Below are positions 1 to 64,000 of a stretch of 64,000 nucleotides of DNA, one piece after another (positions within the stretch are counted from its first letter, which is position 1; each line of letters begins with the position of its first letter). Under the pieces are notes generated by a model. It was not told the origin of the DNA. It saw nothing but the letters and a program-made list of their open reading frames with translations, and did not search any database. Made by a program: the position numbers and the translations under genes. Source of the stretch: Fibrobacteria bacterium (GTDB taxonomy: Bacteria > Fibrobacterota > Fibrobacteria > UBA11236); assembly GCA_043732185.1 (NCBI GenBank), contig JAYTHY010000046.1, positions 1 through 64,000 of the forward strand, read 5' to 3'.

Positions 1-535
1 CAATCTGGGCAGCCAATATGCAAACAGGCTTAGGCTAACGCCATGCTTTTGGCGGAAGGCAACCCGGGAAAGGTTACTCGCGTGATACTGGTCTAATAGG
101 TTCTGGGCTTGGGCGGTATTGAGTGGTTGTCTCGGCATTTCTTCCTCGGGTTAAACCCTGGAAGACTAGCCTATCTTTATTCCATTGCGAAGGGGGCGGC
201 CGAGAACGGATACGGTGTTTCGGAGGGTTTGATTCCATATGCGGTTGAGAGCATTGTTAAATATTTGGCCATCGCTCAACTGCAACATATATTCAGGACA
301 TGCAAGCATGCACAGCGTCCCTTTTAAGTGACCTTTCCCCTGGTTTCAAACCTGTAGGCCATTCCTAAAGTAAAATCGGTCAGGGCCGTCTCCATGTTTG
401 GGAAGAGTTTCAACTATATCGTAATTAATAACAATGGGCGTGAAGTCAAGGAGGCGAAACAAAATGAATCCCTGAAGAATACGCGTCCATTGGAACGTCT
501 ACTTTAAAGAACAAGTACACATAAAAGGAGATTTT

Positions 536-1309
536 ATGCTTATAAAAGCCAAGACACTGAATGGTTATAAATTGAATGCCAAAGATGGGGAAATCGGAGC
601 CATCAAGGATTTCTACTTCGATGATCGGTACTGGACGATTCGCTATCTAGTCGCACATACCGGTAGTTGGCTTGAGGGCCAACAGGTACTGATTTCACCT
701 TATTCATTTGGGGCCGTGCAAAAGGCGGAGGAACTTCTTGAAATCGATTTAACCAAAAAGCAAATCGAGAATTGCCCGTCCTGGGATAGCGACAAGCCCG
801 TTTCCCGTCAGTACGAAGAACGTTTCTACGGCTATTATGATTGGCCGATTTATTGGGGTGGCCCGTTCATGTGGGGTAGTTATTCATACATATCGCGTGA
901 TCGGGATGAGTGGAAGAGGGTAACTCATCATGAGAAAATGTGGGACCCCAATTTGCGTAGCACCCTTGATGTGGTCGGACATCACATCCAGGCAGTGGAC
1001 GGCGAAATCGGACACGTCGTAGACTTCATCATCGATGATGCGACATGGGCGATTCGCTACCTCATCGTCGATACGCACAACTGGCTGCCTGGAAAAATGG
1101 TATTGATTTCCCCCAGTTGGATCAAGAGCATCAGTTGGTTGGATTCGAAGGTCTTCGTCAATCATACCCGGGAGGCCGTGAAGCTGTCTCCGGAATATAC
1201 GGACGAATCCTTGTTGAGCCGGGAGTATGAGTCCGAACTTCATAATCATTACCAAAGTCAAGGATACTGGGTCGATGAAGAAACCGTCCACGACGATTCT
1301 TTGAAGTAG
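536..1309 (+). CDS. Tandem PRC-barrel domain protein
   Basis: Two internal repeats (DGEIG.I/V.DF..DD..W.IRYL.V/A.T..WL.G..VLISP); AGGAG SD upstream. Confidence 0.9.
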   Translation: MLIKAKTLNGYKLNAKDGEIGAIKDFYFDDRYWTIRYLVAHTGSWLEGQQVLISPYSFGAVQKAEELLEIDLTKKQIENCPSWDSDKPVSRQYEERFYGYYDWPIYWGGPFMWGSYSYISRDRDEWKRVTHHEKMWDPNLRSTLDVVGHHIQAVDGEIGHVVDFIIDDATWAIRYLIVDTHNWLPGKMVLISPSWIKSISWLDSKVFVNHTREAVKLSPEYTDESLLSREYESELHNHYQSQGYWVDEETVHDDSLK

Positions 1310-1334
1310 AAGGGAACGAGGAAGGAATAATTTT

Positions 1335-1997
1335 ATGAAAGAACACATTGCACATTCCGGAACATGGGGAATCGCCCTTATAGTAATCGTGGTAGTCTCA
1401 TGGTTTCTGTACCGCTATCTTGCCCCCAAGACTTGGAAGGAATGGGCGAGTGCCGGTGTAATCCAGGCATTTATCATTGCTCTCTATGCGGAAATGTATG
1501 GATTTCCCCTCACAATCTACCTGCTCGTTCGGTTCTTCGACCTAGATAAGTCAAACCTTAACGCCAACCTCTGGTCCACGCTTCTGGGTTTTGGTGAGAC
1601 GGGAATGATGGTTTCAATGGTTCTAGGCTACGTGCTCCTCTTCGCCGGCATCGGGATTTTCATGGAGGGATGGCGCGAGCTTCACCGCGCCCGAAAGGAA
1701 AACCGGCTCATCACGGATCAACTCTTCGGTCTCGTGCGGCATCCCCAATATACGGGTCTTTTTATCGCGATTTTCGGCGAGGGAGTTGTTCATTGGCCCA
1801 CCCTGTTTTCTGTCGTGCTTTTTCCCGTCATCGTTCTCGCCTATTTCCTGTTGGCGCGAGGCGAGGAACGCAAAGTTGTGGAACAGTTCGGTGACGCATA
1901 TATCTCTTACCGGAAGCGGGTGCCGATGTTTTTCCCACACTGGGGGCAATGGCGTAGGCTGGCCACGACAAGAACCACCAATTCAAAGGATCCATAA
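1335..1997 (+). CDS. Isoprenylcysteine carboxylmethyltransferase-family membrane protein (type common in metal-resistance clusters)
   Basis: AFIIALYAEMYGFPLTIYLL, VRHPQYTG and EE.....FG..Y..Y..RVPMF motifs; several TM segments; SD upstream. Confidence 0.88.
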   Translation: MKEHIAHSGTWGIALIVIVVVSWFLYRYLAPKTWKEWASAGVIQAFIIALYAEMYGFPLTIYLLVRFFDLDKSNLNANLWSTLLGFGETGMMVSMVLGYVLLFAGIGIFMEGWRELHRARKENRLITDQLFGLVRHPQYTGLFIAIFGEGVVHWPTLFSVVLFPVIVLAYFLLARGEERKVVEQFGDAYISYRKRVPMFFPHWGQWRRLATTRTTNSKDP

Positions 1998-2200
1998 GCT
2001 CGATTCAAATGACGGGAATCTAAATTTCCCGTATGTTCGGGGCAAAATGGCCGTAAGATTCCTCATCCTGGGAGGTATACGGCGATACGTCCTTTTTGAT
2101 TTCTTGTAGCAAATTTAGTGCGCATCTAAAGTGCACCCATCTTCAACCGATATAGATAATACGCGGAATGGACCGTGCTATCTAAAACCAGAGGAAAAAA

Positions 2201-2389
2201 ATGCATATCAGCAATGTCACAAGTACCCCAACCCTTGAAGCAGCCAAAGACAAAAGCCCCATATCAAAAGTGGAGAATGGAGCGGTGCCTGCCAGCGAGC
2301 CCCAGGCCGATGGGCATACTTCTCATACCCATCAGAGTTCCATGCCGTCAATGCCGGGGATGGGCGAAATGGTTGATGAAATGGCCTAA
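2201..2389 (+). CDS. Small His/Met-rich protein with YjfB-like C-terminus
   Basis: GAGGA SD, followed by a terminator; M.IS.V start and G.G..VD..A end; HTSHTH and MPSMPGM segment. Confidence 0.55.
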   Translation: MHISNVTSTPTLEAAKDKSPISKVENGAVPASEPQADGHTSHTHQSSMPSMPGMGEMVDEMA

Positions 2390-2413
2390 ACTCCCGATTT
2401 TCGGGATTTGTAC

Positions 2414-2462
2414 GCCGGCCCCCCTGCCACTAAAGGTTGTCGGGAGCCGGCTTCATTTTTTT
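2414..2462 (+). terminator. Probable intrinsic terminator
   Basis: GCCGGC...GCCGGC stem followed by a T tract. Confidence 0.55.
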
Positions 2463-2543
2463 AATCCATAACACGTAACATTAATTCGCCCATATAAATG
2501 AATATGGCTTACCCTCCCTTCCATGACCTATACTTTAAGATAG

Positions 2544-3014
2544 ATGAAAATTGCTTCCATCAAAAACAACCCCCTGCTCGGCCCAATCCTGATGGTTTCA
2601 CTTTTCCTGACTTTGGAAAAGCAGATTTTATTTTGCTGCACCCTAAGCGAAAGCGTGGCGGAAAAGATTCAGGAGTATTTTGGGGGCGGTTCTTCCGTTT
2701 CGGAAAATCACCATGCCGAAGGCCATTCCAGTCCTACAGCCAAATATTACGTCCTACAGGATGAAACTGTTCTCCATATCGAGTCCGGCTCACATCCCGG
2801 TTTAGGCTTCCAATCTTCCGACTCTTGTTTATCCGAAAATGCTGATAACGAGATCATGATTCTTGGGCTTCACTTTGAGGTAGCTCTTCATAATGGCATT
2901 GATTTTCGGCTGCCTCATTTGCCTCAGCTGCTTTCCAAAGTACTCTACACCCCACGTCCTCAAAATAAGTCCAGCCCCCCGATCTTTCTGGCTACAATCC
3001 GCATCCAAGTCTAA
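2544..3014 (+). CDS. Cys/His-rich exported leader-like protein, copy 1
   Basis: N-terminal hydrophobic segment, CC, HHAEGH, SCLS and C-terminal PRPQNKSSPPIFL; paralog of 7385..7870. Confidence 0.75.
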   Translation: MKIASIKNNPLLGPILMVSLFLTLEKQILFCCTLSESVAEKIQEYFGGGSSVSENHHAEGHSSPTAKYYVLQDETVLHIESGSHPGLGFQSSDSCLSENADNEIMILGLHFEVALHNGIDFRLPHLPQLLSKVLYTPRPQNKSSPPIFLATIRIQV

Positions 3015-3257
3015 GATCCTCACCCCAAGGAATTTGATCCTTATTCAAGGATTGAATGTCCATGGAGGCTACCCACGTATTCCATTAGCCCCTCGATAGG
3101 GACTTTTCGGAATCATCCGGGAAAGAATCCCGGTTAATCCACGCTTTTTGAAAAATGGGACTCGTCCTTTCCTTACTTCACATGCCCTTTTTTGGGATGT
3201 GATTGGGCTTAGGAACGGATGTCCATTTGACAGATGCAATATAATCGGGAAGAATGA

Positions 3258-4061
3258 ATGTTCGAATCGGATGTAAACGGTCAAAAGCCAAACTCGCGGA
3301 TTGATATTCGCATGGCCTCTGTTTCCAGGGTAAAAAATGGCGAAAGCCCTGCGTCCGTGGCAAAATTTTTTGGAGTCCACCGTGTTTCCGTCTACCGCTG
3401 GCTCTCCAGCTTTGAAAAAACAGGCGTAGATGGATTGACCAGCAAACGGTCGCCAGGAAAAGAACCGCTGCTGCAGCCACCAATTTTCGATTGGATTTGC
3501 GAAGTCATCGCGCAGTCGAGGCCAGGAAAATTCGGATTTGAACAGGCTGTCTGGACTTTGGACCTGATTAGGGAATTGATTGGCAAGGAATTCGATTTGA
3601 AGCTTTCCAGACGCTCTGTTGGAAGGTTGCTCAAAAAGGTCGGGCTGGATATTAAACGTCCGTCAAATGGAATATTCAGATCCGCCTCGGATCGGATTCA
3701 GACCTGGATCCAAAAGGAGTTCAAGGAAATCAGGAATCTTGGCAGGCATGAAAAGGCCGAAATATTTTTTGTCGAACGTGTCCGATTAAATTCGCTTTAC
3801 GACGGTTCCAATGTGCGGGACGCATTTGTAGCCGTCACTTTGCGTGGCCATCTCTATTTTCAAGGTGAAGCGGCTCACAAGGGAACAGGTTCTTTGAGTG
3901 AATTTCTGAACGATCTTGACTCCACGCATTCGGGGCGAAAATGTATCATCCTCTTCGACCAATCCATCTTGTCGGAGGGCCCGGCTTTTATTCTTCCTTT
4001 TGGGAAAAAGAATAGGTGGATTTTCCGGGTTGCCTTTCCATTATTCAGGCAAATAAAATGA
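3258..4061 (+). CDS. IS630-derived winged-HTH protein with degenerate DDE domain
   Basis: VAKFFGVHRVSVYRWL, WTLDLIRELI, SVGRLLKKVGL match the IS630 N-terminus; the first catalytic D (xDE) reads VER and the YSPELNP.E motif is missing. Confidence 0.75.
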   Translation: MFESDVNGQKPNSRIDIRMASVSRVKNGESPASVAKFFGVHRVSVYRWLSSFEKTGVDGLTSKRSPGKEPLLQPPIFDWICEVIAQSRPGKFGFEQAVWTLDLIRELIGKEFDLKLSRRSVGRLLKKVGLDIKRPSNGIFRSASDRIQTWIQKEFKEIRNLGRHEKAEIFFVERVRLNSLYDGSNVRDAFVAVTLRGHLYFQGEAAHKGTGSLSEFLNDLDSTHSGRKCIILFDQSILSEGPAFILPFGKKNRWIFRVAFPLFRQIK

Positions 4062-4186
4062 ATTGAACTTCCTTAGGAGATGGTGGCATTTGTCCATGGT
4101 TTCACAACGAAGGATGGGTCTTTGAGAATAACTTCATTTTTTGCAATCCGAATTTGCCGTGATTATGGACTTGCCGTCCTTGGTGG

Positions 4187-4500
4187 AATGCAAAAGTCGT
4201 AATCCACTATTATTAATTACCCCGTATACTTGATATTCTTATATTTACCAGACCAGAAGGACTAATTGCGAGGGACTATCTTGAACTTGAAAAGTTATCG
4301 GTTGCTCCCTGCAATTTCCTTTCTCACCGCATCATTGCTCCTTATAGGTGAGTTTTTCAACTGCTGCCGCATCAATGAAGACCTCTCCAATGATGTCAGG
4401 CTATTCATTCAATCAATGGGCCTGATTCGACAGGCAAACCCAGTCGCCTCAACCTCGGAAGAGCAGGACAACCACTCCCATTTTCACGGGCAAGTCCAAT
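4187..4500 (+). repeat. Diverged direct repeat A (promoter plus 5' part of leader gene); partner at 7306..7620
   Basis: AATGCAAAAGTCGTAATCCA, ATATTCTTATATTT, AGACCAGAAGGA and GGTGAGTTTTTCAACTGCTGCCGCATCAA are shared by both copies. Confidence 0.9.
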
Positions 4501-4529
4501 CCTCTCAGCACATCGGAGCGGTTTCTTAG
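4266..4529 (+). pseudogene. Truncated Cys/His-rich leader-like protein, copy 2
   Basis: RLLPAIS.LT.SLLL.GEFFNCCRIN matches 7385..7870; stops after 87 aa with no PRPQNxSSPP tail; TTG start. Confidence 0.75.
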
Positions 4530-4628
4530 GCCCTGATCGACGGTTTATGTGCCGGAAACGAAAGAAAACATTGAAATGGCGGAAAGAAAATTCCTACCAT
4601 CGGCCTGTTTACAATTCGACAGCCAAAG

Positions 4629-5735
4629 ATGAGCGTTCCTTCGAACCCAACGCGAATGGAAAGCCCGCCGTGGCGAAGAATTTTGGCCTTACTGAGCCTG
4701 ACGCTGATCGGGTTTGTCGGTACCGCGCTACCCTTACGCCTGCTCGCCTCGTTTCGGCCGCCTGAACCCATCCCGCCCCCCTTCTCGATGAAGGCCGAGC
4801 ATCTCCGACAGTCGAAAACGCCGAGCGAGGTAGTGCTCCTAGGATCGAGCCGTGTGCATAATCAAATCGACCCGAGTCTGCTGGACAGCGTACTGGCGGC
4901 CAAAAAATTGCCCCTACATTCCTATAATCTCGGTTTTTCCGCCTTGACCTTGTTGGAAAGCACGCGCCTGCTTCAATCGCTTTACGATGAACCCGGCTTT
5001 CGGCCCAAGGTGGTGCTCATGGAAGCAACCCTGTCTGCCCGCGTCCCAATCTATACTCTCCGCTCGGCGCGAACCCTCCAATGGCATGACCCGCAGGGCT
5101 TTCGGGCCGCCCTGCGACTATTGCTTGGAGGGTCCCATGGACTTCTGGTCTGCCTGCGGTGGGGCTTTTTGCACACCACGGCATTTTTGGGCAACATCTT
5201 CAACTTCGGAACGGTCGCCAATAAGCTCTTCGCCCCCGCCGAATTGGCGAAGGAAAGATGGCTGACGATTGGGAAGGACGGCACGGGCTTCGTGCCCTTC
5301 AGGCGTGACCATCCCAACGAATTAGGCCAGCCGCCCGCCGAGGTGACCCCGGAACAAATCCAGCGGGCCGTTGCCACGCATCGTCGCTTGGCTGGGCAAG
5401 AAGGGTTGGTTCTTGGCGCTGCGGAACTGAATCTTTACAATCACGCGGATAGCCTGGTAAAAAGCCGCGGAGGCGAGTTGCTGCTCCTGGCGTTGCCCTC
5501 GATGGATCCGGAAATAATTGGCGAGTATTACCGCTTCGCGCATTCGGCCCAATCCGGAACGTTGCGGCCCCTTCTGCTTTTCTTCGCCCAACCTGATAGC
5601 CAGCCGGATCTGTTTCGGCGCGAAAACTTCCGTGACTTCGACCATCTCTACCAAGAGTCCGCAGGCGAGATGACCCGGTTGATCGGGGCGCGTCTCGCCG
5701 ATCAACTCGTGGCCGGCCGGACCCGGAGGCCGTGA
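4629..5735 (+). CDS. SGNH/DltD-like periplasmic protein (O-acylation partner)
   Basis: N-terminal TM, VVLLGSSR, YNLG and DxDHL motifs; directly upstream of an MBOAT gene. Confidence 0.75.
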   Translation: MSVPSNPTRMESPPWRRILALLSLTLIGFVGTALPLRLLASFRPPEPIPPPFSMKAEHLRQSKTPSEVVLLGSSRVHNQIDPSLLDSVLAAKKLPLHSYNLGFSALTLLESTRLLQSLYDEPGFRPKVVLMEATLSARVPIYTLRSARTLQWHDPQGFRAALRLLLGGSHGLLVCLRWGFLHTTAFLGNIFNFGTVANKLFAPAELAKERWLTIGKDGTGFVPFRRDHPNELGQPPAEVTPEQIQRAVATHRRLAGQEGLVLGAAELNLYNHADSLVKSRGGELLLLALPSMDPEIIGEYYRFAHSAQSGTLRPLLLFFAQPDSQPDLFRRENFRDFDHLYQESAGEMTRLIGARLADQLVAGRTRRP

Positions 5736-5741
5736 CACCCC

Positions 5742-7148
5742 ATGCTGTTCGTTGAGGCGCGTTTCTTCGTTTTTTTCATCTTGGTTTTTGGAATTTATTG
5801 GGCGCTACCGCGCACTTCACAAAAAAAGATATTCCTCCTTGTGGCCAGCGCGACCTTCTATGCGGCTTGGAACTGGCGTTTTCTCGGTCTGATGGCCGTG
5901 CACATCATTGCGGACTTCAATATTTCCCGCGGCATCGAACAGTCCCCGTCGCAGCAGACCAGAAAACGCCTGGTGATCCTAAGCATTTGCCTCAACCTCG
6001 GTATTCTGGGTTTCTTCAAGTACTATAATTTCTTCATCCTTTCCCTCCATGGCCTGCTTGAAAATCTCGGCTTGCCAGCATCGTTGTCGACGCTGTCGAT
6101 CATCCTTCCAGTCGGTATCAGTTTCTTTACTTTTGAATCGCTCAGCTATACGGTGGATGTGTACAGGGGCACCCGCAAAGCCGTCCCCCGAATGCTGGAT
6201 CTGGCGCTGTTCATCAGCTTTTTCCCTCATTTGGTGGCGGGCCCAATCGTGCGCGCAAACGACCTTTTGCCCCAGCTCGAGCGAGGCCCCCGGCCGTTCG
6301 CAGCCATCAATTTCCGACGGTGCCTCATCTTGTTCCTTGTGGGTTTCGTAAAAAAGGCCTGCATTTCGGATAACCTCGCGCCGGTGGTCGACGCCTATTT
6401 CGCCACCCCGGGAACCTTCAAGGTCGTTGCGGCGTGGATAGCCGTTACGTTCTACGCCATCCAGATCTATTGCGACTTCTCCGGTTACACCGACATGGCG
6501 CGGGCCTTGTCCGAGATGCTTGGATTTTCCTTGGCGGAAAACTTTCGCTCGCCTTATCTTTCAGCCAGCATCACCGATTTTTGGCGTCGCTGGCACATGA
6601 GCCTGTCTTCGTGGCTCCGCGACTACCTGTACATTTCGCTCGGCGGGAACCGGCGGGGAACGCTGCGGACCTACCGCAACATCCTTGTCACCATGGTGCT
6701 CGGAGGGTTGTGGCATGGGGCTTCGTGGACGTTTGTGGCTTGGGGCGCTCTCCATGGCATCGCCTTGTGCGGGCACCGCTTACTTTCCCCATTCCTCACT
6801 CGCCTCCTGGGCCCTCGAACTCGCGGTGTTCTAGGCCTTCCCCTCACCTTCATTTTTGTCTGCATCGCGTGGATTTTTTTCCGCGCTCCAGATTTTGAAA
6901 ACGCTCTGATGTGCCTACGCGCGTACGCCCTTTTCTCCAGCGCCGGGTCGGCCTCATTCCCGACCTGGTACTTTGCCGTCGCGCTGCTGCTCACCGTGGC
7001 ACACGTGGTTGCCCACAAAATCGACCTCACGACCCTCGGAACTCGCGCCCCGGCCCACCGGTTTGCCATTGCCTATGGCGCTTGCGTGGCGCTGGTGTTT
7101 CCCTTCATGCCATTGATTTATCATCCCTTCATTTATTTCCAGTTCTGA
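5742..7148 (+). CDS. MBOAT family O-acyltransferase (AlgI/DltB-like)
   Basis: LPVGISFFTF, FFPHLVAGPI, YCDFSGYTDMA, FWRRWHMSLS.WLRDYLY, GLWHGASW, C-terminal FIYFQF. Confidence 0.95.
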   Translation: MLFVEARFFVFFILVFGIYWALPRTSQKKIFLLVASATFYAAWNWRFLGLMAVHIIADFNISRGIEQSPSQQTRKRLVILSICLNLGILGFFKYYNFFILSLHGLLENLGLPASLSTLSIILPVGISFFTFESLSYTVDVYRGTRKAVPRMLDLALFISFFPHLVAGPIVRANDLLPQLERGPRPFAAINFRRCLILFLVGFVKKACISDNLAPVVDAYFATPGTFKVVAAWIAVTFYAIQIYCDFSGYTDMARALSEMLGFSLAENFRSPYLSASITDFWRRWHMSLSSWLRDYLYISLGGNRRGTLRTYRNILVTMVLGGLWHGASWTFVAWGALHGIALCGHRLLSPFLTRLLGPRTRGVLGLPLTFIFVCIAWIFFRAPDFENALMCLRAYALFSSAGSASFPTWYFAVALLLTVAHVVAHKIDLTTLGTRAPAHRFAIAYGACVALVFPFMPLIYHPFIYFQF

Positions 7149-7305
7149 AGCAATGGATGGGGCGCGAATCGGCGGTTTGAAGGCGTTTCGGTGGAGTCTT
7201 GATCGGTAATCTTGAGGTCAGATGCGACCTAAAGAAAACCAAATGTTGGAGATTGATGAATTCGATACAGTTTCTTCATAGTTGGAAATCCCGGATGCAT
7301 AGTGC

Positions 7306-7620
7306 AATGCAAAAGTCGTAATCCAGTATCATTAATTGTCCTCGCCGTCGAATATTCTTATATTTTCGAGACCAGAAGGATAAAATGCCAGGGACTATCT
7401 TAAAGTTGAAAAGACATCGGTTGCTTCCTGCAATCTCGGTTCTCACGGTTTCATTGCTTCTTACAGGTGAGTTTTTCAACTGCTGCCGCATCAACGTAGC
7501 CTTCGCGGTGGACGTCCGTCAGGTTATTCAAACTTTGGGTTTTATTACGCCGTTAAAGGCTGTGGCCTCGACTTCGGAAGACCCTGACCATCATTGCCAT
7601 GGTCATGAAGTCCATTCCAC
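7306..7620 (+). repeat. Diverged direct repeat B (promoter plus 5' part of leader gene); partner at 4187..4500
   Basis: Same conserved blocks as repeat A. Confidence 0.9.
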
Positions 7621-7870
7621 CTCTCAAATAGATGGTGATGCCATCCCAGGCCTTTCCATGTTCACGCAAGTTGGAAGTTGCATATCCGATCAGTCGATAG
7701 CCAAGAAATCCATGGTGGGAAGCGAATCCTTCACATTGGAAATACCCACGGCGGCTACTAGGTTTCTTGAAGAACCGCTCGTCGTTAAATCGTTCTCTAT
7801 CGACCATCCTCGCCCCCAAAACAGGTCCAGCCCCCCCATTTATCTCCTCACCCTTCGTATCCTCGTTTAA
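7385..7870 (+). CDS. Cys/His-rich exported leader-like protein, copy 3, upstream of the RND operon
   Basis: Signal/TM segment, CC, HHCHGHEVH, SCIS, C-terminal PRPQNRSSPPIYLL; AAGGA SD. Confidence 0.8.
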   Translation: MPGTILKLKRHRLLPAISVLTVSLLLTGEFFNCCRINVAFAVDVRQVIQTLGFITPLKAVASTSEDPDHHCHGHEVHSTSQIDGDAIPGLSMFTQVGSCISDQSIAKKSMVGSESFTLEIPTAATRFLEEPLVVKSFSIDHPRPQNRSSPPIYLLTLRILV

Positions 7871-8001
7871 ATCCCCGCTGGAAGCCGTATTTCCGGTTTC
7901 TCTATTGAGTCTTTGGCGTAAGGCTTAACCCTCCCGCCTTAGCTCATCACCGTACTCAACATATTGACTTTTTGGGTTTTGTAAACAAGGAGATCAGTGA
8001 A

Positions 8002-9216
8002 ATGATCATTTTCAGGAAATACGAAATCATCCTGGCATTACTGACAACCGGTCAAGTATTTCCGTCCGACCTAAGCCTCGATAGCCTCGTTCATTCGGCC
8101 CTTCGAAACAATCCTGAATTGGAAGCCGCGCGTCAGGAAGCTATCGTAGCGGCACAGGATACTTTGACGGCTCAAGTTTTGGCAAACCCCATCCTAAGCC
8201 TTGAGGCCTTGCACAATATGAATGATGGGTCAAAGCCGAAAGCCGGGGTGAGGCTCTCACAGGAATTCCGACCCGGGGTCCGAAGTAAGCGACTCGAAGT
8301 CGCCAAAGCGAATTGGTCAGCGACACTTGCTCGGCAAAAAGCCAGGGAATGGGATCTTACCACCGATATCCGCACGGCATATTTCTCTTGGCAGCTTCTC
8401 AATCAAAAACTCGCCATTCAAAAGGAAGTTAAAACGCGCTGGGAAGGCTTGGCCCGCCTGGCTACGGCCAAGGTAGCGGAAGGTCGGGTTTCCCAAGTTG
8501 AGGAAGCGCAGGCCCAATTGAACCAAGCTAAAGCCGGACAAAGGGAATTGGAATTCCAAACCGAATTGGATGCCATTGGAAAACGTCTCGACTTTATGAC
8601 AGGTAAATCCGGAATCGGAGATTCCATCGCTCTTGAAAAACTGGATTCTCTTCCCTCAGTTCCGTCCGTGGATTCCCTTAAAACCTGGATAAGTGCCGCC
8701 AACCCTGACTTGAAGACTTTGGATCTGGAAACTGCGGCTGTGGATAGGCAACTTGTTTTAGAAAAGAGCCTTCGGCGGCAATCGTTCAGTCTCACCTTGG
8801 GTTTTGATCGGGAATCCGACGGCAGCAATTTAATCGGAGGCGGTATTGAATTGCCATTGCCCCTGTTCAACCGCAATCAGGCCGGCATTGCCAAGTCCAA
8901 GGCTTCTCTCCGTGAGGCCGAGCTGCGCAGGTCAGCGGCCGGGAAAAAGATTGAAGCTGAAATCCAGGAAATCCAAGAGAGGCTTGTCAATCTATCGACC
9001 CGTCACCGGAATTATTCGGAACATATCCGTACTCTGAGTCAAAAGCAACTGAGCTTATCTGAAAAGGGATTTAAGCAAGGGTTACTTGGGATTTTCGACC
9101 TTTCACGTGTCCAAGAGGAGACTCTGGCACAAGACATGGAAGCACTCGATATCGTCGATCAGTTTTATCAACAATGGAACCGCCTGGGAAGGGTGGTCGG
9201 GGGAAAATTATGGTAA
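8002..9216 (+). CDS. TolC/CzcC-family outer membrane efflux protein
   Basis: NPEL.AAR, IELPLPLFNRNQ motifs; start moved to ATG 8002 behind AGGAG. Confidence 0.9.
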   Translation: MIIFRKYEIILALLTTGQVFPSDLSLDSLVHSALRNNPELEAARQEAIVAAQDTLTAQVLANPILSLEALHNMNDGSKPKAGVRLSQEFRPGVRSKRLEVAKANWSATLARQKAREWDLTTDIRTAYFSWQLLNQKLAIQKEVKTRWEGLARLATAKVAEGRVSQVEEAQAQLNQAKAGQRELEFQTELDAIGKRLDFMTGKSGIGDSIALEKLDSLPSVPSVDSLKTWISAANPDLKTLDLETAAVDRQLVLEKSLRRQSFSLTLGFDRESDGSNLIGGGIELPLPLFNRNQAGIAKSKASLREAELRRSAAGKKIEAEIQEIQERLVNLSTRHRNYSEHIRTLSQKQLSLSEKGFKQGLLGIFDLSRVQEETLAQDMEALDIVDQFYQQWNRLGRVVGGKLW

Positions 9217-10184
9217 GCATCCGTACATTCGTTCAATGTTTGGCTTTGGTTATCTTGACTGGCGCGAGCCGAACTTTCGCCCATGCCGGGCATACTGAAG
9301 CGCCCCAGGAGCAAACCGGCGCAGGAGGACCGGTCTTCCTATCGGAGGAGGCGGAAAAAAATCTAGACATCCAGACGGCGGAAGCCACCGTGCAAGCCAT
9401 CGAGAAAACCATAAAAGCCTCCGGAACCGCGCAGGCCATCCCAGGCACACGTGAAAACGTGGCCAGCAAGATTGCCGGAAGAGTGGTTGAACTCAAGGCC
9501 ACGCTGGGCCAGTACAAGAAGCAAGGAGAACCCCTGCTCATTTTGGAAGCGCGTCAGCTTTCGGAAACCCCTATTCGCGTTTCCGTCCTCGCGCCCCGCA
9601 GCGGAAAAGTGGTCAAACTCAATGTGATCAAAGGCGATGCTGTGGAAACGGGGACCTCCCTGCTTGAGATCGCCGATTATTCGGAGGTTTATGCGGTTGC
9701 GAAGGTGTACGAATCCCAGGTTGGTAGGATCACTAAAGGCATGCCCGCACGAATCTATTCTCCTGCGCTTAAGAATAAGGAATTGGACAGCAAGGTCGAT
9801 GTGATCGGATCCGAAGTGAACCCTCAGAGCCGCACCGTGGACGTATGGCTTCGGGTCAAAAACCAGAATGAACAATTGAAAATAAACATGACCGTGAGCG
9901 TCTTTTTCCTGGCCGATAAGGAAGATGAATCCATAGTCGTGCCGAAGTCGGCTTTACTAGGTTCGGGAGGCGAGCGCTTCGTTTTCGTCGTGGAAGGAAA
10001 CAAGTACACCCGTACCTCCGTTGTTACGGGTATCGAGAATGACAAGTGGATCGAGATTGTTGAAGGTCTCACGCCGGGGGATTCGGTTGTGACGCAAGGG
10101 AATTATCAATTGCAATTCGCCAAAACCAAACCGGCAACGGGTACCCCGGCAGAAGCTGGAAAACCCGGTTCCAAGGCGAAATGA
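9210..10184 (+). CDS. Efflux RND periplasmic adaptor (CzcB/CusB-like)
   Basis: Signal peptide ending AHAGH, lipoyl-like APRSG.V..L.V..GD.V, VPKSAL, GL.PGD.VV..G; overlaps tolC stop. Confidence 0.92.
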   Translation: MVSIRTFVQCLALVILTGASRTFAHAGHTEAPQEQTGAGGPVFLSEEAEKNLDIQTAEATVQAIEKTIKASGTAQAIPGTRENVASKIAGRVVELKATLGQYKKQGEPLLILEARQLSETPIRVSVLAPRSGKVVKLNVIKGDAVETGTSLLEIADYSEVYAVAKVYESQVGRITKGMPARIYSPALKNKELDSKVDVIGSEVNPQSRTVDVWLRVKNQNEQLKINMTVSVFFLADKEDESIVVPKSALLGSGGERFVFVVEGNKYTRTSVVTGIENDKWIEIVEGLTPGDSVVTQGNYQLQFAKTKPATGTPAEAGKPGSKAK

Positions 10185-10190
10185 GCCAAT

Positions 10191-13100
10191 ATGCTTAACT
10201 TAATCATCCGCTTTTCTCTCCGTAATCGGCTCCTTATTACGGCCCTGGCCGTCTTACTCACCGTGTACGGGACCTATGTGCTGCGCAAGCTCCCCGTGGA
10301 TGTCTTTCCGGATCTTAATCGTCCCACCGTTACCATTTTCACGGAAGCCTCTGGTCTTTCCCCGGAAGAAGTGGAAGCCTTAGTCGCCTATCCCATCGAG
10401 ACCGCCATGAACGGCGCCACAGGAGTCGAACGGGTTCGATCGGTCTCAACGCCCGGTCTGGGCCTGGTGTTCGTGGAGTTCGATTGGTCCACGGATATTT
10501 ATATCGACAGGCAGATCGTGGCCGAAAAACTTCAGAGCATCCGGGAAAATCTCCCGCCTTCCGTGAATCCGGTCATGGGACCCATCACGTCCATCATGGG
10601 CGAAATCATGCTTATCAGCGTCAGCGGCGATTCTACTTCACCGATGGATTTGCGAACCTTGTCGGACTGGACCATAAAACCCAGGCTACTCAGCATTCCC
10701 GGGGTGGCCCAAGTTATCCCCATTGGAGGCGATCTTAAACAATACCATATCCTCGTCTCGCCGGATAAGTTACGCCAGAACGGCGTGACCCTGCGTCAGG
10801 TCGAGGAAGCGGTCAAGAAGTCCAATACCAATTCTACAGGTGGATTCCTGGTGCAGGGATATACGGAAGCCGTGGTACGCAACCTCGGACGCGTAGAGTC
10901 CCTGGATGATTTGCGGAATACTGTCGTCGCGTTCCGGGACGGGCAATCCATCACCTTGGATCAGGTAGCGGATATCCGTTTCGGATCTCCGCAAAAAAGA
11001 GGATCCGGGGGATCGAATGCCAGGCCCGCCGTTATCCTGAGCGTTAAAAAGCAACCGGGCGCAAGCACCACCGACCTCACGGAAAAAGTCGATGCCGCCC
11101 TGAAGGATTTGCAAAAGACCCTTCCAAAGGGCGTTGAAATCAATGCCAACCTATTCCGCCAATCCAATTTCATAACTACCGCCATCGGCAATGTCGAAGA
11201 CGCCTTGCGTGACGGGAGCATCCTGGTTGTCATCGTCCTCTTTTTCTTTCTCCTGAATTTCCGGACCACCTTCATCACCTTAACGGCCATTCCGTTGTCC
11301 ATTCTGATTACCGTACTGGTCTTCAAGATCTACGGCATTTCCATCAATACCATGACCCTCGGGGGTTTGGCCGTCGCCATCGGAGAGTTGGTTGATGACG
11401 CCATCGTGGGAGTCGAGAACGTATTCCGCAGATTAAAGGAGAACAGCGCGAAACCCAATCCGGAGCCGGTCCTGGACGTCATATACATCGCATCCTCGGA
11501 GGTCAGGAATTCCATCGTCTTCGCGACCTTGATCGTAGTGCTTGTCTTTATCCCATTGTTTTCATTGGGTGGGATAGAAGGACGCATCTTTGCCCCGCTG
11601 GGCATCTCCTATATCCTTTCGATCCTGGCGTCGCTGCTGGTTTCCCTCACGGTCACTCCCGCATTATGCGCCTATCTGCTTCCCAATGCGAAGTTTTTGC
11701 ATAAGGAAGCGGATGGGCCGTTGGTCCGCTTCCTCAAGAACTGGAATCGGAAATATCTTTTGGAACCAACCATCAGCCGACCTTGGTTGTCCCTATCCAT
11801 AGCCCTGGTACTTTTGGCAGCGGCCGTCGCGTCCTTTCCATTTCTGGGAAAAGAATTCCTACCGCCATTCAACGAAGGCACGGCGACAATCAATGTCCTT
11901 TTGCCGCCGGGAACCTCGCTTCCCGAATCGGATCGCATCGGCATATTGGCTGAAAAATTAATCCTCAAAGTGCCGGAAGTCCTGTCGACTGGGAGGCGGA
12001 CCGGCCGGGCTGAAGAGGATGATCATGCCGAAGGGGTCCACTCAGCGGAAATCGACGTGGATTTGAAGCCCAGTAAAAGAAAGCGGGAAGTCATACTCGG
12101 GGATATCCGCAAGAATCTCGATTTGATACCGGGTATCGCCATCAATATCGGTCAGCCCATCTCCCATCGCATCGATCATCTGTTGTCCGGTATACGCGCC
12201 CAAGTGGCCATCAAGCTCTATGGCGACGACCTGGGAACATTACGGCAAAAGGCGGATGAAATCGAAGGACAATTGAAAACCGTTCGTGGCGTAGTGGATT
12301 TATCCGTCGAAAAGCAGGTTCTCATTCCTCAGATTTCTGTAAAGCTAAATAGGGACGAACTGAAGCGCTATGGCCTACAACCAGGTGACATAACGGAACT
12401 CATCCAAACAGCATTGGGCGGTGAAAAAGTTTCCGAGGTCCTGGAAGACCAGAAGCGTTTTTCCATGGTCGTCCTGCTGGACAAGGATAGTCGCGCCGAC
12501 ATGGAAAAAATAGGCTCGATCCTGGTGGAGCTTCCGAGCGGGGATCAAATCCCTCTGAATATGGTCGCGACAATCCTGCCTGCCGTGGGACCCAACCAGA
12601 TTTTGCGTGAAAACGTCCGGCGGCGCATCGTTATCCAATGCAATACTAGCGGCCGCGATCTGGGCTCCGTCGTTAATGACATCCAGAAGGTGATAGGCGA
12701 AAAAGTCCAATTGCCGACTGGATATTTCATCGAGTACGGCGGACAATTCGAAAGTCAAAGGGAGGCCAGCCGAATGATTGGGCTTCTCAGTATTTTCTCG
12801 CTATTGGGGATGTTCCTCGTACTATTCATGCACTTCCGTTCCGTCAAGCTTGTCATGTTCATCATGCTCAACATCCCCTTCTCCATGATCGGCGCCGTAC
12901 TCGCCCTTTGGCTTACGACCCGGACCTTCTCCATCGGTTCCCTGGTGGGATTCGTCACCCTTTGCGGCATCTCCGCCCGCAATGGCATCATGATGGTCTC
13001 GCATTACCTCCATCTGCTTCGGGAGGAAGGAGAAACATGGACACCGCATATGATCACGCGGGGCGCTTTGGAGCGCTTGGTTCCCGTCCTCATGACGGCC

Positions 13101-13328
13101 TCAACCGCGGCCTTGGCTCTTATCCCTCTCATCCTGTCGCCTAGCGAACCTGGTAAGGAAATCCTGTATCCGGTCGCCGTCGTCATCTTTGGCGGACTGA
13201 TCAGTTCAACCTTGATGAACATTGCTTTGGTCCCAACCATGTTTTGGAATTTTGGTCAAAAGGCCGTGGCTCACCTTCTGGAAAAAGATAAGGCTGAAGC
13301 CTCAGAAAGGAAGGGCAACACGAATTAA
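10191..13328 (+). CDS. CusA/CzcA family heavy-metal efflux RND permease
   Basis: LPVDVFPDL, GLSPEEVE, TM4 AIGELVDDAIVGVEN, ERLVPVLMTA; 1045 aa. The substrate metal cannot be resolved from sequence. Confidence 0.95.
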   Translation: MLNLIIRFSLRNRLLITALAVLLTVYGTYVLRKLPVDVFPDLNRPTVTIFTEASGLSPEEVEALVAYPIETAMNGATGVERVRSVSTPGLGLVFVEFDWSTDIYIDRQIVAEKLQSIRENLPPSVNPVMGPITSIMGEIMLISVSGDSTSPMDLRTLSDWTIKPRLLSIPGVAQVIPIGGDLKQYHILVSPDKLRQNGVTLRQVEEAVKKSNTNSTGGFLVQGYTEAVVRNLGRVESLDDLRNTVVAFRDGQSITLDQVADIRFGSPQKRGSGGSNARPAVILSVKKQPGASTTDLTEKVDAALKDLQKTLPKGVEINANLFRQSNFITTAIGNVEDALRDGSILVVIVLFFFLLNFRTTFITLTAIPLSILITVLVFKIYGISINTMTLGGLAVAIGELVDDAIVGVENVFRRLKENSAKPNPEPVLDVIYIASSEVRNSIVFATLIVVLVFIPLFSLGGIEGRIFAPLGISYILSILASLLVSLTVTPALCAYLLPNAKFLHKEADGPLVRFLKNWNRKYLLEPTISRPWLSLSIALVLLAAAVASFPFLGKEFLPPFNEGTATINVLLPPGTSLPESDRIGILAEKLILKVPEVLSTGRRTGRAEEDDHAEGVHSAEIDVDLKPSKRKREVILGDIRKNLDLIPGIAINIGQPISHRIDHLLSGIRAQVAIKLYGDDLGTLRQKADEIEGQLKTVRGVVDLSVEKQVLIPQISVKLNRDELKRYGLQPGDITELIQTALGGEKVSEVLEDQKRFSMVVLLDKDSRADMEKIGSILVELPSGDQIPLNMVATILPAVGPNQILRENVRRRIVIQCNTSGRDLGSVVNDIQKVIGEKVQLPTGYFIEYGGQFESQREASRMIGLLSIFSLLGMFLVLFMHFRSVKLVMFIMLNIPFSMIGAVLALWLTTRTFSIGSLVGFVTLCGISARNGIMMVSHYLHLLREEGETWTPHMITRGALERLVPVLMTASTAALALIPLILSPSEPGKEILYPVAVVIFGGLISSTLMNIALVPTMFWNFGQKAVAHLLEKDKAEASERKGNTN

Positions 13329-13408
13329 CCCTTGGCACCAACCTTGCTCTCTGTCTCAATGTCTCTCTGTACTGTGTATTTTCAACCATTCATCACTAGG
13401 AGTAAATT

Positions 13409-13879
13409 ATGAAGAACACGAAATTGACACTGCTGTCCACCTTCTTTGCAGCCACCCTATGTACCGTTCCCACCATTCAGGCGAACGAGAAGGGCGAGGC
13501 CGCACACGATTCGGCTATGTCTAGATCACCGGAAATGCATATCAATCCCACCGAAGGATTGAAAAATATGCATGCCCAGCTGGATAGCGCGGACAAGTAC
13601 TTGGCAGCAGGCAAACTTGATCGTATGCATGTTTTCGCCGAAGCCATCGAGGGAGCCGTCGTCGGAATCGACAAAGACACATCCCTAGATGCCATGAAGC
13701 AGAAACGTGTTTCCGGTTGCGTGAAAAATATCGCCAAGCTGGCGAAGGAGTTGGACGAAAACGGCGATGCCAACAAATTGGAGGAGACCCGTAAAACGAT
13801 TAAAAAGCTAAAGGCCCAGGCAGAATTGTTGGAAAAACAGTTCAAGAGTAAAGCCGGCAAGGAAGATCACCATAAATAA
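13409..13879 (+). CDS. Secreted helical His/Met-containing protein
   Basis: AGGAG SD, signal peptide, amphipathic helices; distant paralog of 19617..20141. Confidence 0.75.
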   Translation: MKNTKLTLLSTFFAATLCTVPTIQANEKGEAAHDSAMSRSPEMHINPTEGLKNMHAQLDSADKYLAAGKLDRMHVFAEAIEGAVVGIDKDTSLDAMKQKRVSGCVKNIAKLAKELDENGDANKLEETRKTIKKLKAQAELLEKQFKSKAGKEDHHK

Positions 13880-14015
13880 CGGAATGCGATATCACCGTAA
13901 TATCATTGGGTGATTCCGAAGCTGCCGGCGATTTGAAAACCGGCGGTTTCTCCTATTTTTCATAGTAGTTCTAGAATTGAAATCAAATACACAAACGAAG
14001 AAAGCGAGGTCGAAA

Positions 14016-15080
14016 ATGGCCTTTCAAGTCCTGATTCGGGCTTTAGGTGCCATAACTCTATTGGCACTTTCTGGATGCTCAATAAAAATGAATGACGGTG
14101 CGATGGGAAATCCCTCCACGGTTGCCATACCAATAATTACCTCCGATGCGCTCTATGTCGTTAATGGAGGGAGCAATTCTTTGACGGTCATAAATACCTC
14201 TACCAACGAAGTGGCAGGAACCATTGTGCTCAAGGATGTTACCTTTCCTCACCACCTTTCTTTGAGCCCGGATCGGGGGTCCCTGTCCTTGGCCGTGCCA
14301 GGCATGGACCTCAGCGCGGGACACGATGGGGGCGGAATGGCCATGAAAATGAAAGGCGCAATACTCAACCTCGACGCCGCCACAGGACAAACCAAGGTCA
14401 GCCGCTTGCTGGACGCACCAAATCATAATGGTGCATTTTCCCCGGATGGCAAGGAGGTGTGGACGTCACAGATGATCATGTCAGGGAATATCCTGGTATT
14501 GGATGCTGTTACGCTCACGACCATCAAGATTATCGACGTTGGTGATATGCCCGCCGAAGTCACCTTTTCCAGCGACGGCAAGTATGCCTTCGTTGCCAAT
14601 GGGATGTCCAACAACGTGACGATAATCGACGTCGCCATGAAAACGGTACTCAAGACGCTTTCGGTGGGCATGAATCCCGTCGGCGCTTGGCCAGGGCCGA
14701 ACGGCATGATGTATGTCGATAATGAAAAGAGCAAAACCTTGACTGTCATCGATGGAGCGAAGCTCGATGCCGTCAAAACCATCAATCTAGGATTCATGCC
14801 AGGCATGGCGGCCATCGCACCCAATGGAGAGCTGTGGGTGACGAATGCGGAAGACGGTAAGGTTGTCTTTTTTTCGGCCACGGATGGTTCGAAGTCAGGT
14901 GAACTGGCCACGGGAGCGAATGCCCATGGCATAGCCTTCGCCGGTGATGGGAAAACCGCTTATGTTTCCAACCAAGGGGCCGGAACCGTTAGCGTCATAG
15001 ATATTCTTTCAAAAGCTTTGGTCAAAAATATTCCGGTCGGGGCGGAACCAAATGGAATGGCTTTTAGGAAAATGCCTTAG
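14016..15080 (+). CDS. YncE/YVTN beta-propeller lipoprotein, Met-rich
   Basis: Lipobox LSGC; YVVN..SN.LTVI, FVAN..SN.VTIID, YVSN....TVSVID repeats; GAGGT SD before ATG 14016. Confidence 0.88.
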   Translation: MAFQVLIRALGAITLLALSGCSIKMNDGAMGNPSTVAIPIITSDALYVVNGGSNSLTVINTSTNEVAGTIVLKDVTFPHHLSLSPDRGSLSLAVPGMDLSAGHDGGGMAMKMKGAILNLDAATGQTKVSRLLDAPNHNGAFSPDGKEVWTSQMIMSGNILVLDAVTLTTIKIIDVGDMPAEVTFSSDGKYAFVANGMSNNVTIIDVAMKTVLKTLSVGMNPVGAWPGPNGMMYVDNEKSKTLTVIDGAKLDAVKTINLGFMPGMAAIAPNGELWVTNAEDGKVVFFSATDGSKSGELATGANAHGIAFAGDGKTAYVSNQGAGTVSVIDILSKALVKNIPVGAEPNGMAFRKMP

Positions 15081-15129
15081 CATCAACGATGAAATTATTG
15101 AAACCAAATACCGAGGAGACGAAATAATC

Positions 15130-16296
15130 ATGGAATTAAAAAACCTTGGATTTCTGGCTGCTATCCTCCTTTTCGTTACGGGTTGTCTGAAGCAGGAAAG
15201 TTCCCCAACCGGACCAGCTGCCAATGCCCCATTCCAATCCATTTATAAGCCCATCAAAAGGGAATACTGGATCACCACGGAAACGACATTCAAATGGGAT
15301 ATGGTGCCGGGGGGTGAAGCCATGATGACCAATGATGTCATTACCCCCGAACGACGCTACCTCTATAAAACCATCCGGTATGTGCAATCCGACAGTCAGT
15401 GGAATACGCTCTCCCTACCCGAATGGCAGCAGCTCTCCGGTCCCATCATCCGGGCCACCGTAGGGGATTCCGTGCTGGTCCACTTCAAGAATGGCTCGAA
15501 CACGGGAATGCCCCTGAGCATACATCCACATAATCTTTTCTATAACGAAGCCAATGAGGGTGTATGGAGGAAGGACCGGCCCAAAGATTGGCCTGAGCAA
15601 GGGACGGCGGGAGGATCCGTCCAACCCGGAGGCGAGTTCCTTTATCACTGGAAAGCCGAAGCGAAGTCCGTTGGGGTTGGCCCCTATCATAGCCACTCCT
15701 TCCACCCCGCGGAAGAACTCTCACTGGGTCTTATCGGAACGATCATTGTTGATGAGCCCCCCGATCATCCGGAATACGTGAAGTTCGATACCACAATCGC
15801 ATTGATCTTTAAGACTTATCTGGCGAGGGTTTCCCCAATGGATACCACCGTGAAGGATTCCACAAAAAAGGATACCTGCACGCCGCCCCTTATACCCTGG
15901 AATGGCGGCTGCCATCCGAGAGAACACGTGCCCAAAGATCAATGGCCGGAAAATATCGTGGACTCATTGGCCCATGGGGGTGGACCGGAAGTGCATACAA
16001 TCAACGGGATTGCTTATGCCAATCTTAAAGGGCTGAGTTTCAAAAAAGGCCAAAATATCAGGTTCGTCGTGGTGGCGATGGACGATGAAGGAACACAAAA
16101 CCACACTATCCATTTCCACGGAGAAATGCTCCAGGAAATGACGCGGACAAATCTATACAAGGACGTGTTCGATCTTCCTTCTGCCGTGGCAATCGATTTG
16201 ATAATGAAGGCCGAAAATGTGGGTAAGTGGATGCTTCATTGCCACGTCGAGCATCACGCTTCGGAAATGATGGCAACTTACGAGATCAGGGAATAA
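15130..16296 (+). CDS. Two-domain multicopper oxidase lipoprotein (small-laccase, type B-like), copy 1
   Basis: Lipobox VTGC; GPIIRATVGD, SIHPH, YHSH (domain 1); HTIHFHG and HCHVEHHASEMM (type 1 Cu site in domain 2). Confidence 0.9.
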   Translation: MELKNLGFLAAILLFVTGCLKQESSPTGPAANAPFQSIYKPIKREYWITTETTFKWDMVPGGEAMMTNDVITPERRYLYKTIRYVQSDSQWNTLSLPEWQQLSGPIIRATVGDSVLVHFKNGSNTGMPLSIHPHNLFYNEANEGVWRKDRPKDWPEQGTAGGSVQPGGEFLYHWKAEAKSVGVGPYHSHSFHPAEELSLGLIGTIIVDEPPDHPEYVKFDTTIALIFKTYLARVSPMDTTVKDSTKKDTCTPPLIPWNGGCHPREHVPKDQWPENIVDSLAHGGGPEVHTINGIAYANLKGLSFKKGQNIRFVVVAMDDEGTQNHTIHFHGEMLQEMTRTNLYKDVFDLPSAVAIDLIMKAENVGKWMLHCHVEHHASEMMATYEIRE

Positions 16297-16338
16297 GAAT
16301 TTAGAAATCAACGCGTATTCAACGAGAAGGTAAATCTA

Positions 16339-16662
16339 ATGCAACTCAGAAAAATCGAAGCCTACGTCCGTAGAGAGCGGCTTTCGTTTATTCTCATGGG
16401 CCTGGACAAACTCCCCAAGTTCCCGGGAATTACGGTCCTTGACTGCCAGGGTTTCGGCAACGAGCATCAGCCAAAGACCCACGCCCGGATTGTAGAATAC
16501 CTCCTTGAACCCTTTCGCCATGCCAAACTTGAAATATTCTGCCCCGAAGATGAAATGGGTCGAATTATTGGAGTTGTTAAGGAACAATCCGGGACCAAAG
16601 AAGGAAGCCATGTTAGGATTTTCGTATCTGAATTGGGAGAGTTCGAGGAAGTTAAGAGATGA
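16339..16662 (+). CDS. P-II family protein, degenerate
   Basis: KIEAYVR..RL, GITV....GFG, KLEIF, RIFVS pattern; B-loop lacks the TG..GDGKIF consensus. Confidence 0.8.
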   Translation: MQLRKIEAYVRRERLSFILMGLDKLPKFPGITVLDCQGFGNEHQPKTHARIVEYLLEPFRHAKLEIFCPEDEMGRIIGVVKEQSGTKEGSHVRIFVSELGEFEEVKR

Positions 16663-16693
16663 CAACCTTGTTGGATAATATTTTGAACCCTAT

Positions 16694-17686
16694 TTGGCGG
16701 GGCTTCAAATAGCCCGCCTTCTATTTTTCATCCTCTTTATCTTGAATACTATGTACGCATTCGCTGGACGCTGGGTCGTTCACGATATAAGAAACATTCC
16801 CGGCAAAGAGGTCAACGTAGTTGTCGGAGACCGGAACGGAAATAAATGGATTGGAACAAATAAAGGCCTTGCGGAGTTGACCTTTTCCGGGGAGTGGAAG
16901 CTGTTCAACAGGAAAAACACCAATGGAAATCTGAATTCGGATTCAATCACTTGTTTAGCCGTGGATTCCAAGAATAATATTTGGATTGGAACCAGGGGAG
17001 GAGGGGTTTCCGTCTTTGGCTATGGGTTATGGAAGAATTTCACTTCGGAAGGTACCAGCGGGTCACTTCCTGACAATTGGATTACGGCAATCGATATCGG
17101 TAGTGACGGTGATGTTTGGGTCGGCACTTACAACGGATTCGCGAAACTTCGTGGGATGAACTGGACTAGTTTTTCCGGTGATAAGATCTCCGGACACCTT
17201 CCCAGTAAAATAGTGACTGCCCTGGCGGTGGAGGGTGAGTCCAATGTGTGGATCGGAACCGCCGGCGGGCTTGTCCATTTTTACCGGTCGGAGTGGGAGA
17301 TTTACAAAAAAGAAAATACCTCAGGTGGATTGCCTCACAATAGCATCACCTCAATTTCAATATCGCCTTCGGGAACAAAATGGATTGGAACATATCGTGG
17401 AGTTGGAAGGCTTTCTGGTTCTGCGTGGAATTCTTTTCCGAATGTTAAAATGCCAGATGAATTACGTGAGGCGCATATTTACCAGGTTAATGCGGACAAA
17501 AAAGAGGATGGTTGGGTTTCATTCAAGGGTGGAGCGGCGCATTGGAATGGAAATTCCTGGAAAATATTTACCAAAGAAAATACCGGAGGCGGGATTTCCA
17601 CAGGTTATGTCTATGCCACCTATCCCGAGGAGAATGGCCAAATATGGTTTGGAACTAGGGAAGGGTTGACCCAGTATATTCCGTAG
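16694..17686 (+). CDS. Stand-alone two-component-regulator-type beta-propeller (Reg_prop repeats), secreted
   Basis: Repeated LP.N.IT.I..D..G..WIGT..G motifs; signal peptide; no kinase domain. Start uncertain. Confidence 0.8.
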   Translation: MAGLQIARLLFFILFILNTMYAFAGRWVVHDIRNIPGKEVNVVVGDRNGNKWIGTNKGLAELTFSGEWKLFNRKNTNGNLNSDSITCLAVDSKNNIWIGTRGGGVSVFGYGLWKNFTSEGTSGSLPDNWITAIDIGSDGDVWVGTYNGFAKLRGMNWTSFSGDKISGHLPSKIVTALAVEGESNVWIGTAGGLVHFYRSEWEIYKKENTSGGLPHNSITSISISPSGTKWIGTYRGVGRLSGSAWNSFPNVKMPDELREAHIYQVNADKKEDGWVSFKGGAAHWNGNSWKIFTKENTGGGISTGYVYATYPEENGQIWFGTREGLTQYIP

Positions 17687-17756
17687 ACACGTTTTTTTTA
17701 AAAAAGGTGTTCAGAATGAAACCGTAGATTTTCAAAGGCACAAACGCCCAAGGAGA

Positions 17757-18935
17757 GTGCAAGTGAAACCAAACCGAATCATACGTCTTTGCCTCGCAGC
17801 CCCGTTATTTTTCCTTTCCGGCTGCCTGACCAAGGAAAGTTCAACCACCGGCCCGGATGCCTCACCCGCATTCACATCCAGCTATTCTCCCGTTAAAAGG
17901 GAGTACTGGGTCAGCACTGAAACCAAGTTCAAATGGGACATGGTGCCGGATGGGGAGGCCATGATGACAAATGACATCATATATCCGGAAAGACGTTACT
18001 TGTATAAAACCATCCGTTACGTCCAAACGGATAGCCAGTGGAATGTACTCCCGCAACCCTCATGGCAGCAGCTTTCCGGACCTATCATACGCGCGACGGT
18101 AGGCGACTCGGTTATCGTTCACTTCAAGAATGGCGCCAATACCGGAATGCCGTTGAGCATGCATCCTCATAACCTGGTCTATGATGAAGCCAATGAAGGC
18201 GTCTGGAGAAAGGATCGACCCAAGGAATGGCCTGAAGGAGGCACCGCGGGTGGCTCAGTGAAGCCGGGTGATTCCTTTACTTATAAATGGAAGGCCGAGG
18301 AGAAGTCGGTCGGCGTAGGTCCCTACCACAGTCATTCCTTCCATCCCGCGGAAGAGATCGCCTTCGGGCTAATCGGAACAATCATCGTGGACCAGCCGCC
18401 GGATCACCCCGACTATGTGAAGTTCGACAGCACCATCGCGCTGGTTTTCAAATCCTACTTGGCAATGGTCGCTCCCATGGATTCAAGCATGAAGGACACG
18501 ACCAAGAAAGACACCTGCACGCCGCCCCTCATTCCATGGAATGGAGGATGCCATCCCAAAGAGCATGTACCCCAAGATCAATGGCCCGAAAACATCATCG
18601 ACTCAATGGCACATGGAGGCGGTCCCGAGGTACATACCATAAATGGAATCGCGTATGCCAATCTCAAAGGTCTGGTTTTTAAAAAAGGACAGAACATCCG
18701 ATTCGTCGTGTTCGCAATGGATGATGAAGGAACACAGAATCACACGGGTCATTTCCACGGCGAAATGCTTCGGGAAATGTCCCGGAAGAACCTCGTTAAA
18801 GACGTATTCGATCTTCCCTCCGCAGTGGCGATGGACCTGATGATGAATGCGGAAAATGTGGGGAAGTGGATGCTGCACTGCCACGTAGAACATCATGCGT
18901 CCGAAATGATGGCCACCTATGAAATCTCAGAGTAA
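17757..18935 (+). CDS. Two-domain multicopper oxidase lipoprotein, copy 2
   Basis: Lipobox LSGC; SMHPH, YHSH, HTGHFHG, HCHVEHHASEMM; AGGAG SD before GTG. Confidence 0.9.
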   Translation: MQVKPNRIIRLCLAAPLFFLSGCLTKESSTTGPDASPAFTSSYSPVKREYWVSTETKFKWDMVPDGEAMMTNDIIYPERRYLYKTIRYVQTDSQWNVLPQPSWQQLSGPIIRATVGDSVIVHFKNGANTGMPLSMHPHNLVYDEANEGVWRKDRPKEWPEGGTAGGSVKPGDSFTYKWKAEEKSVGVGPYHSHSFHPAEEIAFGLIGTIIVDQPPDHPDYVKFDSTIALVFKSYLAMVAPMDSSMKDTTKKDTCTPPLIPWNGGCHPKEHVPQDQWPENIIDSMAHGGGPEVHTINGIAYANLKGLVFKKGQNIRFVVFAMDDEGTQNHTGHFHGEMLREMSRKNLVKDVFDLPSAVAMDLMMNAENVGKWMLHCHVEHHASEMMATYEISE

Positions 18936-18944
18936 GGAATCGAA

Positions 18945-19535
18945 ATGAAAAAGACAATCCCTTTCATAATTGTCGCCGGAATAGGCGTATTCGGATGCAG
19001 TCAAAAATCAGAACGCGAGAAAGAATCCACTTCTATGTCGGCCCAGGAATCAACCAGGCCCAAACCGGCCTTTGCTGCCCCGGACTCATTCAAAGTGGGG
19101 CTCGGAAAGGTTTTTGAAGGCTATACCAATATCGAATCCGCCTTGGCGCATGATAACTTCGCCCAGGCCAAAGATGCATTCCAATCCATGCATACCATAT
19201 TGCACATTCTCCAAACCGACGGTCTGGATAGTTCCGGCAAAGTTTACTGGGATTCTCTGGATGGGGCCATTATGGGAGTTCTTCATCCCATGGCCGCTGC
19301 GGAAAACATCTCGGGAATGCGCGATCACTTCATCGATTTCACGCCGCTGATTCTGGATGCGGTTGAGAAATTCGGAGCGTCATCCGAAATCCAAGCCTAC
19401 CTATTCCATTGCCCTATGGCCAGGAATAAAAAAGGAGCAGATTGGCTTCAACGCGATACCGTGCTGTTAAACCCCTACTATGGGAATTCGATGCCCACCT
19501 GCGGGGCGCTTGTGAGAGAGGTAAAATTCCACTAG
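18945..19535 (+). CDS. DUF3347-type lipoprotein (found with Cus/Czc systems)
   Basis: Lipobox VFGC; Y..I..ALA.D, HCPMA....GA.WLQ.....NPYYG..M..CG. Confidence 0.85.
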   Translation: MKKTIPFIIVAGIGVFGCSQKSEREKESTSMSAQESTRPKPAFAAPDSFKVGLGKVFEGYTNIESALAHDNFAQAKDAFQSMHTILHILQTDGLDSSGKVYWDSLDGAIMGVLHPMAAAENISGMRDHFIDFTPLILDAVEKFGASSEIQAYLFHCPMARNKKGADWLQRDTVLLNPYYGNSMPTCGALVREVKFH

Positions 19536-19616
19536 CGCCCCTATTTCCAGATTTGACTAGGTATCATCTTTTAGGGTCTCTCCACCGAATTTCATTCACA
19601 CGAAAGGTGTACAAAA

Positions 19617-20141
19617 ATGAATTACTCGAAAATAGTATCCAAAATATCCCTGCTCCTATTCTCTTTCATTTTGCGAAGAGCTGCATTCATCCGTATCCTC
19701 AAGAGTCTCATATTCACCGGAATTGCATTAACCAGCGCATCTCTGATATCGTGCGCTCAATCATCACCAGGAAATCGCGACTCCGGTGAAACGAATTCTT
19801 CGACTCTGAATAATTCAGGAGAAATCCAAGGCGTTCTTCATGAGTTTCAGCTAAGGCTCGATTCAGTAAGGTCGGCGATCGACAGCAATGACCTAAACAA
19901 GATTCATGGACAGGCCGAAAACCTCATCCACTGTAAAAAAGCGATCGGGGGTCTGTATTCCTCGAAAAATGCCTGGGAACGAAATAAAGTCAAGAGCTAT
20001 TTACACGACATCGATCTTAGCCTTTACTGGCTGCATCAATATGCCGATTCAAGGGATAGAGCAGCTTCAAATAAAATATTTAATTCGCTCAAATTGGAAT
20101 TTGAAGCCTTACAGAATTTCTTAGCTCCAAGAATTAAATGA
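19617..20141 (+). CDS. Helical His-containing putative lipoprotein
   Basis: Lipobox-like LISC; aligns by eye with 13409..13879. Confidence 0.6.
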   Translation: MNYSKIVSKISLLLFSFILRRAAFIRILKSLIFTGIALTSASLISCAQSSPGNRDSGETNSSTLNNSGEIQGVLHEFQLRLDSVRSAIDSNDLNKIHGQAENLIHCKKAIGGLYSSKNAWERNKVKSYLHDIDLSLYWLHQYADSRDRAASNKIFNSLKLEFEALQNFLAPRIK

Positions 20142-20263
20142 ATTAGGTATCACAAAGGGAGGACTTTTACAGCGTGAGACAACCTTTTCCAGGAGTGAAT
20201 GTTTTGGAACCAAAGAAGCCGCGCTTGACTCCCCGCCCAATTCGACATGTCCCTGGCCCTCCC

Positions 20264-20620
20264 ATGGAAAAGACGCAAGCAGAAGGGCAAAGCATTTTCA
20301 AATACCGCGACTATCGCGAATTCATCCGCGACTTCTACACCTCAAGAAAAGCGAAGGATCCGAAATTTTCTTTTCGCAAGATGGCAATACTCCTAAGCCT
20401 CCCCAGTCATGGCCATATTATATTCCTAATAGACGGCGCAAGAAATGCGGGCACTAAATCTTTCGCGAAAATGATTCGCGGCTTTGGTTTCTCAGGGAAA
20501 GAAATCCCTTATTTTGAAAACCTGGTAATGTTTAACCAGGCAACCTCAAACCAGGAAAAAATGTTCTATAAAGGGCGTCTTACGGAGCTATTAGGAAAAA
20601 AGCCTTTGCGAACAAATTAA
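20264..20620 (+). CDS. TIGR02147-like protein, N-terminal domain only
   Basis: IFKYRDYREFIRDFY..RK...PKFSFR, ..G.RN, YFENLV.FNQA motifs; much shorter than typical family members. Start uncertain (20174 or 20264). Confidence 0.75.
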   Translation: MEKTQAEGQSIFKYRDYREFIRDFYTSRKAKDPKFSFRKMAILLSLPSHGHIIFLIDGARNAGTKSFAKMIRGFGFSGKEIPYFENLVMFNQATSNQEKMFYKGRLTELLGKKPLRTN

Positions 20621-20683
20621 GTGGTAGGGTCGCACGTGCCCCCTTTCTGCTCCCGAAAGGAATTTGATTGCTATTATTGCGTC

Positions 20684-21934
20684 ATGCCAGACCTATTCCA
20701 AAGTTTGATTTCACGATACAAGTCCGATCCCGAATCCGTATACCATACGTGGTTTCTTAATAGCGGAGAAAGACTCAAGGCTTTCCGTTCCGTTCGGCTT
20801 GGTGTCGCGCAAGTTATCTCGGACATCCAGACTGGGAAATTCGGAAATGATTTCAAAGGCTCTTCGCTGGAGTTCGTTCTCAACTGCATTACCGAACAGA
20901 AGCAGGTTTTTGAAGGGGCCGCGCATCCATTTTATTGGAAACCGAAGTTGCGTATTCCCGATATCTATGAGAATCAACCCAACAAAATTGCGTTCGGACA
21001 ATTTCTCGAAAAGTGCCTGAACGCGACCAAGGAGGAACAAATACTGAAGGAGATCGCGCACTTAGACGATCTCTCCATCAAGGGCCTGGGCCCGGCGGTC
21101 GCCAGTATCCTGTATTTTCTTCATCCAACCCTCATTCCCCCGTGTAACACCGCCATCGTCAACGGTTTCAATACTCTATTCGGAGAAAAAAGGAAACTGG
21201 GTTCCTGGCAGGAATATTTGAAGATGCGGGAAACCATCCTAGCCAGGAACAGCGAATGGAAATCGGAACTGTCCAACGATCTAGGCGCAATCGGTGGATT
21301 CCTGTTCGATGTAGGCGTTAAAAAAATCGTTCCCGATGAAATCCAAAATCTCACCGCCGAAGAAAAAGAAAAAATCGATTCCCTGGTTGGAAAAAGACGG
21401 AAGGACATTCGTACGGAAAGAGAGGAAGAAGGTTTGCATTCCGAAATGCAGTACCATCTTCTCAAGATCGGCAAAGCGCTGGGATATGATGTAATTAGCG
21501 CCGTAAATGACCGCTCCCGTCAGCATCAGGGGAATCTTTTCTCCTTTGTATCACTTCAACATTTTCCCGTTTTGCCCGTGGATGAAGATGTCTTATCCAC
21601 AATCAAGCTTGTCGATGTGCTCTGGTTTGAGAAAGGAACTTCGAAAATCGTGTGCGGGTTCGAGGTAGAAAAGAGCACGTCTATATACTCCGGAATCTTA
21701 CGATTGAGTGATTTATTTTTCTCCCTTCCGGACCACCAAACCAAACTTTTCCTGGTGGTTCCCAATCAAAGGGAAACCGAAGTCATAATGCAACTGGGGC
21801 GACCGTCGATTAAAATCCATGCCACCAGCATTCAATACATCCTTTTCTCAGAACTCCGGGATAATTGCGACGCCTTATGCCGGTTCGGTGAAAATCATGC
21901 GATCATGAGTAAAATTGCCAAAAAAATCACATGA
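20684..21934 (+). CDS. Orphan restriction-endonuclease-like protein (HhH-like N-domain plus PD-(D/E)XK C-domain)
   Basis: IKGLGPAVASILYFLHP; VDVLW...FEVEKSTSIYSGILRL.DL; no adjacent methyltransferase. Confidence 0.7.
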   Translation: MPDLFQSLISRYKSDPESVYHTWFLNSGERLKAFRSVRLGVAQVISDIQTGKFGNDFKGSSLEFVLNCITEQKQVFEGAAHPFYWKPKLRIPDIYENQPNKIAFGQFLEKCLNATKEEQILKEIAHLDDLSIKGLGPAVASILYFLHPTLIPPCNTAIVNGFNTLFGEKRKLGSWQEYLKMRETILARNSEWKSELSNDLGAIGGFLFDVGVKKIVPDEIQNLTAEEKEKIDSLVGKRRKDIRTEREEEGLHSEMQYHLLKIGKALGYDVISAVNDRSRQHQGNLFSFVSLQHFPVLPVDEDVLSTIKLVDVLWFEKGTSKIVCGFEVEKSTSIYSGILRLSDLFFSLPDHQTKLFLVVPNQRETEVIMQLGRPSIKIHATSIQYILFSELRDNCDALCRFGENHAIMSKIAKKIT

Positions 21935-22168
21935 CCTCGCTTTACGCTGAACCAATCCCGTGTGACACAAATACTCATAGCCGCTTGAGCACTTGAACCG
22001 AAGCTCCCCCTTCCAAGCATTCAATTTTTTCATGGAGACTGAAAAATAATCCCGGGGTTGTCTTATAGACAACCAATTTCCTGCCAACTCCGCCCTTCTT
22101 TCCGGAACAGCCATAGATTCAACTCTTGAGATCCTGCCATCCGAGGGTTTCTCCTTCGTTAACGTCTC

Positions 22169-23917
22169 ATGGCTTGCTACGAACAAGACTTGATAATGTC
22201 AAAATCCCAACTGGGAGCAAGAAAGAACAGAATGCCGGCAGCCGAAAAAACTTTTATTGGAATGTCCCTTTTTCTCCCATCTCGGATTGACTTAGGATTT
22301 CTCTATCTGGTCCTACTTTCGACTCCAAACCCGACCTGGTCGCACGGCGCGGATGCTGCCGCTGCGGCCCATCCCGCCCATATCGGTTCAGGAGTGGATA
22401 TGATGGAACCGGATGATTCATTGAAAATCGCTGTGGACATGTTCGGATACCTCGCAAACTCCTGGACTTCCACGCTTGGAGTAGGGACGCCTCTTGGAGC
22501 GGGAGGCAAAGGCCCGCAGTATTACAATCAATGGCTTTACAAGAACGGCCCTTTTGATCGACCACATCTCGAAAAACCGGACCTTCGGCCGGGATATGAA
22601 GACTTTTCCTATGTGCCCACGTGGCAGCCGGATCAGTTGGAACTGCGGACCCAATACCGTTTTCTTCCCCGTATGTGGGGATCGATTTCCCTCGGATATG
22701 ATGCCGACCCGATCAATACCGAATCTGAAGACGCCCTCCACGCTCCGACCCTCGAAGAGCTGCTTCTGAAGTGGGCGCCGGAAGGCACACCCGGATTGGC
22801 GTTCAGCTTCGGTCAGCAAACCATTGCCGGATCTTATAGTCCGATATTTGATCATTTCACATTGATTCACTCCGAGTTCGCCGGGCTTACGGCCACTTAC
22901 GAACGCGAATCTTCCAGCGGCGTAAAAATGGAAGGGACGGCGGCCGTGGGCCAAGAAGGCGTTGGTCGATTGAAAAAGCCTGTTCAATCAAATTCAAACG
23001 ATGTCGGCGATCCCGGAACCGCAATGTATACAGATGGCATCCGCTCACGCAATCATTTCCAGGCCAACATTCGGCTCACCTCTCCCGGAGGATTCTACCT
23101 GGGCTTCCTGGGCGAATACCAGAGCTTACCTGAAGACAGCACGGTCATGGTCCCTCTGGCCGCCACCTTATTCAGATACCATTGGCGTAGGAGCCGGGGT
23201 TGGCAGGCCGGCGGTGAATGCGGATATGTCGGTAAGATCTGGGAACATCATTTTACCGTAAGTCATGGCGAAGGCGATGTGAACATGGCATGGAGCGGTC
23301 CTGACGCCATTTCCCTGCCCAGCAGGGTTCCTCCGGATGTGGAATGGACCAGAGAGGGTAGCGCGTTATCCCAGGCTATCTATTGGGGCGGATTCCATGA
23401 CGGGCGCTGGCGCATCGATGCCGGTGCTTGGACGCAGTGGCGCGACCCCGCAAAGGATGCGGGGTACTCCTACGCCACCGGAAAAACCGGACCGGACAGC
23501 ATTCTGCAACTGAAAGCGCAGGACTTCCGGGCCGCGAAGCTCGCATTGGAACCCTCTTTCAAGTGGAGAGGATTCATGACGCTCGGGCTTCGTTACGATT
23601 ACTTCCTTTATTTGGATCCATCAGCCCATGCCAATACCATAGAACCCCTTACCGATGCAGCGCTACGACCTGTTGAAGCCGTTTTACCAGATGGATCAAC
23701 GGCCCAAATGCAGGGACCCTCACAATGGGAGCGCGAAGCTGCCAACGCGCAAATCATTTCTCCCTTTGCGCAGATGGATCTGGGCGAAGACTTCCATGCC
23801 CGTGCAGGCTGGTCCGGAGCTTGGTATAGTAAAGGTGTGAACCGCCAGGGTTCCATTGGGGAATTCCATGCCAATGCCACTTTGGCGGCTTGGTTCACTT
23901 ACCGCTTTGACCAATAA
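22169..23917 (+). CDS. Putative outer-membrane beta-barrel protein
   Basis: Long ORF with alternating aromatic beta-strand pattern, terminal WFTYRF, signal-like segment followed by SHG...HPAH. True start probably downstream of 22169. Confidence 0.6.
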   Translation: MACYEQDLIMSKSQLGARKNRMPAAEKTFIGMSLFLPSRIDLGFLYLVLLSTPNPTWSHGADAAAAAHPAHIGSGVDMMEPDDSLKIAVDMFGYLANSWTSTLGVGTPLGAGGKGPQYYNQWLYKNGPFDRPHLEKPDLRPGYEDFSYVPTWQPDQLELRTQYRFLPRMWGSISLGYDADPINTESEDALHAPTLEELLLKWAPEGTPGLAFSFGQQTIAGSYSPIFDHFTLIHSEFAGLTATYERESSSGVKMEGTAAVGQEGVGRLKKPVQSNSNDVGDPGTAMYTDGIRSRNHFQANIRLTSPGGFYLGFLGEYQSLPEDSTVMVPLAATLFRYHWRRSRGWQAGGECGYVGKIWEHHFTVSHGEGDVNMAWSGPDAISLPSRVPPDVEWTREGSALSQAIYWGGFHDGRWRIDAGAWTQWRDPAKDAGYSYATGKTGPDSILQLKAQDFRAAKLALEPSFKWRGFMTLGLRYDYFLYLDPSAHANTIEPLTDAALRPVEAVLPDGSTAQMQGPSQWEREAANAQIISPFAQMDLGEDFHARAGWSGAWYSKGVNRQGSIGEFHANATLAAWFTYRFDQ

Positions 23918-24036
23918 GAACCGCAACACTTCTTCGCTTCGGGCAGGTTAAATCCTTAGCGACAAAGCCATTCCAGTGGAGGGCAAGAACGGCCTTCTCA
24001 GGATCGAAAACGTTAAACCTAAAACCTGCTTAGAGT

Positions 24037-24112
24037 ACCCGGCTAAACTAATGTTTCCTGGTGTCCACAAAGTGTCCACTTTTTGAGAGTAAGAGGGAGG
24101 ATTTCGGAGGGT
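24037..24112. repeat. att arm-like module 2 (paired GTGTCCAC at 24061 and 24072)
   Basis: ACCCGG.TAA, GTGTCCAC-N3-GTGTCCACTTTTT and GAGTA..AGGG.GG..TTCG blocks recur at 24425..24499. Confidence 0.8.
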
Positions 24113-24182
24113 GAGGGAAGCAAATGTGCCTCCCTCACCACCGGCCTATCGCCAAATCCTTTCGAATTTCAGCGATTAAAAG

Positions 24183-24222
24183 TGCACCCGGCAGGATTCG
24201 AACCTGCGACCAACGGTTTAAA
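24183..24222 (-). pseudogene. tRNA 3' half-fragment (probably tRNA-Arg), att-core-like
   Basis: Minus strand TAA-ACCGT-TGGTC-GCAGG-TTCGAAT-CCTGC-CGGGTGC-A has a T-arm and 3' acceptor strand but no 5' half. The implied GCACCCG acceptor is typical of Arg; identity not certain. Confidence 0.75.
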
Positions 24223-24424
24223 AATCCTATTCCACCCAATGGTTGGAATAGCGGTATTAGAACCTACAACTTTAGTTGCCTCCTCAATCCTGAACCACGA
24301 GGCATTGAAATGCAGGTTGAAGCGGCAAGTAGCTAATCAATTATTTAGGAGCAATTCCCTCCCTGCCTGACTTTGGAAAAGGTCAGCCTCCAGCCTTAAG
24401 TAAACCGAACAACCCGCCAGGGAC

Positions 24425-24499
24425 ACCCGGTTAATGTTGAACTGGGGGTGTCCACTTTGTGTCCACTTTTTCGGAGTAGAAGGGGGGGCTTCGTAGGGT
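24425..24499. repeat. att arm-like module 1 (paired GTGTCCAC at 24448 and 24459)
   Basis: Diverged direct repeat of 24037..24112, at a similar distance from a tRNA 3' end. Confidence 0.8.
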
Positions 24500-24575
24500 C
24501 TGATCTGACCCGAAACAAAAAGCCCCTCCGAAAATGACAGATTTCTCGCGAAATTAGGCATCCCGAAGGGGCTTA

Positions 24576-24651
24576 TGGAGCGGATTGCGGGACTCGAACC
24601 CGCGACCCTTTGCTTGGGAAGCAAAAGCTCTACCAACTGAGCTAAATCCGC
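24576..24651 (-). tRNA. tRNA-Gly(CCC)
   Basis: GCGGATTTAGCTCAGTTGGTAGAGC...TTTGC-TTCCCAA-GCAAA...GGTTCGAGTCC...AATCCGCTCCA; 76 nt with encoded CCA. Confidence 0.97.
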
Positions 24652-24889
24652 AAATCAAAACTTTTCAACAGAATCAATTTGAATGCCTAATATAGTGAGA
24701 TCCAATTTCTTTGGGAAGTGTGACAGTTGCCAGCCGACATTAACAATACCCGTGCACCTAGCGCCCATGCCGGTAAAGATATTGCACATAATAGCAGCAT
24801 AAAAATCCGAGGCACCTTTCCTGCCTCTAAAATTTCCAAAAACTGGGCAAGTTATTACTATTCAGCCAAACTTAGAGTTCGGGAAAATC

Positions 24890-25333
24890 ATGGAAACTAC
24901 TTTTGTAATTGTTAAACCAAATGGCGTCAAAAATGGTCTGATCGGCGAAATTATCGGCCGCTTTGAAATGGCTCGTTTGTCCGTATCGGCCCTTAAAATC
25001 AAAACCATCACCAAGTCTGAGGCGGAAGCCTTTTATGGGGAGCATAAGGAAAGAGGTTTCTTTCCTGAATTGGTAGCCTTTATGACTTCGGGCCCTTCGG
25101 TCTTGCTGGCCCTTTCCGGTGATAAAGCCGTGGAAAAGGTCCGTACCCTAAACGGCGCTACCAATCCCGCCAATGCAAGTCCCGGTACTATTCGCCACGA
25201 CTTTGCGCCCAACACCGGTGAAAATATTGTCCACTCTTCCGATTCTGTGCAAAGCGCGGAACGCGAAGTGGCTTTCTGGTTCGAAAAGACGGACCTCGTT
25301 TCCTACCCTGCGTATTCGCATATTCGTAACTAA
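24890..25333 (+). CDS. ndk: Nucleoside diphosphate kinase
   Basis: TFVIVKP.GV...LIGEII.RFE, FMTSGP, GATNP..A.PGTIR, N.VHSSDS. Confidence 0.97.
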   Translation: METTFVIVKPNGVKNGLIGEIIGRFEMARLSVSALKIKTITKSEAEAFYGEHKERGFFPELVAFMTSGPSVLLALSGDKAVEKVRTLNGATNPANASPGTIRHDFAPNTGENIVHSSDSVQSAEREVAFWFEKTDLVSYPAYSHIRN

Positions 25334-25369
25334 AGTCCCCGCCACCTGGGGCTGATTCAAGAGGACCGC

Positions 25370-25891
25370 TTGATACTGCCATTTGGTGACACAGAACCCC
25401 AGCTAGGTGCCAGAGTTTTTGTGGCCCCTTCTGCCGACCTAATCGGTCAAGTTGTTCTCGGCGACGACGCCTCAATTTTTTTCCAATGTGTTTTGCGCGG
25501 AGACATCAATTCCATTTCGGTGGGTGCGCGGTCGAATATTCAGGACCAAACTACCGTGCATGTGGCCAATGATCTGTCAGCCATACTCGGCGAGGATGTT
25601 TCCGTGGGACATGGGTGTATCATCCACGCCTGCACTGTTGGCAACCGTGTCCTAGTTGGCATGGGAAGCATTATTATGGATGGAACGGTAGTGGGAGAAG
25701 AGTGTTTGATTGCGGCAGGAAGCCTACTGCCTAAGGGCAAGATCTACCCGGCCGGTTCTCTGATCATGGGTAATCCGGGGCGCGTGATACGACCTTTGAC
25801 ACCGCAGGAAATCAGCGATATTCATAAACTGGCGGCAAAATATGTTCACGTAAAGGACGTGTATTTAAAGACCCGTACATGGCACGTCTAA
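25370..25891 (+). CDS. Gamma carbonic anhydrase family protein
   Basis: LRGDIN.I.VG..SNIQD...VH, GH..IIHAC hexapeptide repeats. Confidence 0.93.
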   Translation: MILPFGDTEPQLGARVFVAPSADLIGQVVLGDDASIFFQCVLRGDINSISVGARSNIQDQTTVHVANDLSAILGEDVSVGHGCIIHACTVGNRVLVGMGSIIMDGTVVGEECLIAAGSLLPKGKIYPAGSLIMGNPGRVIRPLTPQEISDIHKLAAKYVHVKDVYLKTRTWHV

Positions 25892-26478
25892 AGGCATTCA
25901 GTATTTTCTTGTTGGTACTGGTCGTTTTGGCCTGGGTCATCAATGCCTACATAGTGGTTAAAACCAAAGCCCACATGTTTTCGGATTTGGCCTCGATTCC
26001 CTACGTGGACGCCGTGATTGTCCCTGGAGCCAGTGTCTATCGCTCTGGGAAATTGTCCCCGGTCCTCCGCCAGCGCATGGAAGGCGCTATCAAATACCTA
26101 GCCATCCATAAAGGGACCAAACTGCTGTTGTCCGGCCATGCCGTACCAAGAGGTTACAATGAAACGGTTTCCATGTTGGAATATGCGCGTCGCAACGCGA
26201 TTCCGCCGGAGGATATTCTAGTTGACGAGAAGGGACGTTCCACCTATGTTACCCTGCTCAATTGCCGCAGAAATTTTTCTTTTCGCCGCATCTTGATCGT
26301 AAGCCAAGATTACCACCTTCCTCGTTCACTGTATATAGCCCAGAACTTGGGGTTCGAGGCTTCCGGACTGATTGTTGCAGAATCAGAATCCGCCATTCCT
26401 TTTAGGGAATATCTTGTACGACTTAAAGACTTCATACTGGTACGTATCGCAAAATGGTTTAACGCCAATGCAAAATAA
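25879..26478 (+). CDS. SanA/YdcF (DUF218) family protein
   Basis: N-terminal TM, IVPGA.V, LLLSG....YNE, IVSQDYHLPR, REYL.R.K. Confidence 0.9.
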   Translation: MARLKAFSIFLLVLVVLAWVINAYIVVKTKAHMFSDLASIPYVDAVIVPGASVYRSGKLSPVLRQRMEGAIKYLAIHKGTKLLLSGHAVPRGYNETVSMLEYARRNAIPPEDILVDEKGRSTYVTLLNCRRNFSFRRILIVSQDYHLPRSLYIAQNLGFEASGLIVAESESAIPFREYLVRLKDFILVRIAKWFNANAK

Positions 26479-27460
26479 TCGCTTGGCCATCGCTTTTTTA
26501 ATCAACCCAATTTCCGGAGGAGGAATTGGCGGAATTGTCTTTCATCAGCTTCCGCAAATTATGGAATCGTTTGGGTTTCAGAGCGGGGATTGGAAAGCGG
26601 AACTCACGGATTCTAATCGTTTGGCAGAGCAGACGGATGCGCTGCTAGCGTCTGCTCAAAAAGTTATTGCGGTGGGTGGCGATGGCACTATTGGCTTTGT
26701 ATTAAACAGGCTGCGCCTCATGGTCGTGGAAGATACGCAAATCGGCTTAATACCTTTGGGAACCGGGAACGATTTGGGACGCTGTCTGGGTGTATTCAGA
26801 ATTTACGATCAACGCGGACTGTTAGCCTGCGTCAAACGGCTACTCAAAGCGCAATGCACCGGGTTCGATTTATGGGAAATAAATGGAACGTTGACCATGG
26901 CCAGCTATCTTAGCCTGGGAATGGACGCTGCGGTATTGCACGATTTTGATGTAGCCCGTAAAGGCGGAAAAATACCTAAAGGTTCCTTTTTTAATCGGCT
27001 CTATTACGTAAGCGCTTTTTTGCGCAGAACAAATTACCGTATTCAGGCCAAGTGTAAAGTGCGTTTAATGACAGGATCGAAAGAGGAAATTCTCGATCTG
27101 GGTGATACGCTCTGTTGCTTAATTGGAAATATCAATTCCTATGCGGCCGGTGCCAAGCCTTTTCCATCGGCCCGTTTTGATGATTCCAAATTGGAAGTAG
27201 TAGTTTTCGACCGACTCTGGAAATTCGCCATGCTGGTTGTCTGTTCACGGATACTCCCGCGGTTCGGCCGTTACATGAAAAAATATGTCCAGGTCTATCA
27301 AGCCAATTCAGTGGAAATTTTCGGCGCTGAAGGAGAATTCGCCCAAATCGATGGAGAAGATATTACCAGCCTTGTCAAAACCTCTGGCGTGCTTGCCGTC
27401 AAGTCCGGTCGCCAAGTACAGCTACTGGATTTACGGAGTGCCTTCTTCAGTCTTTTTTAA
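26468..27460 (+). CDS. Diacylglycerol/lipid kinase family protein
   Basis: INPISGGG, VGGDGT, IPLGTGNDLGR, QIDGE. Confidence 0.92.
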   Translation: MQNNRLAIAFLINPISGGGIGGIVFHQLPQIMESFGFQSGDWKAELTDSNRLAEQTDALLASAQKVIAVGGDGTIGFVLNRLRLMVVEDTQIGLIPLGTGNDLGRCLGVFRIYDQRGLLACVKRLLKAQCTGFDLWEINGTLTMASYLSLGMDAAVLHDFDVARKGGKIPKGSFFNRLYYVSAFLRRTNYRIQAKCKVRLMTGSKEEILDLGDTLCCLIGNINSYAAGAKPFPSARFDDSKLEVVVFDRLWKFAMLVVCSRILPRFGRYMKKYVQVYQANSVEIFGAEGEFAQIDGEDITSLVKTSGVLAVKSGRQVQLLDLRSAFFSLF

Positions 27461-28247
27461 GGGCCAACAAAGTCTCCACATCATCGGTAACTAATCCCAT
27501 TACGCCCAGCTCACTCGCTTGGCGAAAGGGCTTCGCTCCGAAAACATCCCATATAAAAATATTTTCGGTCCTGATATTACCGGTGGTGGACAGGGTTTCA
27601 TCAATTAGGCTTTGGAAAAGTCCCCAGGATATGGAATAGAATTGGATGGCATTGGCTGTCTCCGCATCTTGCGCGGTGTACACGGATCTGAATCTGGAAT
27701 ACGAGTCAAAGATACCGCCGAGGAGCGGATACGCGTGTTGTTTGGCAAGCCGGCAAAGCAGGTCGGTAGTAAAGCTGCCTAAAAAAGTTTGCGCATGCGG
27801 GCGAGCCGCTTGAACCATGCGGGCAGAGGTCAGACCAAGTTTGTCCTGGTAATCGTGGTCGCTGTTTTTGGATTTTGGCACCTTCAGTTCCAAGTAAAAG
27901 GCGCGGTGGCCGAATTCCGACAGAAATTCTTCCAAACTGGGAATTCGATACTTCGCTTGTCGTTCACCGCCATCTTTGCTGGTGTAACTGTTTTTCAATT
28001 CCATGGAAAGGTCTTGCAATTCCTTCCAGGTCAAATCAGAGGCTGCATCGGAATTTCCAACCAATCGGAGACACTCATCGTCGTGAAAAATGAATGGTAT
28101 GCCGTCCCGAGAAAGCTGTACGTCAAACTCGACCATGTCACAGCCTGCCGCATAGGCGGCTCGGAAGGCTTCCATGGTATTTTCGATATGCCTGCGGTGG
28201 AATCCCCGATGGGCCACCTTGAGCGGTTCACGAAGCACGTTCGCCAT
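27447..28247 (-). CDS. glpQ: Glycerophosphodiester phosphodiesterase
   Basis: AHRG....ENTMEAF, EFDVQLSRDG....FHD, ELK; AGGAGG SD before ATG 28247. Confidence 0.9.
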   Translation of the reverse strand: MANVLREPLKVAHRGFHRRHIENTMEAFRAAYAAGCDMVEFDVQLSRDGIPFIFHDDECLRLVGNSDAASDLTWKELQDLSMELKNSYTSKDGGERQAKYRIPSLEEFLSEFGHRAFYLELKVPKSKNSDHDYQDKLGLTSARMVQAARPHAQTFLGSFTTDLLCRLAKQHAYPLLGGIFDSYSRFRSVYTAQDAETANAIQFYSISWGLFQSLIDETLSTTGNIRTENIFIWDVFGAKPFRQASELGVMGLVTDDVETLLALKKD

Positions 28248-28254
28248 ATAGGCG

Positions 28255-29886
28255 TTAACCTCCTGCACGATGTCGGTTCCTGATTAAAAAATTCCGGTAG
28301 TCGGCGTCTTGACCCAGTTGCGCTCCCAATAATGGCTGCTTAGTCAGAAAAAATGCCTCCACGCGTGGGAGGCTCGCCAAGCCGCCATCCCAAGTAAAAT
28401 AAACATCCGTACGACGGCGATAAAAATCTTCCGGCGTTCTAGCCCATTCCCGTTCGTAGGCAAAATGAACTTCCGCCATAAGTATAGGAACCTCGCCGAG
28501 GAGGCGCTCAGTCCCACCGGATAAATTTTGGGTGAATTCCGCTAGTTCCAAGGCTCGTAGGCCGTACCGTCTCATCCAAGTTACCCGTATCTTGTCATCC
28601 ACAAAAGAGAAAGTGCGCAGCTTTTTCTCAAGCGTTGCCCTGGCTCCAGCGTTCAACCATGCACCGGGTAGTAGGCGAGCCTTGATATCCTTTACCTTTT
28701 TTCCATCCCCCAAAATGAATTTGAGATATTGCTCGGCCAAGGTTCGATGCGTCGTGTACTTTCCACCGACGGCGGAGAAAACTCCGTCCTGCAGTTTATG
28801 GAATTCATGTTCGCGACTCAACGTTATGGTGCTCCCGCTAACGGCGCGCGCCAAGGGGCGCAAACCCGTAATCGTACAAATGACATCCGGCTTTTGACCG
28901 GGGAAGTAAATTTCGGTAAGGCGCAGCAATTCCGCAATTTCCTGATCCTGCGGTTGCATGGAATCAGGCGGATAGTCTCCGACTTCCGTTTCCGTGGTAC
29001 CGATCAGGTGTGTCTCCTTCCAAGGCACAACGAAAAAGTAGCGCCGGGTGTTGGGCACCGGCAGGATGAAGCAGGCACTGGAAGGCAATCCTCGGACAAT
29101 TAGATGGATGCCTTGACTCAGGCGAACCTGGGGAGCGGACAAGGGAAAGGCCGTCTTAGCGACTTTATCCGTCCAAGGTCCTAATGCCAAGGCAACGCTT
29201 TTGGTCCGGTAACGGGATTCCTGTCCAGAAATGCGATCCAGTACTTTGACCTCGGTCCAACCCTCTCCCCCACTCTCTACCCCTAGAAAGCTGTGATAAT
29301 TGTGGATATGGGCTCCCAGGGCTCGCGCATCCACCAGGTTTTCCAGAACCAGACGTGCATCATCCATAACGCAGTCAGAGTATTCATAAGCCCCGCAGGC
29401 TTCTTGGGGAAGGAAATGGGGTTCTAATTTTGTGAGCTCGCCTGCACTTACCCAGCGATGTGATTGGATACGGAGCTTACCGGCTAGGAAATCATATAAC
29501 GTGAGTCCAGCCTTGATACCAGCCCGCCCATGCCGGCCTAAGGAAGTACGCGGAAACAGAAAGCGACGCGCTTCCACCAAGTGCGGTGCAATTCCTAATA
29601 GCTGGGCGCGTTCCCGTGTCGCGTCCCGGACCAACGAGAATGCATACGTTTCCAAATAGCGGAGTCCGCCATGAAGCAATTTTGAAGTATTTGTACTTGC
29701 CCCTTGTCCAAAATCGCCGGATTCGAAAAGGGCCACCTTTAGGCCTTGAAAAGCAGCCAAGCGGGCTAAAGCCGCGCCATTGATGCCTCCACCGGCAATT
29801 ATGAGATCGTATTCCAAAATATTGACCGTGCCCTTTCCTCGTTTAATTTTCCTATTTTTCGTCGTGAAGTCATATTTAAAGTTCAA
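28255..29886 (-). CDS. glpD: FAD-dependent glycerol-3-phosphate dehydrogenase
   Basis: IAGGGING, GAS..TSKLLHGGLRYLE, DDARL, GLRPL, GGKYTT. Start uncertain (possibly TTG 29817). Confidence 0.92.
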   Translation of the reverse strand: MNFKYDFTTKNRKIKRGKGTVNILEYDLIIAGGGINGAALARLAAFQGLKVALFESGDFGQGASTNTSKLLHGGLRYLETYAFSLVRDATRERAQLLGIAPHLVEARRFLFPRTSLGRHGRAGIKAGLTLYDFLAGKLRIQSHRWVSAGELTKLEPHFLPQEACGAYEYSDCVMDDARLVLENLVDARALGAHIHNYHSFLGVESGGEGWTEVKVLDRISGQESRYRTKSVALALGPWTDKVAKTAFPLSAPQVRLSQGIHLIVRGLPSSACFILPVPNTRRYFFVVPWKETHLIGTTETEVGDYPPDSMQPQDQEIAELLRLTEIYFPGQKPDVICTITGLRPLARAVSGSTITLSREHEFHKLQDGVFSAVGGKYTTHRTLAEQYLKFILGDGKKVKDIKARLLPGAWLNAGARATLEKKLRTFSFVDDKIRVTWMRRYGLRALELAEFTQNLSGGTERLLGEVPILMAEVHFAYEREWARTPEDFYRRRTDVYFTWDGGLASLPRVEAFFLTKQPLLGAQLGQDADYRNFLIRNRHRAGG

Positions 29887-29919
29887 AGAAATTCACAATT
29901 TCACCAGGCACCATCCTAT

Positions 29920-31047
29920 ATGTCAAAAAAATTGCAGCTCCTAGCCATGCTTTTCTGCTTAATTCGCGTCGTGGTTCCCCAGGCGCAACCGTTAGCGGCC
30001 TATGCCAACCCAGAGCCTTCCCGCAATGCCAATGAGGCTTCCGGCCAAGGCCCTTCAGAAATCCCCGGCTTAGCTACAACTTACAAGGCCGGCAAACCCA
30101 CTGCCGTAGTTATTACCGTGGGCCCAAACAAAATTCGACAGAGGCAAATTGATACCCTGGTCGATTTGATGTCCCGCGCCAAACGTACGCCTGGAACCTT
30201 GGATCCGAGAGAAAAAATATCCTTGCAACGGATGGTAGCCACCAATTTGATTGGCCAAGAATTGCTCGCATTGGAATCACAGCGCCTTAATGTGGTTGCC
30301 CCCGACAAGGAAATCGATTCACTATCCAAAGTATTCAAAGCCAATTTTCCAGATGACGCGAGCTTCAAACAGGCCCTAGCCCAAGCTGGTGATACAGAAA
30401 AAGGATTGCGCGAAAAAATGATCCGGCAAATCAAGGCCGATAAGCTTCTCAACTCCCAACTGACACCCGTTTCAAAACCAACGAACAAGGAAATACAAGA
30501 CTTCTTCACCGCTCACAAAAAAGATTTCCCTTTTAATGACTCGCTCCGCGCCTGTCAGATAGTAATGATAACCGGCAAGGATGCGTCTCCATTGGCAATC
30601 GGCAAAAAGAAAGCCGACTTGGAGCGGGTTCGTCAGGAGTTAGCCAAAGATACTGGCGATGTCGACATGCTGCTAACCCATTTTGTAATGGCTGCGCAGC
30701 AAGTATCCGATGGGCCAGAGAAAAAAGATGGCGGAGACCTCGGGCGGTTTAACCCCGCGGATTTTCAGCCCGAATTTAAACGACAAGTCATGGGACTTAA
30801 AGTGGGTCAAATGTCCCAGATATTCAGCACTCCCCTGGGTTACCATTTGATTCTACTTACCGAACGTTATGACGGAAAATTCGAAAGCTATCGATTGCAA
30901 ATTTCCCGCATCTTGATCCAGGAAAAATCGGCCATAGCCGGCAAAAATTTGAAGAAATACTTGCAAACGCTTGCCGCGCGTTATAAGGTCAACTACCTCC
31001 AGTCAGGCTTAAAAGATACGACGGTTGCCGGAGTCTATTCCCGCTAA
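29920..31047 (+). CDS. Parvulin-type peptidyl-prolyl isomerase (SurA/PrsA-like)
   Basis: Signal peptide; SDGP...GGDLG.F......EF, GQMS..F.TPLGYHLI. Confidence 0.88.
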   Translation: MSKKLQLLAMLFCLIRVVVPQAQPLAAYANPEPSRNANEASGQGPSEIPGLATTYKAGKPTAVVITVGPNKIRQRQIDTLVDLMSRAKRTPGTLDPREKISLQRMVATNLIGQELLALESQRLNVVAPDKEIDSLSKVFKANFPDDASFKQALAQAGDTEKGLREKMIRQIKADKLLNSQLTPVSKPTNKEIQDFFTAHKKDFPFNDSLRACQIVMITGKDASPLAIGKKKADLERVRQELAKDTGDVDMLLTHFVMAAQQVSDGPEKKDGGDLGRFNPADFQPEFKRQVMGLKVGQMSQIFSTPLGYHLILLTERYDGKFESYRLQISRILIQEKSAIAGKNLKKYLQTLAARYKVNYLQSGLKDTTVAGVYSR

Positions 31048-31058
31048 GCCTTTTCAAT

Positions 31059-32957
31059 ATGATTGCCCAGGACGAATTAGTAGGCACGCGGTTTGAAAAA
31101 TGCGTCGTTGAAAGTCTGATCGGAAGAGGTGGTTACGGCCTCACGTTCCTGGCATTTGATGAAGAGCTTCGGGAACATCGCGTCATCAAGGTTTCCCAAG
31201 ATGCTGGCATGGATGAAACCATGCGCCGCCGACATCTCAAAACGTTTCTAGATGAAGGCCTGATTTTAAGTCGACTTAAACATCCGCAAATCGTTACCTT
31301 GCGCGGACAAGGTGAAAAACACGGCCATCGGTACATGATCTTGGATTTTATTCGCGGCTTCAATATCCGGAATATTATCGATATTATCCAACAACGGCAG
31401 CAAGAGCTTGACTGCGAATGGCAAGATCTTTTGGATCCGGAAACAGCGTCGGCCCTGGTGCTATCCGCGCTGTATCCAATGGAATACGCCCATCGCGCCA
31501 ATGTCCACTTGCCTGATCGCGAAATATTCGGTGTGGCCCATCGAGATATCTCACCTGGTAATCTAATCTTAGGCGTCCAAGGCAACGAAAAAGGTCGGAT
31601 TATACTCATCGACTTCGGTACGGCCAAAACCGACCTTACGGAAAGCATTACAATAGACCAAAACCTGGTCGGTACCGTTCCCTATATGAGCAAGGCGCGG
31701 CTACAAAAAACCAACTCACCAGAAGAGATGGCGTTGCATCAGGATTTTTGGACAAGTTTCCGTGAAACCCAGCACGATATTCACGCCCTCGGTGTCCTTT
31801 ATTTCCAACTGCTTACTGGCCGACTTCCTTTTTCGGGAGAGACCTCACCGCAAATCATCGTTAAAATTCTAGACCCAAAATATTATTCCCAATGTCATAT
31901 GGAAATCGCCCAAAGCCATCCCTTTGCGTCCGGCATACTGCAAAAATGCCTTGTTTACCACGACCTTTCGACACCTGTAAAGGATCAGCCCTATCAGTAT
32001 CCGGATGCAGGGCGCATGCTCCCAGATATGGTTAAAGTTTTTGATAAACTTTCCCGCGGGCACTCAGCACAAGAAATTCTGGTGGAGTTGGGGAAAAAGT
32101 TAGCTCGACCCGAATTATTTATTCCCGTCCAAAACAAGGTCGCATTTACCTTTCCCGCGACTACAAAAATGCAGGAAACGCGATTGTCTAAAAAACCGAA
32201 GCGCCTCGCCTTGAGAATGGATGGATTAAAACCGGCTGTCCGAGTAGCAGTCTATGCAGCATCACTTCTTTGCGCCATTGCTCTAGCTATAGCGGTGAGC
32301 CAATGGTTTCAATCTAAGGCCAAGAAAACCTCCACAGAAGCCACCCGTTCGCCTCCAGGCAAGTTGGAAAATCTGACCAATGGAACCGGTATCGTGGCTG
32401 CTTCCAAGCACACCAATAATGGCGAGCACACCAAAACCGAAGCGCGCATTCCCAGCCCCATGGTCGTTGTACCAAAATCCAAAAACAGTGATCGGCCAGC
32501 AGCTGCTTTAACGCGCGGCATTAAACGCCAGGATAGCTCCTCTACTCAAGCTCGCTTTGACAAGGACGTCTTTGTCCAATTACAAGGCTTGTTTAGGGAA
32601 CAGGACCCGTCCGCCTATGATCAGATCGTTTCTTGGTTGAATAAATTCCCCGAATCCGCGGATCTTCGTTTTTTGAAAATCCAATTGGTTCTGTCGGGGA
32701 ATCCATTGGCAGAAGATATTCGACCGGAGCTGGTCAGCTTGCAAAATGTTCAACCAGAATTCACACATCCAAGCTTGTTTCATCAATCCGTCCAATATCT
32801 GCTTTTTGAACTTGATGCGAACGTGTTCCAGGCCCAAAAAACCCCAATAAAACGGATTAATATGCAAAAATCAGCAAATGCCTATCTTGCCGAGTACCAG
32901 GAGAATCCGGCTTTTTCTGAAAAGGTTAAGCAGATCAAAGCACTTCTTGCCAAGTAA
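31059..32957 (+). CDS. Membrane-anchored Ser/Thr protein kinase
   Basis: IGRGGYG, VIK, HRDISPGN, DFG, GT.PYM; TM segment near aa 400. Confidence 0.9.
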   Translation: MIAQDELVGTRFEKCVVESLIGRGGYGLTFLAFDEELREHRVIKVSQDAGMDETMRRRHLKTFLDEGLILSRLKHPQIVTLRGQGEKHGHRYMILDFIRGFNIRNIIDIIQQRQQELDCEWQDLLDPETASALVLSALYPMEYAHRANVHLPDREIFGVAHRDISPGNLILGVQGNEKGRIILIDFGTAKTDLTESITIDQNLVGTVPYMSKARLQKTNSPEEMALHQDFWTSFRETQHDIHALGVLYFQLLTGRLPFSGETSPQIIVKILDPKYYSQCHMEIAQSHPFASGILQKCLVYHDLSTPVKDQPYQYPDAGRMLPDMVKVFDKLSRGHSAQEILVELGKKLARPELFIPVQNKVAFTFPATTKMQETRLSKKPKRLALRMDGLKPAVRVAVYAASLLCAIALAIAVSQWFQSKAKKTSTEATRSPPGKLENLTNGTGIVAASKHTNNGEHTKTEARIPSPMVVVPKSKNSDRPAAALTRGIKRQDSSSTQARFDKDVFVQLQGLFREQDPSAYDQIVSWLNKFPESADLRFLKIQLVLSGNPLAEDIRPELVSLQNVQPEFTHPSLFHQSVQYLLFELDANVFQAQKTPIKRINMQKSANAYLAEYQENPAFSEKVKQIKALLAK

Positions 32958-33065
32958 CGGCGTCATTTTTAGCCTTTTCCCTTTAAAATGTGGCGTGAAT
33001 TTGGTAATTTAAGGCCCCAGTTTTTCCGGGTCCACTCAGGTGGAATCTGCACGTAAAGGATAGCC

Positions 33066-33512
33066 ATGTACTCAGTTATAGAATCCGGGGGTTTTCAACA
33101 TAAAATCACCGTAGGTGAAACCCTGAAGCTTTCAAAAATTGAAGCCAAGGTCGGTGAAGTGTTGACTGTCTCCAACGTATTGCTCTATGCAAACGGGGAG
33201 AGCATCGTGGTTGGCAAGCCGATGGTTGCTGGCGCTTCCGTAAAGATGGAAGTACTGGATCAGGGCAAAGATGACAAAATCATTTCATTCAAGCGTAAAC
33301 AACGCAAGCGGTATCGCAAAACCATCGGACACCGACAGCTCTTTACGGAAGTTTTAGTCACTGAGATGGTTTGCGGCGCAGACAAATCCAGCGTCGATGA
33401 TAAAGCCAAGATTCGGGCCCGCGCCCGCGCCAAAGCCTTGGCCGCTCAAAAGGTGCAAAATGTGCCTCTCACCAAAGCCCAGAAAATTACGGCAGCGAAA
33501 GCAGGAAAGTAA
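33066..33512 (+). CDS. rplU: 50S ribosomal protein L21 with C-terminal extension
   Basis: [27 protein letters not shown]; upstream of rpmA. Confidence 0.96.
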
Positions 33513-33515
33513 ACC

Positions 33516-33806
33516 ATGGCACACAAAAAAGGACTTGGTAGCACCCGTAATGGACGTGATTCCAACCCCAAATATCGGGGCGTCAAAAAGTTCGGTGGCG
33601 AAACCGTTATCGCAGGAAACATCATTGTTCGCCAAAAGGGAACGCGTTGGCATCCGGGCCTGAACGTGGGCATGGGTCGCGACTATACCATTTACTCCGT
33701 TATTGAAGGCGTTGTCAAGTTTGAAAGACTGGGCAAAGATCGCCAGAAAATCAGCGTATATCCCGTGGTCGCAGCGGACGCTTCCGCTGCGACTGTGGCT
33801 GCCTAA
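33516..33806 (+). CDS. rpmA: 50S ribosomal protein L27
   Basis: [16 protein letters not shown]...GVKKFGG...[20 protein letters not shown]. Confidence 0.98.
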
Positions 33807-33866
33807 AAAAGATTTTCTTTACTGGTTGGGCCCATTTTTGACCCAGCTTATTTTCACCTAAGTATC

Positions 33867-33897
33867 GAAAAGGGACATCAAATGGTGTCCCTTTTTC
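33867..33897 (+). terminator. Intrinsic terminator after rplU-rpmA
   Basis: AAAAGGGACA-loop-TGTCCCTTTTT. Confidence 0.85.
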
Positions 33898-33959
33898 ATT
33901 TTCACGGATATTAGTGAAGTATGGGCCAGGCGAATGGACTTTTATATCTTAGCTCGGCG

Positions 33960-36650
33960 ATGACCTTGCGAAAAGACTGGTTCTGCTCTCTGGGTCTTAT
34001 CGCCTTGTTGTTTGGCTGTTCCACGGACCATAAGCAACAAAATTTCAGCTACCTTCGCAGTCCGGCCTATTTTAAGGTGGACACAACTTTAAGCAATCAT
34101 GCCTTCTGCGCTGATTATTCCGGCACCTTTGCTTCGCAAGCAGAGTGCATGCAGGCAAAAAAATACCGACTAAGCTGGTTACGCCCCGAGGACACCACCA
34201 AATTCAGTGGTTACAGAATCTACGTTGATACTATACCCCCCAATACTCCCACTGGGCGCCATTGGGCTGATGTACAACGCGACCCGAAGCTAGCTAACCT
34301 GATCGTAGAAACCACATCCCCCACAGACAGTGTGATTTTTATTTTCGGGAAACGGGAATTCAAACAAGATACCTTAAGGAAAAACAATACTAAGATTTAT
34401 ATTATCGATACAACCAGTCGTCAGGAAACCGAATCAGGTCGACTAGTATTTGCCCTAGTTCCCGTATATGCGGGTGACGCAACACCTGGTCAACCTCAGT
34501 ATTCCTGGTTTATTGTAAACGATAAATTTCCGCCGGACATATTCAGCCCGCGAATAAAGCCTGGAGCACATGAGATCGCAATCACTTGGCAGCGCCCAAC
34601 CGATCCGACCAGCTTCTTTGATGCCAATCTCGATTCCGGTCTCATTCGCACTTACCTACTCAAGTTGACACTAGGAGGCCGCATCACGGCCGATCGAAAA
34701 CAAGCTTTTGCGCCGACCATAAAATTCACACGTGGCGGGAAAGATGTCACTGAATCGGTCCGGGACTCATTGGTACTCGACCCACCCGATGCAAGGGACA
34801 AAAGCACTTTGATCCCCAAAGGTCACATTTATTTTCTCCCCGATTCGAATCGTGCCCACCGAGCTTCGCCCACCCTAGCAGATAGCTTGAGCGCTGTTAT
34901 TACCGGGCTCACTCCGCGAGACACCTTGAACGTGCAAGTCTGGGCAATGGATAGCTCCGGAAATCAAAATGCAAATGCCATGGCAACTGTAGTTGTGCAT
35001 CTCACCGACACCACCCAGCCTTCTACCCCAAAACTTTTTGTGGATAGCAGCACCATTAGTAGCAATGGCTTTGTGGTCAGGTGGAAGCCTTCCAGCGACA
35101 CCTTATGGCTAGAAACCGGTTCCACTGAGGTAAAGTCCATCCCCAATTATCATATCCAAGAATACCGCATGCGCCGCACATTACTAAGAGATTCTGGAGA
35201 AAAGGCAAGTCTACTGGACCGGATGGACACCGTCATTGAAGTGGCTAAACCCATAGACACCTCAACCGTTTTTGTAAATACCATGCGCTTCTTGCCACCC
35301 GGCCGGACCTTTCAATTAAAGCTTAGCGCATTGGATCTGACCGGTTTTGAATCGAACGTAGACTCCATAACCGTTCAAACGCCAGCCGTTCATTTCCTAG
35401 GCAAGGATAGCGCATTGACTTGCCCCACGGGCTTTATTCCTATTCCTAGAGCGCGATTTACATTAGGTGAAATAACCAGTGGGTCGCAACCTGATGAAAC
35501 GCCAACGCATATCATCAATATGGGTCCATATTGTATTGAACCCTATGAACACAGGGACAGCTCCGGCCAATTTATATCTGGGGTTACCTGGGAAAAAGCG
35601 GATACCCTTTGCCAGGCCATGAGCAAGGATTTCAATAGTCAACTTTGCTCCGAAGCGGAATGGGAGCGGGCATGCGAGGGTCCAGGGGTTGGCCCCGACT
35701 CAGCGCTTCTGCATGGCATTCAAAGTGAACAAAAAAATGCATCCATCTTACAATCAACCTGCAACCAAGGCACCAATGATTCCGTAATGGCGCGTGCTTT
35801 TGATAAACGCAATGCAACATGCCTGACAAGGGAAGGCGTCTATGATATGGCCGGAAACTTTTCGGAATGGGTTCGTGATGTGTATTCCGAACGGGCTTAC
35901 TCACATCTCCCACCCGGCGATAGCTTGGACCATGCCTATGCCTATACCGATTCCGGACAAGTTCATGGATTTCGTGGAGGAAATTATCTGGCCCCGCAGA
36001 CGCTTCTCTCCTCCGTTGCAGTCCAAAACTTAGCCCGTTGTTCAAACCGAGATTATCCCAATCAGATAAGACCCATTTTTCGTTTGGATTGCTTGGATTC
36101 TTCCCAGCCAAAAATAGCCGTCATTTACAATTCGGGATTAGCCGGGCACTTTTGCATGCCACTACCCGCAAGCTTACGCGATAAGAAAATAACCGACTTG
36201 ATTTCTGCACCAAAGGACAGCACTAAAATTCTGGTTTTTTTATCTGGAGAGACTCATCCCGACACCATATCGCTTCTAAGGCCTGTCGGTGACACTCTTT
36301 TCCTCAAAAAGAAACCCGTGTTTGTGCGGATGACGACGCTTTCATTGGCAGTGGTACAATTTGTAAAACCAGGCGTAGATACGATAATCAAAGACACTTT
36401 GGACGCAGCCGAAATGCGCGACACCTCCCAAAGTAACCTGGCGAAAATATTTTCCCGCGAAGCCGGGAATTCGGGATGGATGGTCAAACAAGAAGCAGGC
36501 AAGTTTGTAATTAAATACATTTACGCCTACGCAATGTCGGGCACCAAATTACCCAAAGCTTACTATAACAATCATACTATCAGTTTTCGCTGCTGCAGTT
36601 TGGCGAAAACGTTCCCAATTCCCTTGCCCAAATCGGTACGCTCGCGCTGA
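33960..36650 (+). CDS. Large lipoprotein: FN3-like repeats plus FGE-sulfatase (SUMF1-like) domain with insertion
   Basis: Lipobox LFGC; V.AMDSSGN and SALD..G.ES FN3 ends; CP.GF..IP, LCSEAEWERAC.G, GVYDMAGN..EW, FRGG, terminal FRCC. Confidence 0.8.
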   Translation: MTLRKDWFCSLGLIALLFGCSTDHKQQNFSYLRSPAYFKVDTTLSNHAFCADYSGTFASQAECMQAKKYRLSWLRPEDTTKFSGYRIYVDTIPPNTPTGRHWADVQRDPKLANLIVETTSPTDSVIFIFGKREFKQDTLRKNNTKIYIIDTTSRQETESGRLVFALVPVYAGDATPGQPQYSWFIVNDKFPPDIFSPRIKPGAHEIAITWQRPTDPTSFFDANLDSGLIRTYLLKLTLGGRITADRKQAFAPTIKFTRGGKDVTESVRDSLVLDPPDARDKSTLIPKGHIYFLPDSNRAHRASPTLADSLSAVITGLTPRDTLNVQVWAMDSSGNQNANAMATVVVHLTDTTQPSTPKLFVDSSTISSNGFVVRWKPSSDTLWLETGSTEVKSIPNYHIQEYRMRRTLLRDSGEKASLLDRMDTVIEVAKPIDTSTVFVNTMRFLPPGRTFQLKLSALDLTGFESNVDSITVQTPAVHFLGKDSALTCPTGFIPIPRARFTLGEITSGSQPDETPTHIINMGPYCIEPYEHRDSSGQFISGVTWEKADTLCQAMSKDFNSQLCSEAEWERACEGPGVGPDSALLHGIQSEQKNASILQSTCNQGTNDSVMARAFDKRNATCLTREGVYDMAGNFSEWVRDVYSERAYSHLPPGDSLDHAYAYTDSGQVHGFRGGNYLAPQTLLSSVAVQNLARCSNRDYPNQIRPIFRLDCLDSSQPKIAVIYNSGLAGHFCMPLPASLRDKKITDLISAPKDSTKILVFLSGETHPDTISLLRPVGDTLFLKKKPVFVRMTTLSLAVVQFVKPGVDTIIKDTLDAAEMRDTSQSNLAKIFSREAGNSGWMVKQEAGKFVIKYIYAYAMSGTKLPKAYYNNHTISFRCCSLAKTFPIPLPKSVRSR

Positions 36651-36664
36651 GTGGTGCTAGCCCT

Positions 36665-37864
36665 TTAGCGCTCGCCCATTTCTTCCGACTGACTGGACAT
36701 TTTCCAAATCTTTCGTGGCAAAGAACTCACTAGGATGCGGCCGAGTTCAGTTATCGGAACCCATTTAAATCCCTCTGGCAGCTCGGCTGTTTTAGGGCCT
36801 TTACTTCCCGGCTTAACTTTCGCAATGGCAACTTTAAGCTCTAATCGGTGATGGGTAATACTATGGATTACGTTATGCGGTTGCAGTGAAAAATTGGATA
36901 CAACAATTTGCGGCAACAATTTATTCCATTCGATTCCAAGAGAAGTAATTTTAGAAACCGTAAAATATGGGAAGGACCATAATCCTTTCAAAATGCCGGC
37001 AGTCTCTGACCGATGCATTAAAACCTCGTGCTCAACAAAACCGCTGTTTAGCCTATTACTCCTTCTAATCGCAATAACTGCAATTCCCGCTATGCGCAAA
37101 ATAGCCTTGCGAATTTTGGCTGGAGGGAATTGTTCCTGTAAACCGCCGGCACAAGCTACGCAGAATGGCGCCAATGGGCAGGCCCCACATAAAGGTTTTT
37201 TAGGTGTACAAATAGTCGCGCCCAGTTCCATCAGTCCTTCATTTACTAATGCGGGTTCGTTGCTTTGCACCCAAGCGCGCGCCAATCCCCAATAAACAGC
37301 CTTCGTTTCACTGGTTTTTGGAAGAAAGTCTAATCCATATCGACGACTAAAAACTCTTTCCAGGTTGCCATCCAAGATGGGCTCTGGAAGATTAAATGCC
37401 AGGCTTGCAATGGCTCCAGCTGTATATTCCCCTATACCTTTTAAGGAGAGCAAGTCCGTCCGCTGCCAGGGAAACTGACCGGAAAAATGCTCCACCACTG
37501 TGCGCGCTGTCGTAAGAATGTTGCGTACTCGAGAATAGTACCCAAGGCCTGCCCAAGCTTCCATTACTTCATCTTCGTGGGCTTTAGCCAAATCGAAAAC
37601 CGTTGGGAACGTTCTCATCCAACGCGTAAAATATTCTACTACGGTCGAGACCTGTGTTTGCTGAAGCATGATTTCCGAGATCCATGTGGCATATGGATCT
37701 CGCCTATAGGAAGTAGGGGTAACCCAGCCTGGCTCTGCTACGGAGTCGTCATCAATTGAAGAATGGGCTTCTTTTCGCCATGGCAATTCGCGGCGATTTA
37801 ATCGAAACCAACTTGTTAGAGCGAGTGCTTCAACCGAAACGTCGCGGGTTTGACCGAGGTTCAA
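36665..37864 (-). CDS. mutY: A/G-specific adenine glycosylase
   Basis: WISEIMLQQTQV, WAGLGYYSR, GIGEYTAGAI, CTPKKPLC..CPL..FC Fe-S motif. Confidence 0.95.
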   Translation of the reverse strand: MNLGQTRDVSVEALALTSWFRLNRRELPWRKEAHSSIDDDSVAEPGWVTPTSYRRDPYATWISEIMLQQTQVSTVVEYFTRWMRTFPTVFDLAKAHEDEVMEAWAGLGYYSRVRNILTTARTVVEHFSGQFPWQRTDLLSLKGIGEYTAGAIASLAFNLPEPILDGNLERVFSRRYGLDFLPKTSETKAVYWGLARAWVQSNEPALVNEGLMELGATICTPKKPLCGACPLAPFCVACAGGLQEQFPPAKIRKAILRIAGIAVIAIRRSNRLNSGFVEHEVLMHRSETAGILKGLWSFPYFTVSKITSLGIEWNKLLPQIVVSNFSLQPHNVIHSITHHRLELKVAIAKVKPGSKGPKTAELPEGFKWVPITELGRILVSSLPRKIWKMSSQSEEMGER

Positions 37865-38289
37865 CCGCCAGTGCCAGCCTCAGCATTGGCAGGAACTCCA
37901 CCTCTTGGATCGCCATAAATTTTCTCGACTTTATCGTTTTTGAACGTGAGTCCAGTTATTAGGTTCCCTCGATTATTCACGTACTCCCAATTGGTTTCGC
38001 CTTCAGAGGTTCGGTCCGGATTGCCGAACAATTGAAATACCATTTGGCGGGGCATACCCTCAATAGGAAAGCCTTCCAGGAAAGCCTGCTTAATATTCTC
38101 AGGAATGCCAAAACCATTTTGGATAATGTAGTCCTTGCGTTCTTGGGCCGGTAGACCGCGGGAAATCAGGGGTCGAGTATAGTTCGAAGCACATCCAAAT
38201 GCCATAGCCAGGGTTGCCACAACTGCGAGAACAGAAATCCATAATTTACCATCCCAAAAATGTGTTTTCTTAACCATCGATTGAAGCAT
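37861..38289 (-). CDS. Small lipoprotein (BamE/SmpA-like fold possible)
   Basis: Lipobox AFGC; GM....V...FGNPD.......W.Y; SD before ATG 38289. Confidence 0.7.
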   Translation of the reverse strand: MLQSMVKKTHFWDGKLWISVLAVVATLAMAFGCASNYTRPLISRGLPAQERKDYIIQNGFGIPENIKQAFLEGFPIEGMPRQMVFQLFGNPDRTSEGETNWEYVNNRGNLITGLTFKNDKVEKIYGDPRGGVPANAEAGTGG

Positions 38290-38487
38290 ACTTTCCCTCC
38301 TATTCAAAGACTGCAATTCATTTGAATATAGGAACTAGAACGCCAGACTCAATGGGTGAGAAATCCAATTGACAATATCCAAGATTTGGGACACAATAGC
38401 TTGAACTTGCAACCAAATCTGTTTAACAGAATTGGAAGGTAAGTTGTGCCGAAGGACTTGCGGGCCAAAAAATGATTTAAATTTGCC

Positions 38488-39489
38488 GTGGCACCCTTTT
38501 TTGAGAGGCATAATAAGGCACATATGCTAACCCGTTTTTCAATTCTCGGCTGCTTTCTCAAATCCGTACTACCAGCTTGTTTAAGTTTTGCCATTTTATG
38601 CACAACCGTATGGTCTCCAAGGATTTTTGCAGATAGTGTTAAACCGCTTTCTTACGGTCCTTTTTTCATGAACCAATTAAGTTCCACTCTCAGCCCATTT
38701 GGCTACGATTATGTATTAGATAACGTGCTTTACCATTTCCAAGTCGGCTGGATGGAACCGCTTTCAGCGGGCTCACAAGGAATCTTTAGAGGAACCTATT
38801 TGGAGACGAACGGAAATTTTAGTGCATCACCATTTCTTTCAGATATTGGAACGACTTTCAATTTAAAGCCAATCCGTTATTTTGAAATCGGGTTAAGCTA
38901 TAACCGATTGCTATTTCACAATTCAATGGTGACTTTCAACCGGAGTACCACGCAAAACATACCAGCCCCTGAGGAATGGCGACCTGAAACTATTATCTCC
39001 CGCGATTTTAAAGAACCGGGTGGCGCGGATGTCTTTACCTTTCAATCCAACTTTACTTTTGATCTAGGACCTGCCCAGCTGTACCTTTTTGGATCTCGAA
39101 CACTTTGGGATATTGATGCCCAAGGCCATGACTTTGTCTATGAATATGGCACTGACATTCTCTTGCGAAAACGTGACCGAGTCAACTCCTTGCTTGCCCA
39201 ATTATCATGGGACCTGCGTCCCCATTCGCTTTATTCCCAAGTATCTTTTACTGGATTTTCGCTGCGCAATCAATATTGGTATACAACACAAACGCGATTG
39301 GAAAAAAATTTGGTGTCAGGTGGCATAACCGGTTTTCGCATTGGAAGAAACCCGGAACATCAAAGGCGTGGCTTGGATTTAAGCTTGGGTTATTGGACCT
39401 TGCATACTCAATTACAGAGAAAAGATTGGATAAAATCCCTGGTACTCATCGGCGATTGGAAGTGGAATATCCAATTTTTGAAAATTTAA
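38488..39489 (+). CDS. Hypothetical, probable outer-membrane beta-strand protein
   Basis: 333-aa ORF, signal-like N-terminus, aromatic-rich alternating strands. Confidence 0.65.
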   Translation: MAPFFERHNKAHMLTRFSILGCFLKSVLPACLSFAILCTTVWSPRIFADSVKPLSYGPFFMNQLSSTLSPFGYDYVLDNVLYHFQVGWMEPLSAGSQGIFRGTYLETNGNFSASPFLSDIGTTFNLKPIRYFEIGLSYNRLLFHNSMVTFNRSTTQNIPAPEEWRPETIISRDFKEPGGADVFTFQSNFTFDLGPAQLYLFGSRTLWDIDAQGHDFVYEYGTDILLRKRDRVNSLLAQLSWDLRPHSLYSQVSFTGFSLRNQYWYTTQTRLEKNLVSGGITGFRIGRNPEHQRRGLDLSLGYWTLHTQLQRKDWIKSLVLIGDWKWNIQFLKI

Positions 39490-39508
39490 ATCACACGTCC
39501 TACTGCAT

Positions 39509-40393
39509 TTAGTTTTTAACACCGTCAGCACTTTCCAAATCAGTACCTTCCAAATCAGTTTCACTGGATTTTTCAGCATCTTCCCATTTACCCTGGGAAT
39601 AGAGACTAAATCTCGCAGGCTTTGCTTTTGCATTCTGAGCGATAGGCATCGGCGCAAAGGAATAATGGCGGAAACACATGCGTAAACTTGACAGGGAGTC
39701 ACAATCAGAAACGGTGAGATCGGAAATCAGCCATTTGTTTTCCACCTGATGGTACCCGACAATATTCATTGTTTTGATTTTTTGTTGGCCCTGTCCGTAA
39801 AATGTGATGGTTTTCAAGAGGACTGGGTTTTTAGTTAAAGTGACTTCCAGACGGGAATAGAACGATTGGAAAAGCGGTTTTAAGGACATGCTAAGCTGGT
39901 AGGTGCTATCCATTGCCTTAAGTCCTTTACAGGAAGAATATTCCAAAAAGAAATCTGTAGGCAATTTGAGCATATCCTCATAGGTGAGTAAGCTACCGAC
40001 GAGTCCTTTTTTCCATTGACGATTAGCAATCCGGCGAATGCGATGGCTATTGTCATCGGTAATCCATTGCTCTCTACCAAATTGCAGACTGTGGTATTCA
40101 AAAGCCTTTTTAGGACTGGCCAAAGAAATCCGTCTCTCCCCAATTTCGTCCGAAAATTCGGCCTGGCCGGAAAGGGTGTCCAAACCCAGGGGAAAGGTTT
40201 CGTTTACAATTTCCAAGGTAGCCTGATAATGGCCACGGTATTGATTTTTCAAGGCCTGGACCAATAGCTGTCTGGCCAGATCCTCATCGGCGCCAAAAAT
40301 GTGCGTGGCCAACATTAATCCCACCAAGCCCAGCGCTGAAATGCGGGCTAAGTATTTAGAAGGATAAAAGTGGATGAATGGATATAAGTGCAT
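39509..40393 (-). CDS. Outer-membrane lipoprotein-sorting (LolA-like) protein
   Basis: Signal peptide; RIRRI......GLVGS.LTYEDM, YSRL....., K.I.FY......KT, Y.QV..KW. Confidence 0.7.
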   Translation of the reverse strand: MHLYPFIHFYPSKYLARISALGLVGLMLATHIFGADEDLARQLLVQALKNQYRGHYQATLEIVNETFPLGLDTLSGQAEFSDEIGERRISLASPKKAFEYHSLQFGREQWITDDNSHRIRRIANRQWKKGLVGSLLTYEDMLKLPTDFFLEYSSCKGLKAMDSTYQLSMSLKPLFQSFYSRLEVTLTKNPVLLKTITFYGQGQQKIKTMNIVGYHQVENKWLISDLTVSDCDSLSSLRMCFRHYSFAPMPIAQNAKAKPARFSLYSQGKWEDAEKSSETDLEGTDLESADGVKN

Positions 40394-40625
40394 GAAAGCC
40401 CATTGGATGGTCCTTACAAATCGGTAGGACGCACTCTAAATTATACAATTCGGCGGGTTAAAAAAAGTGGTCTGCTAAAGGACAATAATTCCAAAAAAGC
40501 TTTAAAATTAATATTGATCTTTTTGCCGCCAGCCAGTTCCTTTATGGCCCCATTGCCCTGCAAATACAGGGCAATGGTCCGATGCCACCTCGCAATACGA
40601 TTAAAGGTTCAGCTCAGCAGATAGA

Positions 40626-41744
40626 TCAGGTTTCGCCTTGAGCCGTGATTTCAATATTGTCCCAGGACTCCTCTCCTGTGGGACCGAAGCCCTTTGTGGA
40701 CTTGGCATCTGCTTGACCGGTAGCTAAGGTTTGACGAATCTTAAGTTCGATTTCTTCCGCCAAGGACTTATTCTCTTTGAGGAAATCTCGGGCCTTTTCA
40801 CGGCCTTGTCCCAGCCGCTCTTTCCCGTAGGAGAACCAGGTTCCACTCTTTTGTACGATTTCCATTTCAGTAGCCATGTCCAAAAGACTGCCTTCTCGGG
40901 AGATACCGACCCCGTAGAGAATATCGAACTCGCATTGTTTAAAGGGCGCAGCAACTTTATTCTTGACCACCTTCACCTTGGTCCGGTTTCCAATAACCTC
41001 CTCGCCTTCTTTTAAGGACGCTATTTTGCGGATGTCCAAGCGTACGGAGGCATAGAACTTGAGAGCATTGCCGCCCGTGGTGGTTTCGGGATTCCCGAAC
41101 ATCACGCCAATTTTCATGCGCAATTGATTGATGAAAATTAGGCAGCAATGGGAGCGGTTGAGTATACCCGTTAATTTGCGCAAAGCCTGGGACATAAGGC
41201 GCGCTTGAAGGCCCATGTGTGAATCTCCCATTTCACCATTGATTTCCGCCTGGGGCACCAAGGCCGCAACCGAATCGACTACAATGAGATCAATGGCGTT
41301 GCTGCGCACCAGGGTCTCGACAATATCCAGGGCTTGTTCTCCCGTATCGGGTTGGGATACGAGCAAGTTGTCGATATCCACTCCCAACTTTCGTGCATAG
41401 AGTGCATCAAAGGCATGCTCTGCATCAATAAAGGCTGCTACACCACCTGCTTTTTGGCATTCGGCAATAGCATGCAGAGTCAACGTGGTCTTTCCCGATG
41501 ATTCCGGGCCAAAGACCTCCACAACTCGGCCCTTGGGCAGTCCACCGATTCCCAGGGCCATATCCAACTGGATACATCCCGTACTGATAACGGGAATATC
41601 AATTGTTTCCTGGCTCCCCAAAGTCATGATGGAACCCTTACCGTGGTTCTTCTCAATTTGGGCGACGGCAGCGTCAACGGCCCTTTTCTTATTGCTGACT
41701 TCCTCATTAGCGGCTGAGGGCGAGGTGGATTTCTTGACTGACAT
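40626..41744 (-). CDS. recA: Recombinase A
   Basis: [60 protein letters not shown]. Confidence 0.99.
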
Positions 41745-41787
41745 AAAAGCTCCTTTGGGAGGGTGGATGTGTAAGTTTACTTTATAC

Positions 41788-41801
41788 TGCTCATTTGTGC
41801 A
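41788..41801. promoter_or_regulatory. LexA (SOS) box, Fibrobacter type
   Basis: TGCTC-ATTT-GTGCA matches the TGCNC-N4-GTGCA motif described for Fibrobacter succinogenes LexA; about 45 nt upstream of recA. Confidence 0.8.
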
Positions 41802-41824
41802 AGGGCAAATTTGAATAAGTTTTT

Positions 41825-43093
41825 TTAGGCCGAATTCTCCGAGATATGCAACCTAAGTAGGTTGAGGGCCGAATAACATGACCGGGATCTCACTGTACGA
41901 CGATCACCCCGAAATTGAAACTTGTGTGCCAACGCTGCTTTTTGCGAGGCGACGGCAATCCACACCGTACCCACTGGTTTTTCACTGGTTCCTCCATCCG
42001 GGCCAGCAATGCCAGTTATGGCACAGGCATATTGGGCATTGGAACGGATTAAACAGCCCTTAACCATGGCCAAAGCGCATGCCTCAGACACTGCGCCATG
42101 TGTATTCAATAGCTCCGGATCGACGCCCAGCATTTCGCTTTTGGCGGCATTGGAATAGGTCAGGAAGCCCTTTTGGAATATTGCTGAACTTCCGGGAAGG
42201 TCCGTCAGCAAGGCCGCTAATCCGCCACCTGTACAGGATTCTGCTACCGAGACCTGGGCTCGTTCTGCGAGGAGCTGCCTTTGGACGATCTCCACAAGAT
42301 CGGCACCATGCGCATCCACAACGGCCTCGCTTGGTATAGCCGCAACCAGAGCCTTCCAAATGCCATCCAACTCAACCTGTCGGTCTTCCCTCTCCTCGGT
42401 GGCAATCAAACAGCTTAGAGAAAGCTTGACCCCTTTTTCATTGGGGAGACTCGAAAACTGAAATGGAGGATGGATATTTACGGATCCAAAGGCTTGCCGT
42501 TGACTGCCTTCCGACCAGCCGAACACCCAAAGTGACCGTTCCAGCAACTGCTGCCTAGACGGGATAGCCGGCAACAGGTGCAAAGTGGCCATGGCCTTGA
42601 GCTCGGACGGAACTCCTGGAAATGCAAAGAGGGATATCCCGCGATATGTGGTTTTAAACCCACACGCTGTGCCCGTAGGATTGCGCAGCGGTATCGTGGA
42701 CTCAGGAATAGTCGCTTGGATTCTTTGTCCAGGCGGAATTTCATCCATTGTTTTCCCGAGAAATGCACCCAGCCAATTGAGCGCATCCGCACTCTCAATA
42801 ACTTTCTTATTTAAAAATGCAGCCACGGCCTCCCGCGTCAAATCATCCCGTGTCGGTCCTAATCCACCGGTCAATACCAGAACCTCGACGCGAACTTGCT
42901 CCGACCTGTACTGAGTACCTCCAGTAATCCATTCCAAAGCACCGGCCAAGTTTTTGGCATGGTCGCCAACTACAATTGCAAACACAATCTCATGACCCAA
43001 AGACGCCAACAGGCGCGAAAGCTCGAACTGATTGGTATTCAGGATTTTTCCGGACAGAAGCTCATCGCCGATATTCACAATGCCGATTCTCAT
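41825..43093 (-). CDS. cinA: CinA family NMN deamidase/ADPR pyrophosphatase
   Basis: IGDELLSG...[36 protein letters not shown]...KPVGTV; upstream of recA. Confidence 0.95.
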
Positions 43094-43198
43094 ATTTGAA
43101 ATATACCACCTACATGAGGACAGTAAATGTCACCTTTGAGAATCCCGTACGATCCTGTTGCGAGCACTTCTTGTTACTTTTCCTTACGGTATCCACAC

Positions 43199-44161
43199 AT
43201 GGCAAAAACCTTCCACTTCCCTCTGTTCGCTTGGATCGCGCTTCTTCTTTGCCCGATAAGTACTTACAGTCAAGGCCATAGCGGAATCCCGGAAATCGAC
43301 ACGCTTCCCCTTTATGATTGGAGCGTCGGGACCCGGCAGCTATCCTATACCAAGGCCTTGACACTTTCAGCCTTATTGCCTGGCGGCGGACAAATATATG
43401 GCCAACATCCCGTACGAGGCGGCTTTCTTATCGGTTTGGAGACGATGTTGGTAGGCCTGGCCACGTATTCGAATCTCGTGGACATTCCAGCCTGGCGGGA
43501 CGAAGCACGTAAGGCCCTGGACTCGGCCGATGTGCTTTTTGGAATGGAAGGCCGCCTAACCGTGGACAGTATTGCCCCACTGGAAAAGCGACGTTTGGAT
43601 AAAGTGGCGTTTGCTCGGCAGCGCAGCCAATTGGCATCGCAGCAACAAGATTTGACCCGGTCCCAATTCGCCTGGGCCGCAGGACTGCATGTTTATGGAA
43701 TGCTCGATGCCGTTGAAATCACCTACTTGAGTAAACATCGCGATAATAAAACCCGATCCATTTCCTCCGCGCTCTATCGGGGCATGCTGTTTCCAGGCGG
43801 CGGGCAATTGTACAATCGACGCTATGGCAAATTTGGATTGTTATGGATGACGCTAGGCGCCAGTGCGGTATCAGCCTATTCACGACAAGAAATGGTTTCA
43901 CTTTTAAACCATCGACTTAGCACCGCGCGCCTCGAAACCGGAGTAGGGAGATCCTTGCAAGTGACGGAATTGGAAAAAGACAGAACCCTATACCGGAAGC
44001 GTCGCAATCAATATTTCTGGGGTATGTCTTTATTTTACGTATATGCCATTTTGGACGGAATGGTGGATGCGGCGCTATCGGACTTTGATGCCCCTCAGCA
44101 TTTTGCCCTTAGCCTGACACCTTCAGGCGCAGTCGGCGGTCAACTGTCCTTGCCCTTCTAA
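43199..44161 (+). CDS. Tandem DUF5683-like membrane protein
   Basis: Two copies of PGGGQ.Y and two of YG/A.LD..V; signal peptide. Confidence 0.7.
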   Translation: MAKTFHFPLFAWIALLLCPISTYSQGHSGIPEIDTLPLYDWSVGTRQLSYTKALTLSALLPGGGQIYGQHPVRGGFLIGLETMLVGLATYSNLVDIPAWRDEARKALDSADVLFGMEGRLTVDSIAPLEKRRLDKVAFARQRSQLASQQQDLTRSQFAWAAGLHVYGMLDAVEITYLSKHRDNKTRSISSALYRGMLFPGGGQLYNRRYGKFGLLWMTLGASAVSAYSRQEMVSLLNHRLSTARLETGVGRSLQVTELEKDRTLYRKRRNQYFWGMSLFYVYAILDGMVDAALSDFDAPQHFALSLTPSGAVGGQLSLPF

Positions 44162-44182
44162 AGTCCCTGCCCTTCTAAACTG

Positions 44183-44617
44183 CTAACCGAAACCTGATTG
44201 GCTTGGGTGGCGGTCCAGAAAGGCCTGCCATTGCTGGTTTAGGTAAGCCAAGGCTTGTGATTCCGATTCTGCATTTTCCAAATACTCTTCCAGGCATTCC
44301 ACCACTGTAGGGGGTTCGATATGTTTGATCCACATGTTCAATCGGAAGTCGAAATAAATATTGCGATGATCAAAAGGAAAATCTGCCGGAACCCGCTCCG
44401 CCAATTGTATCATCTGCTCCGCTGAAAACCCTAATTCAGCTAAGGGAAGCAAAAAAAATGGAAGTTCACTTTTGTGATCCGGCTCCCTATTCGCGGTCGT
44501 AACGGAACCGGACATTTTGGACAGTGCGGATTCCAGAGCCTGGACCTGTGCAAGCGCCAATCGACCTAGCCTGGCTTCCAGATCATGATCCTTAAGCCTA
44601 AAAATACTTTGACCCAT
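44183..44617 (-). CDS. Hypothetical protein
   Basis: GGAGG SD, 144 aa, fills the intergenic space. Confidence 0.65.
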   Translation of the reverse strand: MGQSIFRLKDHDLEARLGRLALAQVQALESALSKMSGSVTTANREPDHKSELPFFLLPLAELGFSAEQMIQLAERVPADFPFDHRNIYFDFRLNMWIKHIEPPTVVECLEEYLENAESESQALAYLNQQWQAFLDRHPSQSGFG

Positions 44618-44722
44618 TTAGATCCTCCAACAATTCCAGAATAACATTTCTTACAAGACTTAAGCCAGAAACGAACGAGGCGTAGTGATTTTATATGCGC
44701 GGGCATGAAAATTCTGGCCAAT

Positions 44723-44753
44723 AAAAAAGCCCCGGGCTGTGCAGGCCCAGGGC
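44723..44753 (-). terminator. Intrinsic terminator after the large lipoprotein gene
   Basis: GC-rich stem followed by a T6 tract on the minus strand. Confidence 0.7.
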
Positions 44754-44775
44754 AGAAAATTCGAAAATATTTCGT

Positions 44776-47700
44776 TTACAAACCTGCGACGGGCCCCTTT
44801 TCAATAACAACGATATCATTATTGGGCGTTAGCATCGGCAACGTTGGATCCATCTTATCACCCAAGAAGACATAAGTCTTTGTGGGGACAGCAGCATCCC
44901 TGACTGTTGCAATAATACCATCGGTCATGACTGTCGAAGCATCTACCTTGGCGTCTAGCAATCCGGTCGGAGTCATGACTTTGACCATATTTGCTTTGAA
45001 AGCCAACGCTGGGGCAATTTTATCGATAGAACCTTTATAAGGCTGGGGCTTGGTGCTGTCCGGAGGGACAGGACCACAAACTGCCTTGGTCGGGTCGCAG
45101 ACTGGCGCAGGACCACAAACTGCCTTGGTCGGGTCGCAGACTGGCGCAGGACCACAGGGACCCTTGGTTGGGTCACACACTGGGGCGGGACCACAAGGAC
45201 CCTTGGTTGGGTCACACACTGGGGCGGGACCACAAGGACCCTTGGTCGGGTCACAAACGGGTGCTGGGCAGGATTGCACCAACGGATCGCACACGGGTGC
45301 AGGACCGCACGGGCCCTTGGTCGGGTCGCACACTGGGGCAGGGCAAGTTCCCTTAGTGGGGTCACAGACCGGAGCCGGTCCGCATGGGCCTTTAGCCGGG
45401 TCGCAAACCGGGAGCGGGCCGATATTGGATGGGCAGGACATGGAAGTGAAATACTCCGCACTCATCAGACGCATCTCCACCACGAAAACGCTGTAGCGAA
45501 TATCGCCGTAGGAATCACGTGCTTTGTCGATGCGCTGAGGCATGCCAGGCGTAAACTGATCTTCCATGAGTACGAAAATGGTACCCTTCACCATAGGCAA
45601 GGACAGGGAGTCCGATTGATGAATAAATTTGCTCGAATCGGAACCATCCCGCGGAGCCAATGTTACCGGGGTCAAGACCACCTGTCCGCATAATCCCATT
45701 TTGGCGTTTTGAACATTAATGGAGTCATACTTCACCCTATAAATGCGCCCGGCGAGCGATACATAGAAGTAATCATCCGCCTTGACCATTGCCTTTTCCA
45801 GGTAAACCTTAAAGGAAGTTGTTCCTCCCATGAAAGGTTTAGAAAAAGAAGTGCCAGGGTTGGGGTTTGGATTGGTGATACATCCCTTAGCCGGATCGCA
45901 AACTGGTGCGGGGCCACACGGTCCCTTGGTCGGATCGCAAACTGGCGTGGGATTGCATGGGCCTTTAAGGGGATCGCAAGGTGTCGGATTGGTACCGGGC
46001 TGCATGACGAATCCAGCGCCGGTCTTGTCCTGTGCAATCCATCCCTTCATGACGCCCGTTATGCCGTCAGGGCTTGGTGTCATTTCAGCCTTGAGAGCCT
46101 TAGCATTGATCTGTCCCGGATAGCTCTTATGGATGCCGGCGGAATCAGATTCCTGGAAGAAATGGCCATCCACGATCCAGCTATCTTTACCGTCATACAG
46201 AATCTTGCCGCCAACTTCCGAACGTTTGAAGCTGGTACCCACAGTAACCCGTTTTTCCCCCTGGAATTCAAAGCTGCCGTCCGGTTGGCTGCGGAACATG
46301 AGATTATCGACCACGGCCAACGTATCGCCGAAATCATCAACCAAGGTCACGGTGCCTTTGGTAAAGGTGATCAAAGAACCTTCCTTGACACCAGAAGGAG
46401 GCAATCGATAACTGATCGTCATTGGTTGAGGATTATTGATAGGATTGATAATCCCTCCGGTTACAGATCCACCGCCAGTTCCGGGAAGGAACCGGGTCAC
46501 ATCTTCACCACGACCGCTGGCAGCGAATTGACCAACGTAGGGACCACTGCCGAAGTTGGTGGAGGTTTTTGGAACAGCAGTAATCATGTCCACAGGACCC
46601 ATCATGAGAGATTGATTAGGGTCATAATGTCCACGCAATAGCAAGGCGCGGCCGGCATCGGGACCGGTTTTGGATAAGGTGACGGGTACGCGCACTTCAC
46701 CTGACATTTCATCAAAGAGTGTTCGGACGGTATCTGCTAGTGTATCCATTCCAATAACTGCAGAATAAGTCACCCACATCAGTTTGAGTGTGTCGGTATA
46801 TAGTTTGAAAGAAATGCTGTTGAGGTTGGGTCCCATCTGGAACTTACCTGCGAACACTCCCACCGGTGCGGATGCGCGGGCGCGCGTGCCGGGGTTGCTC
46901 TTGGCATCCATCGGATTGAATCCTGACATCATTTCGATTTCATCGGGGAATCCATCGGAATCAGAATCCACCCAAATAATTCCCAGCCCAACCAGCTTAG
47001 TGATTTCTCCCTTTACACCAACAGCATCGGCCTTTTTGAAGATTAGACTGTCGGTACCTTTAGGATCCAGCATGGCTTCCAAGAAATCAGCCAAGCCATC
47101 TCCATCCGTGTCCACGCGGAAGTCAGGAACGGAATTTCTGTCATTTGGATTGGTTTTGTACTTGATTTCCATCTGATCCGGAACACCGTCCTGATCCATA
47201 TCGCCAAAGCTGCTGCCTGTATTCATGCCTGGTTGAGCGTTAACGAATTGCTGCTGATTGTTTTGTAATTGGTTAAAGGCTACATCACCCTGTGGGAAGG
47301 TCTTACAGGCAAAGTATCCTCGTACAGTGCCGAAGTCCGACTCGCCATAGAAGCGACTGGGATTGAAACCACTGGCTAAGAATTGAACAGCGCTAGTATC
47401 CTTGATGGCGATGACCTTCCAATTATAGACGCCACCAAAACCAGTGGCCACATCCACCACCTTGGTAATGGCATTCTCGTACATGGTACGTTCCCAACCT
47501 GGCAGTTTGAGGTCTTGGGCACGACGGAGAATCATGGAAGCATTGGTACCCTCCACGCCACCTGCAGAATTGAGCACAAAGCTCTCTGGCAGGCCGGTTT
47601 TATTGGACGCCTTCACAAAGATCAAGGCACCGTAAGGAGGACGGCCAAAGCAGAATTTAGGATCCTCGGCCAATCCGACGATGTACCCACCTACGCTGTC

Positions 47701-49959
47701 GTGTTTAACGCCGTTGAATTTAAAGGTGATTTTTCCGGCAGCATCCATGGCGTTGTCTTTAAGAGGCGCAACCAGGTTGATGGGCTGAGCTTGAACGATT
47801 CCGAAATCCTTCGTATCCACAGCCTTGTCGTAATCCGCACGATTGGTTTGTTTGGAAGGCGAAATAATGGAAGTGACCAGCCATTTGGCGCCGTCAAAAA
47901 CCAAGGTGAACTTCAAAATTTGGAAGCTGGTATCGATCAATGAACCTGCACAAGCCTGGTGCATATCCCCGAAGTTGAGGCGGTTGTATTTCCGATAATC
48001 AATCATTTTGACAGCCAGTTTTGCAGTGTCTTTGACAATGCTTACACCCGGGTCAACATGGAATTCGGATTTGTTGTCAAGCTTAACGGCTTCCAGAACC
48101 ACGGTGGAAGTTTGGCGCAACATATCGCCCATAAAGCGCATGTCTCCACGCGCAGCGTCCATGTTGACAGGACCAAAGAACTTGGTCATGTCAGGTCCAA
48201 AACCGTATTTCTTGCCTTTGTACGTGAATCGAGGTCCGGTGGGATCCCAAGTCAAGTCAGTGGCTTTGATATCGACTTTATCTAGTGTATAGGCTCGGGG
48301 CGTTTGGCCCGGGGAGACAAACGCATCTACCCAAATCTGGTCGGCCGCGAGACCACCTTCAGCACCCACCTTCCAACGATTGATATTGGCGCCATCCTTA
48401 CACGCATCCGTGGAATTGTCGAAAACGGGGCCAGGGAAGCCAGCGGACATGGCTTGACTTTCTCCCACGTCCTTGCGAATCATATCCAAAAATTCGGTTT
48501 TGGATTTCATGGTTCCATCATCCGAGTACATACGGAAATTGGCATGGAACGCGGCGCCAAATCGGCCCACATCACCGGCTAAATAGGCATCAAAAGCACC
48601 TTCCACGGCCAGAGCCACTTGCTTGGCCCTGCCAGTATCCGCCGATGCTGCGCCTTCAAAATCCTTGACAGTAAACGAAAAGGCCTCTTCCTTGGCTAAG
48701 GCCGAACCGGCCAAATCCATGACCGTAACAGGCAGGGTAATGGTATATGTCTTGCCAACCGCCAGGGGAAGTTTATGGATGAATACAGCTCGGGCGCCGG
48801 AGACTTCAAAATAACCGGTTACCGCTGGTTCAATTTTCGCATTTTTCAAAATGGAAAAAGCTTCTACAGGCCGGCTGAAACTCACACCAGGATTCTGGAT
48901 GGGCTTGATGCTACCGGAATTTTCCGGAAACGTGGATGTTACGGCAAAGGGAACTGCTGCCAAAGATGCGCTAGCTACTGTAACAAAGGTTGCTTTGTAT
49001 TCCTTATCCAATGGATTTTTGGCCAAATCTTTCATGTTGACTGGAATGATCAATCCGTATTGAACACCCGTTGCCAAAGTAGGCAGGGTCAAAGTCAGTT
49101 CTTTGCTATCCCCGCTCCAGCTCATGGCAACATCTTTGACGGTGTCGGCCAATACCATGGATGTCGACGTATTACTGGTATCAATTTTACCTATGATCAC
49201 TCGCTTGGAGCTGGTAGAGTCTCGGCTCATGGGCTCGGAGAAGGTGATGTTGAGTTTGGCACCTTTATCGGCGACAGAGCCAACCAGGAAGATTCCGTCG
49301 GCATTGGCAGTAGTCGCATCATACACTCCGGATACCGAAGGCGCAGTCACGTCTTCAATGGCAATGGCCGTATCCATTTTAAGGGCCGTGTCAGCCATGG
49401 GATTCATATTTGGAATGGAGGTCGTTACCAGTTGAAAGGTTTCCAAATCCAAATACACGGCAAAGCCGAAATACTTTCCCGCTGGAAGAACTGCCACATA
49501 CGAACCGGTCGAGTCCGTGGTGAGTTTGGCATCCGGCAGGGTGGTTGGCTTCAAGGAATTGAAAACCAAAATGGTTGCGCCCGTAAGTGGGATTTCCGTC
49601 TTGGTGAGCAGCCGGCGCTCGCCGGCAGCATTACTGGCTTGCTTCAGCAAACCAGAAGCGATGGACTTGCTTTCACCAGTCAGAAAACCGGTGACCACGC
49701 CCAGGCCCTTGCCCTTATTGGCCTTGACGAGTGAATCTAGAGCCGTAGCCACAGCCTTGACTTCCGGTTTGTTGGGATCCGTGGGCACCACAATCTTTGC
49801 CTTACCACCTTTGGCCGAACAGCCAAAGAATGCCATGGACAAAGCGCATAGCGCCATGACCAGGGTAATTTTGTTGAATCGGAATCCATTTAAATCGATT
49901 CCAGCCCTTGTAAACATTGCCTTTAAGTGATTTGATTCGAGCATTTTCGAGTTCTCCAT
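44776..49959 (-). CDS. 1727-aa surface lipoprotein: Ig-like domains, SnoaL-like segment, Ca-binding DxDxDG repeats, Cys-Pro repeats
   Basis: Lipobox FFGC; ITFSEPM, DLA.N.L, SFS.PV (Big_5-like); DMDQDGVPD, DTDGDGLAD, DSDSDGFPD; 12 PVCDPTKGPCG-type repeats. Confidence 0.85.
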   Translation of the reverse strand: MENSKMLESNHLKAMFTRAGIDLNGFRFNKITLVMALCALSMAFFGCSAKGGKAKIVVPTDPNKPEVKAVATALDSLVKANKGKGLGVVTGFLTGESKSIASGLLKQASNAAGERRLLTKTEIPLTGATILVFNSLKPTTLPDAKLTTDSTGSYVAVLPAGKYFGFAVYLDLETFQLVTTSIPNMNPMADTALKMDTAIAIEDVTAPSVSGVYDATTANADGIFLVGSVADKGAKLNITFSEPMSRDSTSSKRVIIGKIDTSNTSTSMVLADTVKDVAMSWSGDSKELTLTLPTLATGVQYGLIIPVNMKDLAKNPLDKEYKATFVTVASASLAAVPFAVTSTFPENSGSIKPIQNPGVSFSRPVEAFSILKNAKIEPAVTGYFEVSGARAVFIHKLPLAVGKTYTITLPVTVMDLAGSALAKEEAFSFTVKDFEGAASADTGRAKQVALAVEGAFDAYLAGDVGRFGAAFHANFRMYSDDGTMKSKTEFLDMIRKDVGESQAMSAGFPGPVFDNSTDACKDGANINRWKVGAEGGLAADQIWVDAFVSPGQTPRAYTLDKVDIKATDLTWDPTGPRFTYKGKKYGFGPDMTKFFGPVNMDAARGDMRFMGDMLRQTSTVVLEAVKLDNKSEFHVDPGVSIVKDTAKLAVKMIDYRKYNRLNFGDMHQACAGSLIDTSFQILKFTLVFDGAKWLVTSIISPSKQTNRADYDKAVDTKDFGIVQAQPINLVAPLKDNAMDAAGKITFKFNGVKHDSVGGYIVGLAEDPKFCFGRPPYGALIFVKASNKTGLPESFVLNSAGGVEGTNASMILRRAQDLKLPGWERTMYENAITKVVDVATGFGGVYNWKVIAIKDTSAVQFLASGFNPSRFYGESDFGTVRGYFACKTFPQGDVAFNQLQNNQQQFVNAQPGMNTGSSFGDMDQDGVPDQMEIKYKTNPNDRNSVPDFRVDTDGDGLADFLEAMLDPKGTDSLIFKKADAVGVKGEITKLVGLGIIWVDSDSDGFPDEIEMMSGFNPMDAKSNPGTRARASAPVGVFAGKFQMGPNLNSISFKLYTDTLKLMWVTYSAVIGMDTLADTVRTLFDEMSGEVRVPVTLSKTGPDAGRALLLRGHYDPNQSLMMGPVDMITAVPKTSTNFGSGPYVGQFAASGRGEDVTRFLPGTGGGSVTGGIINPINNPQPMTISYRLPPSGVKEGSLITFTKGTVTLVDDFGDTLAVVDNLMFRSQPDGSFEFQGEKRVTVGTSFKRSEVGGKILYDGKDSWIVDGHFFQESDSAGIHKSYPGQINAKALKAEMTPSPDGITGVMKGWIAQDKTGAGFVMQPGTNPTPCDPLKGPCNPTPVCDPTKGPCGPAPVCDPAKGCITNPNPNPGTSFSKPFMGGTTSFKVYLEKAMVKADDYFYVSLAGRIYRVKYDSINVQNAKMGLCGQVVLTPVTLAPRDGSDSSKFIHQSDSLSLPMVKGTIFVLMEDQFTPGMPQRIDKARDSYGDIRYSVFVVEMRLMSAEYFTSMSCPSNIGPLPVCDPAKGPCGPAPVCDPTKGTCPAPVCDPTKGPCGPAPVCDPLVQSCPAPVCDPTKGPCGPAPVCDPTKGPCGPAPVCDPTKGPCGPAPVCDPTKAVCGPAPVCDPTKAVCGPVPPDSTKPQPYKGSIDKIAPALAFKANMVKVMTPTGLLDAKVDASTVMTDGIIATVRDAAVPTKTYVFLGDKMDPTLPMLTPNNDIVVIEKGPVAGL
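45069..45414 (-). repeat. Coding tandem repeat, 36-39 bp x9 (APVCDPTKGPCGP)
   Basis: 45069-45107 and 45108-45146 are identical 39-mers; the other copies differ mostly at synonymous sites. Confidence 0.95.
45879..45984 (-). repeat. Second block of the same Cys-Pro repeat, x3
   Basis: PCDPLKGPCNP TPVCDPTKGPCGP APVCDPAKGC. Confidence 0.9.
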
Positions 49960-50283
49960 TTAGTTGTTCCTTGACCTAGGAATCCCTAATAGCCAAATCG
50001 ATTTTAGAGGGTGGTAAAAGAATCGGCAAGAATATTTCCGATTCCTTGGCGTGCCAAAGGACATACTGGCCTAGCGCAGGAAGCTATGTCGGAGTGGAAT
50101 CGCAAATTACTGTTTTTACTCTTGACATCGAAAAAGCTCAAGCCCTGCATGGACTTATATCAACTGCGGGTGGGCTTTAACGCGGTCTGGTCATTATTGC
50201 TAATTTCGATCTTGCACTTTTTTGAGACTGTCTCAGAAAAAATTGCACACATTCATAAGTACACGGGGAAGCGGGAAAATTAG

Positions 50284-51165
50284 ATGACAGTTCAAAGTAT
50301 GACCGGGTTTGGCAAAGCCGAAATCGTGGGTGAGGGCTACACGGCTACTGTAGAGCTGAAATCCGTCAACAATCGTTTTTTGGAATTCCAGGTCCGCACG
50401 TCCAAAAATATTCTTGCACTCGAATCCAAATTGAAACAGGATTTGGGAAAACACATCTCACGGGGCAGCATTTCCTGTCATATCCAATATGACAGTGTTG
50501 GTCCAGGTAGCGCCGGAGTTGCGCTCAATGAATCGGTGTTCAGCGCCTATGCCCTGCTGATTAAAACAGCACAAAGCAGATTGGGCCCAACGGCCGTTGT
50601 TAACATTTCCGACCTGTTGAAACTCCCGGACATCATCAGCGCTTCAGAAACGGCGGAACCTTTAGCCTTGATCTCTGAACGTATTTTTCCCGTATTCAAA
50701 AAGGCCTGCTTGGATTTGGTCGCCATGCGAGAAAAGGAAGGCCAAGTGCTTGCGGAAGATATGCGAACGCGCATCAACGCCTTTTTCCCCGGGCTTGATA
50801 CGGTGAAAAGCCTGGTCCCGCAGCGCCAGAAAGAACATGTAGCCAAACTCCGCGCCCGCGTGCAAGACCTGATCGGCGGTGCGACCCTTTCCGAGGATAG
50901 GATGATTACGGAAATTGGTCTCATGGCGGAACGCCTTGACGTTACGGAGGAAATCGTCCGATTGGAAGCCCATTTACATCATTTCCTGGATACCTTGACC
51001 AGCCATAAAGGACCGGGCAAACGATTGGGCTTTTTGTTGCAGGAAATGTTACGCGAGGTAAATACCATGGGAACCAAAAGTCAATTTTCCGATATGCAGC
51101 ACCTGTGCGTTTCTTGGAAAGAAGAATTGGAAATTATCCGGGAACAAATTCAGAATATCGAATAA
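50284..51165 (+). CDS. yicC: YicC/YloC family endoribonuclease
   Basis: SMTGFG, ELKSVN.RFLE, MREKEG, DVTEEIVRL..H, GKRL.FLLQEM.RE.NT.G.K, REQIQNIE. Confidence 0.95.
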   Translation: MTVQSMTGFGKAEIVGEGYTATVELKSVNNRFLEFQVRTSKNILALESKLKQDLGKHISRGSISCHIQYDSVGPGSAGVALNESVFSAYALLIKTAQSRLGPTAVVNISDLLKLPDIISASETAEPLALISERIFPVFKKACLDLVAMREKEGQVLAEDMRTRINAFFPGLDTVKSLVPQRQKEHVAKLRARVQDLIGGATLSEDRMITEIGLMAERLDVTEEIVRLEAHLHHFLDTLTSHKGPGKRLGFLLQEMLREVNTMGTKSQFSDMQHLCVSWKEELEIIREQIQNIE

Positions 51166-51208
51166 CCCCAGCCGCTGCGACTGGACAACCCAGCAGCCGT
51201 GACGGGAA

Positions 51209-51580
51209 TTAAACGCTGGGAACGATGCTGGTTTTAATGTCCAGCGTCGTTCCGTATTCCGATTTGAGTTGCCGGTGCACTTCTTCCAATGAAAGCGGTG
51301 TGGTAATCAAATCGATTTCCAACTCTTCGGCACGCTTAATTTCCTTGGGCTTGGGCAGGTGACCATTGGAAAAAACGATGGCGGTGATATCCACTTCCTC
51401 TGCAACTTCCATCAAACGAATATGGACCAAGTTTGTGACGAGCATTATATTGGTCAGATCATCGGTAAGTTCATTCAGTGCTGAACCGACATAAACCAAA
51501 TCCACGGAATCGTGAATCAATTCTGCATTTACCAAGGTTCCCTTTATTGTGTCGATCATGGACCGCAAATCCGCTTGCAT
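51209..51580 (-). CDS. DRTGG-domain-like protein
   Basis: MLVTNL......VAE..DI.AIVFSNG..P......AEE..I.LITT. Confidence 0.7.
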   Translation of the reverse strand: MQADLRSMIDTIKGTLVNAELIHDSVDLVYVGSALNELTDDLTNIMLVTNLVHIRLMEVAEEVDITAIVFSNGHLPKPKEIKRAEELEIDLITTPLSLEEVHRQLKSEYGTTLDIKTSIVPSV

Positions 51581-51816
51581 ATCGTTCAGCCTCTGCCTTT
51601 TCCTAAAATTTAAATCTCAACCCCAAAAACTAATTACACACTGTGCCTTCCGCATTCCTTTGTTGCAGGAAATTCTTAAGAACCCATAAAAAAAGCGGGT
51701 TAACTGGGATTTGCCCCGCTGCCAAATTTCGGTTACATTTCCAATTCCATCCTTATAAACCAGCCCCTGGCTTAGGATTAGAGGATATCACGACATTTGG
51801 AATCGGGGTGCTATAG

Positions 51817-52779
51817 TTGTTCTCCATCAATCTTCCTGCCACAGACGCTGAAAAAATTGAGCTCGCCGGGGAAGGCGAGAAAAATTTCATCCACCTTGAA
51901 CGCACCTACCAAGTCAAACTATTGACGCGAAATCCTGGAATAACCATCCAGGCCGAGACGGAAACAGCGGTTAGCGATGCACGCGAAGGCTTAGAAAGAC
52001 TACGCAATGCCCTGCGCACCGGCCATCAGTTAACGGACTTCTATGTTCAAGAAATGCTGGGCGGCAGTTCCACCGGGGACGGCAAAAAAGGTGATTTCAC
52101 ACCGCATTTGGAAAAGCCGATTTTAATCGACCGGTTTGGCAATCCTGTGCAGCCTAAGACTCGCGGCCAAGCCAGATTCATCAACGTCATCAAGAAACAC
52201 GATATCGTATTGGCAGGCGGACCTGCGGGCACGGGCAAGACCTTTTTGGCCGTAGCTATGGCTGTCCAGGCCCTGGAAAAGAAACTGGTTGAGCGCATTA
52301 TTCTGGTGCGCCCAGCCGTTGAATCAGGTGAAAGCCTCGGATTTCTACCCGGTATGGTCAATGATAAGATTGGTCCGTACATGCGCCCTTTGTATGATTC
52401 CCTGAGCGTCATGCTCTCACCTGAGCGCCTTAAAGAATACTGGGACGGCAACTCCATTGAAATTGCGCCTTTGGCCTACATGCGGGGACGCACTTTGGGG
52501 AAAAGCTTTATCATTCTCGATGAAGCCCAGAACACCTCCATCTCGCAGATGAAAATGTTTCTGACTCGAATTGGCTTGGGCAGCAAAGCGGTTCTCACCG
52601 GGGATGAAACTCAGGTTGACCTCGGCCAATTTGAGAAATCCGGATTCGCACATGCTCGTAAGATTTTAACCGGTATCGAAGGAATTGGCCAAATTGAGTT
52701 GACCGTGGAAGACGTGGTTCGGCACCGCCTGGTCCGAGATATCATAAAAGCCTATGAGAAATCCGGCTTTCCAGCTTAG
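51817..52779 (+). CDS. phoH: PhoH family ATPase
   Basis: GPAGTGKTFLA, RPAVE.GE.LGFLPG, EIAPLAYMRGRTL, ILDEAQN, DVVRH.LV. Confidence 0.95.
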   Translation: MFSINLPATDAEKIELAGEGEKNFIHLERTYQVKLLTRNPGITIQAETETAVSDAREGLERLRNALRTGHQLTDFYVQEMLGGSSTGDGKKGDFTPHLEKPILIDRFGNPVQPKTRGQARFINVIKKHDIVLAGGPAGTGKTFLAVAMAVQALEKKLVERIILVRPAVESGESLGFLPGMVNDKIGPYMRPLYDSLSVMLSPERLKEYWDGNSIEIAPLAYMRGRTLGKSFIILDEAQNTSISQMKMFLTRIGLGSKAVLTGDETQVDLGQFEKSGFAHARKILTGIEGIGQIELTVEDVVRHRLVRDIIKAYEKSGFPA

Positions 52780-52881
52780 TGAAAAGTTTTCAGGTGAAAT
52801 TGTCGGCCTAACCTTGAATTGGTCACGTTTCTAACCTATTTTACCTGCTCCCTAGAAGGAAATGGACCCGGAAAAGCGTCA

Positions 52882-53085
52882 ATGAAAGACTTTTTTAGCA
52901 ATAAAAACCGAATCATCATCCTGTCTGGGGCTTTGTTGCTGATCCTTGGTTTTTACCTTTTGGGAAGAGGCCCTGCAGATAACAAAGTCGCGTTAAATAT
53001 TGCGCCTTTTGTTCTTATGGTCGCTTATGCCCTAGTCCTGCCCATCGGCATACTGATGAACAGAGACAAGGATGGGACGAAGTAA
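52882..53085 (+). CDS. Small two-TM protein (DUF3098-like)
   Basis: F..KN.II...G.....LGF.LL, .L.IAP..L...Y pattern. Confidence 0.7.
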   Translation: MKDFFSNKNRIIILSGALLLILGFYLLGRGPADNKVALNIAPFVLMVAYALVLPIGILMNRDKDGTK

Positions 53086-53097
53086 GGCTTAGGTTTA

Positions 53098-53175
53098 GGG
53101 CGTTTAGCTCAGTTGGTTTAGAGCATCTGCTTTACACGCAGAGGGTCGGGGGTTCAAATCCCTCAACGCCCACCA
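53098..53175 (+). tRNA. tRNA-Val(TAC)
   Basis: GGGCGTTTAGCTCAG...TCTGC-TTTACAC-GCAGA...GGTTCAAATCC...AACGCCCACCA. Confidence 0.97.
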
Positions 53176-53183
53176 GCTGGCCC

Positions 53184-53260
53184 GGAGTGGTAGCTCAATT
53201 GGTTAGAGTACTAGCCTGTCACGCTAGGGGTTGCGGGTTCAAGTCCCGTCCATTCCGCCA
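53184..53260 (+). tRNA. tRNA-Asp(GTC)
   Basis: GGAGTGGTAGCTCAA...CTAGC-CTGTCAC-GCTAG...GGTTCAAGTCC...CATTCCGCCA. Confidence 0.97.
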
Positions 53261-53362
53261 TCTTAACCAACCTGGGGTGGGTCTTCTCTGAAAAGGGAAG
53301 ACCCACTGCCACGGTTGGGAATTTTTCTGGAAAATTCGTCCAAAATGAGGTAGGGTGATCCT

Positions 53363-55600
53363 GTGCCCCTAAAATGCCTGCTATCTCCTTACGAATTATC
53401 GCTACTTGAAAATTGTGCCAGCTTCGATCCCTTTCTGAATCTTGGCTATCATCACGTAGTCCACAACAAGCAAACCATCGGAATCATCAGGGTTTTCAAT
53501 CCACAATTCAAAAAGGTGGAGCTCCTTTGGGATGAAGGCACTGCCGAATGCGGGCTTGTTTCAGGAACGGGTTGCTTCGAATGCCTATTCCCCTCCAAGC
53601 TGGAATTCTTTCCCTATCGTATCCGAGCCACTTTTCAGTCTGGCCAGATTTACGAGTATGAGGATCCCTACTCCATCCTCCCGGTTCTGTCCGACTATGA
53701 CGGCTATCTATTTGCGAAAGGAACCCATTACCAAATCTGGAAAAAAATGGGAGCCAACCCGATAACCCATCAGGGGCAGGCTGGTGTGCATTTTGCCGTT
53801 TGGGCACCAAATGCCAAAGGTGTCGCCGTTATTGGGGATTTCAATGGTTGGAATGGACGCAGCCATATGCTGCGGAAACTTTCTTCGGCCGGTATTTGGG
53901 AAATATTCATTCCAGCCTTAACTCCCGGCCCCAAATACAAATTTCTGATTCACACTCTTGGTGGTGTCTTGGTGGAAAAGATGGATCCCTACGCCAAGGA
54001 AGCGGAGCTTCGACCTAAAACTGCCGCAATTATCACGGACCCTACCCCATATCTATGGCATGATGACGCATGGGCTGCGGAGAGGCCAAACCTACAAAGG
54101 GACAACCAACCCATTTCCGTTTACGAAGTGCATTTGGGATCCTGGCAGAAATCACCTGGTCGGGAGTCCGGTTTTCTCGAATACCATGAATTGGCCGAAA
54201 GGCTTATTCCCTATGCCAAAGGTATGGGTTATACGCATCTCGAGTTGATGCCTATTCAGGAACACCCACTGGATGAAAGTTGGGGCTACCAGGTCCTGGG
54301 TTACTACTCCCCCACCAAACGGTTTGGCACACCTAAAGGCTTCAAAGACTTTGTGGACCGCTGCCATCAAGCTGGCTTAGGCGTTTTGTTGGATTGGGTT
54401 CCAGCCCACTTTCCTTCCGACGAGCACGGGCTGGATTTCTTTGACGGCACGCAATTGTATGCGCATGAAGACCCGCGCAAAGGAAGCCATCCTCAATGGG
54501 GCACGCGCATTTTCAATTACAGTCGGCATGAGGTCAGCAATTTCCTGATTGCCAATGCCCTGTATTGGATGGAAGAGTTTCATATCGACGGACTGCGCGT
54601 AGATGCGGTTGCTTCCATGCTTTATCTGGATTATGCTCGGGAAGACGGCGCTTGGATTCCCAATCCGGACGGCAGCAATACCAACCATGAAGCGGTAGAA
54701 TTCCTTAAACATTTGAACTCGATGATTTTAAAACATTATCCCCATCGACTTATGATCGCTGAAGAAAGTTCTGCTTTTCCAGGCGTCACGCACGACCTTG
54801 ATAAAGGGGGGCTGGGATTTCACTATAAATGGAGCCTGGGCTGGATGAACGACATCCTGGCCTATCTAGCCAAGGATCCGCTATACCGTCGCTATCATCA
54901 AAATTTGTTGACCTTTGAAATGTCCTACGCTTTTTCGGAACGCTTTGCACTGGTCCTTTCGCATGATGAAGTGGTACATGGCAAGGGTTCCTTGCCGAAT
55001 AAAATGCCCGGTGACGATTGGCAAAAATTTGCCAATGTGCGGTCGGCTTTTGCTTATCTCTTCGCGCACCCAGGTAAGAAGCTGCATTTTATGGGATTGG
55101 AATTTGGTCAATACGCGGAATGGAATCCCGGCGTGTCCCTGGACTGGCACCTGCTCCAGCAAGACCGCCATAAAGGGCTACAGAGCTTAGTGCGGGACTT
55201 GAACACCATCTATCGGCAGGAGCCGGCGCTCTATGAACTGGACTCTTCCTATGCCGGGTTTCAATGGGTAGATTTTCAGGACCAGGAAAACAATATCGTT
55301 TCCTTTTTGCGCAAAGGTGAGCACCGTGACGGTGATGAACGTCAGGAATTGATTTTGTGCTTATTCAATTTTAGTCCCGTCCCACGGCATAATTACCGCG
55401 TAGGCGTTCCATTAGAGGGTTTCTACCATGAAATCTTCAATAGCGATTCATTGGTATATGGCGGTGGAAATGTGGGTAATCTGGGTGGCAAACGCACGGT
55501 GACTTCACCTATGCACAACTTTGCACACTCGCTGGAATTGACCGCTCCTCCATTGGCAGCCTGCTTTTTCAAGTTCCAGGGCGACGGTAAAGCTCCTTAG
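53363..55600 (+). CDS. glgB: 1,4-alpha-glucan branching enzyme
   Basis: FAVWAPNA, YEVHLGSW, SWGYQ, DWVPAHFP, DGLRVDAVASMLY, AEES, LSHDEVVHGK. Confidence 0.97.
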   Translation: MPLKCLLSPYELSLLENCASFDPFLNLGYHHVVHNKQTIGIIRVFNPQFKKVELLWDEGTAECGLVSGTGCFECLFPSKLEFFPYRIRATFQSGQIYEYEDPYSILPVLSDYDGYLFAKGTHYQIWKKMGANPITHQGQAGVHFAVWAPNAKGVAVIGDFNGWNGRSHMLRKLSSAGIWEIFIPALTPGPKYKFLIHTLGGVLVEKMDPYAKEAELRPKTAAIITDPTPYLWHDDAWAAERPNLQRDNQPISVYEVHLGSWQKSPGRESGFLEYHELAERLIPYAKGMGYTHLELMPIQEHPLDESWGYQVLGYYSPTKRFGTPKGFKDFVDRCHQAGLGVLLDWVPAHFPSDEHGLDFFDGTQLYAHEDPRKGSHPQWGTRIFNYSRHEVSNFLIANALYWMEEFHIDGLRVDAVASMLYLDYAREDGAWIPNPDGSNTNHEAVEFLKHLNSMILKHYPHRLMIAEESSAFPGVTHDLDKGGLGFHYKWSLGWMNDILAYLAKDPLYRRYHQNLLTFEMSYAFSERFALVLSHDEVVHGKGSLPNKMPGDDWQKFANVRSAFAYLFAHPGKKLHFMGLEFGQYAEWNPGVSLDWHLLQQDRHKGLQSLVRDLNTIYRQEPALYELDSSYAGFQWVDFQDQENNIVSFLRKGEHRDGDERQELILCLFNFSPVPRHNYRVGVPLEGFYHEIFNSDSLVYGGGNVGNLGGKRTVTSPMHNFAHSLELTAPPLAACFFKFQGDGKAP

Positions 55601-58338
55601 AAGCCCAGGCCCTTAAGTACTTTCTTTCCCTGCTTCTTGCCCTCATCGGTGACTTTCTTTTTCTGCTCATCGGCCTGCTGCTGTAATTTCTGTTTTTCTG
55701 CATCCAGCCTAGCCTTGGCTTCTCCTTCGAGTTTAGCCTTCTCTGCTTCCGCTCTGACTTTGAGTTCGTCCTTCTTTTTGTTAAAAGCATCCGTCAGGGC
55801 ATTCTTAGCACCGGCTCCAGCTTCCGATGCCATGCGTTTGGAGTCCAGGGCAAAGCTTGGCTTGGACAACAATCCACCAATCAAAAAGTAAACAATCGCC
55901 CGACCGGCTTGATCCTTGGGAACCAAGCTGGCACCGGCTAAGGCGGGTACTTGGGTCAGTTTAGCTACTTCCGAGGTCAGGGCATTTCCTGCGCCCATAA
56001 CCGCCTGACTGAGTCCAGGCGGCAGGTGTGTTTCGAGAGCAAGGTTGAGGGAATTATCAAATCCAACCGATCCAGAAGCAGCCAACGCACCAACTACCGA
56101 TTCATTAATCCGGCAATCCTTAATCAGAAGCTTGCCACCAGCGGCCTCCATATTGGTTTTAAAATTGGAGAAGGTGAATTCATGAAAGGCCAAGGACTTG
56201 CTGACTTTGCCCAAGGCATCGGAAAGCCCTTTGACCATACCCGTCTCCAACACCTTTCCATCCAGAATGCCAAAGTCGATTTTTCCTGTAAGATTGTCAG
56301 CCATGGTTTGGGGAAGCCCATGGGTTTTAACATCCATGTTCAGATTAAATTTGCCAAAAATTGTGCTATCAGCCTTTGATAAGCTTTTCATAATGCGGTT
56401 GGACGTAGGCAGGCGGTCGTTCAGGCGGGAAATGAAATCATTTGCTTCCACCCGCGCGACGTCCAATTTTAAGGCAATATCGGCATTCGTTGTATCCTTA
56501 AGGTCCGCTTTTAAAGTCGAGGAAAATCCGCCGGAATAGAGTGAACCTTTCATGACTGATGTTAAAACACCGGCCGCCAAGGTGGCATGGGAGGTAAAAT
56601 CCGTCATGGCCAAATTCATCAATTGAGTCTTAGCCAGTTTTACTGTGATATCCGCGTCGAGTTTGGGTAGCGCAGGAAAAGCGGTCATGGGCGGGCTTTC
56701 AGCTTCCACCTTTTTGTCCCCGCCGGGAAGCAACTCATCCAAATTAAGAACAGAGGATTGCACCATCAATTTTGCGTGTGTAGTTTGGCCAGCACTGAAT
56801 TTGGGCATGAGCATAGCCAAATAGTTTATAATGGTTCCGGTAAGACTAAGATCCGATTCGCCGATATGAACGGTCAGATTTTCGCCGATCTTGTCGTTGT
56901 CAATTTTAATTTGACCATTTAACTGCACCGCTTTTGGCAGGGCTTTTGAAGCGAGGCTAACGCCTTTAAGTTCCACCTGGCCTTGCGCTTGCAAATTTTG
57001 CGGAGCCTTGGGATCAAGTGGCCCGGAGGCTTTAATCCTAGCCTGAATGAGCCCTTGACCTTTAATATCAGGTCCGGCCATGGCCAGCTTTTGGGCCAAT
57101 GGAATCAGCTTGCCTAGGTCCAGCAGCATATCCAAATTAAAATCCTTGAGGACAGGAACGGGACTATGCAGAGAGGTCACCAGTGCTTCCATGCTAACTG
57201 GGTTACCACCCAAGCTAAAGGCAAACTGTCCGAGCCTAAGACTGTCGCCGGCAACTTGCAGGTCCAGATTCAGGTTCTCGATTGCAGCAGGTAAATCTCT
57301 ATGTTTGATACCACCATCCTTAATGGTGAATTGAGCAGTCACTTCAGGAACTTTTCCGGAGTCCAACCCCCCTTTGATATTCGCCTCTAGGCTGGCTATT
57401 CCACTTGCGGTGAGCTTCGGGACATCAGGCGATAAGCCGGCAGGCACTTCCTTGAGAACCGATGCCAAATGAATATTAGGAGCCGAAAGGCTTAAGTTGA
57501 ATGCCGGTGGTTTGGTAATAAAATGGGTGGCATCACCTTTAATCACAGCGCGAATGTCCTGGAAACTCAATTCTAAAGTTTTGATCTGGAGCTTTTCAGC
57601 GGGAACATTAAGGTGGATATCGTGCCGAATGGTTATCCGGATATTGCCCGTATGGACGCCAGAAACAGAATCCGAAACTTTGATACCCAAGATTTCCAAT
57701 TTGCCTCGGGTATTTACATTTTCAAGCCGCTGGTCCAAGTCCAAGGAAACGGCTTGGTTGATTCGGTCCAGAATGATTTGACGTCCACTTTGTAAATCCC
57801 GAAGTCGGAATCGACCATTTTGAATCACAAAGGATTTAAGGGCAACGGCCGCCGGACTTTCAACACTTGCGGGAGCCCCGCCAGCAGCCGGATTTTTTGA
57901 AGGGTGCACTGAATCTGGTAAAGCAGACCCTGGTTCCGATTTGCCCAAGCCTTCGAAATTATTATGGCCGGTTTTGGAGACTTCGTAAAGGATTTCTGGT
58001 TCAACCAGTTTGATTTCATTAACAACCGGTGAAAACTTAAGCAGGGAAACAAAATCAATGGATAGAGCGAGTTCACGCAATTTAATACAGGGGTCCACAG
58101 AGAAGCCCTGGGCATTAGCCACATTGACCTCCGAGACGGACAGCTTCAGGTTTGGAAAAACCCGAATGGAGACGTCCTCAACAGTTACATCCCGATGCAG
58201 GGCTTCAGTACCGTGTTTATGGATCAACTCTTTAATCTTCGCCGGGGGAAAAGCGAGTTTAATGGCAAGGTAGGCACCTAAACTCAAAATCAAAAGAAGC
58301 GCGATAGCGGCGAGAATTAGTCTTTTGGCAAGTTTCAT
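55597..58338 (-). CDS. AsmA family protein
   Basis: N-terminal TM, ALHRDV.VEDVSI..FP, I.L..P.I.......G.NNF, beta-rich body, charged helical tail. Confidence 0.85.
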   Translation of the reverse strand: MKLAKRLILAAIALLLILSLGAYLAIKLAFPPAKIKELIHKHGTEALHRDVTVEDVSIRVFPNLKLSVSEVNVANAQGFSVDPCIKLRELALSIDFVSLLKFSPVVNEIKLVEPEILYEVSKTGHNNFEGLGKSEPGSALPDSVHPSKNPAAGGAPASVESPAAVALKSFVIQNGRFRLRDLQSGRQIILDRINQAVSLDLDQRLENVNTRGKLEILGIKVSDSVSGVHTGNIRITIRHDIHLNVPAEKLQIKTLELSFQDIRAVIKGDATHFITKPPAFNLSLSAPNIHLASVLKEVPAGLSPDVPKLTASGIASLEANIKGGLDSGKVPEVTAQFTIKDGGIKHRDLPAAIENLNLDLQVAGDSLRLGQFAFSLGGNPVSMEALVTSLHSPVPVLKDFNLDMLLDLGKLIPLAQKLAMAGPDIKGQGLIQARIKASGPLDPKAPQNLQAQGQVELKGVSLASKALPKAVQLNGQIKIDNDKIGENLTVHIGESDLSLTGTIINYLAMLMPKFSAGQTTHAKLMVQSSVLNLDELLPGGDKKVEAESPPMTAFPALPKLDADITVKLAKTQLMNLAMTDFTSHATLAAGVLTSVMKGSLYSGGFSSTLKADLKDTTNADIALKLDVARVEANDFISRLNDRLPTSNRIMKSLSKADSTIFGKFNLNMDVKTHGLPQTMADNLTGKIDFGILDGKVLETGMVKGLSDALGKVSKSLAFHEFTFSNFKTNMEAAGGKLLIKDCRINESVVGALAASGSVGFDNSLNLALETHLPPGLSQAVMGAGNALTSEVAKLTQVPALAGASLVPKDQAGRAIVYFLIGGLLSKPSFALDSKRMASEAGAGAKNALTDAFNKKKDELKVRAEAEKAKLEGEAKARLDAEKQKLQQQADEQKKKVTDEGKKQGKKVLKGLGF

Positions 58339-58394
58339 GAATGGGGCTCCTGGGCAGGGAATTGCCTTAATCTAGTTTTTTGCCATTAAAAATG

Positions 58395-58424
58395 AAAACG
58401 CCACCCTAAATGAGGGTGGCGTTT
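58395..58424 (-). terminator. Intrinsic terminator
   Basis: AAACGCCACCCT-AAATG-AGGGTGGCGTTT perfect stem. Confidence 0.85.
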
Positions 58425-58446
58425 GAATGAGAATTTTTAAAATGAA

Positions 58447-59058
58447 TTAAATGGTGCTAAGCGAGACCATGAAACTGGCATTGGCCTTATTGTCGGTTCC
58501 GACAATGGTTCCCACAGTCACAAGACACAGCTTTCCACCACTGGTCTTGACAATAAACTTTTCACCACCGACAATGACATTGGATGGTGACGCTGTACCG
58601 GCATCAAACGCTACCTTGGCGGCTTCTTGATCCGCAGGCATGGTGGTAATCTTGACGACTTTAAGATCCATGATTTTGGTTACATCGTAGGTATTGGTCA
58701 GATTGATGGAATTTGCAATGCCAGCAAGTCTTGCTGCAGTGGGGTTATCCATGTGGAAGGCAGCCCCGTAAAACATAAATACCAAGTCAATGCTTGGCTG
58801 TGCAGCGTTAGCGGCTGCAGAGGTTAAAGCCACTCCTGCATCAAGGTCAAGAACGGAACCCAGGGTCGCACCTTGAGCACCAGCAGAAATGGTTTTTGCA
58901 GCAACTATTGCCGTGTGGTGTGCAGTATCAACTGTGGCGACCGTGTCTTTCTTTGAATCGGTTAAGCAACCGGTCAAGGTCGTGGTGCTGACCATCATCA
59001 TGCAACCAGCGATAAATCCGCCGGCTAGAATCTTTTTCATATTACCCCAAACCATCAT
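58447..59058 (-). CDS. Lipoprotein of unknown function
   Basis: AAGGAG SD, lipobox LTGC, own terminator. Confidence 0.75.
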   Translation of the reverse strand: MMVWGNMKKILAGGFIAGCMMMVSTTTLTGCLTDSKKDTVATVDTAHHTAIVAAKTISAGAQGATLGSVLDLDAGVALTSAAANAAQPSIDLVFMFYGAAFHMDNPTAARLAGIANSINLTNTYDVTKIMDLKVVKITTMPADQEAAKVAFDAGTASPSNVIVGGEKFIVKTSGGKLCLVTVGTIVGTDNKANASFMVSLSTI

Positions 59059-59231
59059 AGACGCTCCTTAAGGTTTTGATTCATTCAACAACATACTTAC
59101 AGGGGTTAAAATATTAATAATTTGGGGTCATAGCAATAAAAATCGCAATTTGAGACACTTTTTATGCTTACTGAAATATATTGGCTAACTTTTTTAGGAC
59201 TATCGCGTGTTTTGTTTAAGTGACCCTGGGC

Positions 59232-61271
59232 TCAGCCAGCTTCAAGCTTCTGGATTTGGTCGCGAATATAGGCGGCTTTTTCAAACTCCAAATTATCGGC
59301 TGCTTCCTTCATTTTTTTCCGCAAATCCTTAAGTCGGACAGGCCCACGTTCCCCTTCACCTGTTTCACCGGCTTCTGCTCCCCCTGACCTGGTTCCTCCG
59401 GTATATGCCGCAGTATACGCCGCTTCCTCCTCGGCCACCAAAAGCGCGCGCAAATCGGTGGAATAGTCCACTTCGGGCATGAGCTGCAAATGCTGATGGA
59501 TTTCCCGCTGCACGCTGCGTGGCTGCATACCAGTGCGCAGATTCGATTCCTGCTGCTTGGTGCGCCTTTTATTGGTTTCATCGATGGCGTAGCGCATGCT
59601 ATCGGTCATTTTGTCCGCGTACAGCAGGACGCGACCATTCAAATGGCGAGCGGCCCGCCCGATGGTTTGGATCAGGGAACGGTTGCTTCGCAGAAAGCCT
59701 TCTTTATCGGCGTCTAGAATGATGACCAAGGAAACTTCAGGCAAATCCAGCCCTTCTCGAAGCAAATTGATCCCGACTAGAATATCGATTTCGCCTTTGC
59801 GCAATTGTTTAATGATTTCACTGCGAGCCAGGGTATCCGTATCTGAATGCATATAACTGACTTTTAGTCCGGCATTTTCCAGATACTCGGTCAAGTCCTC
59901 GGCGCTGCGCTTGGTCAGCGTGGTGATGAGGGTGCGTTCTTGCCGCTTGGTTCGCAGGGCGATTTCATTCATGATATCATCGATTTGACCCTTGGTGGGT
60001 CGGACCTCGACTTCCGGATCCAATAAGCCTGTAGGCCGAATGATCTGTTCCACCACAATGCCCCCGCTCTTGCGCAATTCATAATCCGCAGGCGTGGCCG
60101 AGACGAAAATCGTGGTGGGAATTTTGGCTTCGAATTCGGCAAATTTTAGGGGGCGATTGTCCAAGGCACAGGGCAGTCGGAAACCATAGTTGACCAGGTT
60201 TTCCTTCCGGGCCCGATCCCCGTTGTACATGGCCGATATTTGCGGAATGGTGACATGGGATTCATCGAGGATAAGCAGGTAATCCTCGCCGAAGAAATCC
60301 ATCAAGGTGGACGGCGGGGTTCCCACAGCACGGTTTTCGATAATGCGGGAATAGTTTTCCACACCCGGGCAGCGGCCTACCTCTTTCAGCATTTCCATAT
60401 CGTACATGGTGCGCTGATTGAGGCGTTGGGCTTCCAGCAATTTATTTTCATTTGTGAAAGTACGTAGCGATTCATCGAGCTCAAGGCGCATGTCCCGCAA
60501 TACCCGTTCCATGCCCTCCTCACTGGTCACATAATGGCGCGCAGGATACAAGAGCACAAGCGGCAACTGTTCCTCTTCTTCACCTGTGATCAAATTGATG
60601 CGGCGGATTTTCTCTACTTCCGGACCAAAAAATTCGAAGCGATAGGCGAAATCATTGTAGGGAGGATGCACTTCCACCACGTCCCCGCGTACGCGAAAGG
60701 TCCCTCGCTTGAAATCGATATCGTTGCGGCTGTAATAGATGTCGATCAATTTGCGTAGGAAATCACCGCGTTCAATCGAGTCGCCGACTTTGACTTCAAG
60801 CATCATTTTCCGGTACTCCACCGGGGAGCCCAATCCGTAAATGCACGATACGGAGGAAACGACGATCACGTCCCGCCGCGACATCAGCGAGGCCGTTGTG
60901 CGCAGGCGCAGCTTGTCGATTTCCTCGTTGATATTGGAATCCTTCTCAATATAAGTATCGGAAGCAGGCACATACGCTTCCGGTTGGTAGTAGTCGTAAT
61001 AGCTGACGAAATACTCTACCGCGTTCTTGGGAAAGAAGGATTTGAACTCCTGATAGAGTTGCGCCGCCAAGGTTTTATTATGGGAAATAATTAATGTGGG
61101 CTTGTCCAAAGCCTGTATTACATTGGCTATGGTGAAGGTTTTACCGGAACCGGTTACTCCCAATAAGGTTTGGAATTTTTCCCCGGATTGGCAGGCAGAA
61201 ACCAACTGGTGGATGGCAGCAGGTTGATCGCCATTTGGGGCGAATGGAGCTTCGAGTTTAAATCCGGCCAT
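59232..61271 (-). CDS. uvrB: Excinuclease ABC subunit B
   Basis: GDQP.AI, GVTGSGKT, HNKTLAAQL, YYDYYQPEAY, DESH, GFRLP.ALDNRPL, REGLDLPEVS, C-terminal UVR domain. Confidence 0.98.
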   Translation of the reverse strand: MAGFKLEAPFAPNGDQPAAIHQLVSACQSGEKFQTLLGVTGSGKTFTIANVIQALDKPTLIISHNKTLAAQLYQEFKSFFPKNAVEYFVSYYDYYQPEAYVPASDTYIEKDSNINEEIDKLRLRTTASLMSRRDVIVVSSVSCIYGLGSPVEYRKMMLEVKVGDSIERGDFLRKLIDIYYSRNDIDFKRGTFRVRGDVVEVHPPYNDFAYRFEFFGPEVEKIRRINLITGEEEEQLPLVLLYPARHYVTSEEGMERVLRDMRLELDESLRTFTNENKLLEAQRLNQRTMYDMEMLKEVGRCPGVENYSRIIENRAVGTPPSTLMDFFGEDYLLILDESHVTIPQISAMYNGDRARKENLVNYGFRLPCALDNRPLKFAEFEAKIPTTIFVSATPADYELRKSGGIVVEQIIRPTGLLDPEVEVRPTKGQIDDIMNEIALRTKRQERTLITTLTKRSAEDLTEYLENAGLKVSYMHSDTDTLARSEIIKQLRKGEIDILVGINLLREGLDLPEVSLVIILDADKEGFLRSNRSLIQTIGRAARHLNGRVLLYADKMTDSMRYAIDETNKRRTKQQESNLRTGMQPRSVQREIHQHLQLMPEVDYSTDLRALLVAEEEAAYTAAYTGGTRSGGAEAGETGEGERGPVRLKDLRKKMKEAADNLEFEKAAYIRDQIQKLEAG

Positions 61272-61348
61272 TCCCAAAATATAGGAAAAGGAGCAAATGG
61301 CCTCCCCTACCTTTTAAACAAGGACGGGAGAGGTTTAAATCAGTGCGG

Positions 61349-62068
61349 TTAAGGAATTTGCGCCAATAGGCGAGCAGCGTCAAAGGCTTCTTTGGATTCC
61401 GGATAGACGCGGGACAGCTTTTCTGCCGTGGCCTTTTCCTTTTCCGAATTCTTTAATTCGCGGTAGGCTAGCGTCAATTTCCACAAAGCATTGGGAACGG
61501 CTGGACTCAAGTCCACCACTTCTTTGCCTTCCACATTTTCAGTGGGTGCACCGGTTTTGCGCGCGAATTTGGAGACGAACTTCTCCAGATTTTCAGCGGC
61601 CAGGGCATAATCCTTTTTTTGCAAATAGCTAGAGGCTAAGCCATGCAAGGCACCGGATGAAATGAGTGCATGGGAACTGGACTGGTCCACGGAAGCAAAG
61701 GCCTTCACGGCTTCATCATATTTGCCCTTGGAGTAGTAAATCTGGCCCAACAGAAGATTGGCTTTGTCCTGAACAAGTCGGGTGTGTCCGGTTTTGACAA
61801 AATCCAGTAGGAAGGTTTGGGCAGCATCCAATTTGTCTTCGCTATACAGGATGTAAACCGGTCCAAGCAGCTTGTTTTCGCTTGCCTGGGAGGCCACTCG
61901 ATCATTATTGAACCAGACTATTCCGGATACGGCTAAAGCAATGCCAGCCAAAATATAGGATGTCAACTTTCCAAAACGCGGCCAGAACTCGATCATAAAC
62001 CAATCCAACAAACTGGTTTCTTTTTCCTGGACTTTTTCCGTAACGGGTACTTGCTTAGAAAGGTTCAT
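61349..62068 (-). CDS. Membrane-anchored TPR protein (YfgM-like)
   Basis: One TM segment followed by TPR helices (LLLGQIYY..GKYDEA..AF); GAGG SD. Confidence 0.8.
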   Translation of the reverse strand: MNLSKQVPVTEKVQEKETSLLDWFMIEFWPRFGKLTSYILAGIALAVSGIVWFNNDRVASQASENKLLGPVYILYSEDKLDAAQTFLLDFVKTGHTRLVQDKANLLLGQIYYSKGKYDEAVKAFASVDQSSSHALISSGALHGLASSYLQKKDYALAAENLEKFVSKFARKTGAPTENVEGKEVVDLSPAVPNALWKLTLAYRELKNSEKEKATAEKLSRVYPESKEAFDAARLLAQIP

Positions 62069-62282
62069 CCCATCCTCTTAGTGACGGTAAAGGTGAAGAC
62101 GAGGAACCGATAGCCCTGCGGACAGATCAGCCCTGAAAAACGGCCCAGAAAGCTAACTAAGCAGCCCCTACTGGTCAAGCTATTTAGGCCCATGGCTGCT
62201 CAAAAAACGCGCCTTTGGACGAGACGAGTCCAAGAGGCTGTGGTATAATCAATCAACTAGGACGCTTCATCCACGGGAAATC

Positions 62283-63683
62283 ATGCAAACTGAAGAAGAA
62301 TCGGAAAACGCCCAGAACCAGGACATGCTCTCCAAGGAATTGGTGATGAGTTCATTGGTTCATGAAGTAACCCGGGTACTCAGCTCCGCGGCCACCTTGA
62401 ATCAAGCCTTGGATGCTTTTCTGCTGGGCATCATGGAATTGACCGGGGTCCAAAATATGGCCCTGTTTGTGGTCCGGGAAGGACAATCCGATCTCATCTC
62501 TACCCATTCCTTAGGTTTGCCGGAAGCCGTTTTAGAGGGCCTGAATCCCCTGCCAAAAGCTGGCCCGATTCAAGACTGCCTCTCCTCCTTAAGACATATT
62601 CTTGTCGACGCCCTACCCGACCACGATCCATTTAAATGTACCGATGCGGGCAGCTATCTCTTGATGCCGGTAACCGCGCGCTTGGCGGAATCCGATCCGG
62701 AAAAGCCTTCGCAGATTCGTTCACTGGGAGTTCTATGGCTGGATACCACGCCACCTGGACCGGAACTTACTGGACAAACCATATCCCACCTTTCCGGCCT
62801 CACTCAACAAGCCGGATTGATCATGGAAACCTTCCGCGCCCAGCGGGAACTGGCTACGGCCAATGTTGAACTCAAAACCATCAACACCAAACTCAATGAA
62901 GCGTACGTCGCCTTAAGCAAAGCCCAAAAGATGATCGACGAAGATTTGGACCGTGCCCGAATCATCCAGAATAATTTGTTGCCTTCTTTCTTTCCCAATC
63001 ATTTGATCCGCCGCATCGCCTTCCGCTACATTCCCGCGGGCATGGTAGGTGGCGACTATTACGATTGCTTTGAACTCGATGCCAATAGGCTTGGCATTGT
63101 GATAGCAGACGTCTCTGGGCATGGTATTGGCGCTGCCCTAGTCATGTCCATGTTCAAGGTGCTGCTGCGTACTTTTTCCGCAGAGGATCCGTCGCCTTGT
63201 TCGGTACTCAATCGCATCAACGCAACCTTTATGCAACAGCAATTGGGCTCCGCCAAGTTCGTCACAGCATTCTATGCCATATTCGACAAACCCGCCCGAA
63301 CATTCACGTTTTGCAATGCCGGTCATGTGGCTCAATTGTTAAGGCATGATGCCGGACTTGGGCCCCCTTGCATGATGGAACTGGCATCCAGCGGATTGGT
63401 GCTAGGCATGTTTGCAGACACTTTTCTGCAGGATGCCACTGTTGAACTGGCCCCCAAGGCGCGGGTTTTTCTTTTCACGGATGGAATCACCGAGGCGCAT
63501 GGTGTGAATGGAAAAATGTTCGGGCTTGAGCCTTTAATGGAGTTGGTACTCGGATCCAATGGAGAACATCCGGCGGCTCTGATCGATTCTTTGATGCAAA
63601 CGCGGGCAGATTTTCTTGGCGGCTCGGAGCAGGCATCAGGTGAATTGGCGGACGACGCCACCCTTGTTATCCTTGACTTGTGA
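62283..63683 (+). CDS. GAF plus SpoIIE/PP2C (RsbU-like) phosphatase
   Basis: ARIIQ..LLP, VGGDYYD, IADVSGHG, NAGH, FTDGITEA, DDATL. Confidence 0.93.
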   Translation: MQTEEESENAQNQDMLSKELVMSSLVHEVTRVLSSAATLNQALDAFLLGIMELTGVQNMALFVVREGQSDLISTHSLGLPEAVLEGLNPLPKAGPIQDCLSSLRHILVDALPDHDPFKCTDAGSYLLMPVTARLAESDPEKPSQIRSLGVLWLDTTPPGPELTGQTISHLSGLTQQAGLIMETFRAQRELATANVELKTINTKLNEAYVALSKAQKMIDEDLDRARIIQNNLLPSFFPNHLIRRIAFRYIPAGMVGGDYYDCFELDANRLGIVIADVSGHGIGAALVMSMFKVLLRTFSAEDPSPCSVLNRINATFMQQQLGSAKFVTAFYAIFDKPARTFTFCNAGHVAQLLRHDAGLGPPCMMELASSGLVLGMFADTFLQDATVELAPKARVFLFTDGITEAHGVNGKMFGLEPLMELVLGSNGEHPAALIDSLMQTRADFLGGSEQASGELADDATLVILDL

Positions 63684-64000
63684 GTCCAACCCAACCCATT
63701 ATTCTCAAGCCTTTTCCGGAATGGGAAAATCGGTTCCGGGCGGGATTTACCACTCGATTAGGCGGATTCAGTTCGGGCCGTTATGCCGGACTCAATCTTG
63801 GCTATCGTTGCGGGGATGATTTCCACACGGCAAATAAAAATTGGGATGCCGTACGATTGGAATCCGGCTTGATGGGGAAACCCCTCATGCTACCTCAGCT
63901 GGTGCATGGAGACGTCATGGCAGATGCGGATTTGACCACAACTACCGATGAACCCATTGCGCCTTTAATCGCCGATGCCATTTACAGTCGGTCGCGTGCT
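63680..64000 (+). CDS. pgeF: PgeF/YfiH family protein (5' partial; not in ORF track)
   Basis: Manual translation from GTG 63680: ...AGFTTRLGGFS.G.YAGLNLG...GDD......NW...QLVHG...ADAI; runs off the window end. Confidence 0.88.
   Translation, partial: MSPTQPIILKPFPEWENRFRAGFTTRLGGFSSGRYAGLNLGYRCGDDFHTANKNWDAVRLESGLMGKPLMLPQLVHGDVMADADLTTTTDEPIAPLIADAIYSRSRA

Follow-up and report, generated by a model that had tools for sequence, protein, structure and literature searches.

The question raised by this locus is what a 161-residue open reading frame (ORF) is doing directly ahead of a set of metal efflux genes, and whether it acts as a finished protein or through the ribosome that translates it. 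The window, a stretch of 64,000 nucleotides from a Fibrobacteria genome, carries this ORF at 7385-7870, at the head of a heavy-metal RND efflux operon. The initial annotation had proposed that a ribosome paused on the Pro-Pro codons of a leader controls the next gene in cis, in the style of SecM or CutF, by covering an anti-Shine-Dalgarno (anti-SD) sequence. In effect, the leader is an upstream ORF with a Pro-Pro pair, although it is not short but a gene for a conserved 161-residue protein. The general idea of cis control fits the anatomy of the locus and the CutF and CruR systems in the literature, while the specific 7-bp mechanism fails the folding and conservation tests that the annotation itself had set out. 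The operon is made up of the following features.

7336..7364, + strand: promoter-like site TTGTCC-17-TATATT, about 20 nt before the 161-residue ORF (consensus scan, weak evidence)
7385..7870 including the stop, + strand: 161-residue ORF, CutF/CruR-like candidate nascent-chain metal sensor (conserved homologues)
8002..9216, + strand: outer-membrane efflux protein gene, CzcC/CusC/TolC-like (Pfam OEP, 8e-31)
9174..10184, + strand: periplasmic adaptor gene, CzcB/CusB-like (Pfam HlyD_D23, 2e-31; NCBIfam RND_mfp, 128 bits, cut-off 94.9)
10191..13328, + strand: CusA/CzcA-family heavy-metal RND pump gene (TIGR00914, 841 bits, cut-off 701; Pfam ACR_tran, 9e-275)

Pump, adaptor and outer-membrane factor are thus encoded in one operon, as in HME-RND systems of the CzcCBA/CusCBA type. 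For the outer-membrane gene, every NCBIfam match is under its cut-off; homologues align from residue 1 at its ATG, 8002. The true start of the adaptor gene may be ATG 9210. The consensus promoter scan returned four sites in the region against 1.2 expected. As a separate observation, positions 7302-7337 are 92% identical to 4183-4218, in a partial duplicate. The arrangement is a recurrent one: an outer-membrane efflux gene comes next after the candidate sensor ORF in 21 of 23 distinct loci, 13 of these neighbours being recognized by BLAST (43-83% identity) and 8 by Pfam OEP.

The ORF itself has an SD-like GAAGGA 5 nt ahead of its ATG and belongs to no family in Pfam or NCBIfam. It has 20 homologues with 29-70% identity over 96-100% of its length, and at E<=1e-3 the wider family amounts to 61 representative clusters, including a spurious one (P0063, a Thr/Ser-rich repeat protein of 1713 aa from 23 stretches that matched "SSPLIYTTT" and was dropped). 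Members were found in 14 of 32 genomes, all within one Fibrobacteria family, so the loci compared below come from a single bacterial family and are non-independent. A scan of the genome collection gave 12 loci, 11 of which were duplicates of known stretches and one of which had no tail, and a scan of metagenomes added a single locus. The conserved parts of the protein are laid out as follows.

7421..7480, + strand: hydrophobic N-terminal segment, residues 13-32, after the basic stretch KLKRHR; candidate signal peptide or anchor
7481..7486, + strand: Cys33-Cys34, invariant in 67 aligned sequences
7589..7606, + strand: motif His69-His70-Cys71-His72-Gly73-His74, C71 in at least 90% of 67 sequences
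7676..7690, + strand: Ser98-Cys99-Ile-Ser-Asp (family consensus C[LI]SE), the last conserved Cys; C99 invariant in 67 sequences
7691..7804, + strand: linker, residues 103-140, poorly conserved with a fixed length (majority-residue fraction 0.29, 3 insert columns)
7808..7867, + strand: C-terminal tail PRPQNRSSPPIYLLTLRILV, residues 142-161, candidate arrest peptide, nearly invariant
7832..7837, + strand: Pro150-Pro151 codons CCCCCC, with Pro-Pro in 22 of 22 loci
7856..7870, + strand: final four sense codons plus stop (ATC CTC GTT TAA), with synonymous-site constraint

The most hydrophobic 15-residue Kyte-Doolittle window of the protein (2.19) covers residues 13-27, no obvious cleavage site was seen at the N-terminus, and AlphaFold2 predicts a helix at residues 13-32 (pLDDT 83-86). 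For the whole protein, the same model contains an N-terminal helix pair alone and no confident fold (pTM 0.28). The Cys/His motifs, in which CHG is invariant across the 20 closest homologues, form a putative metal site. What follows them has fixed lengths. C99 is one end of a ruler whose other end is the first Pro of the Pro-Pro pair, and the distance between the last Cys and this Pro is 50-52 residues in 57 of 65 sequences and exactly 51 in 47 of them. The intervening linker needs only its 3 insert columns, against 27 and 11 in the two other variable segments of the protein, where the mean majority-residue fraction is similarly low (0.25 and 0.22, respectively).

These features could belong to a protein that works in its mature form, that is, a membrane-anchored periplasmic metal-binding accessory or regulator, as proposed for CzcI, with no nascent-chain control. 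The tail would then be a protein-protein contact or a degradation signal, and the hairpins described below would serve mRNA processing or stability. Conservation does span 100% of the protein length, the Cys/His motifs would suit metal binding, and non-polar C-termini can be degradation signals (PMC9426467). CzcI of Cupriavidus metallidurans, encoded upstream of czcCBA, is also a small protein directly before a czcC-type outer-membrane gene of an HME-RND system, and among clusters with a family name it is the closest in language-model features (score 0.92, a lead only). According to the CutF paper, CzcI is counted among the CutF-like proteins and suggested to be a metal-sensing regulator, while having no C-terminal proline motif (PMC9973294). 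Nevertheless, no confident fold is predicted past the N-terminal helices, and the fixed length of an unconserved linker, together with the fixed distance from Pro-Pro to the stop, is hard to account for in a mature protein that is disordered. In addition, the hydrophobic part of the tail is 10 residues long, which is too short to span a membrane. On balance, a mature protein without control by its own synthesis is improbable, while being a serious competitor, and the codons and RNA at the end of the ORF bear on it further.

The tail follows the 20-residue family consensus PRPQN[RK]SSPPxYLxTLRxLV-stop, with a mean majority-residue fraction of 0.80 over residues 141-161, and in 63 of 65 sequences the Pro-Pro pair is 12 residues away from the C-terminus. 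A full-text literature search with three pieces of the tail peptide returned no relevant paper. The synonymous codons of its Ser, Pro, Arg, and Thr residues vary between loci; thus, selection acts on the peptide. At the very end, the picture is different, as Ile is encoded by ATC in 13 of 13 loci, Leu by CTC in 19 of 22, and Val by GTT in 14 of 17, compared with genome-wide usages of 40%, 14%, and 25% for these codons, and CCTCGT is present in 15 of 22 loci. The stop codon itself varies (TAA in 12, TGA in 7, and TAG in 3); for this reason, and given that no conserved in-frame slippery pattern was found, frameshifting or read-through at the stop was set aside on the basis of sequence alone.

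The spacer between the stop codon and the outer-membrane gene measures 131 nt here and 125-225 nt over 20 loci. It contains more C than G in all 20, and it is strongly folded, with a mean folding z of -2.24. Two hairpins are predicted within it.

7880..7901, + strand: hairpin 1 (GGAAGCCG / CGGUUUCU), starting 10 nt past the stop (minimum-energy fold, stem 7880-7887/7894-7901)
7906..7946, + strand: hairpin 2, a stem-loop of three tiers with CCCTCC (7929-7934) in its loop (minimum-energy fold)

Hairpin 1, already described in the initial annotation, is present in the minimum-energy fold. In 19 of 22 loci, a hairpin begins 7-12 nt after the stop codon, with a mean z of -2.4 and z<-2 in 14 of the 22. 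Its stem sequences differ among subgroups of the family, and covariation in fixed columns is not significant, with 139 of 500 shuffles reaching the observed score and 70% of cells paired. A covariance model for the tail plus hairpin 1 kept an ungapped alignment in which the registers shift, so its count of pairs is uninformative. The second hairpin had been annotated as TTGAGT/ACTCAA enclosing TAAGGC/GCCTTA, a register that is close to the predicted one without being identical to it: the outer stem is 7906-7912/7941-7946, and the inner ones are 7915-7918/7935-7938 and 7921-7923/7930-7932. Comparable stem-loops are predicted in other loci, where the closing stems differ. An Rfam search of 7200-8200 found nothing at E<=1. 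Hairpin 1 was also considered as an intrinsic terminator and rejected, as there was one terminator-like match against 1.3 expected and no T-run follows the hairpin in other loci. The spacer may also contain an internal promoter. A hairpin tied to the stop codon, together with the synonymous-site constraint just before it, points to a function at the level of RNA or the ribosome and speaks against a role confined to the mature protein.

Beyond the hairpins lies the initiation region of the outer-membrane gene, which was initially proposed to be masked by a sequence next to the Pro-Pro codons.

7988..7994, + strand: AGGAGAT, the SD that precedes the ATG of the outer-membrane efflux gene by 7 nt (motif and position)
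7842..7848, + strand: ATCTCCT, proposed anti-SD and a minor alternative partner of the SD here (in 4 of 22 loci)

An SD-like motif precedes the outer-membrane gene in all 20 loci with an assigned start, whereas it is found at only 403 of 1755 crude ORF starts of the genome. The 3′ end of 16S rRNA escaped a search of the assembly by one conserved pattern, which leaves the organism's own anti-SD unconfirmed. At the present locus, the SD is predicted to be paired, with a mean unpaired probability of 0.04-0.07. Over the 20 loci, this value averages 0.17 and is under the background median of 0.354 in 19, the background being a set of crude ORF calls from one genome. The main partner of the SD in the folds is 7860-7868, with 7860-7863 at P 0.78-0.89, and the minimum-energy fold has a helix 7860-7871/7979-7991 that includes this pairing. 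Thus, the SD is predicted to pair here with the last codons of the ORF. The predicted partner is not the same in all 20 loci: 9 use the ORF tail, 6 the spacer, and 5 a mixture of the two. Duplexes between tail and SD are no more stable than those with unrelated SD regions (median percentiles of 0.34 and 0.65; p<=0.05 in 2 of 20 loci for each segment). Swapping tails and initiation regions among loci gave no sign of co-evolution either, since 838-1264 of 5000 permutations were at least as stable, and no covariation between tail and SD region is seen by this test.

It is against this background that ATCTCCT has to be considered. The claim was that a ribosome paused on Pro150-Pro151 would cover this heptamer and thereby release the SD of the outer-membrane gene. 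The coordinates on which it was built are right: the Pro-Pro codons (150-151) occupy 7832-7837, and 7842-7848 is an exact 7-nt complement of AGGAGAT at 7988-7994. A helix between them is also energetically close, as forcing it costs 1.9 kcal/mol relative to the minimum (-42.8 vs -44.7), and it becomes the main SD pairing (P 0.87-1.0) when 7850-7879 is blocked, and only then. The segment from Pro-Pro to Thr forms a duplex of -13.2 kcal/mol with its own initiation region (p=0.06 against 402 other SD-bearing initiation regions of the genome), compared with -8.4 kcal/mol (p=0.39 against the same set) for the last 18 nt, and in three other loci (L003, L005, and L012) the corresponding part of the ORF is the main predicted partner of the SD. 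By contrast, in unconstrained folds, the pairing reaches only P 0.10-0.12 (7820-8010), 0.03 (7800-8030), or 0.06-0.08 (7750-8050). When 7825-7852 is forced to be single-stranded, the SD stays paired with 7860-7863 and its unpaired probability is 0.02, vs 0.07 in the free RNA. The heptamer itself occurs in 4 of 22 loci, and the codons beneath it vary synonymously, with one also changing its residue (TAC in 14 of 22, CTC in 9 of 22, and the third codon divided between Leu and Thr, 10/10). The initial annotation had allowed that a match of this size could arise by chance. Among 5000 dinucleotide shuffles of 7800-7980, 2.7% contain ATCTCCT, and 22% contain some 7-mer that is complementary to the 24-nt initiation region 7981-8004.

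Modelled ribosome footprints lead to the same view. With a ribosome at Pro-Pro or at the stop codon, SD accessibility rises by more than 0.3 in none of the 20 loci, in a calculation of equilibrium folding that includes neither kinetics nor helicase activity. At this locus, the SD keeps an unpaired probability of 0.02-0.03 under the footprints. The footprint fails to free the SD because other CU-rich partners take over. Consequently, release of the SD by a ribosome that covers ATCTCCT is very unlikely. The 7-base pairing is probably incidental, in that a tail rich in pyrimidines happens to face an SD rich in purines, and it is at most a redundant local contributor to the masking of the SD.

The reading that we prefer is that the ORF is a cis-acting co-translational metal sensor of the CutF/CruR type heading an HME-RND operon, a proposal that we hold about evenly poised between right and wrong. 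What is observed is the order of the genes, the motifs, the constant lengths, the hairpin, and the predicted pairing of the SD; the steps that would connect them are as follows. The N-terminal hydrophobic segment would take the nascent chain to the membrane for presumed export, so that CC33-34, HHCHGH69-74, and C99 would be exposed before synthesis of the last 50-60 residues is complete. Binding of metal to these residues would alter the dwell time of the ribosome on the invariant tail PRPQNRSSPPIYLLTLRILV-stop. A ribosome dwelling on a stop codon would have hairpin 1 at its mRNA entrance, and the supposed arrest would remodel the folded 131-nt spacer and allow expression of the pump genes to rise.

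How the last of these steps would work is less clear. Unmasking of the sequestered SD is the favoured output, which we put forward tentatively, as it is itself rather doubtful. Alternatively, the same sensor could have a transcriptional output, as in CruR: the dwelling ribosome would protect the message from premature, Rho-type termination in the C-rich spacer, and the SD pairing would be secondary. All 20 spacers share the long, C-over-G composition that this would call for, the CruR spacer is 162 nt long with its rut site mapped to a C>G region (PMC9426467), and the modelled footprints leave the SD paired in the folds. Nevertheless, rut sites are described as unstructured (PMC9426467), in contrast to the strong folding of these spacers, and a conserved, strong SD and its pairing would need another reason. 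Protection from Rho is thus unlikely, although not far-fetched.

The position of the halt can also be suggested. A halt at or near the stop is suggested by the constant distance of 10 codons between Pro-Pro and the stop, by the synonymous constraint on the last four codons, and by a hairpin that would lie at the mRNA entrance. It is possible, although we would sooner doubt than assert it, that the tail defines a new family of arrest peptides, unrelated in sequence to DUF2946, which halts the ribosome on or beside the stop codon instead of at Pro-Pro. On this proposal, the 51-residue ruler would set the last Cys motif at the place where metal binding can act on the chain, and sensing of the CutF/CruR type would have arisen separately in the Fibrobacteres-Chlorobi-Bacteroidetes (FCB) group, where it would be linked to an HME-RND exporter.

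Comparison with characterized systems supports the preferred sensor reading in some respects and qualifies it in others. As in CutF of Rhodobacter capsulatus, the ORF is the first gene of a metal-homeostasis operon and has a candidate export-type N-terminal segment and Cys/His motifs. It also has Pro-Pro (P150-P151) within its last 15 residues, a downstream gene that shares its strand and is often an OEP gene, and a downstream SD within predicted RNA structure. In the CutF paper, OEP genes are the commonest neighbours downstream of CutF-like proteins (PMC9973294). The distance to the next gene, 131 nt here and 125-225 nt over 20 loci, falls inside the limits of that survey, and the putative Cys/His metal site (C33, C34, C99, and C71 in at least 90% of sequences) is of the kind it selects for. 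The survey also calls for an N-terminal Sec signal peptide of the signal peptidase I type (SignalP); the candidate segment here has the basic stretch and the hydrophobic run, with no obvious cleavage site. By contrast, with 161 aa, the protein is longer than the survey's limit of <150 residues, and full-length members range over 135-232 aa, mostly 152-198, once fragments and P0063 are left out. The motifs also differ (CC, HCHGH, and CxSE here, CxxxC in CutF), as does the end of the protein, with an invariant tail of 20 residues in place of a short proline-rich motif. Spacers in the survey are mostly <100 nt (PMC9973294), compared with 131 nt and two hairpins here. Functionally, CutF-like proteins are defined by acting in cis alone and by a metal-dependent arrest on the proline motif. 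Arrest in CutF melts a stem-loop that shields the SD (PMC9973294; 10.1101/2025.02.05.636593); this is a single SD-shielding stem-loop, whereas here about 90 nt separate the first hairpin from the SD. The phylum of the present family is not named in the available text of the CutF paper (PMC9973294), and its supplementary text, the published protein list (File S1) aside, does not mention Fibrobacter. Searches with DUF2946 (PF11162, threshold 23.7 bits) gave no match at E<=10 in 20 members or in the whole genome, and none at E<=1 in 9 distant members. As these searches found no sequence homology to DUF2946, the parallel with CutF and CruR is one of layout only.

That layout also recalls CruR (Bp2923) of Bordetella pertussis, a DUF2946 protein, where an upstream ORF of about 145 residues heads the operon (PMC9426467). 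The spacing between metal motif and proline motif is conserved in both, at 45 residues in CruR and 51 here, which makes the two spacings analogous without being of the same value; in CruR, the CXXC-RAPP spacing is functionally needed (PMC9426467). Both also have a long spacer (162 nt there), a protein of little predicted structure, and a non-polar C-terminus. CruR differs in having CXXC and a RAPP that is three residues from the end, whereas the present family has SSPP ten residues from the end and neither CXXC nor RAPP. CruR controls an importer and is switched off through Rho by copper, and its signal peptide is reportedly dispensable for its action (PMC9426467). As the operon here encodes an exporter, the logic is presumably opposite.

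A more distant likeness is to SecM, MifM, and VemP, which share with the candidate a nascent chain that is exported (presumably so here), a conserved, Pro-containing peptide at the C-terminus, and structured RNA around the downstream SD. These proteins sense translocation force rather than metal, and the stalled ribosome can reach their stem-loops, whereas the equilibrium footprints modelled here expose the SD at none of the loci.

To our knowledge, CutF and CruR are the two cases in which post-transcriptional metal sensing by a nascent exported protein has been studied, and both are proteobacterial members of DUF2946. The present family repeats their layout in a different phylum, upstream of a heavy-metal exporter, and has no detectable homology to them. 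In comparison, the candidate arrest peptide is much longer and more stringently conserved, and the hairpin is tied to the stop codon. Regulators of such a kind are missed by length filters and by surveys based on Pfam. If the proposal is true, the family would be a compact natural test case for how metal binding outside the ribosome is signalled to the peptidyl-transferase centre, for the reach of the ribosome over a folded spacer, and for the number of times that nascent-chain sensing of metals has arisen independently.

The open reading frame (ORF) at 7385–7870, which the initial annotation took for a leader of tolC, is a protein gene of 161 residues, here called the sensor gene for its proposed role. 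The gene that follows encodes an outer-membrane efflux protein (OEP), and the ATG at 8002 is accepted as its start, since alignments with orthologues begin at residue 1 there; across loci, downstream-gene starts were set from homology and Shine-Dalgarno (SD) sequences. The surrounding operon comprises the following:

7336–7364, promoter-like site
8002–9216, OEP gene
9174–10184, CzcB/CusB-type adaptor gene
10191–13328, CusA/CzcA-family RND pump gene (841 bits; cut-off 701)

An OEP gene comes next after the sensor gene in 21 of 23 distinct tail-carrying loci, as recognized by BLAST in 13 (43–83% identity) and by Pfam in 8. One exception, the contig-end fragment L033 from one metagenome locus, is followed by a partial ORF (963–1337, +) that is not an OEP gene and whose match to DUF3347 is sub-threshold (22.5 bits vs. 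25.5). The other is the window's own full-length paralogue (2544–3014, +; 156 aa), which ends in the same tail, PRPQNKSSPPIFLATIRIQV-stop. Downstream of it lies an ORF resembling an IS630-family transposase (3258–4061, +; 86 bits, under the cut-off of 100), and the paralogue has perhaps had its pump genes displaced. There is also a partial duplicate at 4183–4529, corresponding to 7302–7605, in which 36 nt of the promoter region are 92% identical and 254 nt of the 5′ part of the sensor gene 76%; it ends as a truncated 87-aa ORF (4266–4529). Between the sensor-gene copies are 4629–5735 (family unassigned) and an MBOAT acyltransferase gene (5742–7148). On the 3′ side of the RND gene, a 156-aa ORF with a hydrophobic N-terminal segment and a weak CHAD-like match (13409–13879, +; E 0.002) and a 367-aa ORF resembling a repeat-rich lipoprotein (13977–15080, +) may be part of the same metal operon.

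A word-indexed search returned the window's own protein and 19 homologues, 20 in all, with 96–100% coverage and 29–70% identity, while a profile search of 1.84 billion representatives gave 61 clusters at E ≤ 1e-3. One of these, P0063, is spurious and was rejected: it is a 1713-aa Thr/Ser-rich tandem-repeat protein with a low-complexity match, the tail profile fitting 23 of its stretches (SSPLIYTTT). The sensor gene is present in 14 of 32 searched genomes of the window's own family, and no match was found in the 29 other genomes searched from the order and class. Pfam and NCBIfam, DUF2946 included, gave no family match for the protein, even at E ≤ 10. Its recognizable elements are as follows:

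residues 13–32, hydrophobic N-terminal segment, preceded by a basic stretch
Cys33-Cys34, invariant
around Cys71, HHCHGH motif
Cys99, invariant, within a C[LI]SE motif

The linker after Cys99 is poorly conserved (majority fraction 0.29) and nearly constant in length, having 3 insert columns where the two remaining variable segments have 27 and 11. The tail has the consensus PRPQN[RK]SSPP[IVL]YL[LT]TLR[IL]LV-stop, with a majority-fraction score of 0.80, and this Pro-Pro tail is missing from 2 of 67 sequences. In 63 of 65 sequences Pro-Pro is placed 12 residues before the C-terminus, and in 57 of 65 it follows the last Cys by 50–52 residues (51 in 47); unlike this fixed distance, that from CC to the last Cys varies from 44 to 117. 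AlphaFold2, run with 67 sequences, gave no confident fold (mean pLDDT 64, pTM 0.28), the only helices being the N-terminal 13–32 and 34–50. The main rival to the sensor reading, in which the product is a functional mature accessory protein like CzcI, the small protein encoded upstream of czcCBA, seems unlikely, albeit deserving of consideration.

The closest published counterparts are copper-sensing upstream ORFs. CutF is a copper sensor exported co-translationally (PMC9973294; 10.1101/2025.02.05.636593). CutF-like proteins were selected by four filters, being shorter than 150 aa and having a signal peptide, Pro-Pro among the final 15 residues and a neighbour on the same strand, which is most frequently an OEP gene (PMC9973294). 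CruR carries CXXC and RAPP at a conserved spacing of 45 residues, with a spacer of 162 nt, and Rho-dependent termination is under its control (PMC9426467). The Fibrobacteria family shares this layout except in length, its hydrophobic N-terminal segment being a candidate signal peptide. It does not match DUF2946 in sequence, and its motifs, tail and spacer architecture differ from those of CutF and CruR. No mention of Fibrobacter was found in the passages of the CutF paper (PMC9973294) that were consulted, and a full-text literature search with pieces of the tail gave no relevant match.

The initial annotation had proposed that ATCTCCT (7842–7848) sequesters AGGAGAT (7988–7994), the SD of the OEP gene, until a ribosome at Pro-Pro frees it. 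The letters were read correctly, including CCCCCC at 7832–7837 for Pro150-Pro151 and ATG at 8002. Among 5000 dinucleotide shuffles of 7800–7980, 2.7% contain ATCTCCT and 22% contain some 7-mer complementing the 24-nt initiation region. Against 402 further initiation regions of this genome that carry an SD (like the other background sets here, crude ORF calls from a single genome), the window's duplexes rank at p=0.06 for the Pro-Pro-to-Thr segment and p=0.39 for the last 18 nt. The predicted probability that 7842–7848 pairs with the SD is just 0.03–0.12, 7860–7863 being the main partner instead, and with 7825–7852 blocked the SD stays paired (unpaired probability 0.02). Neither is the element conserved: ATCTCCT occurs in 4 of 22 loci, and the codons beneath it are unconstrained, with Tyr as TAC in 14, TAT in 7 and replaced by TTC in 1, the following Leu as CTC in 9, CTG in 8, TTA and TTG in 2 each and CTT in 1, and the third codon encoding Leu or Thr in 10 loci each and another residue in the remaining 2. 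Duplexes of the tail with initiation regions are not stronger than those with unrelated SD regions, and no co-variation was found between the two. This exact pairing is a most improbable control device.

Sequestration of the SD in a broader sense fares better. In the window, its mean unpaired probability is 0.04–0.07, and it sits in the predicted helix 7860–7871/7979–7991, which includes the stop codon (P 0.78–0.89 for 7860–7863). Over 20 loci, which like all loci here belong to related genomes and do not count as independent, the mean is 0.17, and 19 fall under the median of 0.354 for 199 genes of the window's genome that have an SD. The predicted majority partner is the ORF tail in 9 loci and CU-rich motifs of the spacer in 6; in the other 5 it is mixed. 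When a 30-nt footprint was imposed at Pro-Pro or the stop codon, none of the 20 loci gained more than 0.3 in SD accessibility (means compared, 0.17, 0.17 and 0.18). In the window, blocking 7850–7879 leaves the SD at 0.03, switched to 7842–7848, and among the stretches compared only 7838–7870 raises it, to 0.18; all folds here are equilibrium folds, with ribosome helicase action and kinetics outside the model. Sequestration of the OEP SD thus has moderate support; a specific anti-SD within the coding tail is not supported. Of 1755 crude ORF starts in this genome, just 403 have an SD-like motif in the interval −18 to −4, which makes SD use look low; one is present at the sensor and OEP genes, and none at the RND gene. 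The 16S 3′ end was not found in the assembly with one search pattern. One of the 22 loci, L013, belongs to an unpublished genome (G011) and adds one row to the SD-partner, codon, footprint, duplex, hairpin, co-variation, spacer and ATCTCCT counts; no conclusion hinges on it, and the same stretch is in a public genome collection as L029.

In contrast to the codons under the proposed anti-SD, the last four codons of the sensor gene are constrained: ATC serves for Ile in 13 of 13, CTC for Leu in 19 of 22 and GTT for Val in 14 of 17, against 40%, 14% and 25% in a crude genome codon usage from ORFs without shadow-frame filtering. An antisense 49-aa ORF (7690–7839, −), its ATG preceded by GAGGAGATAA, the complement of tail codons, probably results from the pyrimidine richness of the sense strand. 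The stop is followed directly by a C-rich spacer and then by a hairpin, in which pairing begins at +7 to +12 in 19 of 22 loci (mean z −2.4; z<−2 in 14 of 22). Stem sequences vary between subgroups, and a fixed-column pair count is uninformative because registers shift. Of the hairpins initially described in the window, the first (7880–7887/7894–7901) is in the minimum-energy fold, and the second takes up a register slightly shifted from the one described. The whole spacer spans 125–225 nt, with C>G in 20 of 20 loci (mean folding z −2.24; z<−2 in 10 of 20). In five loci (L002, L004, L013, L015 and L033), a common motif resembling TTTCCGT-TTTAATCC, past hairpin 2 and 40–60 nt ahead of the OEP start, might be an internal promoter or an additional RNA element.

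The constant ten-codon distance between Pro-Pro and the stop, the codon constraint at the end of the gene and the hairpin near +9 suggest a critical ribosome position at the stop codon or close to it, and not on Pro-Pro. Ribosome dwell on the tail would raise pump expression in cis, either by unmasking the SD, which is somewhat more likely, or by protection from Rho-type termination. There is perhaps an even chance that the sensor gene acts in this way, as a cis-acting, co-translational metal sensor for its pump.
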